This document shows, one piece after another, positions 1-58,279 of a DNA stretch of 58,279 bases (its first letter is position 1; every line of letters begins with the position of its first letter). The stretch is taken from positions 1 to 58,279 of the IMG/VR virus record IMGVR_UViG_3300045988_062123; one strand, 5' to 3'. The DNA comes from a virus. The notes beneath the pieces were generated by a model. That model ran no database searches and was not told the DNA's origin. It saw only the letters and a program-made list of their open reading frames with translations. The translations under genes were made by a program, and so were the position numbers.

Positions 1-5649: not shown

Positions 5650-8442
5650 ATGTCAGCCGAATTGCGGCAAAGAATCCAAGAATATGAAAATTACATAAAG
5701 CAAAATGGCATTGACGAAGATGCTATTGAAGCATACGTGCAGGCTTGTCAAGTAGCCATAGAGCGAGAAAAAGATATCAAGTATGGATTAATACTCACTA
5801 GTCGAGCAAAAGAGATTATAGAGCAATTTATCAATGATTCAACCGGGGGAAATTCATGGGACCTGGAAAAATATTGCTTTGAAAACGATGTTTCCTACGA
5901 AATCCTAGATAAATTGTATGAGATTTTGCTTTTGGAAGCCAGAAACAAGGTTGTTGATAGTTTTTTCAGGTACATTGAGAAGAAAAGATTGCCGAAAGAG
6001 CGGTTTTATATGCCGCGGAGAAAGCAATTTATAAAAATTGGTCTTATAGATGCTTTGCAAGGGATGATAGATGACAAATACGACATTTTGTGCATATCTC
6101 TTCCACCGGGGACTGGAAAAGCGCAGCCAATGTATTCAAAAGTGCTTACACCGGACGGATTTGTGAAAATGGGAGATATAAAAGTTGGTTCAAAAGTTGT
6201 CGCTGGAAATGGGAACGTTGCCAATGTCGTTGGAGTTTATCCGCAAGGAAAACGAGATATATATGAAATGACACTTGATGATGGTTCAAAATGCCGTTGC
6301 TCTGACGAACATTTATGGACCGTCCAAAACAGAGAAGATCGTGTCTATGAATCTAAAACAGGAGTTCATAGACAAAGAACAATTACATTGTCTGATTTGA
6401 TGAAAAAATTGACCGTAGAAAGCGGAAAACGGTCTAATTATTCAATCGACTATGTAAAACCGATTGATTTTCCACAAAAAGAGTTGTTATTGCACCCATA
6501 TGTAATGGGAGCATTACTTGGTGATGGTGGCTTGTCTGGTGGTTCGGTTCGATTTTCTACATCAGATATGGAGATTGTTGACAGGATGAACCGTTATCTT
6601 CCAAACGGATATAGACTCAAGCATGTGTCGAACTATGATTACGCAGTTGTTGGATATGAGGGGAACAATACAAAAAATGGAAGCCTTGTTTCTATTGCAT
6701 TGAAAAAATACGGATTGTTTGGCAAAAAAAGCGAAGATAAGTTTATACCAAATGATTATCAGCATGCTTCAAATGAACAAAGATTATGGTTATTGCGAGG
6801 TTTGCTAGATACAGATGGAAGTTGCGAAAAAACAAGTATTGAGTATACTACGTGTTCTGAAGAACTGGCGCAAAATGTCAAAGACTTGGTGCATTCGCTA
6901 GGAGGATATGTGCATGAAACAGTTCGGAATTCTGGATATAAAAAAGACGGAAAATTCATTGAATGCAAACCGTCTCATAGGCTAACGATACAGTTTTTCA
7001 AAGAAAACGAATCTGTATTTGCACTATCAAGACATAAAGAAAAATACAATCCACAAAGAAAAAATGTAAAGCGATTTATAAAGTCAGTTGAGTATATTGG
7101 TAGAGAAGAATGTCAGTGCATTATGATTGATGATCCGTGCCACTTGTATATTACGGATGATTATATCATTACGCACAACACGACAATTGAAAAGTTTTTC
7201 CATTCTGCCGTTATAGGCTGGTATTCGAACGGGTATAACCTTTTTTATTCACATAGTGGCGACATTACCAGAATGTACTATGATGGCGTATATGACATCG
7301 TAACGAACGCAGACGAGTACACATGGAACGAGATATTTCCAAGGCTTAAAGTAACAAGCACAAATGCAAAGTTGGAAACGTTTAACGTCGGAAAGTATAA
7401 GCCGTTCCAGTCTGTTCAATGTACGTCCGTTGGAAGTAAGAATGCCGGAAAAGTGCGTGCGAATAAATTTTTGCTTGTAGATGACATGATCGGTGGAATT
7501 GAAGAAGCATTAAATCCACTTTACCTTGATAAATTGTGGGGAAAATATGCTGTAGATGCAAGACAGAGAAAGATTCCGGACGAGGATGGAAACCCATGTA
7601 AAGAGATACATATTGCTACGAGGTGGAGTGTCCGCGATGTCATTGGACGCATTATACAGGCCTATGAGGGCAACAAAAGAGTAAAAGTAATATCAGTACC
7701 AGACATTGATCCAGTAACTGGAGAAAGCAATTTTGACTTTGAGTTTGGGGGATATACTGTAAAAGATTTTGAAGATATACAGTTACTTATGGACGAAATC
7801 TCTTATCGTTGTCTGTACAAGCAGGATCCAATAGAGCGAGAAGGCTTACTGTTTCCAGAAGATAAGATTCGAAGATATCTCAATTTGCCACACGGAGAAC
7901 CGGAGATTATTACCAGTCAATGCGACACAAAGGGGAAAGGAACAGACTATTTTGTACTTCCAGTATTGCAGAAATATGGAGAAGATTACTATTGCGTCGA
8001 TTGTGTGTGTGATAATACGGCGGATTATGAGATGCAGTATGAAAATTCCGCTAATGTGCTGGTGAATAATCAAGTGCAGGAATGCGAGTTTGAGAGAAAT
8101 GCTGGTGGAGACCGCGTTGGTATGGAAGTAAATAAACGTGTCGAAAGCAAAGGATGGATATGCAATATTACAGACACACCGACAGAGACAAACAAAGAAG
8201 CAAGAATTTTCCAGTGTTCTAACTGGATTTTACAACACGTAATATTCAAGGATCCATCATTGTATAAGCCTAACGAACCATATGGAGTAATGATGTCGTT
8301 GCTAAAACAGTATTCTGTTTCTGGGAGAAAGCAGTTAGATGATGTTCCAGATGTGTTTTCTAACTTTGCGTTAAGAATAACACAAGGTAATAAAGTTGCA
8401 AAAGTAGAAGCAACAGTAAATCCATTTAGGGGGTGTTATTGA
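5650..8442 (+). CDS. terL: Terminase large subunit, interrupted by an intein in the Walker A motif
   Basis: PPGTGK|intein|TTIEKF restores GTGKT after excision. Walker B-like LLVDDMIG follows, then a C-terminal nuclease-type region. The position upstream of the portal gene fits. Confidence 0.88.
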   Translation: MSAELRQRIQEYENYIKQNGIDEDAIEAYVQACQVAIEREKDIKYGLILTSRAKEIIEQFINDSTGGNSWDLEKYCFENDVSYEILDKLYEILLLEARNKVVDSFFRYIEKKRLPKERFYMPRRKQFIKIGLIDALQGMIDDKYDILCISLPPGTGKAQPMYSKVLTPDGFVKMGDIKVGSKVVAGNGNVANVVGVYPQGKRDIYEMTLDDGSKCRCSDEHLWTVQNREDRVYESKTGVHRQRTITLSDLMKKLTVESGKRSNYSIDYVKPIDFPQKELLLHPYVMGALLGDGGLSGGSVRFSTSDMEIVDRMNRYLPNGYRLKHVSNYDYAVVGYEGNNTKNGSLVSIALKKYGLFGKKSEDKFIPNDYQHASNEQRLWLLRGLLDTDGSCEKTSIEYTTCSEELAQNVKDLVHSLGGYVHETVRNSGYKKDGKFIECKPSHRLTIQFFKENESVFALSRHKEKYNPQRKNVKRFIKSVEYIGREECQCIMIDDPCHLYITDDYIITHNTTIEKFFHSAVIGWYSNGYNLFYSHSGDITRMYYDGVYDIVTNADEYTWNEIFPRLKVTSTNAKLETFNVGKYKPFQSVQCTSVGSKNAGKVRANKFLLVDDMIGGIEEALNPLYLDKLWGKYAVDARQRKIPDEDGNPCKEIHIATRWSVRDVIGRIIQAYEGNKRVKVISVPDIDPVTGESNFDFEFGGYTVKDFEDIQLLMDEISYRCLYKQDPIEREGLLFPEDKIRRYLNLPHGEPEIITSQCDTKGKGTDYFVLPVLQKYGEDYYCVDCVCDNTADYEMQYENSANVLVNNQVQECEFERNAGGDRVGMEVNKRVESKGWICNITDTPTETNKEARIFQCSNWILQHVIFKDPSLYKPNEPYGVMMSLLKQYSVSGRKQLDDVPDVFSNFALRITQGNKVAKVEATVNPFRGCY
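6121..7179 (+). mobile_element. Full-size intein (353 aa) with LAGLIDADG homing endonuclease; class 3 (WCT) signature
   Basis: Begins with Ala after GTGK and ends THN|T. Block B is SDEHLW (H221, W223). Block F is ECQCIMIDD with Cys at the usual Asp position. Block G is ITHN. LAGLIDADG motifs are GALLGDGG and LRGLLDTDGS. Confidence 0.85.
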
Positions 8443-8864
8443 TGACAACAAAAGAATATTTAAACCAAATAAGCAGATTGAACCGAATGATAAACAACAA
8501 ATTGGCAGAAATATCTCAATTAAGAGAATTGTCTTGTAGTATTTCTGCAGTGTCAACCGAAGAACGTGTAAAAAATACGCCAAACTTTGATCGTATTGGA
8601 AACACATATGCAAAAATTGATGAAATGGAAAAAAATCTTGATAAGATAATTGATGATTTTACTGAAAAAAAACAAAAAATCATTAGTCAGATTGATAGTA
8701 TGGAAAACGAAAACGTTTATAATGTGCTTTTTTCCCATTACATCGAAAAGAAATCGTTTGAAAAGATTTCCGTAGAAATGGATTATTCCTACAGACAAAC
8801 GATTCGGCTTCACGGAAAAGCATTGCGCCAATTTGAAGAAAAATTCGGTGATGAATATTTGTAA
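8442..8864 (+). CDS. Sigma-70 region-4-like HTH protein (DUF1492-like putative transcription regulator)
   Basis: ATG overlaps the terL stop (TGATG). The C-terminus SFEKISVEMDYSYRQTIRLHGKALRQF resembles a sigma region 4 HTH. Confidence 0.6.
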   Translation: MTTKEYLNQISRLNRMINNKLAEISQLRELSCSISAVSTEERVKNTPNFDRIGNTYAKIDEMEKNLDKIIDDFTEKKQKIISQIDSMENENVYNVLFSHYIEKKSFEKISVEMDYSYRQTIRLHGKALRQFEEKFGDEYL

Positions 8865-8937
8865 AAAAATAAAAGATGTCATGGAATGTCACATATAAGT
8901 TGTGATATTATTATACTAGGAAATAAATAAAATTTTT

Positions 8938-8964
8938 GGCATCGCAAAACGCGGTGCCTTTTTT
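8938..8964 (+). terminator. Intrinsic terminator
   Basis: GGCATCGC aaaac GCGGTGCC followed by TTTTTT. It lies inside the N-terminal part of the 8936 ORF, which argues for the later start at 8984. Confidence 0.65.
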
Positions 8965-8983
8965 ATTGCAAGGGGAAAGGCAT

Positions 8984-9169
8984 ATGGTTACAGTATATTG
9001 TCCGCAGTGCGGAAGAAAAGTAGGAAGCCATAACGGAATCACAAAAATGAATCTGGCTTTTAATTGTAAAAAGTGCAAGAAGAGAATTTTGTATGACCCG
9101 GTAACGGCAAAAGTGACAGTAACGAAAATGCTTGAACGAACGACTTCAAGCGGAATGAGATTTGTTTAG
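8984..9169 (+). CDS. Zinc-ribbon protein (61 aa)
   Basis: RBS GGGGAAAGG before ATG 8984. CPQCG...CKKCKK is a 4-Cys ribbon. Confidence 0.6.
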   Translation: MVTVYCPQCGRKVGSHNGITKMNLAFNCKKCKKRILYDPVTAKVTVTKMLERTTSSGMRFV

Positions 9170-9180
9170 GTGGTGTAAAA

Positions 9181-10614
9181 ATGAACCGTGTACAACTTCA
9201 AGAGATTGTCAAAGGACAGTATGGACGAAAAATTGCATATACAAGCGCGGAATCCATAACTCGTGACAATGTAGTTGAAGTTATTGGAAAATGTATTGGT
9301 GTGTTTTACTGGAATAAATCAGTAATCAAATATTTGTGGGATTACTACAAGGGGGATCAGCCAATACTTTATCGCCAAAAAATAACGAACGAAGATATAA
9401 CCAACAAAGTTGTAGAAAATCATGCGTATGAGATTGTACAGTTTAAGGTTGGACAGACATATGGAGAACCGGTTCAGTTTATCAGTAGGAAAGATGATGA
9501 AAAGGTAAATAAAGCAGTTGATACATTAAATGACTTTATGTCAGATGCTAACAAGCAGGAAAAAGACATTAAGGCTGGAGAATGGCAATCGGCTACTGGA
9601 ACATCTTTTAAAGCGATACAGCCTAAAAATGGAGACATTCCTTTTCGGATAGTGGCACCAACACCGATCAATACGTTTGTTATATACAACGAAAGCACAG
9701 AAGAACCAATTCTTGCGGTGCAGGAACTAAAAGACGAAAAAGGAAAATTCTATAAAATGGCATTTAGTAACACAATGTCATTTAGAATAGTTGATAGCAA
9801 GGTTATTGAATCAAAACTTCACACTTATGGAGAAATTCCCATTGTTGAGTTTCCGAATAACCATGAAAGAATATCAGATATCGAACTTGTTTCTGGTATT
9901 CTGGATTCAATAAACAATATGCAATCAAACAGAATGGATGGCATCGAACAGTTTGTTCAATACTGGGTTAAGTTTATAAATTGTGAAGTTGATGAAGAAA
10001 CATTTAGAAAAATGAAAGAAAGCCATGCGTTAGTAGTAAAGTCCATAAATAAAGACAATAAATCTGATGTTGACATAATGACACAAGAATTGAATCAAAG
10101 TCAATGTCAGGTGGCAAAAGAAGATTTATGGGATAATGCTCTTTCAATTCTGGCAATTCCAAATAAACAGGGAAATACCGGAGGCGATACGCAGGGAGCC
10201 GTAGAATTAAGAAACGGTTGGGATTTCTCAAAGACAAGAGCAAAACTAAAAGATCCAATTGTTAAAACGTCGGAAAAAAGGCTTGCGGTAGTTGCACTTA
10301 ATGTAATAAGACTTTCTGGTGAAGACCTAGGAATTTCTGTTAGAGACTTTGACGTGCAGATAAATCATAGTCCGCAAGATAATATGTACACAAAGGCACA
10401 GACATTGACCGTTCTTTTGCAAGCCGGAATACATCCAATTATTGCAATCAAAACGGTTGGATTGTGGGGCGATGCAGAAAAGACGTTTCTTTTATCGAAG
10501 CCTTATATTGACAATATTTACAAAACAATTGACGATGCAGAAGAGCAGGAAGTTAAGGCTCAAAACATAGTGGATCAAATAAATAATAAGCAAAATGAAA
10601 CAGTTACCGAGTAA
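9181..10614 (+). CDS. Portal protein (SPP1 Gp6-like)
   Basis: 477 aa in the position after terL. The N-terminal YLWDYYKGDQPILYRQK-type motif is typical of SPP1-family portals. Confidence 0.85.
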   Translation: MNRVQLQEIVKGQYGRKIAYTSAESITRDNVVEVIGKCIGVFYWNKSVIKYLWDYYKGDQPILYRQKITNEDITNKVVENHAYEIVQFKVGQTYGEPVQFISRKDDEKVNKAVDTLNDFMSDANKQEKDIKAGEWQSATGTSFKAIQPKNGDIPFRIVAPTPINTFVIYNESTEEPILAVQELKDEKGKFYKMAFSNTMSFRIVDSKVIESKLHTYGEIPIVEFPNNHERISDIELVSGILDSINNMQSNRMDGIEQFVQYWVKFINCEVDEETFRKMKESHALVVKSINKDNKSDVDIMTQELNQSQCQVAKEDLWDNALSILAIPNKQGNTGGDTQGAVELRNGWDFSKTRAKLKDPIVKTSEKRLAVVALNVIRLSGEDLGISVRDFDVQINHSPQDNMYTKAQTLTVLLQAGIHPIIAIKTVGLWGDAEKTFLLSKPYIDNIYKTIDDAEEQEVKAQNIVDQINNKQNETVTE

Positions 10615-10634
10615 AAGGTGGCTGTTTTTATTTT
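10601..10634 (+). terminator. Possible weak terminator overlapping the portal stop
   Basis: CAGTTACC gagtaaaa GGTGGCTG (2 G-U pairs) followed by TTTTTATTTT. Confidence 0.4.
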
Positions 10635-10719
10635 ATAAAATATGCACCTGTGCGTTAAACAGGAGAAATCACATGTTGAGCGAACAACGTAAAAAAGCGT
10701 AGTGAACGGAGGTAATCTT

Positions 10720-11295
10720 ATGACAAGAGAACAGGCAAAGCAAAATCTTATTTCAATTGGAGTTGAAGAGCCTACAGAAGATCAGATCAGTAATTATCTG
10801 AATCAATTGAATGGCGAGACCCAAAAAGAAAAAGATAAGGCAAAGCAGTACAAAGAAAAAGCTGAAAAGGCTGACGAGTTGCAGGAAAAGATTGACGAAT
10901 TAGAAGCTGGAAATCTTACGGAACTTGAAAAAGCAAACAAAGCTTTAGAAACTGCTAATAAGCAAATAGCAGAAATGCAGAAATCTAATGCAATTAGAGA
11001 TCAGAGAGAAGCGGCAATGACAAATTTTAAAATTACTGCGGATCAAGCGAAAACCATTGTTAAAGATGATGGAAGTATTGACTATGCAGAACTTGGAAAG
11101 ATTATGTCCGAAAAAGAAACGGCTGCGGCACAGGCAAAGGAACAAGAGATTGCTAAAAATCAGGATATCCCAGGCGGCGGCAGCACAGGAAAAGACAAAG
11201 ATAAAACAGATGCTGAAAAAACAGCAGAAATAATCGGAAAAACACTATCCGGTTCAAATGATGCTGCTAAATCAGTTGTTGATAGTTATTTGTAA
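10720..11295 (+). CDS. Scaffolding protein (GP20/DUF4355-like)
   Basis: RBS GGAGGT before ATG 10720. Coiled-coil, K/E-rich product located between portal and capsid. Confidence 0.75.
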   Translation: MTREQAKQNLISIGVEEPTEDQISNYLNQLNGETQKEKDKAKQYKEKAEKADELQEKIDELEAGNLTELEKANKALETANKQIAEMQKSNAIRDQREAAMTNFKITADQAKTIVKDDGSIDYAELGKIMSEKETAAAQAKEQEIAKNQDIPGGGSTGKDKDKTDAEKTAEIIGKTLSGSNDAAKSVVDSYL

Positions 11296-11306
11296 GGAGG
11301 TAAAAC

Positions 11307-11645
11307 ATGAGATTTAAAGAATCTAGCGTTACTACGCAAAAGGAAATTCTTAAAAGAAAACTTGGTGGAGAATTGTTTGAAGAAATAAAATTGGACGATA
11401 GCGCGTTTACTAACGGTGTTTGTAAGGCGGGAAATCCAATTGATGCTGCTGGAAAGAAAGTAAATGCAGAAACATCTGATGGTGCAGCAGTTGGAATTTT
11501 GCTTACAGATGTATATGATTCCAATCCAAACGGAACTATTGTAAAAGCATTTGCATGTGTAAACGAAGCAAATGCAAATGCAAACTCTGGAATTATTATT
11601 GCAGAAGGTGTAAAAACGGCATTGTCTTTAATTGTATTTGAGTAA
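11307..11645 (+). CDS. Putative head decoration or capsid accessory protein
   Basis: 112-aa ORF between scaffold and major capsid with RBS AAGGAGG. Function inferred from position only. Confidence 0.45.
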   Translation: MRFKESSVTTQKEILKRKLGGELFEEIKLDDSAFTNGVCKAGNPIDAAGKKVNAETSDGAAVGILLTDVYDSNPNGTIVKAFACVNEANANANSGIIIAEGVKTALSLIVFE

Positions 11646-11685
11646 AAATTGACCGTAATATTTATCGGTAGAAAGAGAGGATAAA

Positions 11686-12762
11686 ATGAATATTAGAGAT
11701 GCTTATAGTGCAAAATCAATTGCGCTTGTAAATACAGAAGTAGCAAGTAATGCAATTTCTTATCTTGGTGCTGGTCTTTTTCCGGCAAAAAAGAAAATGG
11801 GGCTTGATCTGAAATGGATTAAAACTTCAAAAGGTCTTCCGGTTTCTCTTGCACCATCAAATTTTGATGCGGTATCTACGCTTAGAAGCCGTGAAGGATT
11901 TAAACTGACAGAAACGGAAATGGCTTTTTTCCGTGAATCAATGCTGATCAAAGAGGCAGACGAGCAGGAAATCATGCGCGTGAAAGACAGCACTGATCCG
12001 TATGCGACAGAAGTGCTGAGCAGAATTTTTGATGATGCCAATACTCTGATTGATGGAGCAAATGTTGTTCCAGAACGTATGATTATGCAGTTGCTGGCAC
12101 CATCTGACGGACACCCTAAAATTTCTATTCAGGCAAATGGCGTTACATATGCTTACAACTATGATCCAAATGGAGATTATGAAACAAACAATTATGCTGA
12201 TTTGACGGATTCGTCTACAGATGTATGGAGCGATACAGCCAATTCAGATCCTATGGATGATGTGGCTGTTGCACTTGATGCGGTTGAAGCAAAGACGGGA
12301 GAAAGACCGTCTATCATGATTGTTTCTCGTAAAACAATGGATTACTTGAAGCAGAATAAAAAAATTAAATCTGCTATTCTTTCGCAGAATTCAACAGCAA
12401 ATGTGTTTATGAATGACAATAGAGTTAAAGAAGTTTTCTCAAACGAACTTGGAATCAGCATTATTGTTTATTCTAAACAGTATAAAAATGAATCTGGTGT
12501 TGCTTCAAAATTTTATCCGGATGGATTTGCGACACTTATTCCTGCCGGTAGTCTTGGTAATACTTGGTATGGCACCACGCCAGAAGAAAGAACACTTATG
12601 GGAAGCGGAGAAGCTGATGTTTCGATTGTTAATACTGGTGTTGCTGTATCTGTAACTACTACAAGTGATCCGGTACAGACAAAAACAACGGTTTCGGAAA
12701 TTGTTCTTCCTTCTTATGAAAGAATGGATAGCACATATGTTATTAAGTGCTATACAGCGTAA
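11686..12762 (+). CDS. Major capsid protein
   Basis: 358 aa immediately after scaffold and decoration genes, with RBS AGAGAGG. Size and position are typical. Family not verified. Confidence 0.8.
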   Translation: MNIRDAYSAKSIALVNTEVASNAISYLGAGLFPAKKKMGLDLKWIKTSKGLPVSLAPSNFDAVSTLRSREGFKLTETEMAFFRESMLIKEADEQEIMRVKDSTDPYATEVLSRIFDDANTLIDGANVVPERMIMQLLAPSDGHPKISIQANGVTYAYNYDPNGDYETNNYADLTDSSTDVWSDTANSDPMDDVAVALDAVEAKTGERPSIMIVSRKTMDYLKQNKKIKSAILSQNSTANVFMNDNRVKEVFSNELGISIIVYSKQYKNESGVASKFYPDGFATLIPAGSLGNTWYGTTPEERTLMGSGEADVSIVNTGVAVSVTTTSDPVQTKTTVSEIVLPSYERMDSTYVIKCYTA

Positions 12763-12773
12763 GAGGTGTCAAT

Positions 12774-12998
12774 ATGAAATATAACCATAAAGTTAAATAT
12801 AACGGCAAGTGGTATATGCCTAACGAAGAGGTTCCGATTGAAAAAGGAACCTCTTCATTAAATTATACAAAAACTGAAATTAGCAGAATGTCTACATCGG
12901 ATTTGAAGTTACTTGCAAAAGATCAAGAAATTGAAAATGCAGATGAGATCAGCGGTTCAGAATTGAAAAAAATTCTTATTGAAAAATTTGATTTGTAG
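12774..12998 (+). CDS. Hypothetical head-associated protein
   Basis: RBS GAGGTG before ATG 12774. The C-terminal SGSELKKILIEKF resembles a Rho-N/SAP-like helix pair. Confidence 0.5.
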   Translation: MKYNHKVKYNGKWYMPNEEVPIEKGTSSLNYTKTEISRMSTSDLKLLAKDQEIENADEISGSELKKILIEKFDL

Positions 12999-13009
12999 AG
13001 GTGACTTCT

Positions 13010-13375
13010 ATGGAAGAATATAGTATTTTAGAACAAGTCAAAATCAGATTAGAACAATTTCATATTGAGAATGAGGATGGCGAGGACAAAGTAGTATTCG
13101 ACCACAAAGAAGAAAATCCGCTTTTAAATCAGTTGATTAAGCAGGCAGAGAATGAATTGATTGGCAAAAGGGTGTACCCAAAAGAATATACGGAAGAACA
13201 GATTCGTGACGATTTAAAGAGATTTAATGATGTCATAGTAAATCTCGTTGTATACGATCATTCACAGGCAGGAGAAAGTTTCATGGATTCTTATACAGAG
13301 AATGGAGTAAGCAGGAACTGGAAAGACCGAAACGACTTGTTTGTTGGGGTATATCCTTTTGTCAACTTTTTATAG
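13010..13375 (+). CDS. Head-tail connector (gp6/gp15-like DNA packaging) protein
   Basis: Position and size fit. NQLIKQAENELIGKRVYP...NLVVYD is a pattern typical of Phage_connect_1 proteins. Confidence 0.6.
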   Translation: MEEYSILEQVKIRLEQFHIENEDGEDKVVFDHKEENPLLNQLIKQAENELIGKRVYPKEYTEEQIRDDLKRFNDVIVNLVVYDHSQAGESFMDSYTENGVSRNWKDRNDLFVGVYPFVNFL

Positions 13376-13455
13376 AAGAATGTGCGTTACCATTTGGTAG
13401 CAGGCGGCATACAGAAAGTGGTGGAGGGCAGTATGCCAAAACAAGGAGATATGGA

Positions 13456-13761
13456 ATGAAAGAATTTTTGTTACAAACTTACACAGTTGTGTTGCCTATT
13501 TTGTTAGGGTATATTGTTTGGCTCCTAAAGCAGCAGAAAAAAGACAGGGATGCAAATAGCAAAGGTACAATGCTTCTTTTGCGTGTGCAACTCATAGAAT
13601 ACCACGATAAGTACATGAAATTGGGAGAAATTCCAAGTTATGCGTATGAAAATTTCGTAGAAATGTACAACGCATATCATGCACTTGGAGGAAATGGAAT
13701 GGCAACAAAAATGTACGAAGAGATAAAGGAAATAAGACTAAAAAATGGAGGTAAAGAATAA
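13456..13761 (+). CDS. Membrane protein with one N-terminal TM helix (holin-associated, BhlA-like?)
   Basis: TM segment YTVVLPILLGYIVWLL followed by KQQKKDRD. Abuts the holin start. Confidence 0.55.
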   Translation: MKEFLLQTYTVVLPILLGYIVWLLKQQKKDRDANSKGTMLLLRVQLIEYHDKYMKLGEIPSYAYENFVEMYNAYHALGGNGMATKMYEEIKEIRLKNGGKE

Positions 13762-14030
13762 TGGATTTTACACAAGTTGGAACTTGCATAGCAATCATAG
13801 TTATTTGCTATCTGATTGGAATTGGTGCGAAACTTATTCCTGGCATCAAAGATAATTACATTCCGGTTATTGTCGGTGTTTTCGGTGGAATCCTTGGAGT
13901 GGTAGGATTGTATGTCATCCCAGACTTTCCGGCAAACGATATTTTGAATGCAATTTCGGTAGGAATTGTTTCTGGATTGGCTAGTACCGGAGTAAACCAG
14001 ATTTATAAAAAGGCAAAGCCAAATGCTTAA
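13761..14030 (+). CDS. Holin (phi LC3/Hol44-like)
   Basis: Three hydrophobic segments and the motif ISVGIVSGLASTGVNQIYKK typical of this holin family. Confidence 0.7.
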   Translation: MDFTQVGTCIAIIVICYLIGIGAKLIPGIKDNYIPVIVGVFGGILGVVGLYVIPDFPANDILNAISVGIVSGLASTGVNQIYKKAKPNA

Positions 14031-14445
14031 AATCAATAAGCAGGAAATGACATACTCTTGCCTTGAATCAAACGTAAAAATCTACCAAAAAGATAAAGAG
14101 GGAAACATCATTTACTATGATGTGGACGGCGAAAAAATTCCGATGATTGAAAAGGAAATTGATGGTTTTGCAAAACCAAAAACCTTTTATGCAAGCATCA
14201 ATAATAAACTGTCCGAAGTCCTTATGAAAGAGTTTGGTGTAGATGATTCCACTAATTATGCACAGATTGTAACGGATAAAGGGTATCTTCCAATCAAGGC
14301 AGGCGATTTGATTTGGAAACGTTCGGAAGTAAAATATGATTCAGATGGTTTCCCAGATCCAAAATCTGCTGATTATACCGTAAAAGGTGTAGCAGATGAG
14401 GGATTGACAGTTGATTTATTCCTTTTGCAAAGAAATGTAAAGTAG
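14023..14445 (+). CDS. Head-tail joining/neck protein (putative)
   Basis: Assigned by position in the neck module. No motif recognised. Confidence 0.5.
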   Translation: MLKINKQEMTYSCLESNVKIYQKDKEGNIIYYDVDGEKIPMIEKEIDGFAKPKTFYASINNKLSEVLMKEFGVDDSTNYAQIVTDKGYLPIKAGDLIWKRSEVKYDSDGFPDPKSADYTVKGVADEGLTVDLFLLQRNVK

Positions 14446-14453
14446 GTGGTTTT

Positions 14454-14990
14454 GTGGCAAAAAAGAAAATCAAAATGAACTTGTTTTCACAAAGTTCAAT
14501 ACAGGACACAATAAACCACTTACAAAATTACAAAAACGAGTTGCAGACAAAATGTGATGCTTTTGTGGCGCGTTGTGCGTCCGTAGGAGAGGAAGTAGCA
14601 TTACAAGCGATAAATGAATCCCCTATAGGAAATTCAATCACATTTAAGGCAAATACAACGTCAGAGAACATGGGTTGTAAGGCTATTCTGTTTGCGACTG
14701 GAGAAGTAAAAAAAGTAGAGGGAAGAGAACCGTTTCATACGGTGCTTGCGGTTGAGTTTGGTGCCGGTATTCATTACAACAAGATTCCGAATCCAAAAGC
14801 AAATGATTTCGGTTTTGGTGTTGGAACATATCCCGGACAGATACACGCATTTGAAGATGGATGGTATTATCTTGGAGAAGATAATAAATGGCATTATACA
14901 CATGGTGTCAAGGCAACGATGCCAATGTATAAAGCAAGTGCGGAGATCATAGCAAAATATAAAAAAATAGCAAAAGAGGTGTTCAGATAA
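14454..14990 (+). CDS. Neck/tail completion protein (HK97 gp10-like?)
   Basis: GTG start after AGGTGG. Assigned by position in the neck module. Confidence 0.5.
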   Translation: MAKKKIKMNLFSQSSIQDTINHLQNYKNELQTKCDAFVARCASVGEEVALQAINESPIGNSITFKANTTSENMGCKAILFATGEVKKVEGREPFHTVLAVEFGAGIHYNKIPNPKANDFGFGVGTYPGQIHAFEDGWYYLGEDNKWHYTHGVKATMPMYKASAEIIAKYKKIAKEVFR

Positions 14991-15407
14991 ATGGCAGAAG
15001 TTGATAACACATGGGCTTACCTTATAGGCAAGAAAGTATATTCAACGGTATCTTACAAGGCAGAAAAGATACTTAAAGACGATTATCCGAACATCAAGAT
15101 CACAGACAATGGAAAGGCAAGCAGCAAGCCCAAATTTCCTACAGTCTACATACATGAATTGCCCGGACAGGAGATCGGGCAGACACTTGACGGACAAGAC
15201 ATAAATGGTGTTTTGGAAACGATTCAAGTTGATGTAACGACAAATACGGATCCATCTGACGCGAGAGAAGTCATGTCCGTAGTCGCTGACATATTTAAGA
15301 AGATGCGGTTTAAAGTAAATCAAATGCCAGAGTTAGATTTTGGCGAAGAAGTTTATAGAAGCACCGCAAGATTTCAACGAGTAGTTGGAGCAAACGACAC
15401 ATTATAA
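14991..15407 (+). CDS. Tail terminator/minor capsid-like protein (putative)
   Basis: Lies immediately upstream of the major tail gene. Confidence 0.5.
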   Translation: MAEVDNTWAYLIGKKVYSTVSYKAEKILKDDYPNIKITDNGKASSKPKFPTVYIHELPGQEIGQTLDGQDINGVLETIQVDVTTNTDPSDAREVMSVVADIFKKMRFKVNQMPELDFGEEVYRSTARFQRVVGANDTL

Positions 15408-15415
15408 AGAAAAAT

Positions 15416-15437
15416 GAGCCGAAAGGCTTTTTTTTAT
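15416..15437 (+). terminator. Intrinsic terminator
   Basis: AGCC gaaa GGCT followed by a long T run. Confidence 0.55.
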
Positions 15438-15458
15438 TAAATTAAGGAGGTAATAACA

Positions 15459-15932
15459 ATGGCAGTAGCAGGATTAAGTACGCTCGGCATTACTTTTGGT
15501 TATGGTGTTGAAACGACCGCCGGAACAAAGCCGACATCGTTTAAAGAATTATCCAGAATTAACGCAATTGGCGGTATCAATGTTGAAGCAGAACAGATTG
15601 ACGCATCCGCATTAAAAGACGCAATCACTCGTTATATTCAGGGTAGAGCAGATACAGGAGGCTCCTTCCCAGTAACAGTAAACCTTACAGACGACACACA
15701 GACTGAATGGGAAGAGGTATTTACAGCCGCAAATGGATTGACTGGTGGAAAAAGAATGTGGTTTGAGACCATTATTCCGGGTCTTACAAAAGCGTTTTTT
15801 GTAGTTGCACAGTTGCCACCGGCATTTCCACAGCCAGAAGCCGGACAGAACGATCTTTTGACCTTAGAGTTTAATCTTGTAATTGAAGAGTACAAAGGAC
15901 TTGACGCAAAGGTTGAATTTTCGGGGGAATAA
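15459..15932 (+). CDS. Major tail protein (TP901-1/phi13-like)
   Basis: RBS AAGGAGG. The N-terminus GLSTLGITFGYGVETTAGTKPTSF is typical of this family. Lies upstream of the chaperone and tape measure genes. Confidence 0.8.
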   Translation: MAVAGLSTLGITFGYGVETTAGTKPTSFKELSRINAIGGINVEAEQIDASALKDAITRYIQGRADTGGSFPVTVNLTDDTQTEWEEVFTAANGLTGGKRMWFETIIPGLTKAFFVVAQLPPAFPQPEAGQNDLLTLEFNLVIEEYKGLDAKVEFSGE

Positions 15933-16035
15933 ATAGCCAGTCCGAAAATAACGAGAGCAAGGCTGTCGTGACTGGCTTGTACGATGAAGATACAGCCGAG
16001 CCAGAACTTGAAGAAACATTGATTTAGCAAAGAAA

Positions 16036-16059
16036 GGGCGGTCTTAGGACTGCCCCTTT
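16036..16059 (+). terminator. Terminator-like hairpin after the major tail gene
   Basis: GGGCGGTC ttag GACTGCCC followed by TTT. Confidence 0.45.
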
Positions 16060-16101
16060 CCCATTAAAAAGATGGGAAGAAAGGGAAAGGTTGAAAACGA
16101 T

Positions 16102-16584
16102 ATGAAGAAGATTAAAATTGCAGGAAAAGAATACATATTAGAATTTACATTTGAAGCAGCAGAGATTGAGGAATGCGTAAAACGTATGTTCATGTTGGCA
16201 TCTGGTGGACATATCTTGGCACGTGCTGAAACAGCAAAAACAGAATTGGAGTTGTATATGGAAAGTACATCCGACATGGTAGGAGACGTTCCAAAGACTT
16301 GTGTGGTTGCTTTTCATGCGGGATTGCAGGAGCATCACTCAACGGATGCAAAAGAATCAAAAGAACTTATGAAAGCCTACATGAAAGAAAATAAATTGAA
16401 CTATGCCGCATTGTTTGAGGAAATCAAAGAATGTATGGAGGAAGACGATTTTTTCGGTTTGAGCGGAATAACGAAGATGCTGGAAGACATGGAAACGAAC
16501 ATCGAAGCGGAAGAACAGAAGCAGAACAAGAAAGAAGTAAAAACTCCGCAGGATCACAAAAAGAAACAGACTTCCACAAAATAA
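16102..16584 (+). CDS. Tail assembly chaperone (G-like)
   Basis: Acidic product between the major tail and tape measure genes. Start ATG 16102 preferred over 16072 (uncertain). Confidence 0.7.
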   Translation: MKKIKIAGKEYILEFTFEAAEIEECVKRMFMLASGGHILARAETAKTELELYMESTSDMVGDVPKTCVVAFHAGLQEHHSTDAKESKELMKAYMKENKLNYAALFEEIKECMEEDDFFGLSGITKMLEDMETNIEAEEQKQNKKEVKTPQDHKKKQTSTK

Positions 16585-16973
16585 TATGGGAAGAATATTT
16601 CCCACAAGCATTTGCCATTGGAATCCATATAGATGAATTTCTGCATTTGACACCGAAGAAATTAAAATATTGTCTTGAAGGTCATCGCTTAAAGAAAAAA
16701 ATAGACGATGAGAGTATGTGGAATTGGTTTGGAAATTATGCAATATCTGCATTTATTGTTGCGATAGATATTGCTTTTAATGGCAAGAAATCAAAAGCAG
16801 AGTACATAGATTTACCGCTTTTGGCTACGGAAGAAGAAAGAGAAGCGAAGAGAGAACAAGATCTCCAGAAACAACGAGACGAATTTTTACAGATGCTTCT
16901 TGGAATGCAGAAAAATTTTGAAAACGAGCAAAAGTTAAAAAAGATGAAGCAGGAAAAGGGCGACAAGGATTAA
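16102..16973 (+). CDS. Tail assembly chaperone GT-like fusion via -1 frameshift
   Basis: The -1 frame stays open from before the slip site to 16973. This is the classical G/GT arrangement. Confidence 0.6.
16557..16563 (+). promoter_or_regulatory. Candidate -1 slippery site C_AAA_AAG
   Basis: Zero-frame codons are cac aaa aag. The -1 frame reads caa aaa gaa and continues ETDFHKIIWEEYF... Confidence 0.5.
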
Positions 16974-17024
16974 AAGTCCGGTCGCCCTCTTTTTTATTAT
17001 ATAAGGAAAGTTGGTGGTGTACGG

Positions 17025-20000
17025 ATGGCTGTAGTAGATAGTTTGGAAGTTGAAATTCAAGCAAAAGCCAAACAAGCCAATAAAGAGATTGACGTTCTAT
17101 GCTCAAAACTAGGTAATTTATCTAAACAGTTAGCAAGTGTCGATTCAAAAGGATTGACAAAATTTTCGAGCGGATTAAATATGCTTTCTGCTGGAATGAA
17201 AGGCATGAGAGACACGAAGATGCCAGATTTCACTAAAACTGTAAAAGGTTTGCAGAAATTTGAAACTCTTGACGGTCAGAAATTGGCGGCGGTGTCGAAT
17301 GCTTTAAATCCAATGGCGAACGGACTTAAAACCCTTGGAAGTGTCAATTTTAATAACAAAAATGTAAATAGCATGGTAAGTGCGGTGGCAAGGCTTACAT
17401 CATCAATTCAAGGCGGTGTAAACACGCAAGGAATTATAAGTCTTGGAAATGGAATCGCCCAAATGATAACTACATTGTCTTCCGCTGGAGAAGTTGCACC
17501 AAAAACGGCTAGTTTTGTAAATGCAATCAGCAGATTGGCAAATGCCGGTTCAAAAACAAGTGCATCGGCAAGTGGACTTCCGCTTCTTAGCAAAGAACTG
17601 AGCAGTTTTATGGTGTCGATGTCAAGGGCACCGGTTGTAAGTAAAGAAACATCTGAATTGACAAATGCTATTGCTAGATTGGCTAGTGCTGGAACAAGAA
17701 CGAAACAGACGGCTGATAATCTGGATTACCTTGCTAAAAAGGTAAAAGATTTTATGGTTTCGATGCAGAATGCACCGCAAGTATCGCAAGGTACAACGCA
17801 GTTGCTTACGGCAATTGGAAATATTGCCAGCGCCGGAAGTAGAGCCGGGAGTGCATTGAATAGCATATCTTTTAGCGGTGGGAATACCACTAATGTTTTG
17901 TCGAGGCTCGGTAATGGCTTCAAAAATGTAGTCACGAGAATGCTAGGATTCAACAAGGAATCCAAAAACATAGCATCAAGCATTGGAATGTTTTATGCTA
18001 AATTTTTCATGGTAATTCGAGGTGTTAAGGCACTTGGCGGTGCAATCGGCTCAATGCAGGACTACATCGAGGAATTTAACTATTTTTCGGTTGCATTGGA
18101 TAAAGTTGGAAAAGATAGTGCGAGCCAGTTTAAAAAAGCCGGTTATGATTCCGCAGAAGCATATGCAGATAGTTTCCGTACAAGGTTTGCTAAATTACAA
18201 ACTCAAATGACTGGGTTCAACGTTGATTACGACACCGGAGAAGCGACAAGCAATATGCAACATAATCTTGGTTTAGATTTGACCGAGGTAATGAATTACA
18301 ATGCGGCAATTTCGCAGATTACAAACTCCGCAGGAATGCTTGGGGAAACTTCTATTGCCACGTCAAAGGCATTGAGTATGTTGTCAGCGGATTGGTCGTC
18401 ATTGTCTAATAAAGACTTATCAGACGTAATGGATAACTTCCAAAGTGGATTGATTGGACAATCAAGGGCATTATACCAGTATGGAATCGACACTACGAAA
18501 GCAGGCTTGGCACAAACAGCATTAGCACATGGAATTAGCGAAAGTGTTTCAAGCATGAGCCAACAAGAAAAAATGAAATTACGTGTTTTAACTATGTTGG
18601 AACAATCAAAAGTTGCATATGGAGATTTGGCTAGAACAATCAATCAACCCGCAAACCAGGTAAGAATGTTGCAGGCCGGATTGAAAAATTTGAGTAGAAC
18701 CATAGGTCAAATATTTTTGCCGGTAGTTCAAAAATTATATCCATATCTGAATGCCGTAGTTATGGTTTTGCAGGAGTTCGCACAATGGGTTGCTAAGTTG
18801 ACCGGAGCAAAATTATATGACGATACATCAATGGCTACACCAGATTATAGCGATGCAATTGACGGATTGGATGATTATGGAGATGCCGCTGATAAAGCAA
18901 GCAAAAAGCAGAAAAAACTTAATGATAACTTACAGGGATTTGATATCGTCAATAAATTGCAGTCAAATAACAAAGACGATGGCTCATCTTCCGGAAAGAA
19001 AAACGGTAGAGGTGCTGGAATTGATTTATCGGAAGATATCAATAAGGCAGTTAAAGGATATGAAAGCATATGGGATAAAGCCTTTAATAGTAACAAAAAT
19101 AAGGCGGTTGAGTTAGCGGCTAAATTAAAAAAAGCCATTTTAGGAGGTTGGAAAAAAGGCGGCGATTATACCAGTCTTGGAAAAGCCGTTGGTTCATGGC
19201 TGACAAGCGGGCTTGACAGTATACCGTGGGGTAAAATTCAGACGACAACAAATAAACTTGCTAAATCCCTTGCTACGTTCCTTAATGGCATGGTACAAGG
19301 CATTAACTGGGAAACCGTGGGTAAAACTTTAGCCAATGGATTTAATACGGCTATGGGGGCATTATACACGTTCAGAACTACATTTGACTGGCTTGGTCTT
19401 GGTACATCTGTAGCGACTGGAATCAATTCAGCACTTCAAAATGCGGACATGACACTTGCCGGAAAAACTCTTGGTGCTAAAGTTCGTGGAATGATTCAAT
19501 TTGCTTTTGGCTTGGTTACGAATTTTAATTTTAGCGGTATTGGACAAAAGATAGCAGATGGAATCAACGGATTCTTTGAGGAAATGGGAGAGGTAAGAAA
19601 AAACACTGGGCTGACAGGATGGCAGGAACTTGGTAAAACGTTGTCCGATAGTGTGAAAGGTATTCTTACATCAATCAATAAGGCACTTTCCGGTGTGAAT
19701 TGGGAGAAAGTTGGTAAATCTATCGGTCAATTCCTTGGAAGTATCGACTGGGTTGGAATTTGGTCTTCCGTTGGAAAAACAATCGGAAATGCGTTTAATA
19801 GCATTATGACGATTGCAATTTCTGCATTGAAAGAAGATCCAGCCGGTGTGATTGGCGCATTAAGTACCGTTTTTGGTGTGATTTTTGCGGCAAAAACAAT
19901 AAAAGGATTGTTTGGTAAAACTGGTTTCTTTGCAGGTTTAAAGCAAGCAGCGACAGAAAAGATGGGAGAAGTTGCTTTAACTATGGCAAAAAGCCTTAAA

Positions 20001-21755
20001 ACTAAAATCGCTACTTCGTTTGCCGCAAGCAAAATTGGAACATTTATTTTGTCTAAAATCACATTTGCCAAAACTGCGATTGTTTCGCTTGGAGCAAAAA
20101 TAAGTGGAGCAATTACAAGTGGATTAAGCGGATTGAGTGCCACAGGAATAGCCTCGGCGGCGGCACCGGTATTGTTGGCAGTTGGAGCAGCCATCGGCGC
20201 AGGCTTAATGATTGGAGACAGAATCAGCGAAGCGATAGATGCCTACAATTACACCGGAGATTACGAAATCAAAGTACCGGCAAAGTTAGATATAAACGCA
20301 AAAAAAGCAAACGAGGATTTACAAAAGACAAAAGAGTATACAGATGAAATAAATAAAGATATAAAGGAAATCAATAATTCTGGCAATTTGGAAAACGGGA
20401 AAAATATAAAGGAATTAGCCAATAGATACTATGAGTTAAGCCAAAAGACAAACCCTACTGCATCTGATATTGCCGTAATGAAAGAATACTCAAAACAGTT
20501 ATCCGATGAAATTCCTGGGTTGTCAAAGAATATTGATAAGCAGACAGGGGCATTCAAAGGTAACAAAGATGAGTTGAATGGTCTGATTTCTAATCTTGAC
20601 AGAGCGGCTAAAGCACAGGCGGCATACAATTCTTCTGTGGAACTTTACGAGAAAAAGCAGGAAACTGGAAATAAACTTTCCGAAGCACAGGCAAAACTTG
20701 CAAAATATACAAAAGAACTTGCGGCGGCACAGGAAGTTGCAAACAACGTTAAAAAACGTTCTGGAGTAAATAGCGCAGAATACCAAGCACAAGTTAAAAT
20801 ACTTGGAAGATATGCTACAAAAGTAAATGCGGCAAGAGCGGAAGTAAATACTTTGGAAAAAGCAGAGTCCGATATTAACGCACAGATTAGTAAAAACAAT
20901 AATGTCATGGATAATGCCAAAGTAAAGACTAGCGATTACCAAAAGGCATCAGATAGTTTAAAGAAAACTATGAAAAACCTTGGTGTCGAAACGCAATCTT
21001 CAAAAAATGCGTTAAAAACACTTCAAGACAAACTTGACAATGGCGAGATAACATGGAAAGCATATAAAGACGTTGTTGACGGAAATTATAAATCCGTTGA
21101 CGAACTTAATGCCGCAATTGGAAAACTTACATCAAAAGAAGTTTCTGTTACCGCTAAAACAAGCGGAACGGATTCTATAGATAAAGTTAAAAATGTAATT
21201 GATAAACTACAAAGCAAGTCTGTAAATGTTAGTACAAATGTTAATACATCAAACTTACAAAAAAGAATTAAAGATGCAGTTTCCAAAGTAAAGTTATCGC
21301 CAATTAAGGCACCAATACAGTTTGGAATTACGAAAGAGCAAAAAAAGATACTGGATAATCTTAGCCCTAAAAATATGGGAAAACCATACGAAAGGGCATT
21401 AAAAACAAGCGGACTATCCAAACTTTCGGATTTTGCGTCAAAACTTCCAACGTACAGTACCGGTGGATTCCCGGAAGATGGACTTTTCATGGCAAACCAT
21501 GGAGAACTTGTCGGAAAATTCAATAACGGCAAAACCGCGGTTGCTAATAACGACCAGATTACTACTGCATTTGCACAAGCAATTACAAACACGCTTGCAC
21601 CGGCTATCTATGCGGCGGTATCACAGGCAGTATCAGAAAATCAAAGCCAGCAGACAGGAGATGTATATTTGGACGGAACAAAACTCACGACAACAATCAT
21701 GGGGAAAGCCGAACAGATTACACGAAGCCGAGGTTCCGGATGGAAGTTGGCATAA
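17025..21755 (+). CDS. Tape measure protein
   Basis: 1576 aa, Ala/Gly/Ser-rich with coiled coils and hydrophobic segments. Lies after the G/GT genes. Confidence 0.9.
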   Translation: MAVVDSLEVEIQAKAKQANKEIDVLCSKLGNLSKQLASVDSKGLTKFSSGLNMLSAGMKGMRDTKMPDFTKTVKGLQKFETLDGQKLAAVSNALNPMANGLKTLGSVNFNNKNVNSMVSAVARLTSSIQGGVNTQGIISLGNGIAQMITTLSSAGEVAPKTASFVNAISRLANAGSKTSASASGLPLLSKELSSFMVSMSRAPVVSKETSELTNAIARLASAGTRTKQTADNLDYLAKKVKDFMVSMQNAPQVSQGTTQLLTAIGNIASAGSRAGSALNSISFSGGNTTNVLSRLGNGFKNVVTRMLGFNKESKNIASSIGMFYAKFFMVIRGVKALGGAIGSMQDYIEEFNYFSVALDKVGKDSASQFKKAGYDSAEAYADSFRTRFAKLQTQMTGFNVDYDTGEATSNMQHNLGLDLTEVMNYNAAISQITNSAGMLGETSIATSKALSMLSADWSSLSNKDLSDVMDNFQSGLIGQSRALYQYGIDTTKAGLAQTALAHGISESVSSMSQQEKMKLRVLTMLEQSKVAYGDLARTINQPANQVRMLQAGLKNLSRTIGQIFLPVVQKLYPYLNAVVMVLQEFAQWVAKLTGAKLYDDTSMATPDYSDAIDGLDDYGDAADKASKKQKKLNDNLQGFDIVNKLQSNNKDDGSSSGKKNGRGAGIDLSEDINKAVKGYESIWDKAFNSNKNKAVELAAKLKKAILGGWKKGGDYTSLGKAVGSWLTSGLDSIPWGKIQTTTNKLAKSLATFLNGMVQGINWETVGKTLANGFNTAMGALYTFRTTFDWLGLGTSVATGINSALQNADMTLAGKTLGAKVRGMIQFAFGLVTNFNFSGIGQKIADGINGFFEEMGEVRKNTGLTGWQELGKTLSDSVKGILTSINKALSGVNWEKVGKSIGQFLGSIDWVGIWSSVGKTIGNAFNSIMTIAISALKEDPAGVIGALSTVFGVIFAAKTIKGLFGKTGFFAGLKQAATEKMGEVALTMAKSLKTKIATSFAASKIGTFILSKITFAKTAIVSLGAKISGAITSGLSGLSATGIASAAAPVLLAVGAAIGAGLMIGDRISEAIDAYNYTGDYEIKVPAKLDINAKKANEDLQKTKEYTDEINKDIKEINNSGNLENGKNIKELANRYYELSQKTNPTASDIAVMKEYSKQLSDEIPGLSKNIDKQTGAFKGNKDELNGLISNLDRAAKAQAAYNSSVELYEKKQETGNKLSEAQAKLAKYTKELAAAQEVANNVKKRSGVNSAEYQAQVKILGRYATKVNAARAEVNTLEKAESDINAQISKNNNVMDNAKVKTSDYQKASDSLKKTMKNLGVETQSSKNALKTLQDKLDNGEITWKAYKDVVDGNYKSVDELNAAIGKLTSKEVSVTAKTSGTDSIDKVKNVIDKLQSKSVNVSTNVNTSNLQKRIKDAVSKVKLSPIKAPIQFGITKEQKKILDNLSPKNMGKPYERALKTSGLSKLSDFASKLPTYSTGGFPEDGLFMANHGELVGKFNNGKTAVANNDQITTAFAQAITNTLAPAIYAAVSQAVSENQSQQTGDVYLDGTKLTTTIMGKAEQITRSRGSGWKLA

Positions 21756-21815
21756 ACAATGTAGCACCTATCTTATTTGGTAGGTGCTATTTTATTGCAA
21801 AAAGGGGGAAAAGAC

Positions 21816-22190
21816 ATGGCATATAGAGTTCCGGAGATTGACGGACAGAAAATTGCTTGTCCATCCGCTAGCGGTGTGGATATTGAAAGAAATCAAGTAC
21901 AGAGTTCAAACTTTCGACGAACATCTACGGCGAAAGCACAAGGAACGGTTGTGGATAACAAGGCCAGCATAAAAATGTCGTTTCCACCAAATATCACAGT
22001 AGCGGAATTAAAATTGATTAAAAGCAAAACGTGCGACAAAACAGCATTTCACAAACTGGGATTCACGAATGAGTTTGGGGAATGGGAAACGATGACAGTT
22101 TATTTCAACAATTATTCTTTGCAAGAATACGGATTTATCAACGGAAAAATGTTGAACCAGTCAATATCATTTAAGGCGGTGGAACAATGA
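21816..22190 (+). CDS. Small distal-tail-like protein (putative)
   Basis: RBS AAAGGGGGA before ATG 21816. Assigned by position after the tape measure gene. Confidence 0.5.
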   Translation: MAYRVPEIDGQKIACPSASGVDIERNQVQSSNFRRTSTAKAQGTVVDNKASIKMSFPPNITVAELKLIKSKTCDKTAFHKLGFTNEFGEWETMTVYFNNYSLQEYGFINGKMLNQSISFKAVEQ

Positions 22191-25100
22191 TAAGTATACC
22201 TATGACTACGGAGTATGTGGACGTTAAAGTAAAAATTGGAGCGATTGAATATACCAATGAGGAATTACAGATTGATTTCATCAAAATTTACAATGGATGC
22301 TATGATGGAAGTGTTTTTGGCGTTGGTAATGTTTATATTAAAAACGCAAACATTACTATGAATTATAGAGGTGGCATTACCAAAGGACTATCCATGGAAA
22401 TTTTCTTTTTGCACTTTGGAGAATGGATTAGTTTCGGGCAGTTTATCGTAAAAGAAACTCCAGTTATGAGTGGCGATAAACTTTCTGTTTCTTTGGAAAG
22501 CGCCATAGGTCAGACAATGTCAACGTCGGTTGTTTTTGAAACTGTGTTGCAAAAATACACTTTGCGACAAATAAAAACAAAATTGGAAGAAATAATTGGT
22601 AAACAGATTGTATTTATTCCTGCGCTGACATCGGAAGAAGAAAAATCGTTTCTCGACGGAAAAAGCGCTTGTTTTTTAAAAGATATTAAAAATTATGTAG
22701 ACCAGTCAGCAATTGACACAGGAATTGCAGTGAGAGATATGCTTTCTGGATTGGCTATACTTTTTGGCGGAAATGTTTATGAGGATGTAAGAAATAGAGT
22801 TGTAATAAAGCAAAAAACAAATTATACAGAGACAGAAAATTATGTTTTGTCTGATTACTTGGATTCAAACTATAAATATTCAAAAGAGATATACGCAATG
22901 AAATCCATATCATTGTTGTTTTTACCATGGTCTCTTGGTTTGTTCAACCCACCTAATGCAAGTGGAAGAATTTGCACAGTAAATTATCTTGGAGAAGATA
23001 GGGCGTCAAATACGTTGCTTGCTACGCAATCATCCATGGATGGAAAAACACCATACGATTATTCAATAAATTGTGATTGGATTGGGTGGACAAGTGATGG
23101 TTCTACTTTTGATACGAGAGTTACACCGGGCGGTCGTGCTTCTGCTTGTCTTAGACAAGGAGATTTGATGTATCGTACGTGCGATATGACGTTTGTTGGA
23201 ATTGATTTTGGATGGAATATTGCACCGGGAAATCTTGTAAAAGTAAAGGTGCCGGAGTTAGAAAATCCAATAGATGTTTTATGCGGGGAGATTTCCTACG
23301 AGTGGGATGGTGGATTTACTACAAATATATCGTGCAATTGTAACATAGAATCCAACGGAAGTTATTCTACAGAGGTTTCAACGCAGGCATCTGCGGCGGC
23401 GGCACAAGAGGGGAGACAAACAAGCCTTGAATTGAATTATGCCAATATTACTTTTAGTAATATTGAAGATAGCACGATTAGAGGTAGCATATTCAAGGAT
23501 GGTACAATCGATGGATCGAAAATAAAAGATTCAACAATTACCGGATCTCTTATTGCTGATTCGACAATAAAAGGGTCTAATATAGAAGAGGGAACAATTA
23601 CCGGTTCAAAAATAAAGGCGGCAACAATTACCGGTGCCCTTATTGTAGATGGAACTATCCGAGGAAATCACATAATGGAATCCAGCATTGATGGTAGCAA
23701 GATTGAGGATAGTGCCATAACGGAAAGTAAAATTTCCAACTCGTCAATCACAAACTCGAAAATCAAGGATGGAGAGATTGAAAACTCCAAGATTAAGGAT
23801 GCTACATTGACCGGGGCTAAAATCAAAGATGCAACGATTGGATTTGCAAAGGTTGATAGTTCTTTTATCAAAGATTTGACGGCAGATAAAGCATACATCG
23901 AAAATCTTAAAGCATCAATTGCAGACATTGGATATTTGACTGTTGATGAAGCGAATATCAAGTATGCAACGATTGCTTCATTAGAAGTCGTAGATGGAAA
24001 GATTGATAACTTGGAAACAATCGCAATAACAACAAATAACCTTAGTGCCAAAGTAGCAGAATTAGGTTATTTGAACGCAGATACCGCAGATTTGAAGTAT
24101 GCCAATATTGAACTTTCCAATATTGATGTGGCAAATGTCGGTACATTTTTTGCTAACGTTGGTTTGATTGACAGGGCAACAATCGTAGATGGACACGTTA
24201 CTGGTTTTTTGGATAGTGTTGAAGTAAATGCCAACAAAATCACGGCAGGAACGTTGGTCGCTGACAGAATACTTCTTAAAGGTTCAGAAAAGGGATTATT
24301 ATATGCCTTAAATAATCTTGGAGAACTGACTAGTAAAACGGTAGATACTCTTGACGGCTACGTACTTACAGACCGTACTATCAATGCAGACAAGATTGTG
24401 GCATCGTCGATTACCGCCAATGAGTTGGACGTAGATAGTATTTTTGCGGATAGTGCAGTTGTCGAACGGATTTTTGCCCAAGATATCACGGCGACTGGAA
24501 TAATAAGAGGTGCAACATTGGTAGGTGCTTCGGTGTCGGCGGATAGAGGTACAATTGGTGGATTTGCAATTTTTGATGATTGCCTTACTGGTTTTTATGA
24601 TGAAGACGGCTACCAATACAAAGTTGACTTGAATACAGCCAAGTCAATTACAGGGAAAAACGGTGGAGTAATCGCCATTGAGGCAGGAAAGTACAAAATA
24701 TCATCTCCGTATAATACTGAACATGAGTGGTATGTAACATATGACGGTTATATGTACGCGGAGATCGGAGAAATTGCTGGATTTACATTAAAAGACCAAA
24801 GGTTGATATCAAATTCAGAATATACTCCGGAAAATGCCTCTGCAACATATTACAACAAAGCAGAAATAAATTCAAAATTTAATCAAGAAGCAGATTTCTT
24901 GTCGTTGACTTGTACAGTCAACGGCGCTGAAATAAATAAAGCATTTTTTGGATTTGACGGTGTCCGTCTTGAAAGTTTAAACCATGGAGATGATTACTAT
25001 GATAAATTTATGTGGTTGTCAACAAGAAGCCTTGCTTTTGGAGTAAATTCTGGAACACCATATAATGGAAGTAGCGTAGCATTCGAGATTGATTCGGGGT

Positions 25101-25783
25101 ATTCCAAGATTACTTCAAGCGGAGAGTTTACGATAGAACCATCATGCACAATAAACGTTCCAACGACAGTAAAGTCACTTACCATAAAAAACAACGGTTC
25201 AAAAGGTAAAACGGTCATATCAAATGGTTTAATCGGATTAGACGATGCACAAGGTGGCACCGTGAGATATTTCCTTGATAACACTTATGGAAACTTACGG
25301 ATATGGGACACGGCTGTTGGAGAAAGGCTTCTTATCTCTCCTGCCTCGATTAACTTTAAACCGAATGGAAAGACGATATTTTCTGTTAATAAAGACAATG
25401 CTTCTGAAAATGGATATGAAATAATCGGTTGCGAAGTGACAACAAGTGGAAATTTTACTTGTAAAAAATACCGAGACGGAAGACTTGTTATTGAGTATCG
25501 AAGTAAAATGGGGAATGTAACTTCACTTACAGATATAAGCAACAAAGAAGGGGTGTATTACAAATCTAGAGACGGTAGAACTTTCCCATTAGCATTTGTA
25601 GATACACCGATGGTTATTACTGGAATCGGCGTTCCTGACACGTCAGCACCATTTGTAAATGTCAGTTTTGATGGCGTCAGCAAAACTGGATATAGCAGAT
25701 GTATTTTTTGGGCTACGCATTCTGGTGCCACACTTCCCGTAAATTCAGTAACCAGCGCAATTTTTATAGGGCGTTGGTTTTGA
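22187..25783 (+). CDS. Tail fibre/host-recognition structural protein
   Basis: 1198 aa after the distal tail gene. Contains a run of about 12 decapeptide units (xKIKDxTITG). Confidence 0.75.
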   Translation: MISIPMTTEYVDVKVKIGAIEYTNEELQIDFIKIYNGCYDGSVFGVGNVYIKNANITMNYRGGITKGLSMEIFFLHFGEWISFGQFIVKETPVMSGDKLSVSLESAIGQTMSTSVVFETVLQKYTLRQIKTKLEEIIGKQIVFIPALTSEEEKSFLDGKSACFLKDIKNYVDQSAIDTGIAVRDMLSGLAILFGGNVYEDVRNRVVIKQKTNYTETENYVLSDYLDSNYKYSKEIYAMKSISLLFLPWSLGLFNPPNASGRICTVNYLGEDRASNTLLATQSSMDGKTPYDYSINCDWIGWTSDGSTFDTRVTPGGRASACLRQGDLMYRTCDMTFVGIDFGWNIAPGNLVKVKVPELENPIDVLCGEISYEWDGGFTTNISCNCNIESNGSYSTEVSTQASAAAAQEGRQTSLELNYANITFSNIEDSTIRGSIFKDGTIDGSKIKDSTITGSLIADSTIKGSNIEEGTITGSKIKAATITGALIVDGTIRGNHIMESSIDGSKIEDSAITESKISNSSITNSKIKDGEIENSKIKDATLTGAKIKDATIGFAKVDSSFIKDLTADKAYIENLKASIADIGYLTVDEANIKYATIASLEVVDGKIDNLETIAITTNNLSAKVAELGYLNADTADLKYANIELSNIDVANVGTFFANVGLIDRATIVDGHVTGFLDSVEVNANKITAGTLVADRILLKGSEKGLLYALNNLGELTSKTVDTLDGYVLTDRTINADKIVASSITANELDVDSIFADSAVVERIFAQDITATGIIRGATLVGASVSADRGTIGGFAIFDDCLTGFYDEDGYQYKVDLNTAKSITGKNGGVIAIEAGKYKISSPYNTEHEWYVTYDGYMYAEIGEIAGFTLKDQRLISNSEYTPENASATYYNKAEINSKFNQEADFLSLTCTVNGAEINKAFFGFDGVRLESLNHGDDYYDKFMWLSTRSLAFGVNSGTPYNGSSVAFEIDSGYSKITSSGEFTIEPSCTINVPTTVKSLTIKNNGSKGKTVISNGLIGLDDAQGGTVRYFLDNTYGNLRIWDTAVGERLLISPASINFKPNGKTIFSVNKDNASENGYEIIGCEVTTSGNFTCKKYRDGRLVIEYRSKMGNVTSLTDISNKEGVYYKSRDGRTFPLAFVDTPMVITGIGVPDTSAPFVNVSFDGVSKTGYSRCIFWATHSGATLPVNSVTSAIFIGRWF

Positions 25784-25815
25784 GATAAATTATAAAATCT
25801 TAGGAGGTTAGAAAA

Positions 25816-25995
25816 ATGGAAAACAAAGAAATTACAATGGCAGATTACATCGTTGATAAGTTGGCAAACGAGGTCAAGGAACTGAAAGTTCGACTTGCTC
25901 AAACCGAATTTACGGCGATGGCTTACAAGGAAAAGTATGAAGCATTGCTGAAAGAACAGGAACAGGAGGTAGAAGAAGATGAAAACAACAAATGA
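25816..25995 (+). CDS. Small coiled-coil protein (59 aa)
   Basis: RBS AGGAGG before ATG 25816, stop TGA at 25993-25995. Overlaps the lysin start by 17 nt. Confidence 0.55.
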   Translation: MENKEITMADYIVDKLANEVKELKVRLAQTEFTAMAYKEKYEALLKEQEQEVEEDENNK

Positions 25996-26611
25996 TATTA
26001 GAATCGACAGAAGTAAATTACATCCTTGGTTGGATTACAAACTTACGTTGCTATTAAAACAATGTAACAAAAAAGGAATTTATCTGATTATTACAGAGGG
26101 ATTCCGCACAAAAGAGTACCAAGATTCGCTTTACGCAAAAGGAAGAACCGCTCCTGGAAAAGTAGTTACCAATGCAAAAGGAAGTACATACAGTTCACAG
26201 CATATGTGGGGTATTGCGTTTGATATTGCCATCAATGACAGTAAACTGCTTTATGATACGGCTACAATCAAGAAAGTGGCTAAAATCGCAAAATCCAATA
26301 AAGTTGGATTAAAGTGGGGCGGCGACTGGAAAGATATTATTGACAATCCGCATTTTTACCTTGGAAAATGGGGAAGTACACCGAAAAAATTAAAAGAAAA
26401 ATATGGTACGCCCGATAAATTCAAGAAAACGTGGACGAGCATTACAAAGAAGAATTGTAAACTTTGGAAATCCAAAACTCTTAGAGCGAGCAAAATGCTT
26501 TGCCGAATTCCTAAAGGCTCAAAGGTTGAAGTGCTTTACAAGTCCAAACTTGGATATGCCAAGATTAAGTATGGAGGCAGATACGGTTTTGTGTTCAAGT
26601 CCGTACTGTAG
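25979..26611 (+). CDS. Endolysin: M15 (VanY-like) peptidase plus C-terminal SH3-like domain
   Basis: SQHMWGIAFD, GGDW and DNPHF form a zinc-peptidase M15 signature. The C-terminal CRIPKGSKVEVLY...YGFV is SH3-like. Confidence 0.85.
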   Translation: MKTTNDIRIDRSKLHPWLDYKLTLLLKQCNKKGIYLIITEGFRTKEYQDSLYAKGRTAPGKVVTNAKGSTYSSQHMWGIAFDIAINDSKLLYDTATIKKVAKIAKSNKVGLKWGGDWKDIIDNPHFYLGKWGSTPKKLKEKYGTPDKFKKTWTSITKKNCKLWKSKTLRASKMLCRIPKGSKVEVLYKSKLGYAKIKYGGRYGFVFKSVL

Positions 26612-26685
26612 TCCTTGAATGTCGAAAATTGACCGAACTTGCGATGAAAAAAGATTGCTTGTTTGTGCCAAAAGGTGTAAGATAA

Positions 26686-26753
26686 AATTGTCTCAAACGA
26701 GACAATTCAAGTTCTGGCGAGGGGTAAGAGTTCATTGTGTAACTCTGCCCCTC
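26686..26753 (+). terminator. Two hairpins downstream of the lysin
   Basis: AATTGTCTC aaac GAGACAATT (26686-26707). GAGGGG..AGAGTT cattgtgt AACTCT..CCCCTC (26719-26753). No strong T run. Confidence 0.4.
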
Positions 26754-26796
26754 ACTTTAAAACTAAGGGGAAACAATCAATCTTGCAAATTTATGA

Positions 26797-26825
26797 TTGA
26801 CAATTACAAACAAATGTTCTATAAT
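26797..26825 (+). promoter_or_regulatory. Consensus sigma-A promoter
   Basis: TTGACA (26797-26802), exactly 17 nt, TATAAT (26820-26825). Confidence 0.8.
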
Positions 26826-26848
26826 TGTCTTATCGTAAGGAGGGCAAC

Positions 26849-26980
26849 ATGGGAAATGAAAACGAAGAATTAAAGGAAGAAATAATTGAAACTGTAAAAA
26901 AAATCCAAAATGAACAAATTCTTATACTGATACGCGGATTTGTTGTTTCTGGATTTAATGAAGAAAAAGCGGGGAAATAA
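26849..26980 (+). CDS. 43-aa hypothetical protein (possible moron)
   Basis: RBS AAGGAGGG before ATG 26849. Product MGNENEELKEEIIETVKKIQNEQILILIRGFVVSGFNEEKAGK. Has its own promoter and terminator. Confidence 0.5.
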   Translation: MGNENEELKEEIIETVKKIQNEQILILIRGFVVSGFNEEKAGK

Positions 26981-26993
26981 CCCCGCTTTTTTT
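26964..26993. terminator. Bidirectional intrinsic terminator
   Basis: AAAAA GCGGGG aaataa CCCCGC TTTTTTT lies between two convergent genes. Confidence 0.8.
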
Positions 26994-27363
26994 AAAAGAT
27001 AAACTCTTCAAAGAAATCACAAAGCAATTGCTTTCTTGCCAAAGGCATCTCATTATACTCAATGATAATCTGCTTAAACCTCTTATCATTTAAACCAATT
27101 TTCATACAAGCATCCGAATACTTTATGTTATTATCGTCAGAGGAATTTCTTTTATCTGTTAAATCAGACATTCCAATTCCGAAATAATCAGCCAGTTTTC
27201 TTATTTTGCCGGTACTAGGAAATGATTTCCCGTTGCACCACATATTTAATGTAGTGGCGTTAAAACCTAAATCCTTTGCAACTTCTGTCTGTTGCTTTTG
27301 GTTTATCTCCATATAATGAAGAAGATTCTTTGCAAATATGGCTTTCTGCTCATCATCTGTCAT
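26992..27363 (-). CDS. CI-like repressor (XRE HTH)
   Basis: RBS AAAGGAG before the ATG at 27363. The HTH is QTEVAKDLGFNATTLNMWCNGKSFP. Divergent from the cro-like gene. Confidence 0.8.
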   Translation of the reverse strand: MTDDEQKAIFAKNLLHYMEINQKQQTEVAKDLGFNATTLNMWCNGKSFPSTGKIRKLADYFGIGMSDLTDKRNSSDDNNIKYSDACMKIGLNDKRFKQIIIEYNEMPLARKQLLCDFFEEFIF

Positions 27364-27386
27364 TTCTTTCACTCCTTTCAATAACT

Positions 27387-27415
27387 ATAATACACTATAA
27401 TTTAAAAAAATTCAA
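27387..27415 (-). promoter_or_regulatory. Candidate repressor promoter
   Basis: On the minus strand: TTGAAT, 17 nt, TATTAT. Confidence 0.5.
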
Positions 27416-27420
27416 TACAA

Positions 27421-27470
27421 AATTCAATTATTTTGAATTTTAGGTATTGACAATTCAATTCAATTGAATT
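27421..27470. promoter_or_regulatory. Operator-like palindromes AATTCAA(N)TTGAATT
   Basis: AATTCAAttattTTGAATT (27421-27439) and the perfect 14-bp AATTCAATTGAATT (27457-27470, inside the cro promoter spacer). Extra TTCAAT half-sites nearby. Confidence 0.6.
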
Positions 27471-27475
27471 ATACT
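27447..27475 (+). promoter_or_regulatory. Early rightward promoter
   Basis: TTGACA (27447-27452), 17 nt, TATACT (27470-27475). Confidence 0.75.
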
Positions 27476-27507
27476 AAGGTCAAGACATAAGAAAGGGGGA
27501 ATGAAAA

Positions 27508-27711
27508 ATGCCAAAGATTTCTCTTGAAGCGGTCAGAGTGAACGCTAAGATGACGCAGAAACAATGGGCGAAAGCACTCGGAGTTTCGAATACTACGATT
27601 GTAAACTGGGAAAAAGGGAATACCGAACCTAGTATTTCACAATTGAGAGAAATGAGTAAAATTTCCGGTGTTCCGATGGATTTTATTTTTGTACCAGATA
27701 AATCCAATTAG
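27508..27711 (+). CDS. Cro-like XRE HTH regulator
   Basis: The HTH is MTQKQWAKALGVSNTTIVNWEKGNTEP. RBS AAAGGGGGA. Confidence 0.8.
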   Translation: MPKISLEAVRVNAKMTQKQWAKALGVSNTTIVNWEKGNTEPSISQLREMSKISGVPMDFIFVPDKSN

Positions 27712-27738
27712 ATTGAATTTTTGAAAGGAGTGATTCAG

Positions 27739-28455
27739 ATGAACGATTTGGAAATCTTCAAAAATGAAGAATTTGGAGAAATTCGTACTGTAATGAAAGA
27801 CGGCGAACCGATGTTTTGTCTTATTGATATATGCAGAGCGTTGGAAATCAGCAATCCGTCAAAGGTGGCACAGAGGCTGGATGACGATGAACGCACTAAG
27901 TTTGAGTTAGGGCGTGCAGGAGAAACGAATTTTATAACAGAAAGCGGATTGTATGCGGTTATATTGAGAAGCGACAAGCCGAATGCGAAGAAATTCAGAA
28001 AATGGATAACATCAGAAGTTCTTCCGTCAATTAGAAAAAATGGATTTTATGGAAAGCCAATGACAACGGCTCAAAAAATTCAGTTACTGGCGCAGGGCAA
28101 TGATGAACTGAATGAACGTGTGGACAAGGTGGAAACAATGATTTATACCTTGGAAAACGATATGCCACTTTACGGTTGCGAAATCGAGGATATCCAAAGA
28201 CACGTAAAAAGAAGAGTTGTTGACATTCTTGGTGGCAAACAGAGCGAATCTTACCACGACCCTAGCATTAGAAACAAAGCATTTTCTGATATCTGGAATC
28301 AGTTGAAAAGAGAGTTTGGTTGTGTTTCTACCTATAAGAGTATCAAAAGAAGATACATAGCAGACGTGCATGAATTTATTGATTGCTACGAGCCACCAAG
28401 GGTATTAGCAGAACAGATTACAGATGCCAACGCACAATTGCGTTTATGTGTTTAG
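27739..28455 (+). CDS. Antirepressor (Bro-N domain plus C-terminal KilAC/ORF6C-like)
   Basis: FGEIRTVMKDGEPMFCLIDICRALE...FITESGLYAVILRSDKPNAKKFRKWITSEVLPSIRK is a Bro-N signature. Confidence 0.8.
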   Translation: MNDLEIFKNEEFGEIRTVMKDGEPMFCLIDICRALEISNPSKVAQRLDDDERTKFELGRAGETNFITESGLYAVILRSDKPNAKKFRKWITSEVLPSIRKNGFYGKPMTTAQKIQLLAQGNDELNERVDKVETMIYTLENDMPLYGCEIEDIQRHVKRRVVDILGGKQSESYHDPSIRNKAFSDIWNQLKREFGCVSTYKSIKRRYIADVHEFIDCYEPPRVLAEQITDANAQLRLCV

Positions 28456-28478
28456 GCGGTGGTTTTATCAGAAAAGTC

Positions 28479-28976
28479 ATGTTAGTCGCTATAACGTTTC
28501 TGTTTTCTTTCTGCATATGGGGATTCCGAGGAATCGAATTGGAAAATCCAGAAATGGCAGAGGAAAAGGTTTTAGTCGGAATCGGCACAATTCAGATTCC
28601 AGAAACTGAAACAGTCTCTGTTGAGACGAGAAGTGTTGAGCGAAAAAGGAAAAGGACACACAAGAAAAAGAAAGTTGTTCGGAAAAAGTGGACAACGTAC
28701 AGAATTACGGCATATTGTCCTTGTTGCGATTGTTCGGACAAGTACGGAAGAATGACTTCAACTGGAGTTGTTCCAAGGCAGGGAAGAACGATTGCGGTAG
28801 ATCCAAAGGTCATACCTTATGGATCGGTAGTCCACATAAAAGGACTTGGAGAGTTTATCGCAGAGGATTGCGGTGGAGCAATAAAAGGAAACAGTATAGA
28901 TTTATACTTTGACGTACATTCCGATACCGAGAAATTCGGTGTACAGTACAGAGAAGTATATATGGAAAGGAAGTGA
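28479..28976 (+). CDS. 3D-domain (MltA/RlpA-like double-psi barrel) protein with N-terminal membrane anchor
   Basis: YRITAYCPCCDCSDKYGRMTSTG...GRTIAVDPKVIPYGS...IAEDCGGAIKGNSIDLYF matches the 3D domain. Start uncertain (28446 or 28479). Confidence 0.7.
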   Translation: MLVAITFLFSFCIWGFRGIELENPEMAEEKVLVGIGTIQIPETETVSVETRSVERKRKRTHKKKKVVRKKWTTYRITAYCPCCDCSDKYGRMTSTGVVPRQGRTIAVDPKVIPYGSVVHIKGLGEFIAEDCGGAIKGNSIDLYFDVHSDTEKFGVQYREVYMERK

Positions 28977-28980
28977 TCTT

Positions 28981-29112
28981 ATGTACATTCCACCTTTCTG
29001 GTGTGGTGTATCGGTAACGATTATAGGAATTGTTATCGTATCGCTGATAATGTCAATGTTTCAGCATGACGATGATGACGAGCAAGACGAAAGGAGAAGA
29101 AACCATGAGTAA
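28981..29112 (+). CDS. Small membrane protein (43 aa)
   Basis: RBS GGAAAGGAAG. One TM segment followed by an acidic tail. Confidence 0.5.
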   Translation: MYIPPFWCGVSVTIIGIVIVSLIMSMFQHDDDDEQDERRRNHE

Positions 29113-29245
29113 GGAAAAAGAAATCAAGGCAGAGGGAGCGACACCGATTCCTCCAGAATTGATTGAATCGCTTATCAAAATTGGAGCGATTGTTAGAAAG
29201 CAGGACGGAAGCCTTGTGTGTGGTAAGCCCGGAACATATCGTTAG
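29105..29245 (+). CDS. Small hypothetical protein (46 aa)
   Basis: RBS GGAG before ATG 29105, stop TAG at 29243-29245. Confidence 0.45.
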   Translation: MSKEKEIKAEGATPIPPELIESLIKIGAIVRKQDGSLVCGKPGTYR

Positions 29246-29261
29246 GAAAGGAGAGAAAAAA

Positions 29262-30035
29262 ATGAAAGGTTTTAAAGGTTTTGATAAAGGACTGGTCTGT
29301 AGAGGAAAGAAATACAAGGAAAATACAGTTTTCGAAGAGGAAGCAGCCGAAATTTGTAAAAGTGGAATGCACTTTTGCGAAAATCCATTTGATGTCCTTG
29401 AGTATTATGATTTAGTTAATACCGATGGAAGTTTTAACGAGTTTGCAGAAGTGGTGGCTTTGGATGAATGTTTGACAGATGATAATAAAAAATATTGTAC
29501 TAAGAAACTGAAAATTGGTGCGAAACTATCATTTAGCGGATTTGTCAATGCTTGTATTGAGTTTATTCTTGAAAAGACCAAAATTGAACAAACGGATGAA
29601 GAAGATGAAACTGTGATTGGCAGTTCCGGATATTCCGCAAAGATTGGCAGTTCCGGAAATTCCGCACAGATTGGCAGTTCCGGAAATTCCGCACAGATTG
29701 GCAGTTCCGGATATTACGCACAGATTGGCAGTTCCGGATATTCCGCACAGATTGGCAGTTCCGGAGATTACGCAAAGATTGGCAGTTCCGGAGATTACGC
29801 AAAGATCACGTCAGAAGGAGAAGATTCGGTCATATGTTGCTCAGGTCACAATTCAATTGTGAGAGCAAAGAAAGGAAGTTGGATTACTCTTTCTGAATGG
29901 GAAAAATCTTTTGAAAAAGATAGATGGATTCCAAAATGCGTAAAAACGAAATTTGTTGACGGAGAAATAATTAAAGCAGATACATTCTACAGATTGGAAA
30001 ATGGGAAATTTGTAGAGGTTAAGGAGGATAAGTAA
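29262..30035 (+). CDS. Repeat-containing phage protein (N-terminal MKGFKGFDK...CRG module plus 7x IGSSGxxAx nonapeptides)
   Basis: RBS AAAGGAG before ATG 29262. The N-terminal motif is a widespread phage/plasmid domain of unknown function. Confidence 0.7.
   Translation: MKGFKGFDKGLVCRGKKYKENTVFEEEAAEICKSGMHFCENPFDVLEYYDLVNTDGSFNEFAEVVALDECLTDDNKKYCTKKLKIGAKLSFSGFVNACIEFILEKTKIEQTDEEDETVIGSSGYSAKIGSSGNSAQIGSSGNSAQIGSSGYYAQIGSSGYSAQIGSSGDYAKIGSSGDYAKITSEGEDSVICCSGHNSIVRAKKGSWITLSEWEKSFEKDRWIPKCVKTKFVDGEIIKADTFYRLENGKFVEVKEDK
29616..29804 (+). repeat. Seven tandem 27-bp repeats inside the CDS
   Basis: The unit ATTGGCAGTTCCGGA(A/T/G)AT(T/A)(C/A)CGCA(A/C)AG occurs 7 times with no gaps. Confidence 0.95.
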
Positions 30036-30036
30036 G

Positions 30037-31959
30037 ATGGTAATTAAGTTAAAAAGAATGATTCTGGAAAATTTTATGTATTACATGACGGTAATGCTTG
30101 ATTTTCCGCAGATTGCCAAAATTTTGGCAAAGAACGGCAAGGGAAAGTCGTCAATCGTCAATGCCTTTATGTGGTGTTTGTTCGACTGTGACTACGAATT
30201 AAGAAGCAACCCAAAAGTACGCAGAGAGGTTGACGGAAAGCCGGTTGAGGATAAGGAAGTTTCCGTGGAACTGGTACTTGACGTGGATGGAAAAGAAGTT
30301 ACCATGCGTAAAGTGCAGAAACGCAAGCGTTCCAAAGACGGTACTACTTACAAGGACAATAACGAATACTACATAAACGATGTTCTAAAGACAAAGAAAG
30401 AGTTTGAGGAATATCTTGGTATTGATATGTCTGTTCTAAAAATGTCAACCAATATCAATGGGTTTCTGAATCAGAAACCGGCTGATATGCGAGACTTTTT
30501 ATTTAAGACAGTAGATTCTACGACTGATTTAGACATCGACAAGAAAACGGATGAATTGCAGGAACTTTCTTCTCTTTTGGAGAACTACACCACAGAGGAA
30601 ATCAAGGCGATGAATCAGAAGAAAGTGAAAGACGTTGACGAATCTCTTCCTATATTAAAGGGGCAGATTGAAGAAAAGCAGAGAGATATCGCTAGCAAGC
30701 AGGAAACCAATGTTTCCGACTTTGAACTTTTCAAAAAAGATTTGGAATCAAAACTTGATGCGAATATCAAGGTGCAGGTAGACAATGATAAATTGATTGA
30801 TGGGTTTGAGAACGCGGTCAACGATGTTATGAATCTGAAATTCGAACTGTCAAGCATGGAGCAGAAAGCAAATTCAGAAATTGCATCCAAAAAGAACGGA
30901 TTGGAGAACAAAAAAGACGAAATTCTTGGAAAAAACGGGCGATGCAAGGGCGAATTGGCACGATTGAGTAGCGATTTGGCACTCCAAACAAAATTGATCG
31001 CGGACAATAAGCGGAAGAAAGACGAGCAGGCAACGTTATGGAAAATTGCAAATGAGCGGAAATTTGACGAATCAAGCCTTGTTTGTTCTTATTGCGGTCA
31101 AGAATACCCGGAAGAGAAAAAAGAGGAAATGCGGGCAGAATTTGAAAGCCACAAAGCGGATGAATTGAAACAGATTGTGGAAAGAGGGAATGCCTTAAAG
31201 AAAGCAATTGACGATTCAAAAATCCTCTTGAAAAACATTGAGGAAAATATCCAAAAGAAAAATGAGGAATCGGAAAAACTGACTGCTGAATACGATTCCG
31301 TTGAGAAAGAATTGGAATCTATCAAGCCAATTGATGTCAAGCAGTCGGACAAATACAAAGAGATTGAATCAAAAATTGCTGATCGAGAAGATTCAATGAA
31401 GAAAATGCAGGATCTCAAAGACATCAAAGCGGAATTAAAAACAGAAGAAGAACGAATCCGTTCTGAATTGGCAGAAGTGGACAGAAAAATTTCCGCTGCC
31501 AATACGGAATCAGACGAAATCCGATTGGAAGAATTGAAAAAGTCTAAATTTGACAAAGAACAGGAAAAGGCAGATGCAGAGAAAATCTTGGATTTGCTGA
31601 AAGAACTGGAGAAAGCCAAAAACGAGGAATTATCGGAAGAAATCAATTCTAAGTTTGGAATTGTCAATTGGCAGTTGTTCGAAACCGCCAAGAACGGAAA
31701 TTATAAATCCGTTTCCGTTCCGATGATTGACGGCAAGTCTATTTTGACAACGATGTCCAACAAGGGAAACAGAATCCTTGGCAGAGTAGATATCTGTCGT
31801 TCGATTCAGAAAATCAGCGGTGTAAATTGTCCGATTTGGTTGGATGATTTGGAATCATTGGACGAGGAAAATCAGAAGAAAGTTGCTGAAATGGTGGAAA
31901 GCCAGTTGATTATGTTGGCAGTATCAAACAATGCGGAACTGGAAATTAAGGAGGTGTGA
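30037..31959 (+). CDS. Rad50/SbcC-like AAA ATPase (recombination module)
   Basis: Walker A is AKNGKGKSS. Long coiled coil with a central CSYCGQ hook-like CxxC. C-terminal IWLDDLESLD is a Walker B/D-loop. Confidence 0.75.
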   Translation: MVIKLKRMILENFMYYMTVMLDFPQIAKILAKNGKGKSSIVNAFMWCLFDCDYELRSNPKVRREVDGKPVEDKEVSVELVLDVDGKEVTMRKVQKRKRSKDGTTYKDNNEYYINDVLKTKKEFEEYLGIDMSVLKMSTNINGFLNQKPADMRDFLFKTVDSTTDLDIDKKTDELQELSSLLENYTTEEIKAMNQKKVKDVDESLPILKGQIEEKQRDIASKQETNVSDFELFKKDLESKLDANIKVQVDNDKLIDGFENAVNDVMNLKFELSSMEQKANSEIASKKNGLENKKDEILGKNGRCKGELARLSSDLALQTKLIADNKRKKDEQATLWKIANERKFDESSLVCSYCGQEYPEEKKEEMRAEFESHKADELKQIVERGNALKKAIDDSKILLKNIEENIQKKNEESEKLTAEYDSVEKELESIKPIDVKQSDKYKEIESKIADREDSMKKMQDLKDIKAELKTEEERIRSELAEVDRKISAANTESDEIRLEELKKSKFDKEQEKADAEKILDLLKELEKAKNEELSEEINSKFGIVNWQLFETAKNGNYKSVSVPMIDGKSILTTMSNKGNRILGRVDICRSIQKISGVNCPIWLDDLESLDEENQKKVAEMVESQLIMLAVSNNAELEIKEV

Positions 31960-31960
31960 T

Positions 31961-32128
31961 ATGAAACTGTATTTTTACACGGCAAACACAAGCAAACAAT
32001 ATGGTAATTTAGTCATTTCAGTAGAAATTTGCGAAGCAGAGGAAAAGCCTAAAACATACAGGTCTTGTTCATTGTGTTTTCCAAATTATATCACAAATGT
32101 GAAAAAGATGATATTGGTCGTATTGTAA
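31961..32128 (+). CDS. Hypothetical protein (frame A, 55 aa)
   Basis: RBS AAGGAGG before ATG 31961. Confidence 0.5.
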   Translation: MKLYFYTANTSKQYGNLVISVEICEAEEKPKTYRSCSLCFPNYITNVKKMILVVL

Positions 32129-32274
32129 ACGATTTCTTAATTCTTACAACGCCTGATTTTGAGTATGCTAAGAAGAAGTTTATTGAAAGAGCAGAAGAAA
32201 AAGTATACATAGCAAAAGGAACACTTAAAAGAGCAGAACGTGAATTAGAAATTTTAAGAGAAAGCGAGGAATGA
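31961..32274 (+). CDS. Possible fusion product via -1 frameshift (or an indel artefact)
   Basis: The downstream frame (to 32274) has no ATG start and is -1 relative to frame A across G_AAA_AAG. Confidence 0.35.
32101..32107 (+). promoter_or_regulatory. Candidate -1 slippery site G_AAA_AAG
   Basis: gtg aaa aag atg in frame A becomes gaa aaa gat gat in the -1 frame. Confidence 0.35.
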
Positions 32275-32276
32275 TT

Positions 32277-32855
32277 ATGGGATTTAAGGTTGGAGATATT
32301 GTAGAGGTTATTGATAATGGATATTCGTTTACAAATAATGAGTATTTCTTTATCGAAAATAAAATTGCTTTAAAAACTGCAACTCGATATACTTATGGCT
32401 CTCTTCCCCCAAATGGATTAACTGGAAGAATTGTCGCAATTGGAGACCTTGAGTTTTATGATTACAAAGGAATAGTAATTCAAGATGACACCAATCGGGA
32501 GATGTGCTGTTTGGTCGGAGAACCTGGCTTAAAATTTCTTAAAAAAAATGAATTTAAGCCACATCTTGAATGTACGAAGGTTTTTAAAGTCAATTATGGA
32601 ACTATTGGAAAACAAACAAACCTTGTCGATTGCCACGGAAGACAGTTAAAGGTCGGAGATACTGTTATCATTCGTGCTAAAGATGGAAGTGCATCTCCAG
32701 AGGTTCCGATTGTTGACGACCAGCTTGGTTGTTGTTTCCATATAGGGTATTCACCTTTTGTAGATAAGGAAATGCTTATAAGGATAAGAGATTGCGATGA
32801 GATTCCAGATGGAGAAAAGGTTGAAATTATTGAATATGTAAAGGAAGAGAGGTAA
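32277..32855 (+). CDS. Hypothetical protein
   Basis: The second ATG is at better distance from GAGGA. No motif recognised. Confidence 0.6.
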   Translation: MGFKVGDIVEVIDNGYSFTNNEYFFIENKIALKTATRYTYGSLPPNGLTGRIVAIGDLEFYDYKGIVIQDDTNREMCCLVGEPGLKFLKKNEFKPHLECTKVFKVNYGTIGKQTNLVDCHGRQLKVGDTVIIRAKDGSASPEVPIVDDQLGCCFHIGYSPFVDKEMLIRIRDCDEIPDGEKVEIIEYVKEER

Positions 32856-32860
32856 AAAAC

Positions 32861-33580
32861 ATGGCAGAGAAGAATGAAGTAGTTGTACAGGAAGAAAAAA
32901 AGGAAGTAACGGCACATAATAACAAGGTAACGGATTATAGCCTTGGTATTTTTGGAACATCGGATAATTTTGTTATGGCGATGCAGATGGCAAAGGCATT
33001 GTCAGCATCGACTATTGTTCCAGCGATATACCAGAACAATTCGTCAAACTGTTTGATTGCTATTGAGCAAGCACAAAGAATGAAAGTAAGTCCAATGATG
33101 GTAATGCAGAATCTTTATCCAATCCAAGGAAAACCTTGTTGGAGCGCACAGTTTTTGATTGCGCAGGTAAACAATAGCGGAAATTATGATATTGAATTGC
33201 AGTACGATGAAAAGCAGAAAAACGGTAAGCCTTTTTCTTGCCAGTGTTGGACAATGAAAGCAGGAAGAAGAATTGACGGCATGGTAGTTGACATGGATAT
33301 GGCAGATGCCGAGGGATGGACAAAGAAAAACGGTTCAAAGTGGAAAACGATGCCACAGTTGATGTTGAGATATCGAGCCGCATCATTTTTTGCAAGATTG
33401 AACTGTCCAGAACTTACAATGGGACTTTATACCAAGGAAGAAATTATTGACGGAGATTTTAAGGAATATCCGTTGGAAACGATGCAGGAGCAAGTCGAAA
33501 AGGAGATTTCTAGCGGTGCTAATTCAGAAGACTTTGAATCGGCAGCAGTTGAACCGGAATTTATGGAGGACGAAGAATGA
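32861..33580 (+). CDS. recT: RecT-family single-strand annealing protein
   Basis: MAMQMAKALSASTIVPAIYQNN...AIEQAQRMKVSPMMVMQNLY...MLRYRAASFFARL is a RecT signature. Confidence 0.8.
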   Translation: MAEKNEVVVQEEKKEVTAHNNKVTDYSLGIFGTSDNFVMAMQMAKALSASTIVPAIYQNNSSNCLIAIEQAQRMKVSPMMVMQNLYPIQGKPCWSAQFLIAQVNNSGNYDIELQYDEKQKNGKPFSCQCWTMKAGRRIDGMVVDMDMADAEGWTKKNGSKWKTMPQLMLRYRAASFFARLNCPELTMGLYTKEEIIDGDFKEYPLETMQEQVEKEISSGANSEDFESAAVEPEFMEDEE

Positions 33581-33846
33581 GACTGATAAGCCAAGACGGA
33601 ACATTTGATGTTCCATACGATCAAGTAGTAATTCAGCGGTATAGTGATGGCATTTACTGGCTGAATAAAAACCTTATTGGAGTTGAATCGGGAATTTCCG
33701 AAGATTTTAAAATCGCTTCTTATTCAAGCGAAGAAAAGGCAATTAAGGTCATGGAAAAGTTAAGAGAGAACTATAAAAACTTTACTCTTTACAAAGAAGA
33801 TTTTCTGTATTTCCGGTTTCCGGAAGATGAAGAGGTGCAGGAATGA
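33577..33846 (+). CDS. Small hypothetical phage protein (paralogue of 2169..2378)
   Basis: Shares the N-terminal and central motifs listed for 2169. Confidence 0.6.
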   Translation: MRLISQDGTFDVPYDQVVIQRYSDGIYWLNKNLIGVESGISEDFKIASYSSEEKAIKVMEKLRENYKNFTLYKEDFLYFRFPEDEEVQE

Positions 33847-34571
33847 TTTTGAAATGCCTTGGTAGCGGGAGTAGCGGTAATTGCTATCTGTTGACTGATA
33901 GCAATGGCAAAACCCTTATCCTTGATTGTGGTCTTTCAATCCGAGAGATAAAAAAAGGATTGAATTACGATTTGCGGTGTGTGGCTGGGTGCATTGTTAC
34001 CCACCACCACAAAGACCATAGTAAGTCGGCAAAAGAACTTGAAGAGATTGGAATTGAGGTTTATAAGCCTTACGAAGAGTGCTACAAGGCAATGAATTTC
34101 AAGAAAGCACCATTTCTTATTTCTACGGTTCCTATGCAAGATAAGGATGGAAAGTTTTGCCACACAAACACGGATGGTAGCGAGTGTCCGTGTTACGGAT
34201 TCATTATCAGCCATCCAGAAATGGGTAACTTGCTTTACGTGACCGACACGGAATTTGTCAAGTGGAGATTCAGAAACCTAAATCACATTTTGGTTTCGTG
34301 CAATTACCAAAAGAAGTACCTAAGCAAAGTGGCAGGAAAACGAGAACACGTTTTTCGAGGGCACATGGAACTGGAAACAGTCAAAGATTTTGTAACCGCA
34401 AACAATTCAAGCACATTGCAGAACGTCATACTGTGCCATATGAGCAAAGAATCGGCAGACCCCAAAGAATGTATGCAAGAGGTTAAATCGGTTCTTGAAT
34501 CGGCAAACGTGGACGTTGCAGAGCCTAACAAAGAATGGATTTTAAAGAAAGGAGATGAATGTCCGTTTTGA
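33843..34571 (+). CDS. MBL-fold metallo-hydrolase (putative recombination nuclease)
   Basis: LGSGSSGNCYLL and HHHKDH motifs. Adjacent to recT. Confidence 0.8.
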   Translation: MILKCLGSGSSGNCYLLTDSNGKTLILDCGLSIREIKKGLNYDLRCVAGCIVTHHHKDHSKSAKELEEIGIEVYKPYEECYKAMNFKKAPFLISTVPMQDKDGKFCHTNTDGSECPCYGFIISHPEMGNLLYVTDTEFVKWRFRNLNHILVSCNYQKKYLSKVAGKREHVFRGHMELETVKDFVTANNSSTLQNVILCHMSKESADPKECMQEVKSVLESANVDVAEPNKEWILKKGDECPF

Positions 34572-34795
34572 AAACAGAAAAAAGAATAAAAAAACTAATT
34601 AAGTTTTTGAAAAATGAATTTAAGCACGGAATACAGATGTTTAATTCTCCATCTCTTTCAGGTGATGAAAGAGAGATTATTTATAATCAGGATGGCATAG
34701 TTGTATTGCACAGTTATTACTATGAATACATAGAAATATATGGAATTTCTACCAAAGAATTTAAAAAGGTTATGAAAAAATCCGGCGGATATTAA
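34559..34795 (+). CDS. Hypothetical protein
   Basis: ORF in operon context. Confidence 0.5.
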   Translation: MSVLKTEKRIKKLIKFLKNEFKHGIQMFNSPSLSGDEREIIYNQDGIVVLHSYYYEYIEIYGISTKEFKKVMKKSGGY

Positions 34796-34829
34796 GACAG
34801 AAAATAAATTTTAGGAAAGGAAGATTGAA

Positions 34830-35078
34830 ATGATTAAATTTGATAAGAAAAAAGTGGTAATTAAAGGAAACCAAAATGATTTAATGGCACAATGGACTTT
34901 CATTGGAAATGCGATTTATAAATCTATGAAAGCGCAAATTGGCGAGGAAACCGCAGAAAAACTAATGAGACGTTGTGCTGAAAATGTTTTTAAATCTGAA
35001 AAACAAATTGCGGAAGAAATATTGGAAATTTTTAAAAGAAAACAGGAAAAAGAAAGCGAGGAATCTGACAATGAATAA
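34830..35078 (+). CDS. Hypothetical protein
   Basis: RBS AGGAAAGGAAG before the ATG. Confidence 0.55.
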   Translation: MIKFDKKKVVIKGNQNDLMAQWTFIGNAIYKSMKAQIGEETAEKLMRRCAENVFKSEKQIAEEILEIFKRKQEKESEESDNE

Positions 35079-35505
35079 AGTAATTTTGCTTGGAAATCTT
35101 ACAAGAGATCCGGAAATCAGATATTCACAAGGGGAAAAACAGATGGCGGTTGCTAGATTTTCCCTTGCGGTAAACCGTAGATTCGCCAAAGATGGAGAAA
35201 CAAGCGCTGACTTCTTGAACTGTACCGCATTTGGTAAAACCGCTGAATTTGTCGAGAAGTATTTTCGTCAGGGCAGCAGAATGGGGATTGTTGGAAGAAT
35301 TGAAAACAACAATTATACCAACAAAAACGGAGAAAAGGTTTATTCCGTTCAGATTATAGTAGAAGAAGTTGAATTTGCAGAAAGAAAATCGGCACAAAGT
35401 AACAATCAAACACAAAATCAGAATCAGCCGGCACAGACAAATGGTGCCGATGATGATTTTATGAATATTCCAGACGGAATCGAAGATGGATTACCGTTTA
35501 ATTAA
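35071..35505 (+). CDS. ssb: Single-stranded DNA-binding protein
   Basis: MNKVILLGNLTRDPEIRYS... is an OB fold. Q/N-rich linker and acidic tail DDDFMNIPDGIEDGLPF. Confidence 0.9.
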   Translation: MNKVILLGNLTRDPEIRYSQGEKQMAVARFSLAVNRRFAKDGETSADFLNCTAFGKTAEFVEKYFRQGSRMGIVGRIENNNYTNKNGEKVYSVQIIVEEVEFAERKSAQSNNQTQNQNQPAQTNGADDDFMNIPDGIEDGLPFN

Positions 35506-35524
35506 AAGAAATGGGGGAAACAAA

Positions 35525-36148
35525 ATGAATAAATCGACATTGGAAATGGCTAGAGATCTGGTCGCAAGACTGGAAGCGGAAGAAAAAGAAGAAAAGGTGC
35601 AACTTAAAGATTTAAAACCGGGCGAAACTTTTATGATTGGAGAGCATGAATTTATCGTTCTGGAGCAAGTTTTTGAGGTTAATGGCGGTGATTCTGATTT
35701 AACAGGTGTTGTATCTAAGAATTTCATGCTTGAAAACGTAGCATTTGATTCAGATGCAAGAAATTATCGTGCTTCCGTTCTGAAAGACAAAATCGAAGAT
35801 GAAATTTTGCCAATCATTGAAAAAGAAGTCGGAGCAGAAAATATTGTCGAAAACTTATGCGACTTGCGTTCTGTTTGCGGAGAAAACGAGTGTGGAATGT
35901 TTATGTCAAAAGTACGTCCGATGACTTTTGACGAGGTTAGAAAATACCATGAATTTATCCCAAATGAAGATTTGGATGATTGGTGGTGGACTTGCACGCC
36001 TTGGGGTTCAGATAAAAATGGTAATGTTAGAACAATCGCTACGGTTTCGCCGGACGGCCACGTCGGCGCCAGTTATTGCCGCACCCATACCGGTGTTCGC
36101 CCATTCTGTATCTTGAAATCTGACATCTATGTGTCAAAAAATAAGTAA
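35525..36148 (+). CDS. Hypothetical protein (DUF6273-like C-terminus)
   Basis: WWWTCTPW...GVRPFCIL pattern. Confidence 0.55.
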   Translation: MNKSTLEMARDLVARLEAEEKEEKVQLKDLKPGETFMIGEHEFIVLEQVFEVNGGDSDLTGVVSKNFMLENVAFDSDARNYRASVLKDKIEDEILPIIEKEVGAENIVENLCDLRSVCGENECGMFMSKVRPMTFDEVRKYHEFIPNEDLDDWWWTCTPWGSDKNGNVRTIATVSPDGHVGASYCRTHTGVRPFCILKSDIYVSKNK

Positions 36149-36187
36149 ATATCAGAAAATGGGTGGGAGTAAATTTAAAGTTAGGAA

Positions 36188-36796
36188 GTGATAAGTTTGA
36201 GCAGATATCAGAACATTGCAAGGGCAAAAGCAATTGAAAGTGAAAACAAGAAAAAATTGTTGAAATTGAATCCAGAACTGAACGATGAAAGCGGAATTTA
36301 CTTCTTTCTTCGGGAAGATGAAAACGGATTCAGATTTGCTTACATTGGACAGGCGGTAAAGATACTTACGAGATTAGCAAGCCATATGACAGGGTATGAG
36401 CAACATATTGACCTTAGTTTGCGTAAGCACAAGTTATATGACGAGCAGAAGAACCCTCATGGATGGAGAGTGGAGTTTCTTAATTTCCCAGAAAGCGAGC
36501 TTGATGAAAGAGAGAAGCACTTCATCAAATTGTATGCAGATACTGGATATCAATTAAGAAACGTCAGCCTTGGCGGTCAGGGAGAAAATCGTGCAAGTGG
36601 TTCTATCGGAGAAAGAAAAGCACCTAAAGGCTATATGCAGGGCATACAGCAAGGCAAAAAAGTATTGGCAAGGGAATTATCCCATATCGCAGAAAAGCAC
36701 CTTAAAATCGAAATTAGAGAGGATAAGGCTGGCAATAAGGTGTCGCAGAAACAGTATCAGAAGTTTATGGAGTTATTGAAAGTGGGGGATGATTGA
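36188..36796 (+). CDS. GIY-YIG nuclease (homing-endonuclease-like)
   Basis: SGIYFF...FAYIGQA plus downstream R/E/N residues. Non-ATG start (GTG 36188 or TTG 36197). Confidence 0.7.
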   Translation: MISLSRYQNIARAKAIESENKKKLLKLNPELNDESGIYFFLREDENGFRFAYIGQAVKILTRLASHMTGYEQHIDLSLRKHKLYDEQKNPHGWRVEFLNFPESELDEREKHFIKLYADTGYQLRNVSLGGQGENRASGSIGERKAPKGYMQGIQQGKKVLARELSHIAEKHLKIEIREDKAGNKVSQKQYQKFMELLKVGDD

Positions 36797-37080
36797 TGGG
36801 TGTGATTTCGGATAAGTTAAAGAATTTGCAAAAGACATACAAAGAAAACAACTATGCAGAATACGACCAGATACTTCATTTTGCCATTGAAATTGCAGAG
36901 GAAGAAGAAAACAAATATTGCGAATGGCACATTGTTGATAAACCTAACGGATTGCCTGTTTATCATACTGGTTGTGGACAAATAAGAATTTGTTGTGCGA
37001 CAGGAATTGATATTTATTGCAATAATTGCGGAAAGAAAATTAAAGTTGTAAGAGATTTGAAAGGAGGCGATGTGGAATGA
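36793..37080 (+). CDS. Cys-rich zinc-finger-like protein
   Basis: CEWH...HTGCG...CNNCG. Confidence 0.5.
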   Translation: MMGVISDKLKNLQKTYKENNYAEYDQILHFAIEIAEEEENKYCEWHIVDKPNGLPVYHTGCGQIRICCATGIDIYCNNCGKKIKVVRDLKGGDVE

Positions 37081-37328
37081 AAATTTTAAGCAAGAAAAAA
37101 TACGAAATAATCCAAGAAAAAATGGATAGAGCGTATTCTGAAAATTCGGAATTAAAAAGGAAATTAGAAGCATTGCAATACAATATCGAGAAAGAAAGTC
37201 CGGAATCAAACTGTGGAAAAACTTTTTGCGGTGCTTGCAAAAATGGATATCAAGTATCTAGTGGGTTATATACTCAATATGCTTGCCTTTTAAATGTTCC
37301 GTGCGAAAAATTTGAAATAAAGAGGTAA
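37077..37328 (+). CDS. Hypothetical Cys-containing protein
   Basis: ORF in operon context. Confidence 0.5.
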   Translation: MKILSKKKYEIIQEKMDRAYSENSELKRKLEALQYNIEKESPESNCGKTFCGACKNGYQVSSGLYTQYACLLNVPCEKFEIKR

Positions 37329-37334
37329 ATGAGA

Positions 37335-38033
37335 ATGAAATTAAAAGAGTTAAAAGAAAATGTTGTAGTAGATATCAAGTCAGAAAAACAATGCCATGTT
37401 CTGATGAATTTACTGGAAAACGCAGGATATCCAACATTTACCCAAAGATTTTCCTATCCTAGTGGCTATTTTTTAAAAGTGGTAGAAATTTATCCGGCAG
37501 ATAAAAATTATATTGCATTATATGGTGGCAAGCCAACACAAAATAGTGTTTCATTAGAGGATGTTGTCGAGTTGGAAGTTAGAGATTCCGCAGTTTTGGA
37601 TGATCTGTTAGTGATTGTTTATGACAACATGGACGGAGATAAACCTAGTTATGCTTGTAAATTTGGCGAAGAATCGTCTTGGAAAACTCTTCCATGTTTT
37701 GATTTAAAAACGTTTATTGAATTTTATAATGGAAAATACGATTGCAAGCCGGTCAATTCTTCTGTCAAGATTGATAATGAAATCATTAAGGATAGCATTG
37801 TTTATTACGGAAAAGACGCACAGTCTACAGTTTGTATGGAAGAATGTGCGGAACTTATCCAGGCAATCAGCAAACAAAAACGAGGGAAGTCAGATAAAAA
37901 CCACCTTGCGGAAGAAATGGCAGATGTTTTGATTTCAATTGAACTCTTAAAAGAAATCTACGATGTCTCAAACGATCAGATAAATGAATGGATAGATAAA
38001 AAGCAGAAAAGAATCCGATCGAGAATGAAATAA
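37335..38033 (+). CDS. Protein with C-terminal MazG-like NTP pyrophosphohydrolase domain
   Basis: CMEECAELIQAISK...LAEEMADVLISIELL is a MazG-type EExxE...ExxD pattern. Confidence 0.65.
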   Translation: MKLKELKENVVVDIKSEKQCHVLMNLLENAGYPTFTQRFSYPSGYFLKVVEIYPADKNYIALYGGKPTQNSVSLEDVVELEVRDSAVLDDLLVIVYDNMDGDKPSYACKFGEESSWKTLPCFDLKTFIEFYNGKYDCKPVNSSVKIDNEIIKDSIVYYGKDAQSTVCMEECAELIQAISKQKRGKSDKNHLAEEMADVLISIELLKEIYDVSNDQINEWIDKKQKRIRSRMK

Positions 38034-38077
38034 CCTACAAACTACAGAACTTGAAGAAAAGGGGGTGCAGCACTCCA

Positions 38078-38842
38078 ATGGGTAATTTCATTAAGATTGA
38101 CCGAAAAATGCTGGAATGGGAATGGTGGCAAGATATTAACACATCGAGATTGTTTCTCTTTATGCTTTTATCTGCCTACTGGAAAGATGGAAGATATAAA
38201 GGTGTTGAGATTCCAAGAGGTTCGTTTCCGGCATCAACCGCCGATTTGGCAAAAGCAACATCACTTACGGAAAACGAAATCAGAACTGCCGTAAAGCATT
38301 TGAAAAGCACAGGCGAGATTACAAACAAAAACCATGGTAAATACACCGTATTTACGGTGGTTAAGTATAATGAGTATCAAGAGAATTACAATCAGAATGC
38401 AAACAGAATGCAAACTGTTGACAATCAGATAACGAACACAATATTAAAAGAAGATAAGAATGAGAAGAAAAGAAAGAAAGATAATATTCCGTATGCGGAA
38501 GTTATTTCTTACTTGAACGAAAATGCAGATACCAAGTTTAAATCTGATTCCAGTAGCACACAGAGATTTATCAAGGCTAGATTTGCAGACGGATTTACTT
38601 TGGAAGATTTCAAGAAAGTGATAGATGTAATGTGTGAAAAATGGAAATCTAACGAGAAGATGAAACAGTATCTGCGACCACAGACATTGTTTGGTACCAA
38701 GTTTGAAAGTTATTTGAATTTGGCACCAAAGGATAAAAAACATAGAGTAGAAAAGCCGAAAGCAGAAATTGCTAGAGAGACTAAAGATGAGGAACCGGAA
38801 ATGTCTGACGAAGAATGGACTGAAATGGAGGCAGGCAAATGA
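38078..38842 (+). CDS. Replisome organiser/replication protein (DnaD-like N-terminus plus phage conserved C-terminus)
   Basis: FIKIDRKMLEWEWW... is a winged-helix-like N-terminus. The C-terminal YLRPQTLFGTKFESYL is typical of Phg_2220_C. Confidence 0.7.
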   Translation: MGNFIKIDRKMLEWEWWQDINTSRLFLFMLLSAYWKDGRYKGVEIPRGSFPASTADLAKATSLTENEIRTAVKHLKSTGEITNKNHGKYTVFTVVKYNEYQENYNQNANRMQTVDNQITNTILKEDKNEKKRKKDNIPYAEVISYLNENADTKFKSDSSSTQRFIKARFADGFTLEDFKKVIDVMCEKWKSNEKMKQYLRPQTLFGTKFESYLNLAPKDKKHRVEKPKAEIARETKDEEPEMSDEEWTEMEAGK

Positions 38843-40671
38843 GATATGCACCGTATGAATTCAATCCGAGCGATGCGTATGATTTTGCCCGGCACGTAGG
38901 AATCCTTTGTAAGGAACGAGGGGATGAGTTGTTTTTTAAGACTTGTCCGTATTGCAAACCAAGAGCGACACGTGGAAATGTTAATACATTTTCCATCAAT
39001 CTCAAAACAGGACAACACAAGTGCTTACGTGCAAGTTGTGGTGTTTCCGGAAATATGATAACTCTTGCAAGAGATTTTGACTTTTCTCTTGGAACAGAGA
39101 TTGACGAATACTACGCACCGAAGAAAAAGTACCGAGAACTTCCTCAACCGAAAGAACCGGTAATTCCAAAACCAGAAGCACTACAGTATTTGGAAAGCCG
39201 CGGTATATCGGAAGAAGTTGCAAAGAGGTACGAAATAACGGTGCAGACCAAAAATCCTAACATTTTGGTGTTTCCATTCTACGACGAAAATGGAAAACTT
39301 AAATTTGTTAAGTACCGTAAAACGGATTTTGACAAGACCAAGGATACCAATAAAGAATGGTGCGAATCAAAGACAAAACCTATTTTGTTTGGTATGAAAC
39401 AATGCGACACTAGTTTTAAACGACTTGTAATTGTAGAAGGTCAGATGGATTGTTTGGCAGTTGCTACGGCAGGAATAAACAATGTTGTATCTGTTCCGAC
39501 AGGCGCCAAAGGATTTACGTGGGTTCCTTATTGTTGGAATTGGCTTTGCAAATGGGAAGAAATTATCGTATTTGGCGATTATGAGAAAGAGACTATATCT
39601 TTACTGGATGAACTTTCAAAACGTTTTAAAACGAAGATTAAGCACGTCAGAGAGGAAGATTATCTTGACTGTAAAGACGCAAATGAGATTCTTCTTAAAT
39701 ATGGTAAGGAACAAGTCATAAAATGCGTTGAGAATGCGATACCGATTCCGGTAGAAAACGTGATTGACCTTGCTGACGTAAAAGACGTGGATCCGTATTC
39801 ACTTGAAAAGATACCAACAAGAATACAAGAGGTTGACAAGCTCTTGTGTGGCGGCTTGATATTTGGATGTGTCAACTTGATAACTGGGAAATCCGGAAAA
39901 GGTAAATCCACTTTGGCAAGTCAGATTTTAGGAAATGCGATTGATTGTGGCTACAACGTGTTTGCTTATTCCGGGGAATTGCCGAACTTCCTTTTTAAGT
40001 CCGCTATAGATTTTCAATCCGCTGGTCCGCAGAATGTGATTGAAGAAAATTGTGGCGAGTATGTCCGTCGCTACGTTCGTAAATCAGCCAAAGAAGAGAT
40101 TGAAGAGTGGTATCGAGGAAAATGTATGCTTTACGATAGAACGATGGTGAATGACGAAGATACCGACCTTTTAAAGACTATTGAACAGATGATTATAAGT
40201 CAGAATGTGAGAGTGATTCTGATAGACAATCTTATGACGATGATTAGTCAGACAAATGTCAAAGGAAGTAAGTTGGATTCCCAAAGCAATATATCCCATA
40301 AATTAGAGGATATGGCTAGATTCTACAACGTTTGTATTATTTTGGTAGCGCACAAAAGGAAAGATAGTGGTATTGATGATGAAGATATGGATGATTCAAT
40401 TCGTGGAGATTCCGACATCGTCAATTCCGCAGGAGTAATCATCCACTACAACGTCAATAAGGACGAGGTGGACATGGACGAGTTTCCAAGAATTATTGCA
40501 GTTACCAAAAATCGTGTGTTTGGCAGAACGAATTACAACGGCTGGAAAGTTAAGTTTGATGAAAAATCAAAAAGGATCTATGGAAACAATGACGACCCGG
40601 ACTATCTTCTTGGATGGAATAAATCAGACGGATTCGTTCAGACGGAATACGAAGAATCGCCATTTACTTAA
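38839..40671 (+). CDS. Bifunctional primase-helicase (zinc finger plus Toprim plus DnaB-like P-loop)
   Basis: CPYC...CLRASC zinc motif. Toprim-like IVEGQMDCLA. Walker A is GKSGKGKST. Confidence 0.8.
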   Translation: MRYAPYEFNPSDAYDFARHVGILCKERGDELFFKTCPYCKPRATRGNVNTFSINLKTGQHKCLRASCGVSGNMITLARDFDFSLGTEIDEYYAPKKKYRELPQPKEPVIPKPEALQYLESRGISEEVAKRYEITVQTKNPNILVFPFYDENGKLKFVKYRKTDFDKTKDTNKEWCESKTKPILFGMKQCDTSFKRLVIVEGQMDCLAVATAGINNVVSVPTGAKGFTWVPYCWNWLCKWEEIIVFGDYEKETISLLDELSKRFKTKIKHVREEDYLDCKDANEILLKYGKEQVIKCVENAIPIPVENVIDLADVKDVDPYSLEKIPTRIQEVDKLLCGGLIFGCVNLITGKSGKGKSTLASQILGNAIDCGYNVFAYSGELPNFLFKSAIDFQSAGPQNVIEENCGEYVRRYVRKSAKEEIEEWYRGKCMLYDRTMVNDEDTDLLKTIEQMIISQNVRVILIDNLMTMISQTNVKGSKLDSQSNISHKLEDMARFYNVCIILVAHKRKDSGIDDEDMDDSIRGDSDIVNSAGVIIHYNVNKDEVDMDEFPRIIAVTKNRVFGRTNYNGWKVKFDEKSKRIYGNNDDPDYLLGWNKSDGFVQTEYEESPFT

Positions 40672-40689
40672 TCGAAAGGAGTGGACACC

Positions 40690-40908
40690 ATGTCAAGTGT
40701 GAGAGCGTCAGATATTCCGGAAGAACAAAAAATGTGGACGGATGTCTGGAACTGGAGAAAAAAGTATTACAATCCCGAAAACTCCGATGATTACTGGAAA
40801 CAATTTACGGACGATGGAATATTTTTGGGGGAAAAGTACGGAAAATTGTGTCAAGACATCGTAATTGCGGTTCTTGACGAAGTGAAAGGGCGGTGGAAAA
40901 AATGCTGA
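40690..40908 (+). CDS. Hypothetical protein
   Basis: RBS AAAGGAG before ATG 40690. Confidence 0.55.
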   Translation: MSSVRASDIPEEQKMWTDVWNWRKKYYNPENSDDYWKQFTDDGIFLGEKYGKLCQDIVIAVLDEVKGRWKKC

Positions 40909-41441
40909 CAGAGGAACAAAAGAAACTTGTCGAGGAAAACTATAAATTAGTTCCATACGTGATTTTTAGTGTCATGCACTTAGATGACATTGAAGAATGG
41001 CATGGATATGCGTGTATTGGGCTTTGTAATGCAGCAGTTTTGTGGGACAAAAAGAAAGGACCATTTGCCACCTATGCGGTAAAGGCGATAAAGAACTCAA
41101 TAATCCGTGAAATAAATTATAACGGGAGACAGTCAAGAAAAATTGACGATGAGAATAAATTGTCGCTGGACTATTGCTATTCGGAAGATGGAAGTGTAGA
41201 AAACGAAACACTACAGTCGATTATTCCAGATAAAAAGAACCCTGATTGGGGAGAGATTTTTGGAATGCGAGAATTGATTGAAATGCTGGATAACAGAGAG
41301 AAGAAATATATTCTACTTCTTATCAAAGGTTATAGTTTTGCTGAAATTGCAAAATCAGAGGGTGTATCTCGTCAATGGGTTCATGCTTGTGTACAAGGAG
41401 CAAGAAAAAAATTAAAAGAATGGGGTGCTGCTTGTGGTTAG
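40902..41441 (+). CDS. Sigma-70 family (ECF-like) sigma factor
   Basis: The region 2-like part is ACIGLCNAAVLWDKKKGPFATYAVKAIKNSI. The region 4 HTH is YSFAEIAKSEGVSRQWVHACVQGARKKL. Confidence 0.75.
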   Translation: MLTEEQKKLVEENYKLVPYVIFSVMHLDDIEEWHGYACIGLCNAAVLWDKKKGPFATYAVKAIKNSIIREINYNGRQSRKIDDENKLSLDYCYSEDGSVENETLQSIIPDKKNPDWGEIFGMRELIEMLDNREKKYILLLIKGYSFAEIAKSEGVSRQWVHACVQGARKKLKEWGAACG

Positions 41442-41640
41442 AGAAGAAAACGAATGCCGATACTGTGCGACACCTGCCTATCCTTGTATGGGCGATAGTT
41501 GCAGATTCCGTCACGTCAAGCATTATTACTGCGATGAATGTGGCTCGGATGAAGATACATTGTACATACTAGACGGCGAAGAACTTTGCATTGAATGTGT
41601 AAAGAAAAATTTAGAAAAGAAAGGAATTGATTTTGAATGA
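41425..41640 (+). CDS. Zinc-ribbon protein
   Basis: CRYC...C..C...CDEC...CIEC. GTG start uncertain (41425 or 41434). Confidence 0.5.
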   Translation: MLLVVREENECRYCATPAYPCMGDSCRFRHVKHYYCDECGSDEDTLYILDGEELCIECVKKNLEKKGIDFE

Positions 41641-41780
41641 CTAACGCAGAAAGAATCAGAAACATGACGGATGATGAGTTGGCAGTTTTTCTTACAAAAT
41701 TCAAAAATACATTTGGCGAAGAATATGAGGGAGAAAAAAGTTGCCTAGATTGGTTGAAAGAAAGCGAGAAATCACAATGA
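41637..41780 (+). CDS. Small hypothetical protein (47 aa)
   Basis: ATGA overlap with the upstream stop. The MTNAERIRNMTDDELAVFL-type N-terminus is common in phages. Confidence 0.5.
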   Translation: MTNAERIRNMTDDELAVFLTKFKNTFGEEYEGEKSCLDWLKESEKSQ

Positions 41781-41956
41781 ACAAAAATATTCCAAAAGAA
41801 AGATTGTGTTGTAAATATTGTTGGTATTGTATGTGTACAGAAGATACAATAGGTGGTGCTTATTGTTGCGCCGATATTCATGATTACATACGAGATGTAG
41901 AAAATTCGGAAATTTGCCCCGATTTTGACTATGATGATACATTTAAAAGAACGTAA
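41777..41956 (+). CDS. Cys-rich small protein (59 aa)
   Basis: ATGA overlap. CCKYCWYCMC...CC...C. Confidence 0.5.
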   Translation: MNKNIPKERLCCKYCWYCMCTEDTIGGAYCCADIHDYIRDVENSEICPDFDYDDTFKRT

Positions 41957-41970
41957 GGAGGTATTATAAA

Positions 41971-42132
41971 ATGAGCGAAATATGTGGAAACTGTAAATAC
42001 CATCAATACGAGAAAGAAAGTAAAGGATGGGTATGTTGCAATGGCGAGAGTAAGTATTGCGCCGATTGGACGGAATACAATGATACTTGCGAGGATTTTG
42101 AAGAAAGGAGAGGTAGTGATTATGAAAAATGA
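41971..42132 (+). CDS. Cys-rich small protein (53 aa)
   Basis: RBS AAGGAGG before ATG 41971. CGNC...CC...C...C. Confidence 0.55.
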   Translation: MSEICGNCKYHQYEKESKGWVCCNGESKYCADWTEYNDTCEDFEERRGSDYEK

Positions 42133-42406
42133 GTGGACTAAGAAGATGGAAAATGTAAAGCCTTGTCCATTTTGTGGAAGTATAAGCATATCCGCAAAAC
42201 ACAAAGATTGCGGGATATATTTGTATAATAGCTTTAATAAGATTCTTAAAATGAAAGTATACTGCTATTGCAATAAGTGCCACGCAAGAAGCAAACCTAT
42301 CTCTTATTTGGGTAGACAATACGGAGATGCAGAAAAATATGAAATCGGTATATATGATGACAGAATGAAAGAAAAAGCACTTGAAAAATGGAATGAAAGG
42401 AGTTAG
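42122..42406 (+). CDS. Lar-family-like restriction alleviation protein
   Basis: The VKPCPFCGS motif near the N-terminus and a second CNKCH pair match the Lar pattern. Confidence 0.55.
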   Translation: MKNEWTKKMENVKPCPFCGSISISAKHKDCGIYLYNSFNKILKMKVYCYCNKCHARSKPISYLGRQYGDAEKYEIGIYDDRMKEKALEKWNERS

Positions 42407-42439
42407 CAGATAAACGATAGATATTTATTCAAGGCAAAG

Positions 42440-42769
42440 ATGATTGATAATGGGGAGTGGAAAATTGGGTTTCTCACATTTCATAAAACAGGCAAAGCAT
42501 TTATTAAACCTATTTTTGGTGATGCAAGAAGTTCGGAAGAAGTAGATCCATCTACAATCTGCCAATGCACAGGCTTGAAAGACAAGAATGGCAAGTTGAT
42601 TTGGGAGAATGATATTTTAAAATACGAATGGGATAGAACGATAATTGATTTCATTAAGTATCAAGCTCCTATTTTCACCTACTCTAAGACAATGCGCTGG
42701 AGTTTGCAACAGGATGAAGTTATTGGCAACATTTTTGACAATCCAGAATTGTTAGAAGGAGGAGAATAA
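42440..42769 (+). CDS. YopX-family protein
   Basis: QCTGLKDKNGKLIWENDIL...VIGNIFDNPELL is a YopX signature. The frame stays open upstream (INDRYLFKAK), so a non-ATG start near 42410 is possible. Confidence 0.7.
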   Translation: MIDNGEWKIGFLTFHKTGKAFIKPIFGDARSSEEVDPSTICQCTGLKDKNGKLIWENDILKYEWDRTIIDFIKYQAPIFTYSKTMRWSLQQDEVIGNIFDNPELLEGGE

Positions 42770-42770
42770 T

Positions 42771-43070
42771 ATGGAAATAGAATTAGATGAAGTAATACAA
42801 GAATATAAAGATGAAGCAGAAGAACAAAGAAGAGTTGCAAAATCCCTTAATTGCATCGAACTTGATTTTTATGCTGAAAAAAACGAGCAAATTGCGGAAT
42901 GGTTGGAAGAACTGAAAGCATTCAGAGAAAACAAATGGACTTTAATCTGGCAAGCAAGAGGTTACAACAAGGCTATTGATGATTTTGCAGGGAAGTTGAA
43001 AACTGAATACAAAAACGCAGTTGCGGAGCAGTTGAAACTAAAACATATTGAAAAAGAAAGCGAGGAATGA
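42771..43070 (+). CDS. Hypothetical coiled-coil protein
   Basis: RBS GGAGGAG before the ATG. Confidence 0.55.
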   Translation: MEIELDEVIQEYKDEAEEQRRVAKSLNCIELDFYAEKNEQIAEWLEELKAFRENKWTLIWQARGYNKAIDDFAGKLKTEYKNAVAEQLKLKHIEKESEE

Positions 43071-43072
43071 TT

Positions 43073-43672
43073 ATGACATTGAATGATTTAGAAGACGGAA
43101 TGGTTGTTGTTTTGAGAAATGGAGATCCATACATTGTTTTGAAAAATGTTTTTTATTATGGAGATATTCTTGCAGGGTACAAAAATATTTTGGAATTTTA
43201 TAATACACAAATATCTTTAACCCGTTATAATGCGGATATGACATTTAAGAATAAAAACATGGATCTTTTTGACATAATGGAAATATACGAAAAACCAGAG
43301 GATATTTTTCATGCATTTTTTAAGAAAGGTAAACTCATTTGGGAACGTAAAAAACACAAAGAAGTGACAATGCAGGAGATTGAAGAAAAATTCGGGTGCA
43401 AAGTAAAAATTGTAGGAGGTGAAGATGAACACAACGATGGTTGGATTCCATGTAGTGAAAGGTTGCCCGAAAATGATGATGATGTTCTTTGTTGGTACGA
43501 ATATAGAATAATGCAAGGCACTCATGAGGGAGAAATGAATCAGAAATTCGAAATCGGATATTATAACAAATATTTTAAAAGATGGGGTGGCGAAGTTTCT
43601 TCTGGACGTGATTGCAAAGTTATCGCATGGAGACCATTACCTGAACCGTACAAGGAGGACGAGGAAGAATGA
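43073..43672 (+). CDS. DUF551-like protein
   Basis: The C-terminus is DGWIPCSERLPENDDDVLCWY...VIAWRPLPEPY. Confidence 0.6.
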   Translation: MTLNDLEDGMVVVLRNGDPYIVLKNVFYYGDILAGYKNILEFYNTQISLTRYNADMTFKNKNMDLFDIMEIYEKPEDIFHAFFKKGKLIWERKKHKEVTMQEIEEKFGCKVKIVGGEDEHNDGWIPCSERLPENDDDVLCWYEYRIMQGTHEGEMNQKFEIGYYNKYFKRWGGEVSSGRDCKVIAWRPLPEPYKEDEEE

Positions 43673-43824
43673 GCAGATTGATTGATAATGCAGAGAGAAT
43701 AAACCATTTGCCAATTTCAGAAAAACCAAATAACCGAACAGATAAGTTATTAGAAATGTTGGTTTATAATACATCAATAATAATTGATGAATTAAGAAAA
43801 ATTAAGGAGAGTGAAGAAGAATGA
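43669..43824 (+). CDS. Small hypothetical protein (51 aa)
   Basis: ATGA overlaps at both ends. Confidence 0.45.
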   Translation: MSRLIDNAERINHLPISEKPNNRTDKLLEMLVYNTSIIIDELRKIKESEEE

Positions 43825-44069
43825 GACTAATTGACGCAGACAAATTAAAATCCAAAATCCAAAAATCAAATTGCAATATCGAACATCTTTGGAAAAAGGT
43901 TGTATTGGATGTAATTGACAATTGCAAGACAGCCTATGATGTGGATGAGGTTGTGGAACAGTTGGAAATATACAGTAATAAGGATGAAGCGGAACAACTT
44001 GGAACAATTCCAGTAGTTGAGCTTGAAGATGCATTTAAAATCGTGAAAGGCGGTGGAATTTATGAATGA
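43821..44069 (+). CDS. Hypothetical protein
   Basis: ORF in operon context. Confidence 0.5.
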   Translation: MRLIDADKLKSKIQKSNCNIEHLWKKVVLDVIDNCKTAYDVDEVVEQLEIYSNKDEAEQLGTIPVVELEDAFKIVKGGGIYE

Positions 44070-44508
44070 TAGATTGACAGGGAAAATACGGAATGTTGAT
44101 GGTAGTGCTAGTTCTATCAAACCTATTGCAGATGATAAAGGATTTCCTAATAAGTTTGGTTCTGATGTTCTTACAAAATTAGCAGATTACGAAGATTTAG
44201 AAGAGCAAGGCAGGCTTTTGAAACTGCCTTGCAAGGTGGGAAATACTGTTTGGGTAATTGCAACACCACTTTCTGTATCTGAGGTTGTTGCTGTTGAGAA
44301 AGGCAAAGATTCTGAATACAAAATATATAAGTGCTATGTTGATTCCGTTTTAATACCTGCTAAAGGAGAAATAAAAATGTTTAGAATCATATGCGAAAAA
44401 ACAAACAACATTGTTAGCGGTTTTATTACCGATCTTTCTTTTGGAAAAGGCATATTCTTAACAAAAGGAGAAGCGGAGGCGAAACTAAAAGAATTGAAAG
44501 GAGAATAA
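44062..44508 (+). CDS. Hypothetical protein
   Basis: RBS GAAAGGCGGTGG before ATG 44062. Confidence 0.55.
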   Translation: MNDRLTGKIRNVDGSASSIKPIADDKGFPNKFGSDVLTKLADYEDLEEQGRLLKLPCKVGNTVWVIATPLSVSEVVAVEKGKDSEYKIYKCYVDSVLIPAKGEIKMFRIICEKTNNIVSGFITDLSFGKGIFLTKGEAEAKLKELKGE

Positions 44509-44509
44509 A

Positions 44510-44671
44510 ATGGGCGATTTAATTATAATCTTGTGTACGTGGCTTATGATTTTAATTTTGAACTTTGAAATTAGAAAGGTAAAAAACGAAGTCATTGTCT
44601 TGAAAAAAGCAGTTGTTCTTTTACTAGACATTGAAAAAGACAATGTAAAGAAAATATTAGGAGGTAAGTAA
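44510..44671 (+). CDS. Small membrane protein (53 aa)
   Basis: The TM segment is LIIILCTWLMILILNF. RBS AAAGGAG. Confidence 0.45.
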   Translation: MGDLIIILCTWLMILILNFEIRKVKNEVIVLKKAVVLLLDIEKDNVKKILGGK

Positions 44672-44672
44672 A

Positions 44673-45059
44673 GTGGCAAGGAACAAAAGAGCGGCTATCC
44701 GCAGAGAACAAAAAGAGCATGACAAAAACAAATTGTCGATGAATGAAAAGCAATGGTTTATCAAGCAGACCGAAAGTGGAATCGGCAAAAATGCTTTTGA
44801 AAAACTCATGCAAAGGTACTATAAGTATGGACACGACAGAGGAATGGAGTTGGCAGCAGGGATAATTTTTCTTGCGTTGCATGAACATTTTGGATTTGGA
44901 ACAAAGAGGATTCAAACACTTATGAAGTGTATCTCTGACGAATCCATAAAAATGGATGAAGAGCCGACAAAATTCAATGTTGATTGGTACATCCAACAAT
45001 TAAATGATGTGCTGGATATCCAGTTCCAGCAAAAAGGCAACGTAAATCCACTAGAATAA
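44673..45059 (+). CDS. Hypothetical protein
   Basis: GTG start after AGGAGGT. Confidence 0.55.
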   Translation: MARNKRAAIRREQKEHDKNKLSMNEKQWFIKQTESGIGKNAFEKLMQRYYKYGHDRGMELAAGIIFLALHEHFGFGTKRIQTLMKCISDESIKMDEEPTKFNVDWYIQQLNDVLDIQFQQKGNVNPLE

Positions 45060-45078
45060 CAAGGAAAGGAAGATTGAA

Positions 45079-45309
45079 ATGAATAATGCAATTATTTTAC
45101 TTGTAGCAATCCTATTTGTAATTCTTTTTCGTTTGTATTTTGACATCAAAGAACGTGTAGAGAGATATAAACATTATGTTGACACATTATATGATGCCTT
45201 TTATCGAACTACACAAATCAACGACAATATAAATCATCGCACACAGAATATGATAAGTGAACTTATTTCTGCTGTGCACGACAAAAAGGAGGAAAAGAAG
45301 AATGATTAA
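45079..45309 (+). CDS. Small membrane protein
   Basis: The N-terminal TM segment is AIILLVAILFVILF. Confidence 0.5.
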   Translation: MNNAIILLVAILFVILFRLYFDIKERVERYKHYVDTLYDAFYRTTQINDNINHRTQNMISELISAVHDKKEEKKND

Positions 45310-45991
45310 AATTGAACACGTAGTTCTGGCTAGTCCAGAGCAAATGCAATTCATCATCGAGGGTATGAGAAATCCAATGAACAGTTGGGATAAAAGTGAC
45401 AGTGTTAATTGCAATCTTGGTTGCTATGGTTGCAACTATGAGGGAACTTATAAATGTGAAAATGCAGAATGGAGTTCTAGTGATAGTTTCGGAATTGGAA
45501 AAAACGACAAGTCTCTTATGCAGAGATTATCCCAAACTGGAACAGATCATCGAAAATTCATGAGAATGATGCCGGTATATGTTAGAATTACCGCACCTTT
45601 ATATTGGTGGAAAGAATTTGATACTTACAAAATTGGTACAGTTGCAAACTCTTGTAGTACTATGCATAAAATTCAGGCAAAAGAGTTTACGCTGGATGAT
45701 TTCTCTCATGAGCACATGGATATTGCTTCTGAAGCATGCCTTGAAACAACTATTGTGTATTTGAATCTTTTCAGACAGAGCTTTTTAGAGAATCGCGATA
45801 AGGACGTTTGGTGGCAGATGATTCAGCTTCTTCCAAGCAGCTATAACCAGACTCGTAATGTTATGATGAATTATGAGGTACTGGCAAATATGTATCACAG
45901 TAGAAAGAACCATAAACTTGATGAATGGCGAGAGTTTTGCAAATGGATTGAAACGTTGCCATATTCATACTTAATAACTGGAAAGGAGTAA
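45302..45991 (+). CDS. Hypothetical protein with possible divergent ThyX (Thy1)-like fold
   Basis: GTDHRKFMRMMPVYVRITAPLYWWKEFDTYKIGTVANSCSTMHKI parallels the ThyX H..E...F.I.......Q..RHR....S.RY region, but the RHR motif is absent. Confidence 0.4.
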   Translation: MIKIEHVVLASPEQMQFIIEGMRNPMNSWDKSDSVNCNLGCYGCNYEGTYKCENAEWSSSDSFGIGKNDKSLMQRLSQTGTDHRKFMRMMPVYVRITAPLYWWKEFDTYKIGTVANSCSTMHKIQAKEFTLDDFSHEHMDIASEACLETTIVYLNLFRQSFLENRDKDVWWQMIQLLPSSYNQTRNVMMNYEVLANMYHSRKNHKLDEWREFCKWIETLPYSYLITGKE

Positions 45992-46144
45992 TGACAGAAT
46001 CCTTGGTAGACCAAGGTTGACCGCCTAAAGGTGCAAAAAAGGCGAGAATAAAGCAGATTTTAAATTGCGTGAAAACAAATAAGTAGCATTGGAAGCCGTA
46101 AATCTGCTATCCACGGAACAAGCAATTCTTGTCGAGTGGTTGTC
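45992..46144 (+). other. Hairpin-rich intergenic leader
   Basis: CCTTGG taga CCAAGG, CGCCT...AGGCG, and the long-range pair AGCAGATTT...AAATCTGCT. Confidence 0.35.
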
Positions 46145-46891
46145 ATGAAACACGTTGTATTATTTAGCGGCGGTGCCGCTAGCAGTTATGTAGCATATTT
46201 ACTTACTCAGGATGAAAGCATTGATAAAAAGGATATTGTTCTTCTTCATACTCCAACATTAAGCGAGTGTGCAGATTCTGAAAAATTCAGATTGAAAGTT
46301 GCAAGGTATCTGAAATTGCCAATGACTGTATGGGGCAGGGGCGAAGATATTTGGGATTGCATAGACAGAAATAGTGCGATCCCCGGACAGTTTATGCCAT
46401 TCTGCACCCAACAGTTAAAGCAACAGATGAAAGAACAATATTACAAATACCTTAAAAGCATTGGAGAAGATTGGATTGAATACGTTGGATATGGTCCGGA
46501 TGAGTGGCGACGTGTCCAAAAGTCAATCGCTAGAAATGAAAAATTAGGAAGAAAAGTCAAATTTCCATTGTTTGAAAAGCAAATATCGTCGGATGAATGT
46601 AAAAGAATCATTCAAGACGAATGGAAAATTGAGTTACCGAGTGCTTATAAATCATTAAAGCACAACAATTGCATACCATGCTTTAAGGGCGGTAAAGGCT
46701 ATTTCTACGATGTTTGGAAAAACTACCCGGAAGAATACCACCGCGCAATGCAGAAAGAAAAAGAAGTCGGCTACACAGTGTTCAAAGACGTTTCTTTGGA
46801 ACAACTGGAGCAAAAATTTATCAGCGACAAGGAATGGGAAGATGCACAGATGTCTCTCGAAGACTTTATTCCTTGTGAGTGCTGGACATAA
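46145..46891 (+). CDS. PP-loop ATPase, PAPS-reductase-family protein
   Basis: VVLFSGGAASS is an SGGxxS PP-loop. The C-terminal Cys motifs are CIPC and CEC. Confidence 0.7.
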   Translation: MKHVVLFSGGAASSYVAYLLTQDESIDKKDIVLLHTPTLSECADSEKFRLKVARYLKLPMTVWGRGEDIWDCIDRNSAIPGQFMPFCTQQLKQQMKEQYYKYLKSIGEDWIEYVGYGPDEWRRVQKSIARNEKLGRKVKFPLFEKQISSDECKRIIQDEWKIELPSAYKSLKHNNCIPCFKGGKGYFYDVWKNYPEEYHRAMQKEKEVGYTVFKDVSLEQLEQKFISDKEWEDAQMSLEDFIPCECWT

Positions 46892-46904
46892 AGGAGAATG
46901 GCTT

Positions 46905-47111
46905 ATGAAATTTTCAGATTTCACAAAGCCAGAACTTGAAAAAATTATTTTAAATGCAAACTTTACCGATGATGAAGAACGGATATTTAACTTGCTTTCA
47001 AGAGGTTTTAGTGTTTTAGAAGTATCACAAAAATCTGGAATGAGTGAAAGTAGTGTATATCGAAGAATCAGAATCATAAAAGTAAAAGTTGAGAAAGTGA
47101 GGTTCCTATGA
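46905..47111 (+). CDS. Small sigma region-4/LuxR-like HTH regulator
   Basis: DDEERIFNLLSRGFSVLEVSQKSGMSESSVYRRIRIIKVKV. Confidence 0.6.
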   Translation: MKFSDFTKPELEKIILNANFTDDEERIFNLLSRGFSVLEVSQKSGMSESSVYRRIRIIKVKVEKVRFL

Positions 47112-47305
47112 AAGAAAAGGTTGATATCAAAGACAAATTGTTACTTACAATAACAGAAGCCGCCGAATACACCAATATTGGAGAACACAAGTTGCGTGAT
47201 ATGGTGGAAGAAAAAGATTGTAACTACATATTGAGAAAAGGTTCTCATACGTTAATTAAACGAGTTCCTTTTGAAAAGTACCTTTTATCAAAAGAAGTTA
47301 TTTGA
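47108..47305 (+). CDS. xis: Excisionase-family DNA-binding protein
   Basis: LLTITEAAEYTNIGEHKLRDMV is an HTH_17-like motif. Lies immediately upstream of the integrase. Confidence 0.75.
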   Translation: MKEKVDIKDKLLLTITEAAEYTNIGEHKLRDMVEEKDCNYILRKGSHTLIKRVPFEKYLLSKEVI

Positions 47306-47385
47306 TAACTTGCGAAAGAACATTGTGTGTGATAATATTGTTAATACGCAATGTTCTTTCTTTTTCAATCGAAAGGAGACTAGTC

Positions 47386-48564
47386 ATGAAAAAAAGAAAG
47401 GACAACAAAGGAAGAGTATTGCAAGACGGAGAATGCCAAAGGAAAGACGGCACCTATATGTTTCAATACAAAAATTTATCTGGAAACAGAAAATGCTTTT
47501 ATGCAAAAACACTAGATGAATTGCGTAAAAAGGAAAAGAGCGTCAGGAAAAACGAAGTGTTTGGAATCATAGATGATAACTCTACATTGAATCAGATTTT
47601 TGACGAATCTTTTCAAGGCAGGAGAAACATATCGGAAAGTACCAAGAATAACTATTTGAACTTATGGAACTATAGAGTTCGAAATGGAATAGGCGGAATT
47701 GAAGCAAGAAAAGTGACAAGATCTCATGTCATTAAATTTTACAATGAACTGTCTGACAAAGGATTGTCGTATTCTACCATCAAAGCATACAACATTATGC
47801 TTTCCCTTGTATTGGATGAAGCAATGAAAAATGACGTAATATTAAAAAATCCATGCAAGGACTGCTTAAAGTTGTATGCAAACAACAAAAAGACAAGAGA
47901 AGCGATGACTTTGGATCAGCAGATGGCATTTCTTGATTTTATTTTGGACAGTAAGGTTTATTCAAAGCATTACCCTCTACTCTTTCTTATGATTACAACG
48001 GCGGTGCGCTGCGGAGAAGCAATAGGTTTGACCTGGAATGATATCGACTTTAAGAGAAGAGAAATCAATATCGATCATCAACTGCTTTACAAAAAGCATA
48101 ATGGCAAGTATCAGTTTTACATTGAAACTCCAAAAACGGAATCCGGAAAGAGAAAAATTCCAATGACGCGGGAGTTATGCAAAGTAATGATGGATTTTAG
48201 AGAGAAACAATTTTCTTCTGGAATCAGATCTGATACAATAGACGGATATTCCAATTTTGTTTTTATAACTAAAAGAGGAAATCCAATTATGCCATCTGCA
48301 ATAAATAATACATTGCTAAATATTGTAAACGCATATAATAAAGATGTAAAAGAAGATGATGTTTTTCTGCCGCACATATCTGCGCACATTTTAAGGCATA
48401 CCGGATGTACACGGATGGCTGAAAAAGGAATTGATGTAAAGGTTCTACAAAAGATTATGGGGCATTCAGATATTTCCGTAACAATGAATATTTATACTCA
48501 TGTTACATCAGATCGTTTGCATGAAGAGATAAAGAAACTCGAAATTGCGGAGATTGCCAGATGA
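47386..48564 (+). CDS. int: Tyrosine integrase (Tn916-type N-terminal arm-binding domain)
   Basis: The N-terminus is RKDNKGRVLQDGECQRKDGTYMFQY. Catalytic region AHILRHTGCTRM...GHSDISVTMNIYTH. Confidence 0.9.
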   Translation: MKKRKDNKGRVLQDGECQRKDGTYMFQYKNLSGNRKCFYAKTLDELRKKEKSVRKNEVFGIIDDNSTLNQIFDESFQGRRNISESTKNNYLNLWNYRVRNGIGGIEARKVTRSHVIKFYNELSDKGLSYSTIKAYNIMLSLVLDEAMKNDVILKNPCKDCLKLYANNKKTREAMTLDQQMAFLDFILDSKVYSKHYPLLFLMITTAVRCGEAIGLTWNDIDFKRREINIDHQLLYKKHNGKYQFYIETPKTESGKRKIPMTRELCKVMMDFREKQFSSGIRSDTIDGYSNFVFITKRGNPIMPSAINNTLLNIVNAYNKDVKEDDVFLPHISAHILRHTGCTRMAEKGIDVKVLQKIMGHSDISVTMNIYTHVTSDRLHEEIKKLEIAEIAR

Positions 48565-48568
48565 TGTA

Positions 48569-48590
48569 TTTACATCAAATTTACATCAAA
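48569..48590 (+). repeat. Two tandem TTTACATCAAA 11-mers (arm-type site candidates)
   Basis: Exact copies at 48569-48579 and 48580-48590. Confidence 0.85.
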
Positions 48591-48796
48591 ACAGTGTAAT
48601 TTTAAGTAAATTTATACCACTTTTTATAAAGTTTTTATAAATTTCGATGTTTTGAATGTGCTGGAAGCACGCTTTATGTAAGGCTTTGACGGTTTTTACA
48701 AAGTTTTTATAAAAAAATTAGCACTCACCTCTTGACAGTGCTAATTTGATTGTGAACCTTAGTGTTTTCGGTACTTTCATAAATTAAATTTCGATA

Positions 48797-48818
48797 TTTA
48801 CATCAAATTTACATCAAA
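48797..48818 (+). repeat. Two tandem TTTACATCAAA 11-mers (second pair)
   Basis: Exact copies at 48797-48807 and 48808-48818, in the same orientation as the first pair. Confidence 0.85.
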
Positions 48819-48931
48819 TTGAAAAAGTTTGAACATTGCGTATTGACATAAATATGACAGTTTTTGGAAAGTTTGTTGACGGTTTTACCGTCTTTTTTTA
48901 TGCAAAAATATAATTACAAGGAGGGATGCTT

Positions 48932-49105
48932 ATGTTATCCGACAAAACCTTAGAGAAAATTTTTGCACGCGAAGAACTGCAAAGACTTGACATGGCAACG
49001 CAGGCATCGGTTGTAAAAGCAATCGAGGAAATTTTGGAGGAGGAAAAACAAAATGCAGATGAACTACAATCCGTATCAGCAACAGCAACAGCCGATGAAT
49101 TATAA
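48932..49105 (+). CDS. Small acidic hypothetical protein (57 aa)
   Basis: Strong RBS AAGGAGGG 6 nt before the ATG. Overlaps the next gene by 53 nt in another frame, so the call is uncertain. Confidence 0.4.
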   Translation: MLSDKTLEKIFAREELQRLDMATQASVVKAIEEILEEEKQNADELQSVSATATADEL

Positions 49106-49520
49106 CCCGGTTTTTACCAATTATCCGCAGATGACACAGAACATTCCGCAGAGAATCCAGCAGGAACCACAAATAATGGGGAAAATTGTACAAAATGCGG
49201 AAATGATAACTGCGAATGATGTTCCTTTGAATGGATCAGTAGCATTTTTCCCAAAACAAGATTTATCCGAGATTTATGCTAAAAGTTGGACTGCCGATGG
49301 TGTGATTCGTACAATGACATTTAAACCGATTCAGAACGAAGAGGTTGGCAATTTATCGACTGAAAGCACGGAAAGCCAAATAGGGGCAATTTTGAACGTT
49401 ACAGACGGTTTAGAAAAGACATTGAATGAGATTGTAAGCAAAATTGACAATTTGGAAAAAAACCTGGCTAAGCCGGCAACGAAAACAAGAAGTTCTTCTG
49501 CTAAAAAGGAGGATGAATAA
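49053..49520 (+). CDS. Protein with Q/N/Y/P-rich (prion-like) N-terminus
   Basis: RBS GGAGGAGG. The N-terminus is MQMNYNPYQQQQQPMNYNPVFTNYPQMTQNIPQRIQQEPQ. Confidence 0.65.
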   Translation: MQMNYNPYQQQQQPMNYNPVFTNYPQMTQNIPQRIQQEPQIMGKIVQNAEMITANDVPLNGSVAFFPKQDLSEIYAKSWTADGVIRTMTFKPIQNEEVGNLSTESTESQIGAILNVTDGLEKTLNEIVSKIDNLEKNLAKPATKTRSSSAKKEDE

Positions 49521-49723
49521 TGAATCCTATGCAATTGATGTTAAATAAAATGATAAATTCTCCACAAGTGCAACAAAATCCAATGGCTAAAAATGCCGTA
49601 AATATGTTGCAAAACGGAGATTCAAAAGGGTTAAAAAAAATGGCAGAAAATCTTTGCCATGAAAAAGGAATTACTACAGACGAAGCAAAACAAACAATAA
49701 TGAGTATGTTTAAACAAAATTAG
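49520..49723 (+). CDS. Hypothetical protein (67 aa)
   Basis: ATG overlaps the upstream stop (TAATG). Confidence 0.55.
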   Translation: MNPMQLMLNKMINSPQVQQNPMAKNAVNMLQNGDSKGLKKMAENLCHEKGITTDEAKQTIMSMFKQN

Positions 49724-49792
49724 TACATTTTGGGGTGCGCACACAATAACCGGTTTCCCATTTGTAAATAAACACAAATGGAGGTACACAAA

Positions 49793-50581
49793 ATGTTCAA
49801 TTCAGCAAACGTTCCAAGTCTTGCCGATATTGCGGCAGTTACTGGAAACAACAAAAACGATGGAATGTGGGGCGGCGACGGCTGGTGGGCGATTATCATC
49901 TTTGCGATCATCTTTGGATGGAATGGTTTTGGCAACAACGGCTGGGGCGGCAACGGCGGATCTGCCGGTGCTACTGCGGCGGCTTACACAGATTCCGCAA
50001 TCCAGAGAGGATTTGACACACAGTCTATCCTTGGAAAATTGGATGGAATCACGAACGGCATTTGCGATGGTATCTATGCTGTAAACAATTCCATGCTTAC
50101 AGGATTCAATGGAATCAACACAAACGTCATGCAGACTGGATTTGGAATCCAGCAGGCAATCAATGCAGACACTGTAGCAAATATGCAGAACACAAACGCA
50201 TTGCAGTCACAGTTGGCTAATTGTTGCTGTGAGACACGCGAAGCAATTCAGGGTGTAAATTATAACATGGCACAAAACACTTGTGCTTTGCAAAACACCA
50301 TGAACACCAATACGAGAGATATCATTGACAGTCAGAATGCTGGCACTCGTGCTATCTTAGATTATCTCTGCAACGAAAAGATTTCTTCATTGCAGGCAGA
50401 AAACAACGATCTCCGTAGAGCGGCATCACAGGATAGACAGTCCGCATTGCTTACTACAGAGATTGCTTCACAGACACAGCAGATCATCAACGCAGTACGC
50501 CCAACTCCGGTACCTGCTTATCCGGCATCTAACATTTATGGTTATGCAAATTGCGGATGCAATTCTGGATGTGGCTGCTAA
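49793..50581 (+). CDS. Gly/Trp-rich membrane-anchored, Q/N-rich, Cys-tailed protein
   Basis: RBS GGAGGT before ATG 49793. GGDGWWAIIIFAIIFGWNGFGNNGWGGNGG. A CCC motif and the C-terminus CGCNSGCGC. Confidence 0.65.
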   Translation: MFNSANVPSLADIAAVTGNNKNDGMWGGDGWWAIIIFAIIFGWNGFGNNGWGGNGGSAGATAAAYTDSAIQRGFDTQSILGKLDGITNGICDGIYAVNNSMLTGFNGINTNVMQTGFGIQQAINADTVANMQNTNALQSQLANCCCETREAIQGVNYNMAQNTCALQNTMNTNTRDIIDSQNAGTRAILDYLCNEKISSLQAENNDLRRAASQDRQSALLTTEIASQTQQIINAVRPTPVPAYPASNIYGYANCGCNSGCGC

Positions 50582-50602
50582 TCACAACAAAATAAGTCTA
50601 TC

Positions 50603-50641
50603 TTAGTCCAAGATTAGTCCAAGATTAGTCTAAGAGGACTA
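50603..50641 (+). repeat. Three tandem 11-nt repeats TTAGTC(C/T)AAGA plus an inverted partial copy
   Basis: Copies at 50603-50613, 50614-50624 and 50625-50635. AGGACTA (inverted) at 50635-50641. Confidence 0.85.
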
Positions 50642-50672
50642 TGTCTGCAATAGCAGTTTTATCGAAGTTACT

Positions 50673-50704
50673 AGGGCAGACCAAATGGTTTGCCCTTATT
50701 TTTT
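50673..50704 (+). terminator. Intrinsic terminator
   Basis: AGGGCAGACC aaat GGTTTGCCCT followed by TATTTTTT. Confidence 0.8.
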
Positions 50705-50725
50705 ATGATTTGGAGGTATAATATT

Positions 50726-51148
50726 ATGGCAGAATACACAGCAATAGCATTACAGAGTGTTGCACAAGGCGAAGACGTAGCATTTACAGAGACGGCGACA
50801 AACGGTTCAAACTGTATCGTACACAGAAACGGATCTGGTATTGTCAAACTCCGTGGAATTACAAACCAGTGCAGAGCAAGATTCCTTGCTAATTTTTCTG
50901 GAAACATTCAGATCCCTACCGGTGGAACAGTTGGAGCAATTTCCATTGCTTTGGCAGTTGATGGAGAGCCTTTGCAGGCTACAAAGATGATTGTTACTCC
51001 TGCGGCGGTTGGAAATCTCTGGAATGTTTCAGCGCAGGTTTATATCGACGTACCAAAAGGTTGTTGCAGTACCGTAGCGGTACAGAACACTTCCGGACAG
51101 ACAATTGAAGTTCAGAATAGCAATCTTACAGTTGTTAGAGTTGCGTAG
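50726..51148 (+). CDS. BclA-C/C1q-TNF-like jelly-roll protein (putative)
   Basis: RBS GGAGGT. The pattern NFSGNIQIPTGGTVGAISIALAVDGEPL...VPKGCCSTVAVQNTSGQTIEVQNSNLTVVRVA resembles exosporium BclA C-terminal domains. Confidence 0.5.
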   Translation: MAEYTAIALQSVAQGEDVAFTETATNGSNCIVHRNGSGIVKLRGITNQCRARFLANFSGNIQIPTGGTVGAISIALAVDGEPLQATKMIVTPAAVGNLWNVSAQVYIDVPKGCCSTVAVQNTSGQTIEVQNSNLTVVRVA

Positions 51149-51160
51149 GAGGTGGACAAT

Positions 51161-51805
51161 ATGGATATCAAAAGAATGCACTGCATGATTGAAAAAATTT
51201 CAAAATGTGCTGATGAGCAGTTGGAACATGGTGTTGAAATGGCTGACACAGAGGAAATGGGAAAAGTCATAGACATGATGAAAGACTTATCAGAAGCCAT
51301 GTACTACAGAACGTTGACAAAAGCAATGGATGAATCAGATCCAGAAGAAGTTTTGGAAATGTTCGAACGTTACGGAGACGGCGGCAGAAGACACTATGAC
51401 CATTATCGCTATGCAAACGGCAGATTTGCCCCAAAAGGTTCCGGTACATATCGAAGAGGATATGACGAACCGCCATATTACCACATGACACCGGAAAAGT
51501 ACCATGAAATGGAAGATATGCGTGACATGGACAGAGATAAGCATGGCAGAATGTACTACACAGAACCGTCTGGTAATATGCACATGAACGAAAGCAATTA
51601 CGACCGAACAAAACGCAATTACACAGAAACAAAAGAATTGCATAAGTCAAATACTCCGGAAGACAAAGAGCATAACATGAAATCTCTGGAAACATACATG
51701 ACAGAACTTGCAAGAGATGTTTCCGGGATGGTAAATAATATGTCACAAGAGGAAAAAGCACTCACAAAGACAAAACTTACGGCTCTTGTAAATAAGATTC
51801 AGTAA
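51161..51805 (+). CDS. Hypothetical His/Tyr/Arg/Met-rich protein
   Basis: RBS GGAGGTGG before ATG 51161. The middle is low-complexity (RRHYDHYRYANGRF...MEDMRDMDRDKHGRMYY). Confidence 0.6.
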   Translation: MDIKRMHCMIEKISKCADEQLEHGVEMADTEEMGKVIDMMKDLSEAMYYRTLTKAMDESDPEEVLEMFERYGDGGRRHYDHYRYANGRFAPKGSGTYRRGYDEPPYYHMTPEKYHEMEDMRDMDRDKHGRMYYTEPSGNMHMNESNYDRTKRNYTETKELHKSNTPEDKEHNMKSLETYMTELARDVSGMVNNMSQEEKALTKTKLTALVNKIQ

Positions 51806-51811
51806 ACTATC

Positions 51812-51842
51812 GGCTGGGGATAGAAATGTCTCCAGCCTTTTT
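51812..51842 (+). terminator. Intrinsic terminator
   Basis: GGCTGGGGA tagaaatg TCTCCAGCC followed by TTTTT. Confidence 0.8.
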
Positions 51843-51854
51843 AGGAGGGATATT

Positions 51855-52172
51855 ATGTTTATTATAAACGGCATTTTATGGAATTTGATTTTTGTAAATC
51901 CAAACGATGAAAGATTGATTCGCTCTGACGGCTTATATTCGCTCGCAGTTACCGATTGGAATGAAAAAGGTATATTTGTATCAAAAAATCCTAAAGGCTC
52001 TTATTTGCGTAAAATAATCGCTCACGAACTATGCCACGCATTCTGCTTTTCATTTGGTGTACATATGCCAATGGAGCAGGAAGAGTATTTGGCTGACTGG
52101 ATCAGTATTTATGGCACAGATTTGATTTATCTGCTTGATGATATCATGGTTAGCATGAAGAAAGGGAAATGA
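51855..52172 (+). CDS. Small HExxH metallopeptidase-like protein (paralogue of 3538..3864)
   Basis: AHELCHAF ... EEYLADWI. Confidence 0.65.
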   Translation: MFIINGILWNLIFVNPNDERLIRSDGLYSLAVTDWNEKGIFVSKNPKGSYLRKIIAHELCHAFCFSFGVHMPMEQEEYLADWISIYGTDLIYLLDDIMVSMKKGK

Positions 52173-52309
52173 CTTTGAAAGAACTAAATTTTATTTTGGA
52201 ATACATAAAAAGGACGAATCCAGAGATTACAGAGGAAAAATTACGGAAAATTCTCAAAAATTCAAATAAGTATCTTGTTTCTGCGCTTGCAATAATTTCT
52301 AAAAAGTGA
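52169..52309 (+). CDS. Small hypothetical protein (46 aa)
   Basis: ATGA overlap with the upstream stop. Confidence 0.4.
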   Translation: MTLKELNFILEYIKRTNPEITEEKLRKILKNSNKYLVSALAIISKK

Positions 52310-52346
52310 TAAAATTTTACAAAATATTTAGAAAAGGGATGATTCT

Positions 52347-52658
52347 ATGGAATTGAAAAAGGGCAAAAACAAAATTACAATCAAAGAATACCAAGAAATC
52401 AGGTATATCTTTGATATTGGAGAGGAAAACGTAAACCATAAAGAAACGTTAAACATACTTGACAAAATGCTAAACGGAGAAAAAATCGAGGAAAAACTAG
52501 TGGTTTCCAAATTTCGAGACAAATATTGTGTCTTCCGCGGAAGCAAAACATTTATAGCCATAAACGACCTTTTAGACTATGGCTTAAAACGAATACCAAT
52601 TTTTGACAAAGACAAAATTTTGGGCTATGAAATTACCATTATGGTTGAATATAATTGA
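52347..52658 (+). CDS. Hypothetical protein
   Basis: RBS AAAAGGGA before the ATG. Confidence 0.55.
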   Translation: MELKKGKNKITIKEYQEIRYIFDIGEENVNHKETLNILDKMLNGEKIEEKLVVSKFRDKYCVFRGSKTFIAINDLLDYGLKRIPIFDKDKILGYEITIMVEYN

Positions 52659-52726
52659 TTTCTGGTGGACAAAATTATGAAAATATGGTAAAATTGTGTA
52701 AAAATATTATATGGGAGGATTTCATT

Positions 52727-53035
52727 ATGGCAATGATTAAATGTCCAGAATGTGGCAAGGAAATCAGCGATAAAGCCGAAAAATGTATGAACTGTGGAGT
52801 AGAACTCACAGATGAATTAAAATTTGCAGGCTATAAGTTGATGCAAGCGAAGAAAGAGGATCACCAATACGGACTTGTGGCAATTCTTTTTGCATTGTTA
52901 ATTCCAATAGTTGGATTAGTGCTTGGTATTGTTGGAGTAGTAAAGAAAGAGCGGTTTTCTGTTTACGCAATATTCATGTCCGTTCTTGCCTTTATTCTCT
53001 ACTGGTACATATACTTGCAATGGTTTTTCGGTTAA
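52727..53035 (+). CDS. Zinc-ribbon plus two-TM membrane protein
   Basis: CPECG...CMNCG followed by two hydrophobic helices. RBS GGGAGGA. Confidence 0.65.
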   Translation: MAMIKCPECGKEISDKAEKCMNCGVELTDELKFAGYKLMQAKKEDHQYGLVAILFALLIPIVGLVLGIVGVVKKERFSVYAIFMSVLAFILYWYIYLQWFFG

Positions 53036-53051
53036 AAGGAGTGGTTTTATC

Positions 53052-58279: not shown

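Follow-up and report, generated by a model that had tools for sequence, protein, structure and literature searches.

The terL gene of a 58-kb phage genome carries an in-frame insert that we interpret, with a probability of about 0.8, as a mobile class 3 (WCT-type) intein with a LAGLIDADG homing endonuclease, lying between the invariant Walker A lysine and threonine of the large terminase subunit (TerL). The window, by which we mean the whole 58,279-nt stretch of DNA that was analysed, is a complete circular genome with a full structural module, and the phage is one of the human gut that probably infects Lachnospiraceae. When the first 25 kb were compared with GenBank phages by megablast, only a short rtcB match was returned, indicating that no cultured phage is closely related to it by DNA sequence. 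The gene and its neighbourhood are organized as follows.

5650..8442, + strand: terL precursor, a single uninterrupted ORF of 930 aa including the intein (stop included)
5650..6120, + strand: N-extein, aa 1-157, whose last residues, GTGK (6109..6120), open the Walker A motif
6121..7179, + strand: intein, 353 aa, Ala1 to His352-Asn353 (supported by the gap against intein-free TerLs, by homologues, by the AF2 model and by Foldseek)
7180..8442, + strand: C-extein, with Walker B FLLVDD at 7468..7485, IHIATRW at 7606..7626 and the nuclease domain at ~7924..8232
9181..10614: portal gene, downstream of terL
11659..12759: major head protein gene, downstream of terL

On the basis of its sequence, the host protein is TerL. 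The spliced form matched phrog_38, terminase large subunit, in a profile search (E 7e-37) and scored 28.8 bits against Pfam PF22530, Terminase-T7 RNaseH-like (cut-off 27). It comprises an N-terminal Walker A/B ATPase and a C-terminal RNaseH-like nuclease, and a portal gene lies nearby. In an hhalign comparison with T7 gp19, PPGTGKT fell on RGIGKS; the match was weak (E 0.029), with the Walker B and C motifs in register. A sequence search of the PDB returned no solved relative of the spliced TerL.

An earlier note on this DNA had placed a 353-residue in-frame insert in the Walker A motif, and this proved correct: PPGTGK ends at nt 6120 and TTIEKF follows from nt 7180. The insert begins with AQPMYS, ends with ITHN and splits Walker A between Lys157 and Thr511 of the precursor. 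Its removal from the terL product leaves PPGTGKTTIEKF, restoring a conserved host protein. In alignments with intein-free TerLs the gap is nt 6121..7179, which bears out the note's claim that excision restores Walker A. In the intein-free TerL of Dulem virus 39 (GAGK/TTIEKF; exteins 77% identical) the gap is the insert exactly, and the gap in that of Clostridium phage Maintenon (GTGK/STAG) coincides with it equally well. Intein-free forms, 573-581 aa in length, account for 115 of the best 120 TerL cluster representatives, and the intein is present in about 5 of these 120 clusters, the closest to this TerL. Between the closest intein-free allele (P0121) and the predicted ligated product there is a single difference, N62K, well away from the junction; the natural intein-free allele and the predicted spliced TerL are both 577 aa long. 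A group I intron or a free-standing endonuclease gene is ruled out by the continuous reading frame and the intein termini. Homologues of the insert numbered 205 at E ≤ 1e-3, the best at 8e-138, which puts the intein far beyond chance.

Residue conservation was counted over 89 full-length homologues aligned with MP-Be, the 'DnaB' intein of mycobacteriophage Bethlehem and the prototype of class 3 (Tori et al. 2010, PMC2807308). The residues with predicted roles in splicing are listed here.

6121..6123, + strand: Ala1, block A position 1 (GCG codon); no N-terminal nucleophile
6310..6318, + strand: block B His64-Leu65-Trp66 (B:10 to B:12), aligned with MP-Be His65 and Trp67
7117..7119, + strand: Cys333 (F:4), proposed first nucleophile, aligned with MP-Be Cys320
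7171..7179, + strand: block G Thr351-His352-Asn353 (G:5 to G:7), aligned with MP-Be Thr339-His340-Asn341
7180..7182, + strand: Thr+1, first C-extein residue and Walker A Thr (ACG codon)

The insert starts with Ala and has no N-terminal nucleophile, as had been noted; Ala1 occurs in 81/89 homologues, with conservation of the AQP start (Gln2 86/89, Pro3 88/89). The Trp described two residues past the block B His lies in SDEHLW (intein residues 61-66), which aligns with MP-Be and with the HQW of MchDnaB1 (PDB 6rix); His64 is present in 89/89 homologues and Trp66 in 82/89. For the block F Cys, located by the note in ECQCIMIDD (residues 330-338), the alignment picks the second Cys of ECQC. This residue, Cys333, also aligns with the block F Cys of MchDnaB1 and is invariant (89/89). 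The Thr said to precede the terminal His-Asn is Thr351, which, like His352 and Asn353, occurs in all 89 homologues. The expected Thr+1 follows directly (HN/T at 7174..7182), and the residue after the intein is Thr or Ser in nearly all homologues. Alignment with MP-Be and MchDnaB1 thus places Trp, Cys and Thr inside blocks B, F and G, respectively.

At the level of sequence, the class 3 (WCT) identity proposed for the insert holds throughout, each residue lying in the right block: a non-nucleophilic position 1, Trp at B:12, Cys at F:4, Thr at G:5 and Thr/Ser at +1. The PDB matches include class 3 structures, but the top one is the class 1 intein gp41-1. How class 3 is defined and how its members splice have been described (PMC2807308, PMC5222942); the mechanism is marked by an absolute need for Cys F:4 and by a block F branched (thioester) intermediate (PMC5222942). 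[quoted passage not shown] By analogy, the insert would splice by class 3 chemistry with Cys F:4 as the first nucleophile. Tori and Perler, in 2011, reportedly took phylogenetic grouping among class 3 inteins as a criterion.

The AlphaFold (AF2) model of the intein (pLDDT 93.9, pTM 0.92) has the fold of a bifunctional intein/LAGLIDADG endonuclease. In Foldseek searches it matched PI-SceI, TliVMA and PI-PfuI over its whole length, the top matches being to PI-SceI (E 5e-19, TM 0.73-0.76), with further structural matches to gp41-1, MchDnaB1 and I-DmoI. By sequence, the splicing domain matched gp41-1 and its WCT variant in the PDB, followed by 6rix (4e-6) and 6bs8 (1e-3). The Hint/intein profiles of Pfam and NCBIfam gave sub-threshold matches only (E 0.03-0.1), and membership was therefore assigned from the PDB sequence search, the family alignment and the fold, by which the insert has a HINT fold with blocks A, B, F and G and a terminal His-Asn followed by Thr. 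Of the profile comparisons suggested in the earlier note, that with LAGLIDADG profiles succeeded, Pfam LAGLIDADG_3 matching residues 219-277 with E 8.5e-11, and that with Pfam intein profiles did not reach threshold. Both of the LAGLIDADG motifs that the note had reported are present, with their catalytic aspartates.

6502..6528, + strand: LAGLIDADG motif 1, VMGALLGDG, residues 128-136, catalytic Asp135
6793..6819, + strand: LAGLIDADG motif 2, LRGLLDTDG, residues 225-233, catalytic Asp232

Each of the two LAGLIDADG helices has an acidic catalytic end. Motif 1 lies in helix 131-140 of the AF2 model, and Asp135 is found in 84 of 89 homologues. Asp232 is conserved in 88/89 and Asp230 and Lys207 in 89/89; Pro210 and Tyr213 are also conserved. 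Together with the population patterns described below, this homology suggests that the endonuclease is active.

Because the 353-aa intein separates the Walker A Lys from the Thr, the 930-aa precursor would be unable to form the P-loop. In the mechanism that we propose, in which the order of the chemical steps and the endonuclease activity are modelled on characterized relatives, the intein would fold once the precursor is translated. Cys333, aided by His64 and Trp66, would then attack the Lys157-Ala158 peptide bond, moving the N-extein to the Cys333 thiol as the block F branched intermediate, from which the N-extein would pass to Thr+1 to give the block G branched intermediate. Cyclization of Asn353, aided by His352, would release the intein, and an O-to-N shift would yield a normal Lys-Thr bond and a 577-aa TerL. 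The freed intein would cut intein-free terL alleles met in co-infection or in prophages, and repair from the intein-bearing copy would copy in the intein with ~30 nt of flank. A genome search found no second terL in the 58,279-nt window, nor was a second intein found there. Since terL is single-copy and the insert sits at the Walker A Lys-Thr bond, packaging can soundly be expected to depend on protein splicing, as the note had supposed.

Comparison of alleles provided evidence bearing on mobility. In each of two independent comparisons the intein had diverged less than the exteins around it, 0.57% versus 3.1% (P 1e-6) and 2.8% versus 7.5% (P 1e-7), the exteins being 3-5 times more diverged than the intein. 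Differences were also clustered at the junction: 11 of 49, synonymous, fell within about 34-36 nt (binomial P 4e-9), and nearly all synonymous sites differed in the 30 nt at the junction, with the rest of the gene 97% identical. This clustering is as expected for a co-conversion tract, the putative arms of which are given below.

6093..6120, + strand: upstream arm of the putative co-conversion tract, with 9 synonymous differences relative to the nearest intein-free alleles
7180..7188, + strand: downstream arm of the putative co-conversion tract, 2-3 synonymous differences

The nearest intein-free alleles have 11-12 mismatches to the intein-plus flank, which, joined without the intein, reads CCACCGGGGACTGGAAAA followed directly by ACGACAATTGAAAAG; this junction flank is common to three intein-plus alleles. 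These sequence patterns point to recent homing. A search of IMG/VR gave no exact match to an empty site with the intein-plus-type flank or to the L004-type flank. A rise in synonymous diversity at the target owing to endonuclease pressure was considered and rejected, pi among intein-free alleles being 0.065 at the site versus 0.119 gene-wide. A related TerL carries a 142-aa mini-intein allele that has no endonuclease. By sequence comparison, the intein is under purifying selection; relative to L093, it has 20 synonymous and 10 non-synonymous codon changes, none at catalytic positions.

The residues described above might in principle serve a different chemistry. In a class 2-like route, Thr+1 would attack Lys157-Ala158 directly, and Cys333 would have a structural or assisting role like that of the usual F:4 Asp. 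Ala1 is also a hallmark of the class 2 KlbA inteins, and according to Tori and Perler (PMC5222942) the signature alone cannot exclude this route, as an intein with the class 3 signature might still use it until a Cys F:4 mutant is tested. However, class 2 inteins are without the WCT triplet (PMC2807308), which is complete here, and those described use Cys+1 (Mja KlbA, PMC2807308), whereas +1 is Thr in the insert. The absolute need for Cys F:4 in all assayed WCT inteins and the presence of Cys333 in every one of the 89 homologues likewise make such a route very improbable. It is also hardly credible that the intein is decayed and splicing-dead, which would leave the terL allele non-functional and mean that the contig comes from a defective phage or a remnant of a prophage. 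The ORF runs through all 930 codons without a break, the catalytic residues for splicing and endonuclease are all intact and conserved, synonymous changes between alleles exceed non-synonymous ones, several independent contigs carry this same allele (one cluster, P0188, has 147 member sequences), and the genome is circularly complete. Decay would fit the minority status of the intein-plus allele, a related contig (P0003) whose product is truncated inside the endonuclease domain, and the finding that WCT grafted on the class 1 intein gp41-1 gave no splicing, the triplet alone being no guarantee of activity.

An alternative that retains splicing is that the endonuclease is inactive. Transmission of the intein would then be purely vertical, and the differences in the flanks would stem from ordinary divergence, or from recombination among phage lineages, and not from homing. 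Consistent with this, a degenerate pattern found the intein-plus flank in 0/85 IMG/VR intein-free alleles, such that no obviously susceptible target was seen, and synonymous diversity at the site is not raised among intein-free alleles. Nevertheless, both LAGLIDADG aspartates, Lys207, Pro210 and Tyr213 are conserved, and the lower divergence of the intein relative to its exteins, seen in both independent comparisons, is not what vertical inheritance predicts. The saturation of synonymous differences next to the junction in an otherwise near-identical gene also argues against it, and we consider an inactive endonuclease unlikely. The reading that we prefer remains a splicing-competent, mobile class 3 intein.

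Among characterized inteins, MP-Be is encoded in Bethlehem gp10, which is annotated as the terminase large subunit, and class 3 inteins have been described from terminase large subunits, with most lying in the P-loops of ATPases (Tori et al. 2010, PMC2807308). Like the insert, MP-Be has a phage TerL as host protein, a LAGLIDADG endonuclease domain (341 versus 353 aa in total), a non-nucleophilic residue 1, His B:10, Trp B:12, Cys F:4, Thr G:5, His-Asn and Thr+1. By contrast, sequence similarity between the two is low, MP-Be starts with Pro and the insert with Ala-Gln-Pro, and the Bethlehem N-extein ends in ...SQDQ, so its junction is not a GK/T Walker A. Moreover, Bethlehem is an actinobacteriophage with a Terminase_1-type TerL, whereas the present phage is of a gut Bacillota type and its TerL has a T7-like nuclease domain. 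The available part of Kelley et al. 2016 (PMC5050341) describes a 'classic' P-loop Lys/Thr site for the TerL1-a mycobacteriophage inteins, which, like the insert, interrupt TerL between the invariant Lys and Thr of Walker A but belong to another TerL family and phage group; the class 3 examples in that part are TerL1-c, -d and -e, and the class of TerL1-a is not given there.

Msm DnaBi1 (6bs8) and MchDnaB1 (6rix), direct sequence and structure matches of the insert, share its class 3 signature, Ala1 and P-loop site (GK/A...HN/T or S). Unlike the insert, they are mini-inteins without endonuclease in a cellular helicase, mycobacterial DnaB; the redox switch of Msm DnaBi1 acts via Cys48, which has no demonstrated counterpart in the insert. 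The best PDB matches of the N-terminal splicing half were gp41-1 (6qaz) and its engineered WCT variant (6riz), with E 1e-11 and 9e-10 and ~40% identity over 70 aa. Block B (xEHL[F/W]) and the THN end are common to gp41-1 and the insert, but gp41-1 is a class 1 intein (Cys1, Phe B:12, Asp F:4), naturally split and without endonuclease. The PI-SceI/VMA-type inteins (1ef0, 1lwt, 7qsu; TM 0.73-0.76) resemble the insert in their two-domain architecture, in which a LAGLIDADG endonuclease is nested within the HINT splicing domain; they differ in being class 1 (Cys1) and only 15-18% identical, and in PI-SceI there is a further region for DNA recognition.

Both the K/T P-loop site and the occurrence in TerL of class 3 inteins that carry a LAGLIDADG endonuclease are already well documented (Tori 2010; Kelley 2016); the insert is a new example of a rare, already described mechanistic type and leaves knowledge of splicing mechanisms unchanged. 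The locus does offer an unusually clean natural control, with many intein-free alleles whose exteins are ~99% identical, a mini-intein allele and intein-plus alleles whose backgrounds differ slightly, and these make it a ready system in which to measure homing, co-conversion and the decay of inteins within a natural population of phages. Class 3 inteins are known mostly from actinobacteriophages and actinobacteria, to which the insert adds a well-formed one from a human-gut, probably Lachnospiraceae-infecting, phage. For protein engineering, it offers a new candidate pair of class 3 intein and endonuclease.

A broader, rather doubtful reading is that the AQP...WCT lineage is one spreading clade whose endonuclease recognizes Walker A-coding DNA (GxxGxGK/T), jumps between ATPase genes and is sweeping terL, with packaging made redox- or metal-conditional. 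The unrelated ATPase genes involved may be those for TerL, AAA+, PhoH, DnaB, UvrD-like and DnaA/DarB-like proteins, and the sweep through terL in this gut phage population may be ongoing. By analogy with Msm DnaBi1, a class 3 intein for which redox-conditional splicing has been shown, the obligatory Cys333, being close to other cysteines, could make TerL maturation, and hence packaging, dependent on redox state or metals. The neighbours of Cys333 are Cys331 and Cys340, and block B contains Cys58 and Cys60.

The 353-residue segment within the terL product is an insertion with exact boundaries. The precursor is encoded by the sole long ORF at the locus, with only short, unsupported ORFs on the minus strand opposite.

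5650..8442, + strand: terL precursor ORF, 930 aa
6121..7179, + strand: insert within terL, 353 aa
9181..10614: portal gene, downstream of terL
11659..12759: major head gene, downstream of terL
1..99 and 58181..58279: exact 99-nt terminal direct repeat at the window ends

The ORF product reads ...ILCISLPPGTGK, then the insert, which starts AQPMYSKVLTPDGF and ends DDYIITHN, then TTIEKFFHSA.... In the translated ORF, the insert occupies exactly the nucleotides assigned to it by the earlier note, and its GC content (0.35-0.41) is the same as that of its flanks. Intein-free TerL homologues were retrieved by tblastn against GenBank phages. In a three-way TerL alignment, the gap comprised exactly the 353 insert residues, and the site reads GAGK↓TTIEKF (arrow, junction) in Dulem virus 39, 77% identical over the exteins, and GTGK↓STAG in Clostridium phage Maintenon. 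Using the predicted ligated extein as query, 115 of the 120 best cluster representatives were intein-free (573-581 aa). P0121 came closest: N62K, 95 residues away from the junction, is its sole difference from the predicted spliced product. The other five representatives contain the intein: P0202-P0205, with 926 aa, and P0188, whose 930-aa sequence differs from the window protein at 10 positions. Different residues flank each junction (K/N and A/T), which leaves no room to shift the boundary.

The host protein is a large terminase and the insertion site is its Walker A motif. The spliced sequence matched PHROG 38 (terminase large subunit; E 7e-37) and, above the curated cut-off, Pfam PF22530 (T7-type terminase RNaseH-like nuclease); the portal and major head genes downstream also speak for TerL. 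A profile comparison with T7 gp19 was statistically weak (E 0.029); the motifs were nonetheless in register, pairing PPGTGKT with RGIGKS (Walker A), FLLVDD with IIIADD (Walker B) and IHIATRW with IYLGTPQ (C-motif). The 99-nt terminal repeat indicates a circular assembly and a complete phage genome of 58,180 bp. Neither a second terL nor a second intein was found in the window. With Lys157 and Thr 353 residues apart, P-loop formation must fail in the precursor. Because of this separation and the single terL, it is a sound inference that TerL-dependent packaging requires splicing.

Three further features were recorded in the window.

4346..5554, + strand: RtcB-type tRNA-splicing ligase gene directly upstream of terL (phrog_1075, E 2e-127)
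8433..8864, + strand: ORF matching phrog_36 (transcriptional regulator, E 1e-18); overlaps the terL stop codon
57720..57784, - strand: candidate type II hammerhead ribozyme (RF02276), full-length Rfam match (45.3 bits vs gathering score 37, E 4e-6)

The RtcB gene also adjoins terL in intein-free relatives; no tRNA genes were found in the window. The phrog_36 ORF lies between terL and the portal gene, a position kept in relatives (140-aa gene). The ribozyme match was the sole Rfam hit in the window.

Profile searches bore out the proposed endonuclease clearly (LAGLIDADG_3, 8.5e-11), whereas intein profiles remained sub-threshold (Pfam Intein_splicing, E 0.054; TIGR01445, E 0.032). A sequence search of the PDB was decisive for the predicted identity of the splicing domain: the best matches were the gp41-1 intein (E 1e-11) and its engineered WCT variant (9e-10), followed by the class 3 inteins MchDnaB1 (6rix/6riy; 4e-6) and Msm DnaBi1 (6bs8; 1e-3). 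In the MchDnaB1 alignment, EHLW of the window lies over HQW, and the second Cys of ECQC over the block F Cys (vpvrCvevd). The N-terminal splicing half (intein residues 5-76; window 6133..6348) resembles the class 1 split intein gp41-1 (E 1e-11, ~40% identity) more than it does the class 3 inteins of mycobacteria (4e-6). This is relevant to the view of Beyer et al. 2020 that divergence from class 1 may not be the origin of class 3 inteins.

Each motif described earlier was recovered: SDEHLW (intein residues 61-66), ECQCIMIDD (330-338) and THN (351-353). We extracted the class 3 prototype, MP-Be, from mycobacteriophage Bethlehem gp10 (annotated in GenBank as terminase large subunit); it reproduced the published numbering exactly (341 aa, His65, Trp67, Cys320, Thr339, Asn341). 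In a MAFFT alignment of the window intein and MP-Be with 89 full-length homologues, Trp, Cys and Thr fell in the columns of their MP-Be counterparts, as their assignment to blocks B, F and G had anticipated.

Window intein residues, MP-Be residues in the same column, and conservation among the homologues
Ala1; 81/89
His64; MP-Be His65; 89/89
Trp66; MP-Be Trp67; 82/89, Asn in the other 7
Cys333; MP-Be Cys320; 89/89
Thr351; MP-Be Thr339; 89/89
His352; MP-Be His340; 89/89
Asn353; MP-Be Asn341; 89/89

The matched features, together with Thr at +1, are those of the class 3 definition of Tori et al. 2010 (PMC2807308), repeated by Tori and Perler 2016 (PMC5222942). The insert plus five residues of each flank was modelled with AlphaFold2 on a 68-sequence alignment, giving a mean pLDDT of 93.9 and a pTM of 0.92. 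According to Foldseek against the PDB, the model resembled PI-SceI (E 5e-19, TM 0.73-0.76) and, over the full length, the TliVMA and PhoVMA inteins and PI-PfuI; individual domains matched I-DmoI (endonuclease) and gp41-1, MchDnaB1 and Msm DnaBi1 (splicing). The class 3 interpretation was supported at each point open to sequence and structure prediction.

The intein also carries CxC pairs in block B (C58-R-C60; window 6292..6300) and block F (C331-Q-C333; 7111..7119), with Cys340 nearby (7138..7140). Cys60 occurs in 61/89 homologues and Cys331 in 51/89. By analogy to the redox switch of Msm DnaBi1, Cys58, Cys60, Cys331 and Cys340 could partner the catalytic Cys333 in a disulfide or in metal binding.

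Nearly all of 205 homologues start AQP after ...GxGK and end THN↓T. According to precomputed Pfam domains, their exteins are mainly not terminases, and include AAA (PF00004), PhoH (PF02562), DnaB (PF03796), AAA_24, IstB-like, UvrD-like and DnaA/DarB-like proteins. A second insertion site, MRGR↓[AS]QP, occurs in PhoH-like proteins. Outside TerL, the nearest relatives of the window intein occur in AAA ATPases (53% identity); inteins from more distant TerLs are equally close (51-54%). This host spread fits both the known concentration of inteins in P-loops (Novikova et al. 2016) and the proposal that similar nucleotide-binding-site DNA permits extein switching (bioRxiv 10.1101/2025.01.02.630785).

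Several homologues depart from the common pattern. Asn replaces Trp at block B:12 (EHLN or GHLN) in 7/89 (P0035, P0056, P0064, P0065, P0067, P0078 and P0087), with block F HTY (YTY in P0065) in place of HLY and with Ala1, Cys F:4 and Thr G:5 retained; this is a natural 'NCT' form of the class 3 triplet with an apparently covarying block F change. P0082, P0086, P0100 and P0101 have Ser or Cys at residue 1, resembling the N-terminal-nucleophile WCT inteins left unclassified by Tori et al.; the first three occupy the second PhoH-like site (MRGR↓SQP...). In P0090, the intein (AQPLSSKVLT...THN↓TNPHKL) lies in a protein with precomputed domain PF06841, and its flank, ...REGGWN↓, is not a GK↓T P-loop junction.

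Both proposed LAGLIDADG-type motifs were found, VMGALLGDG (128-136) and LRGLLDTDG (225-233), and both helices end in Asp-Gly. Asp135 is conserved in 84/89 homologues and Asp232 in 88/89; Lys207, Pro210 and Tyr213 are invariant. No signs of endonuclease decay were found in the window intein sequence.

Patterns among terL alleles point to present-day mobility of the element. The intein is polymorphic for presence among TerLs that are ~99% identical, and between intein-plus alleles its divergence is far below that of the exteins around it: 6/1059 (0.57%) against 54/1734 (3.1%) between the window and locus L007 (Fisher P 1e-6), and 2.8% against 7.5% between the window and L093 (P 1e-7). The closest intein-free alleles, L004-L006 from human gut metagenomes, differ from the window at 49 of 1734 nt. 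Eleven of these differences, all synonymous, fall at extein nt 444-477, around the junction between nt 471 and 472 (binomial P 4e-9); a second intein-free set, L096-L099, showed the same clustering (12 differences). The intein-plus flank, TGCATATCTCTTCCACCGGGGACTGGAAAA↓ACGACAATT, is common to three intein-plus alleles on somewhat different backgrounds and occurs in 0/85 intein-free IMG/VR alleles; the closest intein-free alleles read TGTATATCATTGCCGCCCGGAACAGGAAAG↓ACAACGATT. A short co-conversion tract arriving with the intein in double-strand-break repair would look like this. The idea that alleles lacking the intein would show elevated synonymous diversity at the target was rejected (pi 0.065 at the site vs 0.119 gene-wide).

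In L095 (1001..2464; P0104), a Dulem-virus-39-like TerL is interrupted at this Lys↓Thr site by a 142-aa mini-intein, which belongs to the same lineage but has lost its endonuclease domain. Intein-free, intein-plus and mini-intein alleles thus represent all three states of the homing cycle: empty, full and degenerate. Between the window and L093, the intein has 20 synonymous and 10 non-synonymous codon changes, none at catalytic positions, consistent with purifying selection.

We put at about 0.8 the probability that class 3 splicing via Cys333 would restore GTGKT and that the freed LAGLIDADG endonuclease would then home into intein-free terL alleles. The +1 residue is Thr, which might attack directly in a class 2-like route; with Cys333 invariant and in the column of MP-Be Cys320, we regard this route as very improbable. 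A dead intein within a defective genome seems equally improbable, given the complete genome and the pattern of codon changes. Active splicing with an inactive endonuclease is unlikely: from the mobility and divergence patterns among terL alleles, we infer that the endonuclease is probably active.

Class 3 inteins were already reported from terminase large subunits, and largely from ATPase P-loops, by Tori et al. 2010. The Lys↓Thr P-loop site is the classic insertion point in mycobacteriophage TerL (Kelley et al. 2016, PMC5050341). In actinobacteriophages, where TerL is one of the principal proteins to harbour inteins, a 2025 survey counted 287 of class 3 (bioRxiv 10.1101/2025.01.02.630785). 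The MP-Be host gene is likewise annotated as TerL. A class 3 intein in TerL is therefore already known; the setting of the present case is somewhat new. Relatives derive from metagenomes of the human gut. When genomes were scanned, the TerL turned up in a Lachnospira intestinalis isolate (L105, intein-free) and a Lachnospiraceae MAG (L106, intein-plus), which makes a Lachnospiraceae bacterium the probable phage host. Intein-plus and intein-free alleles also form an unusually clean contrast in the natural population. One further allele, P0003 (367 aa, 18.6-kb contig), has two substitutions relative to the window terL product up to intein residue ~183. Beyond that point its sequence departs from the window, and it terminates within the endonuclease domain, as expected either of an allele decaying after a frameshift or of a misassembly.
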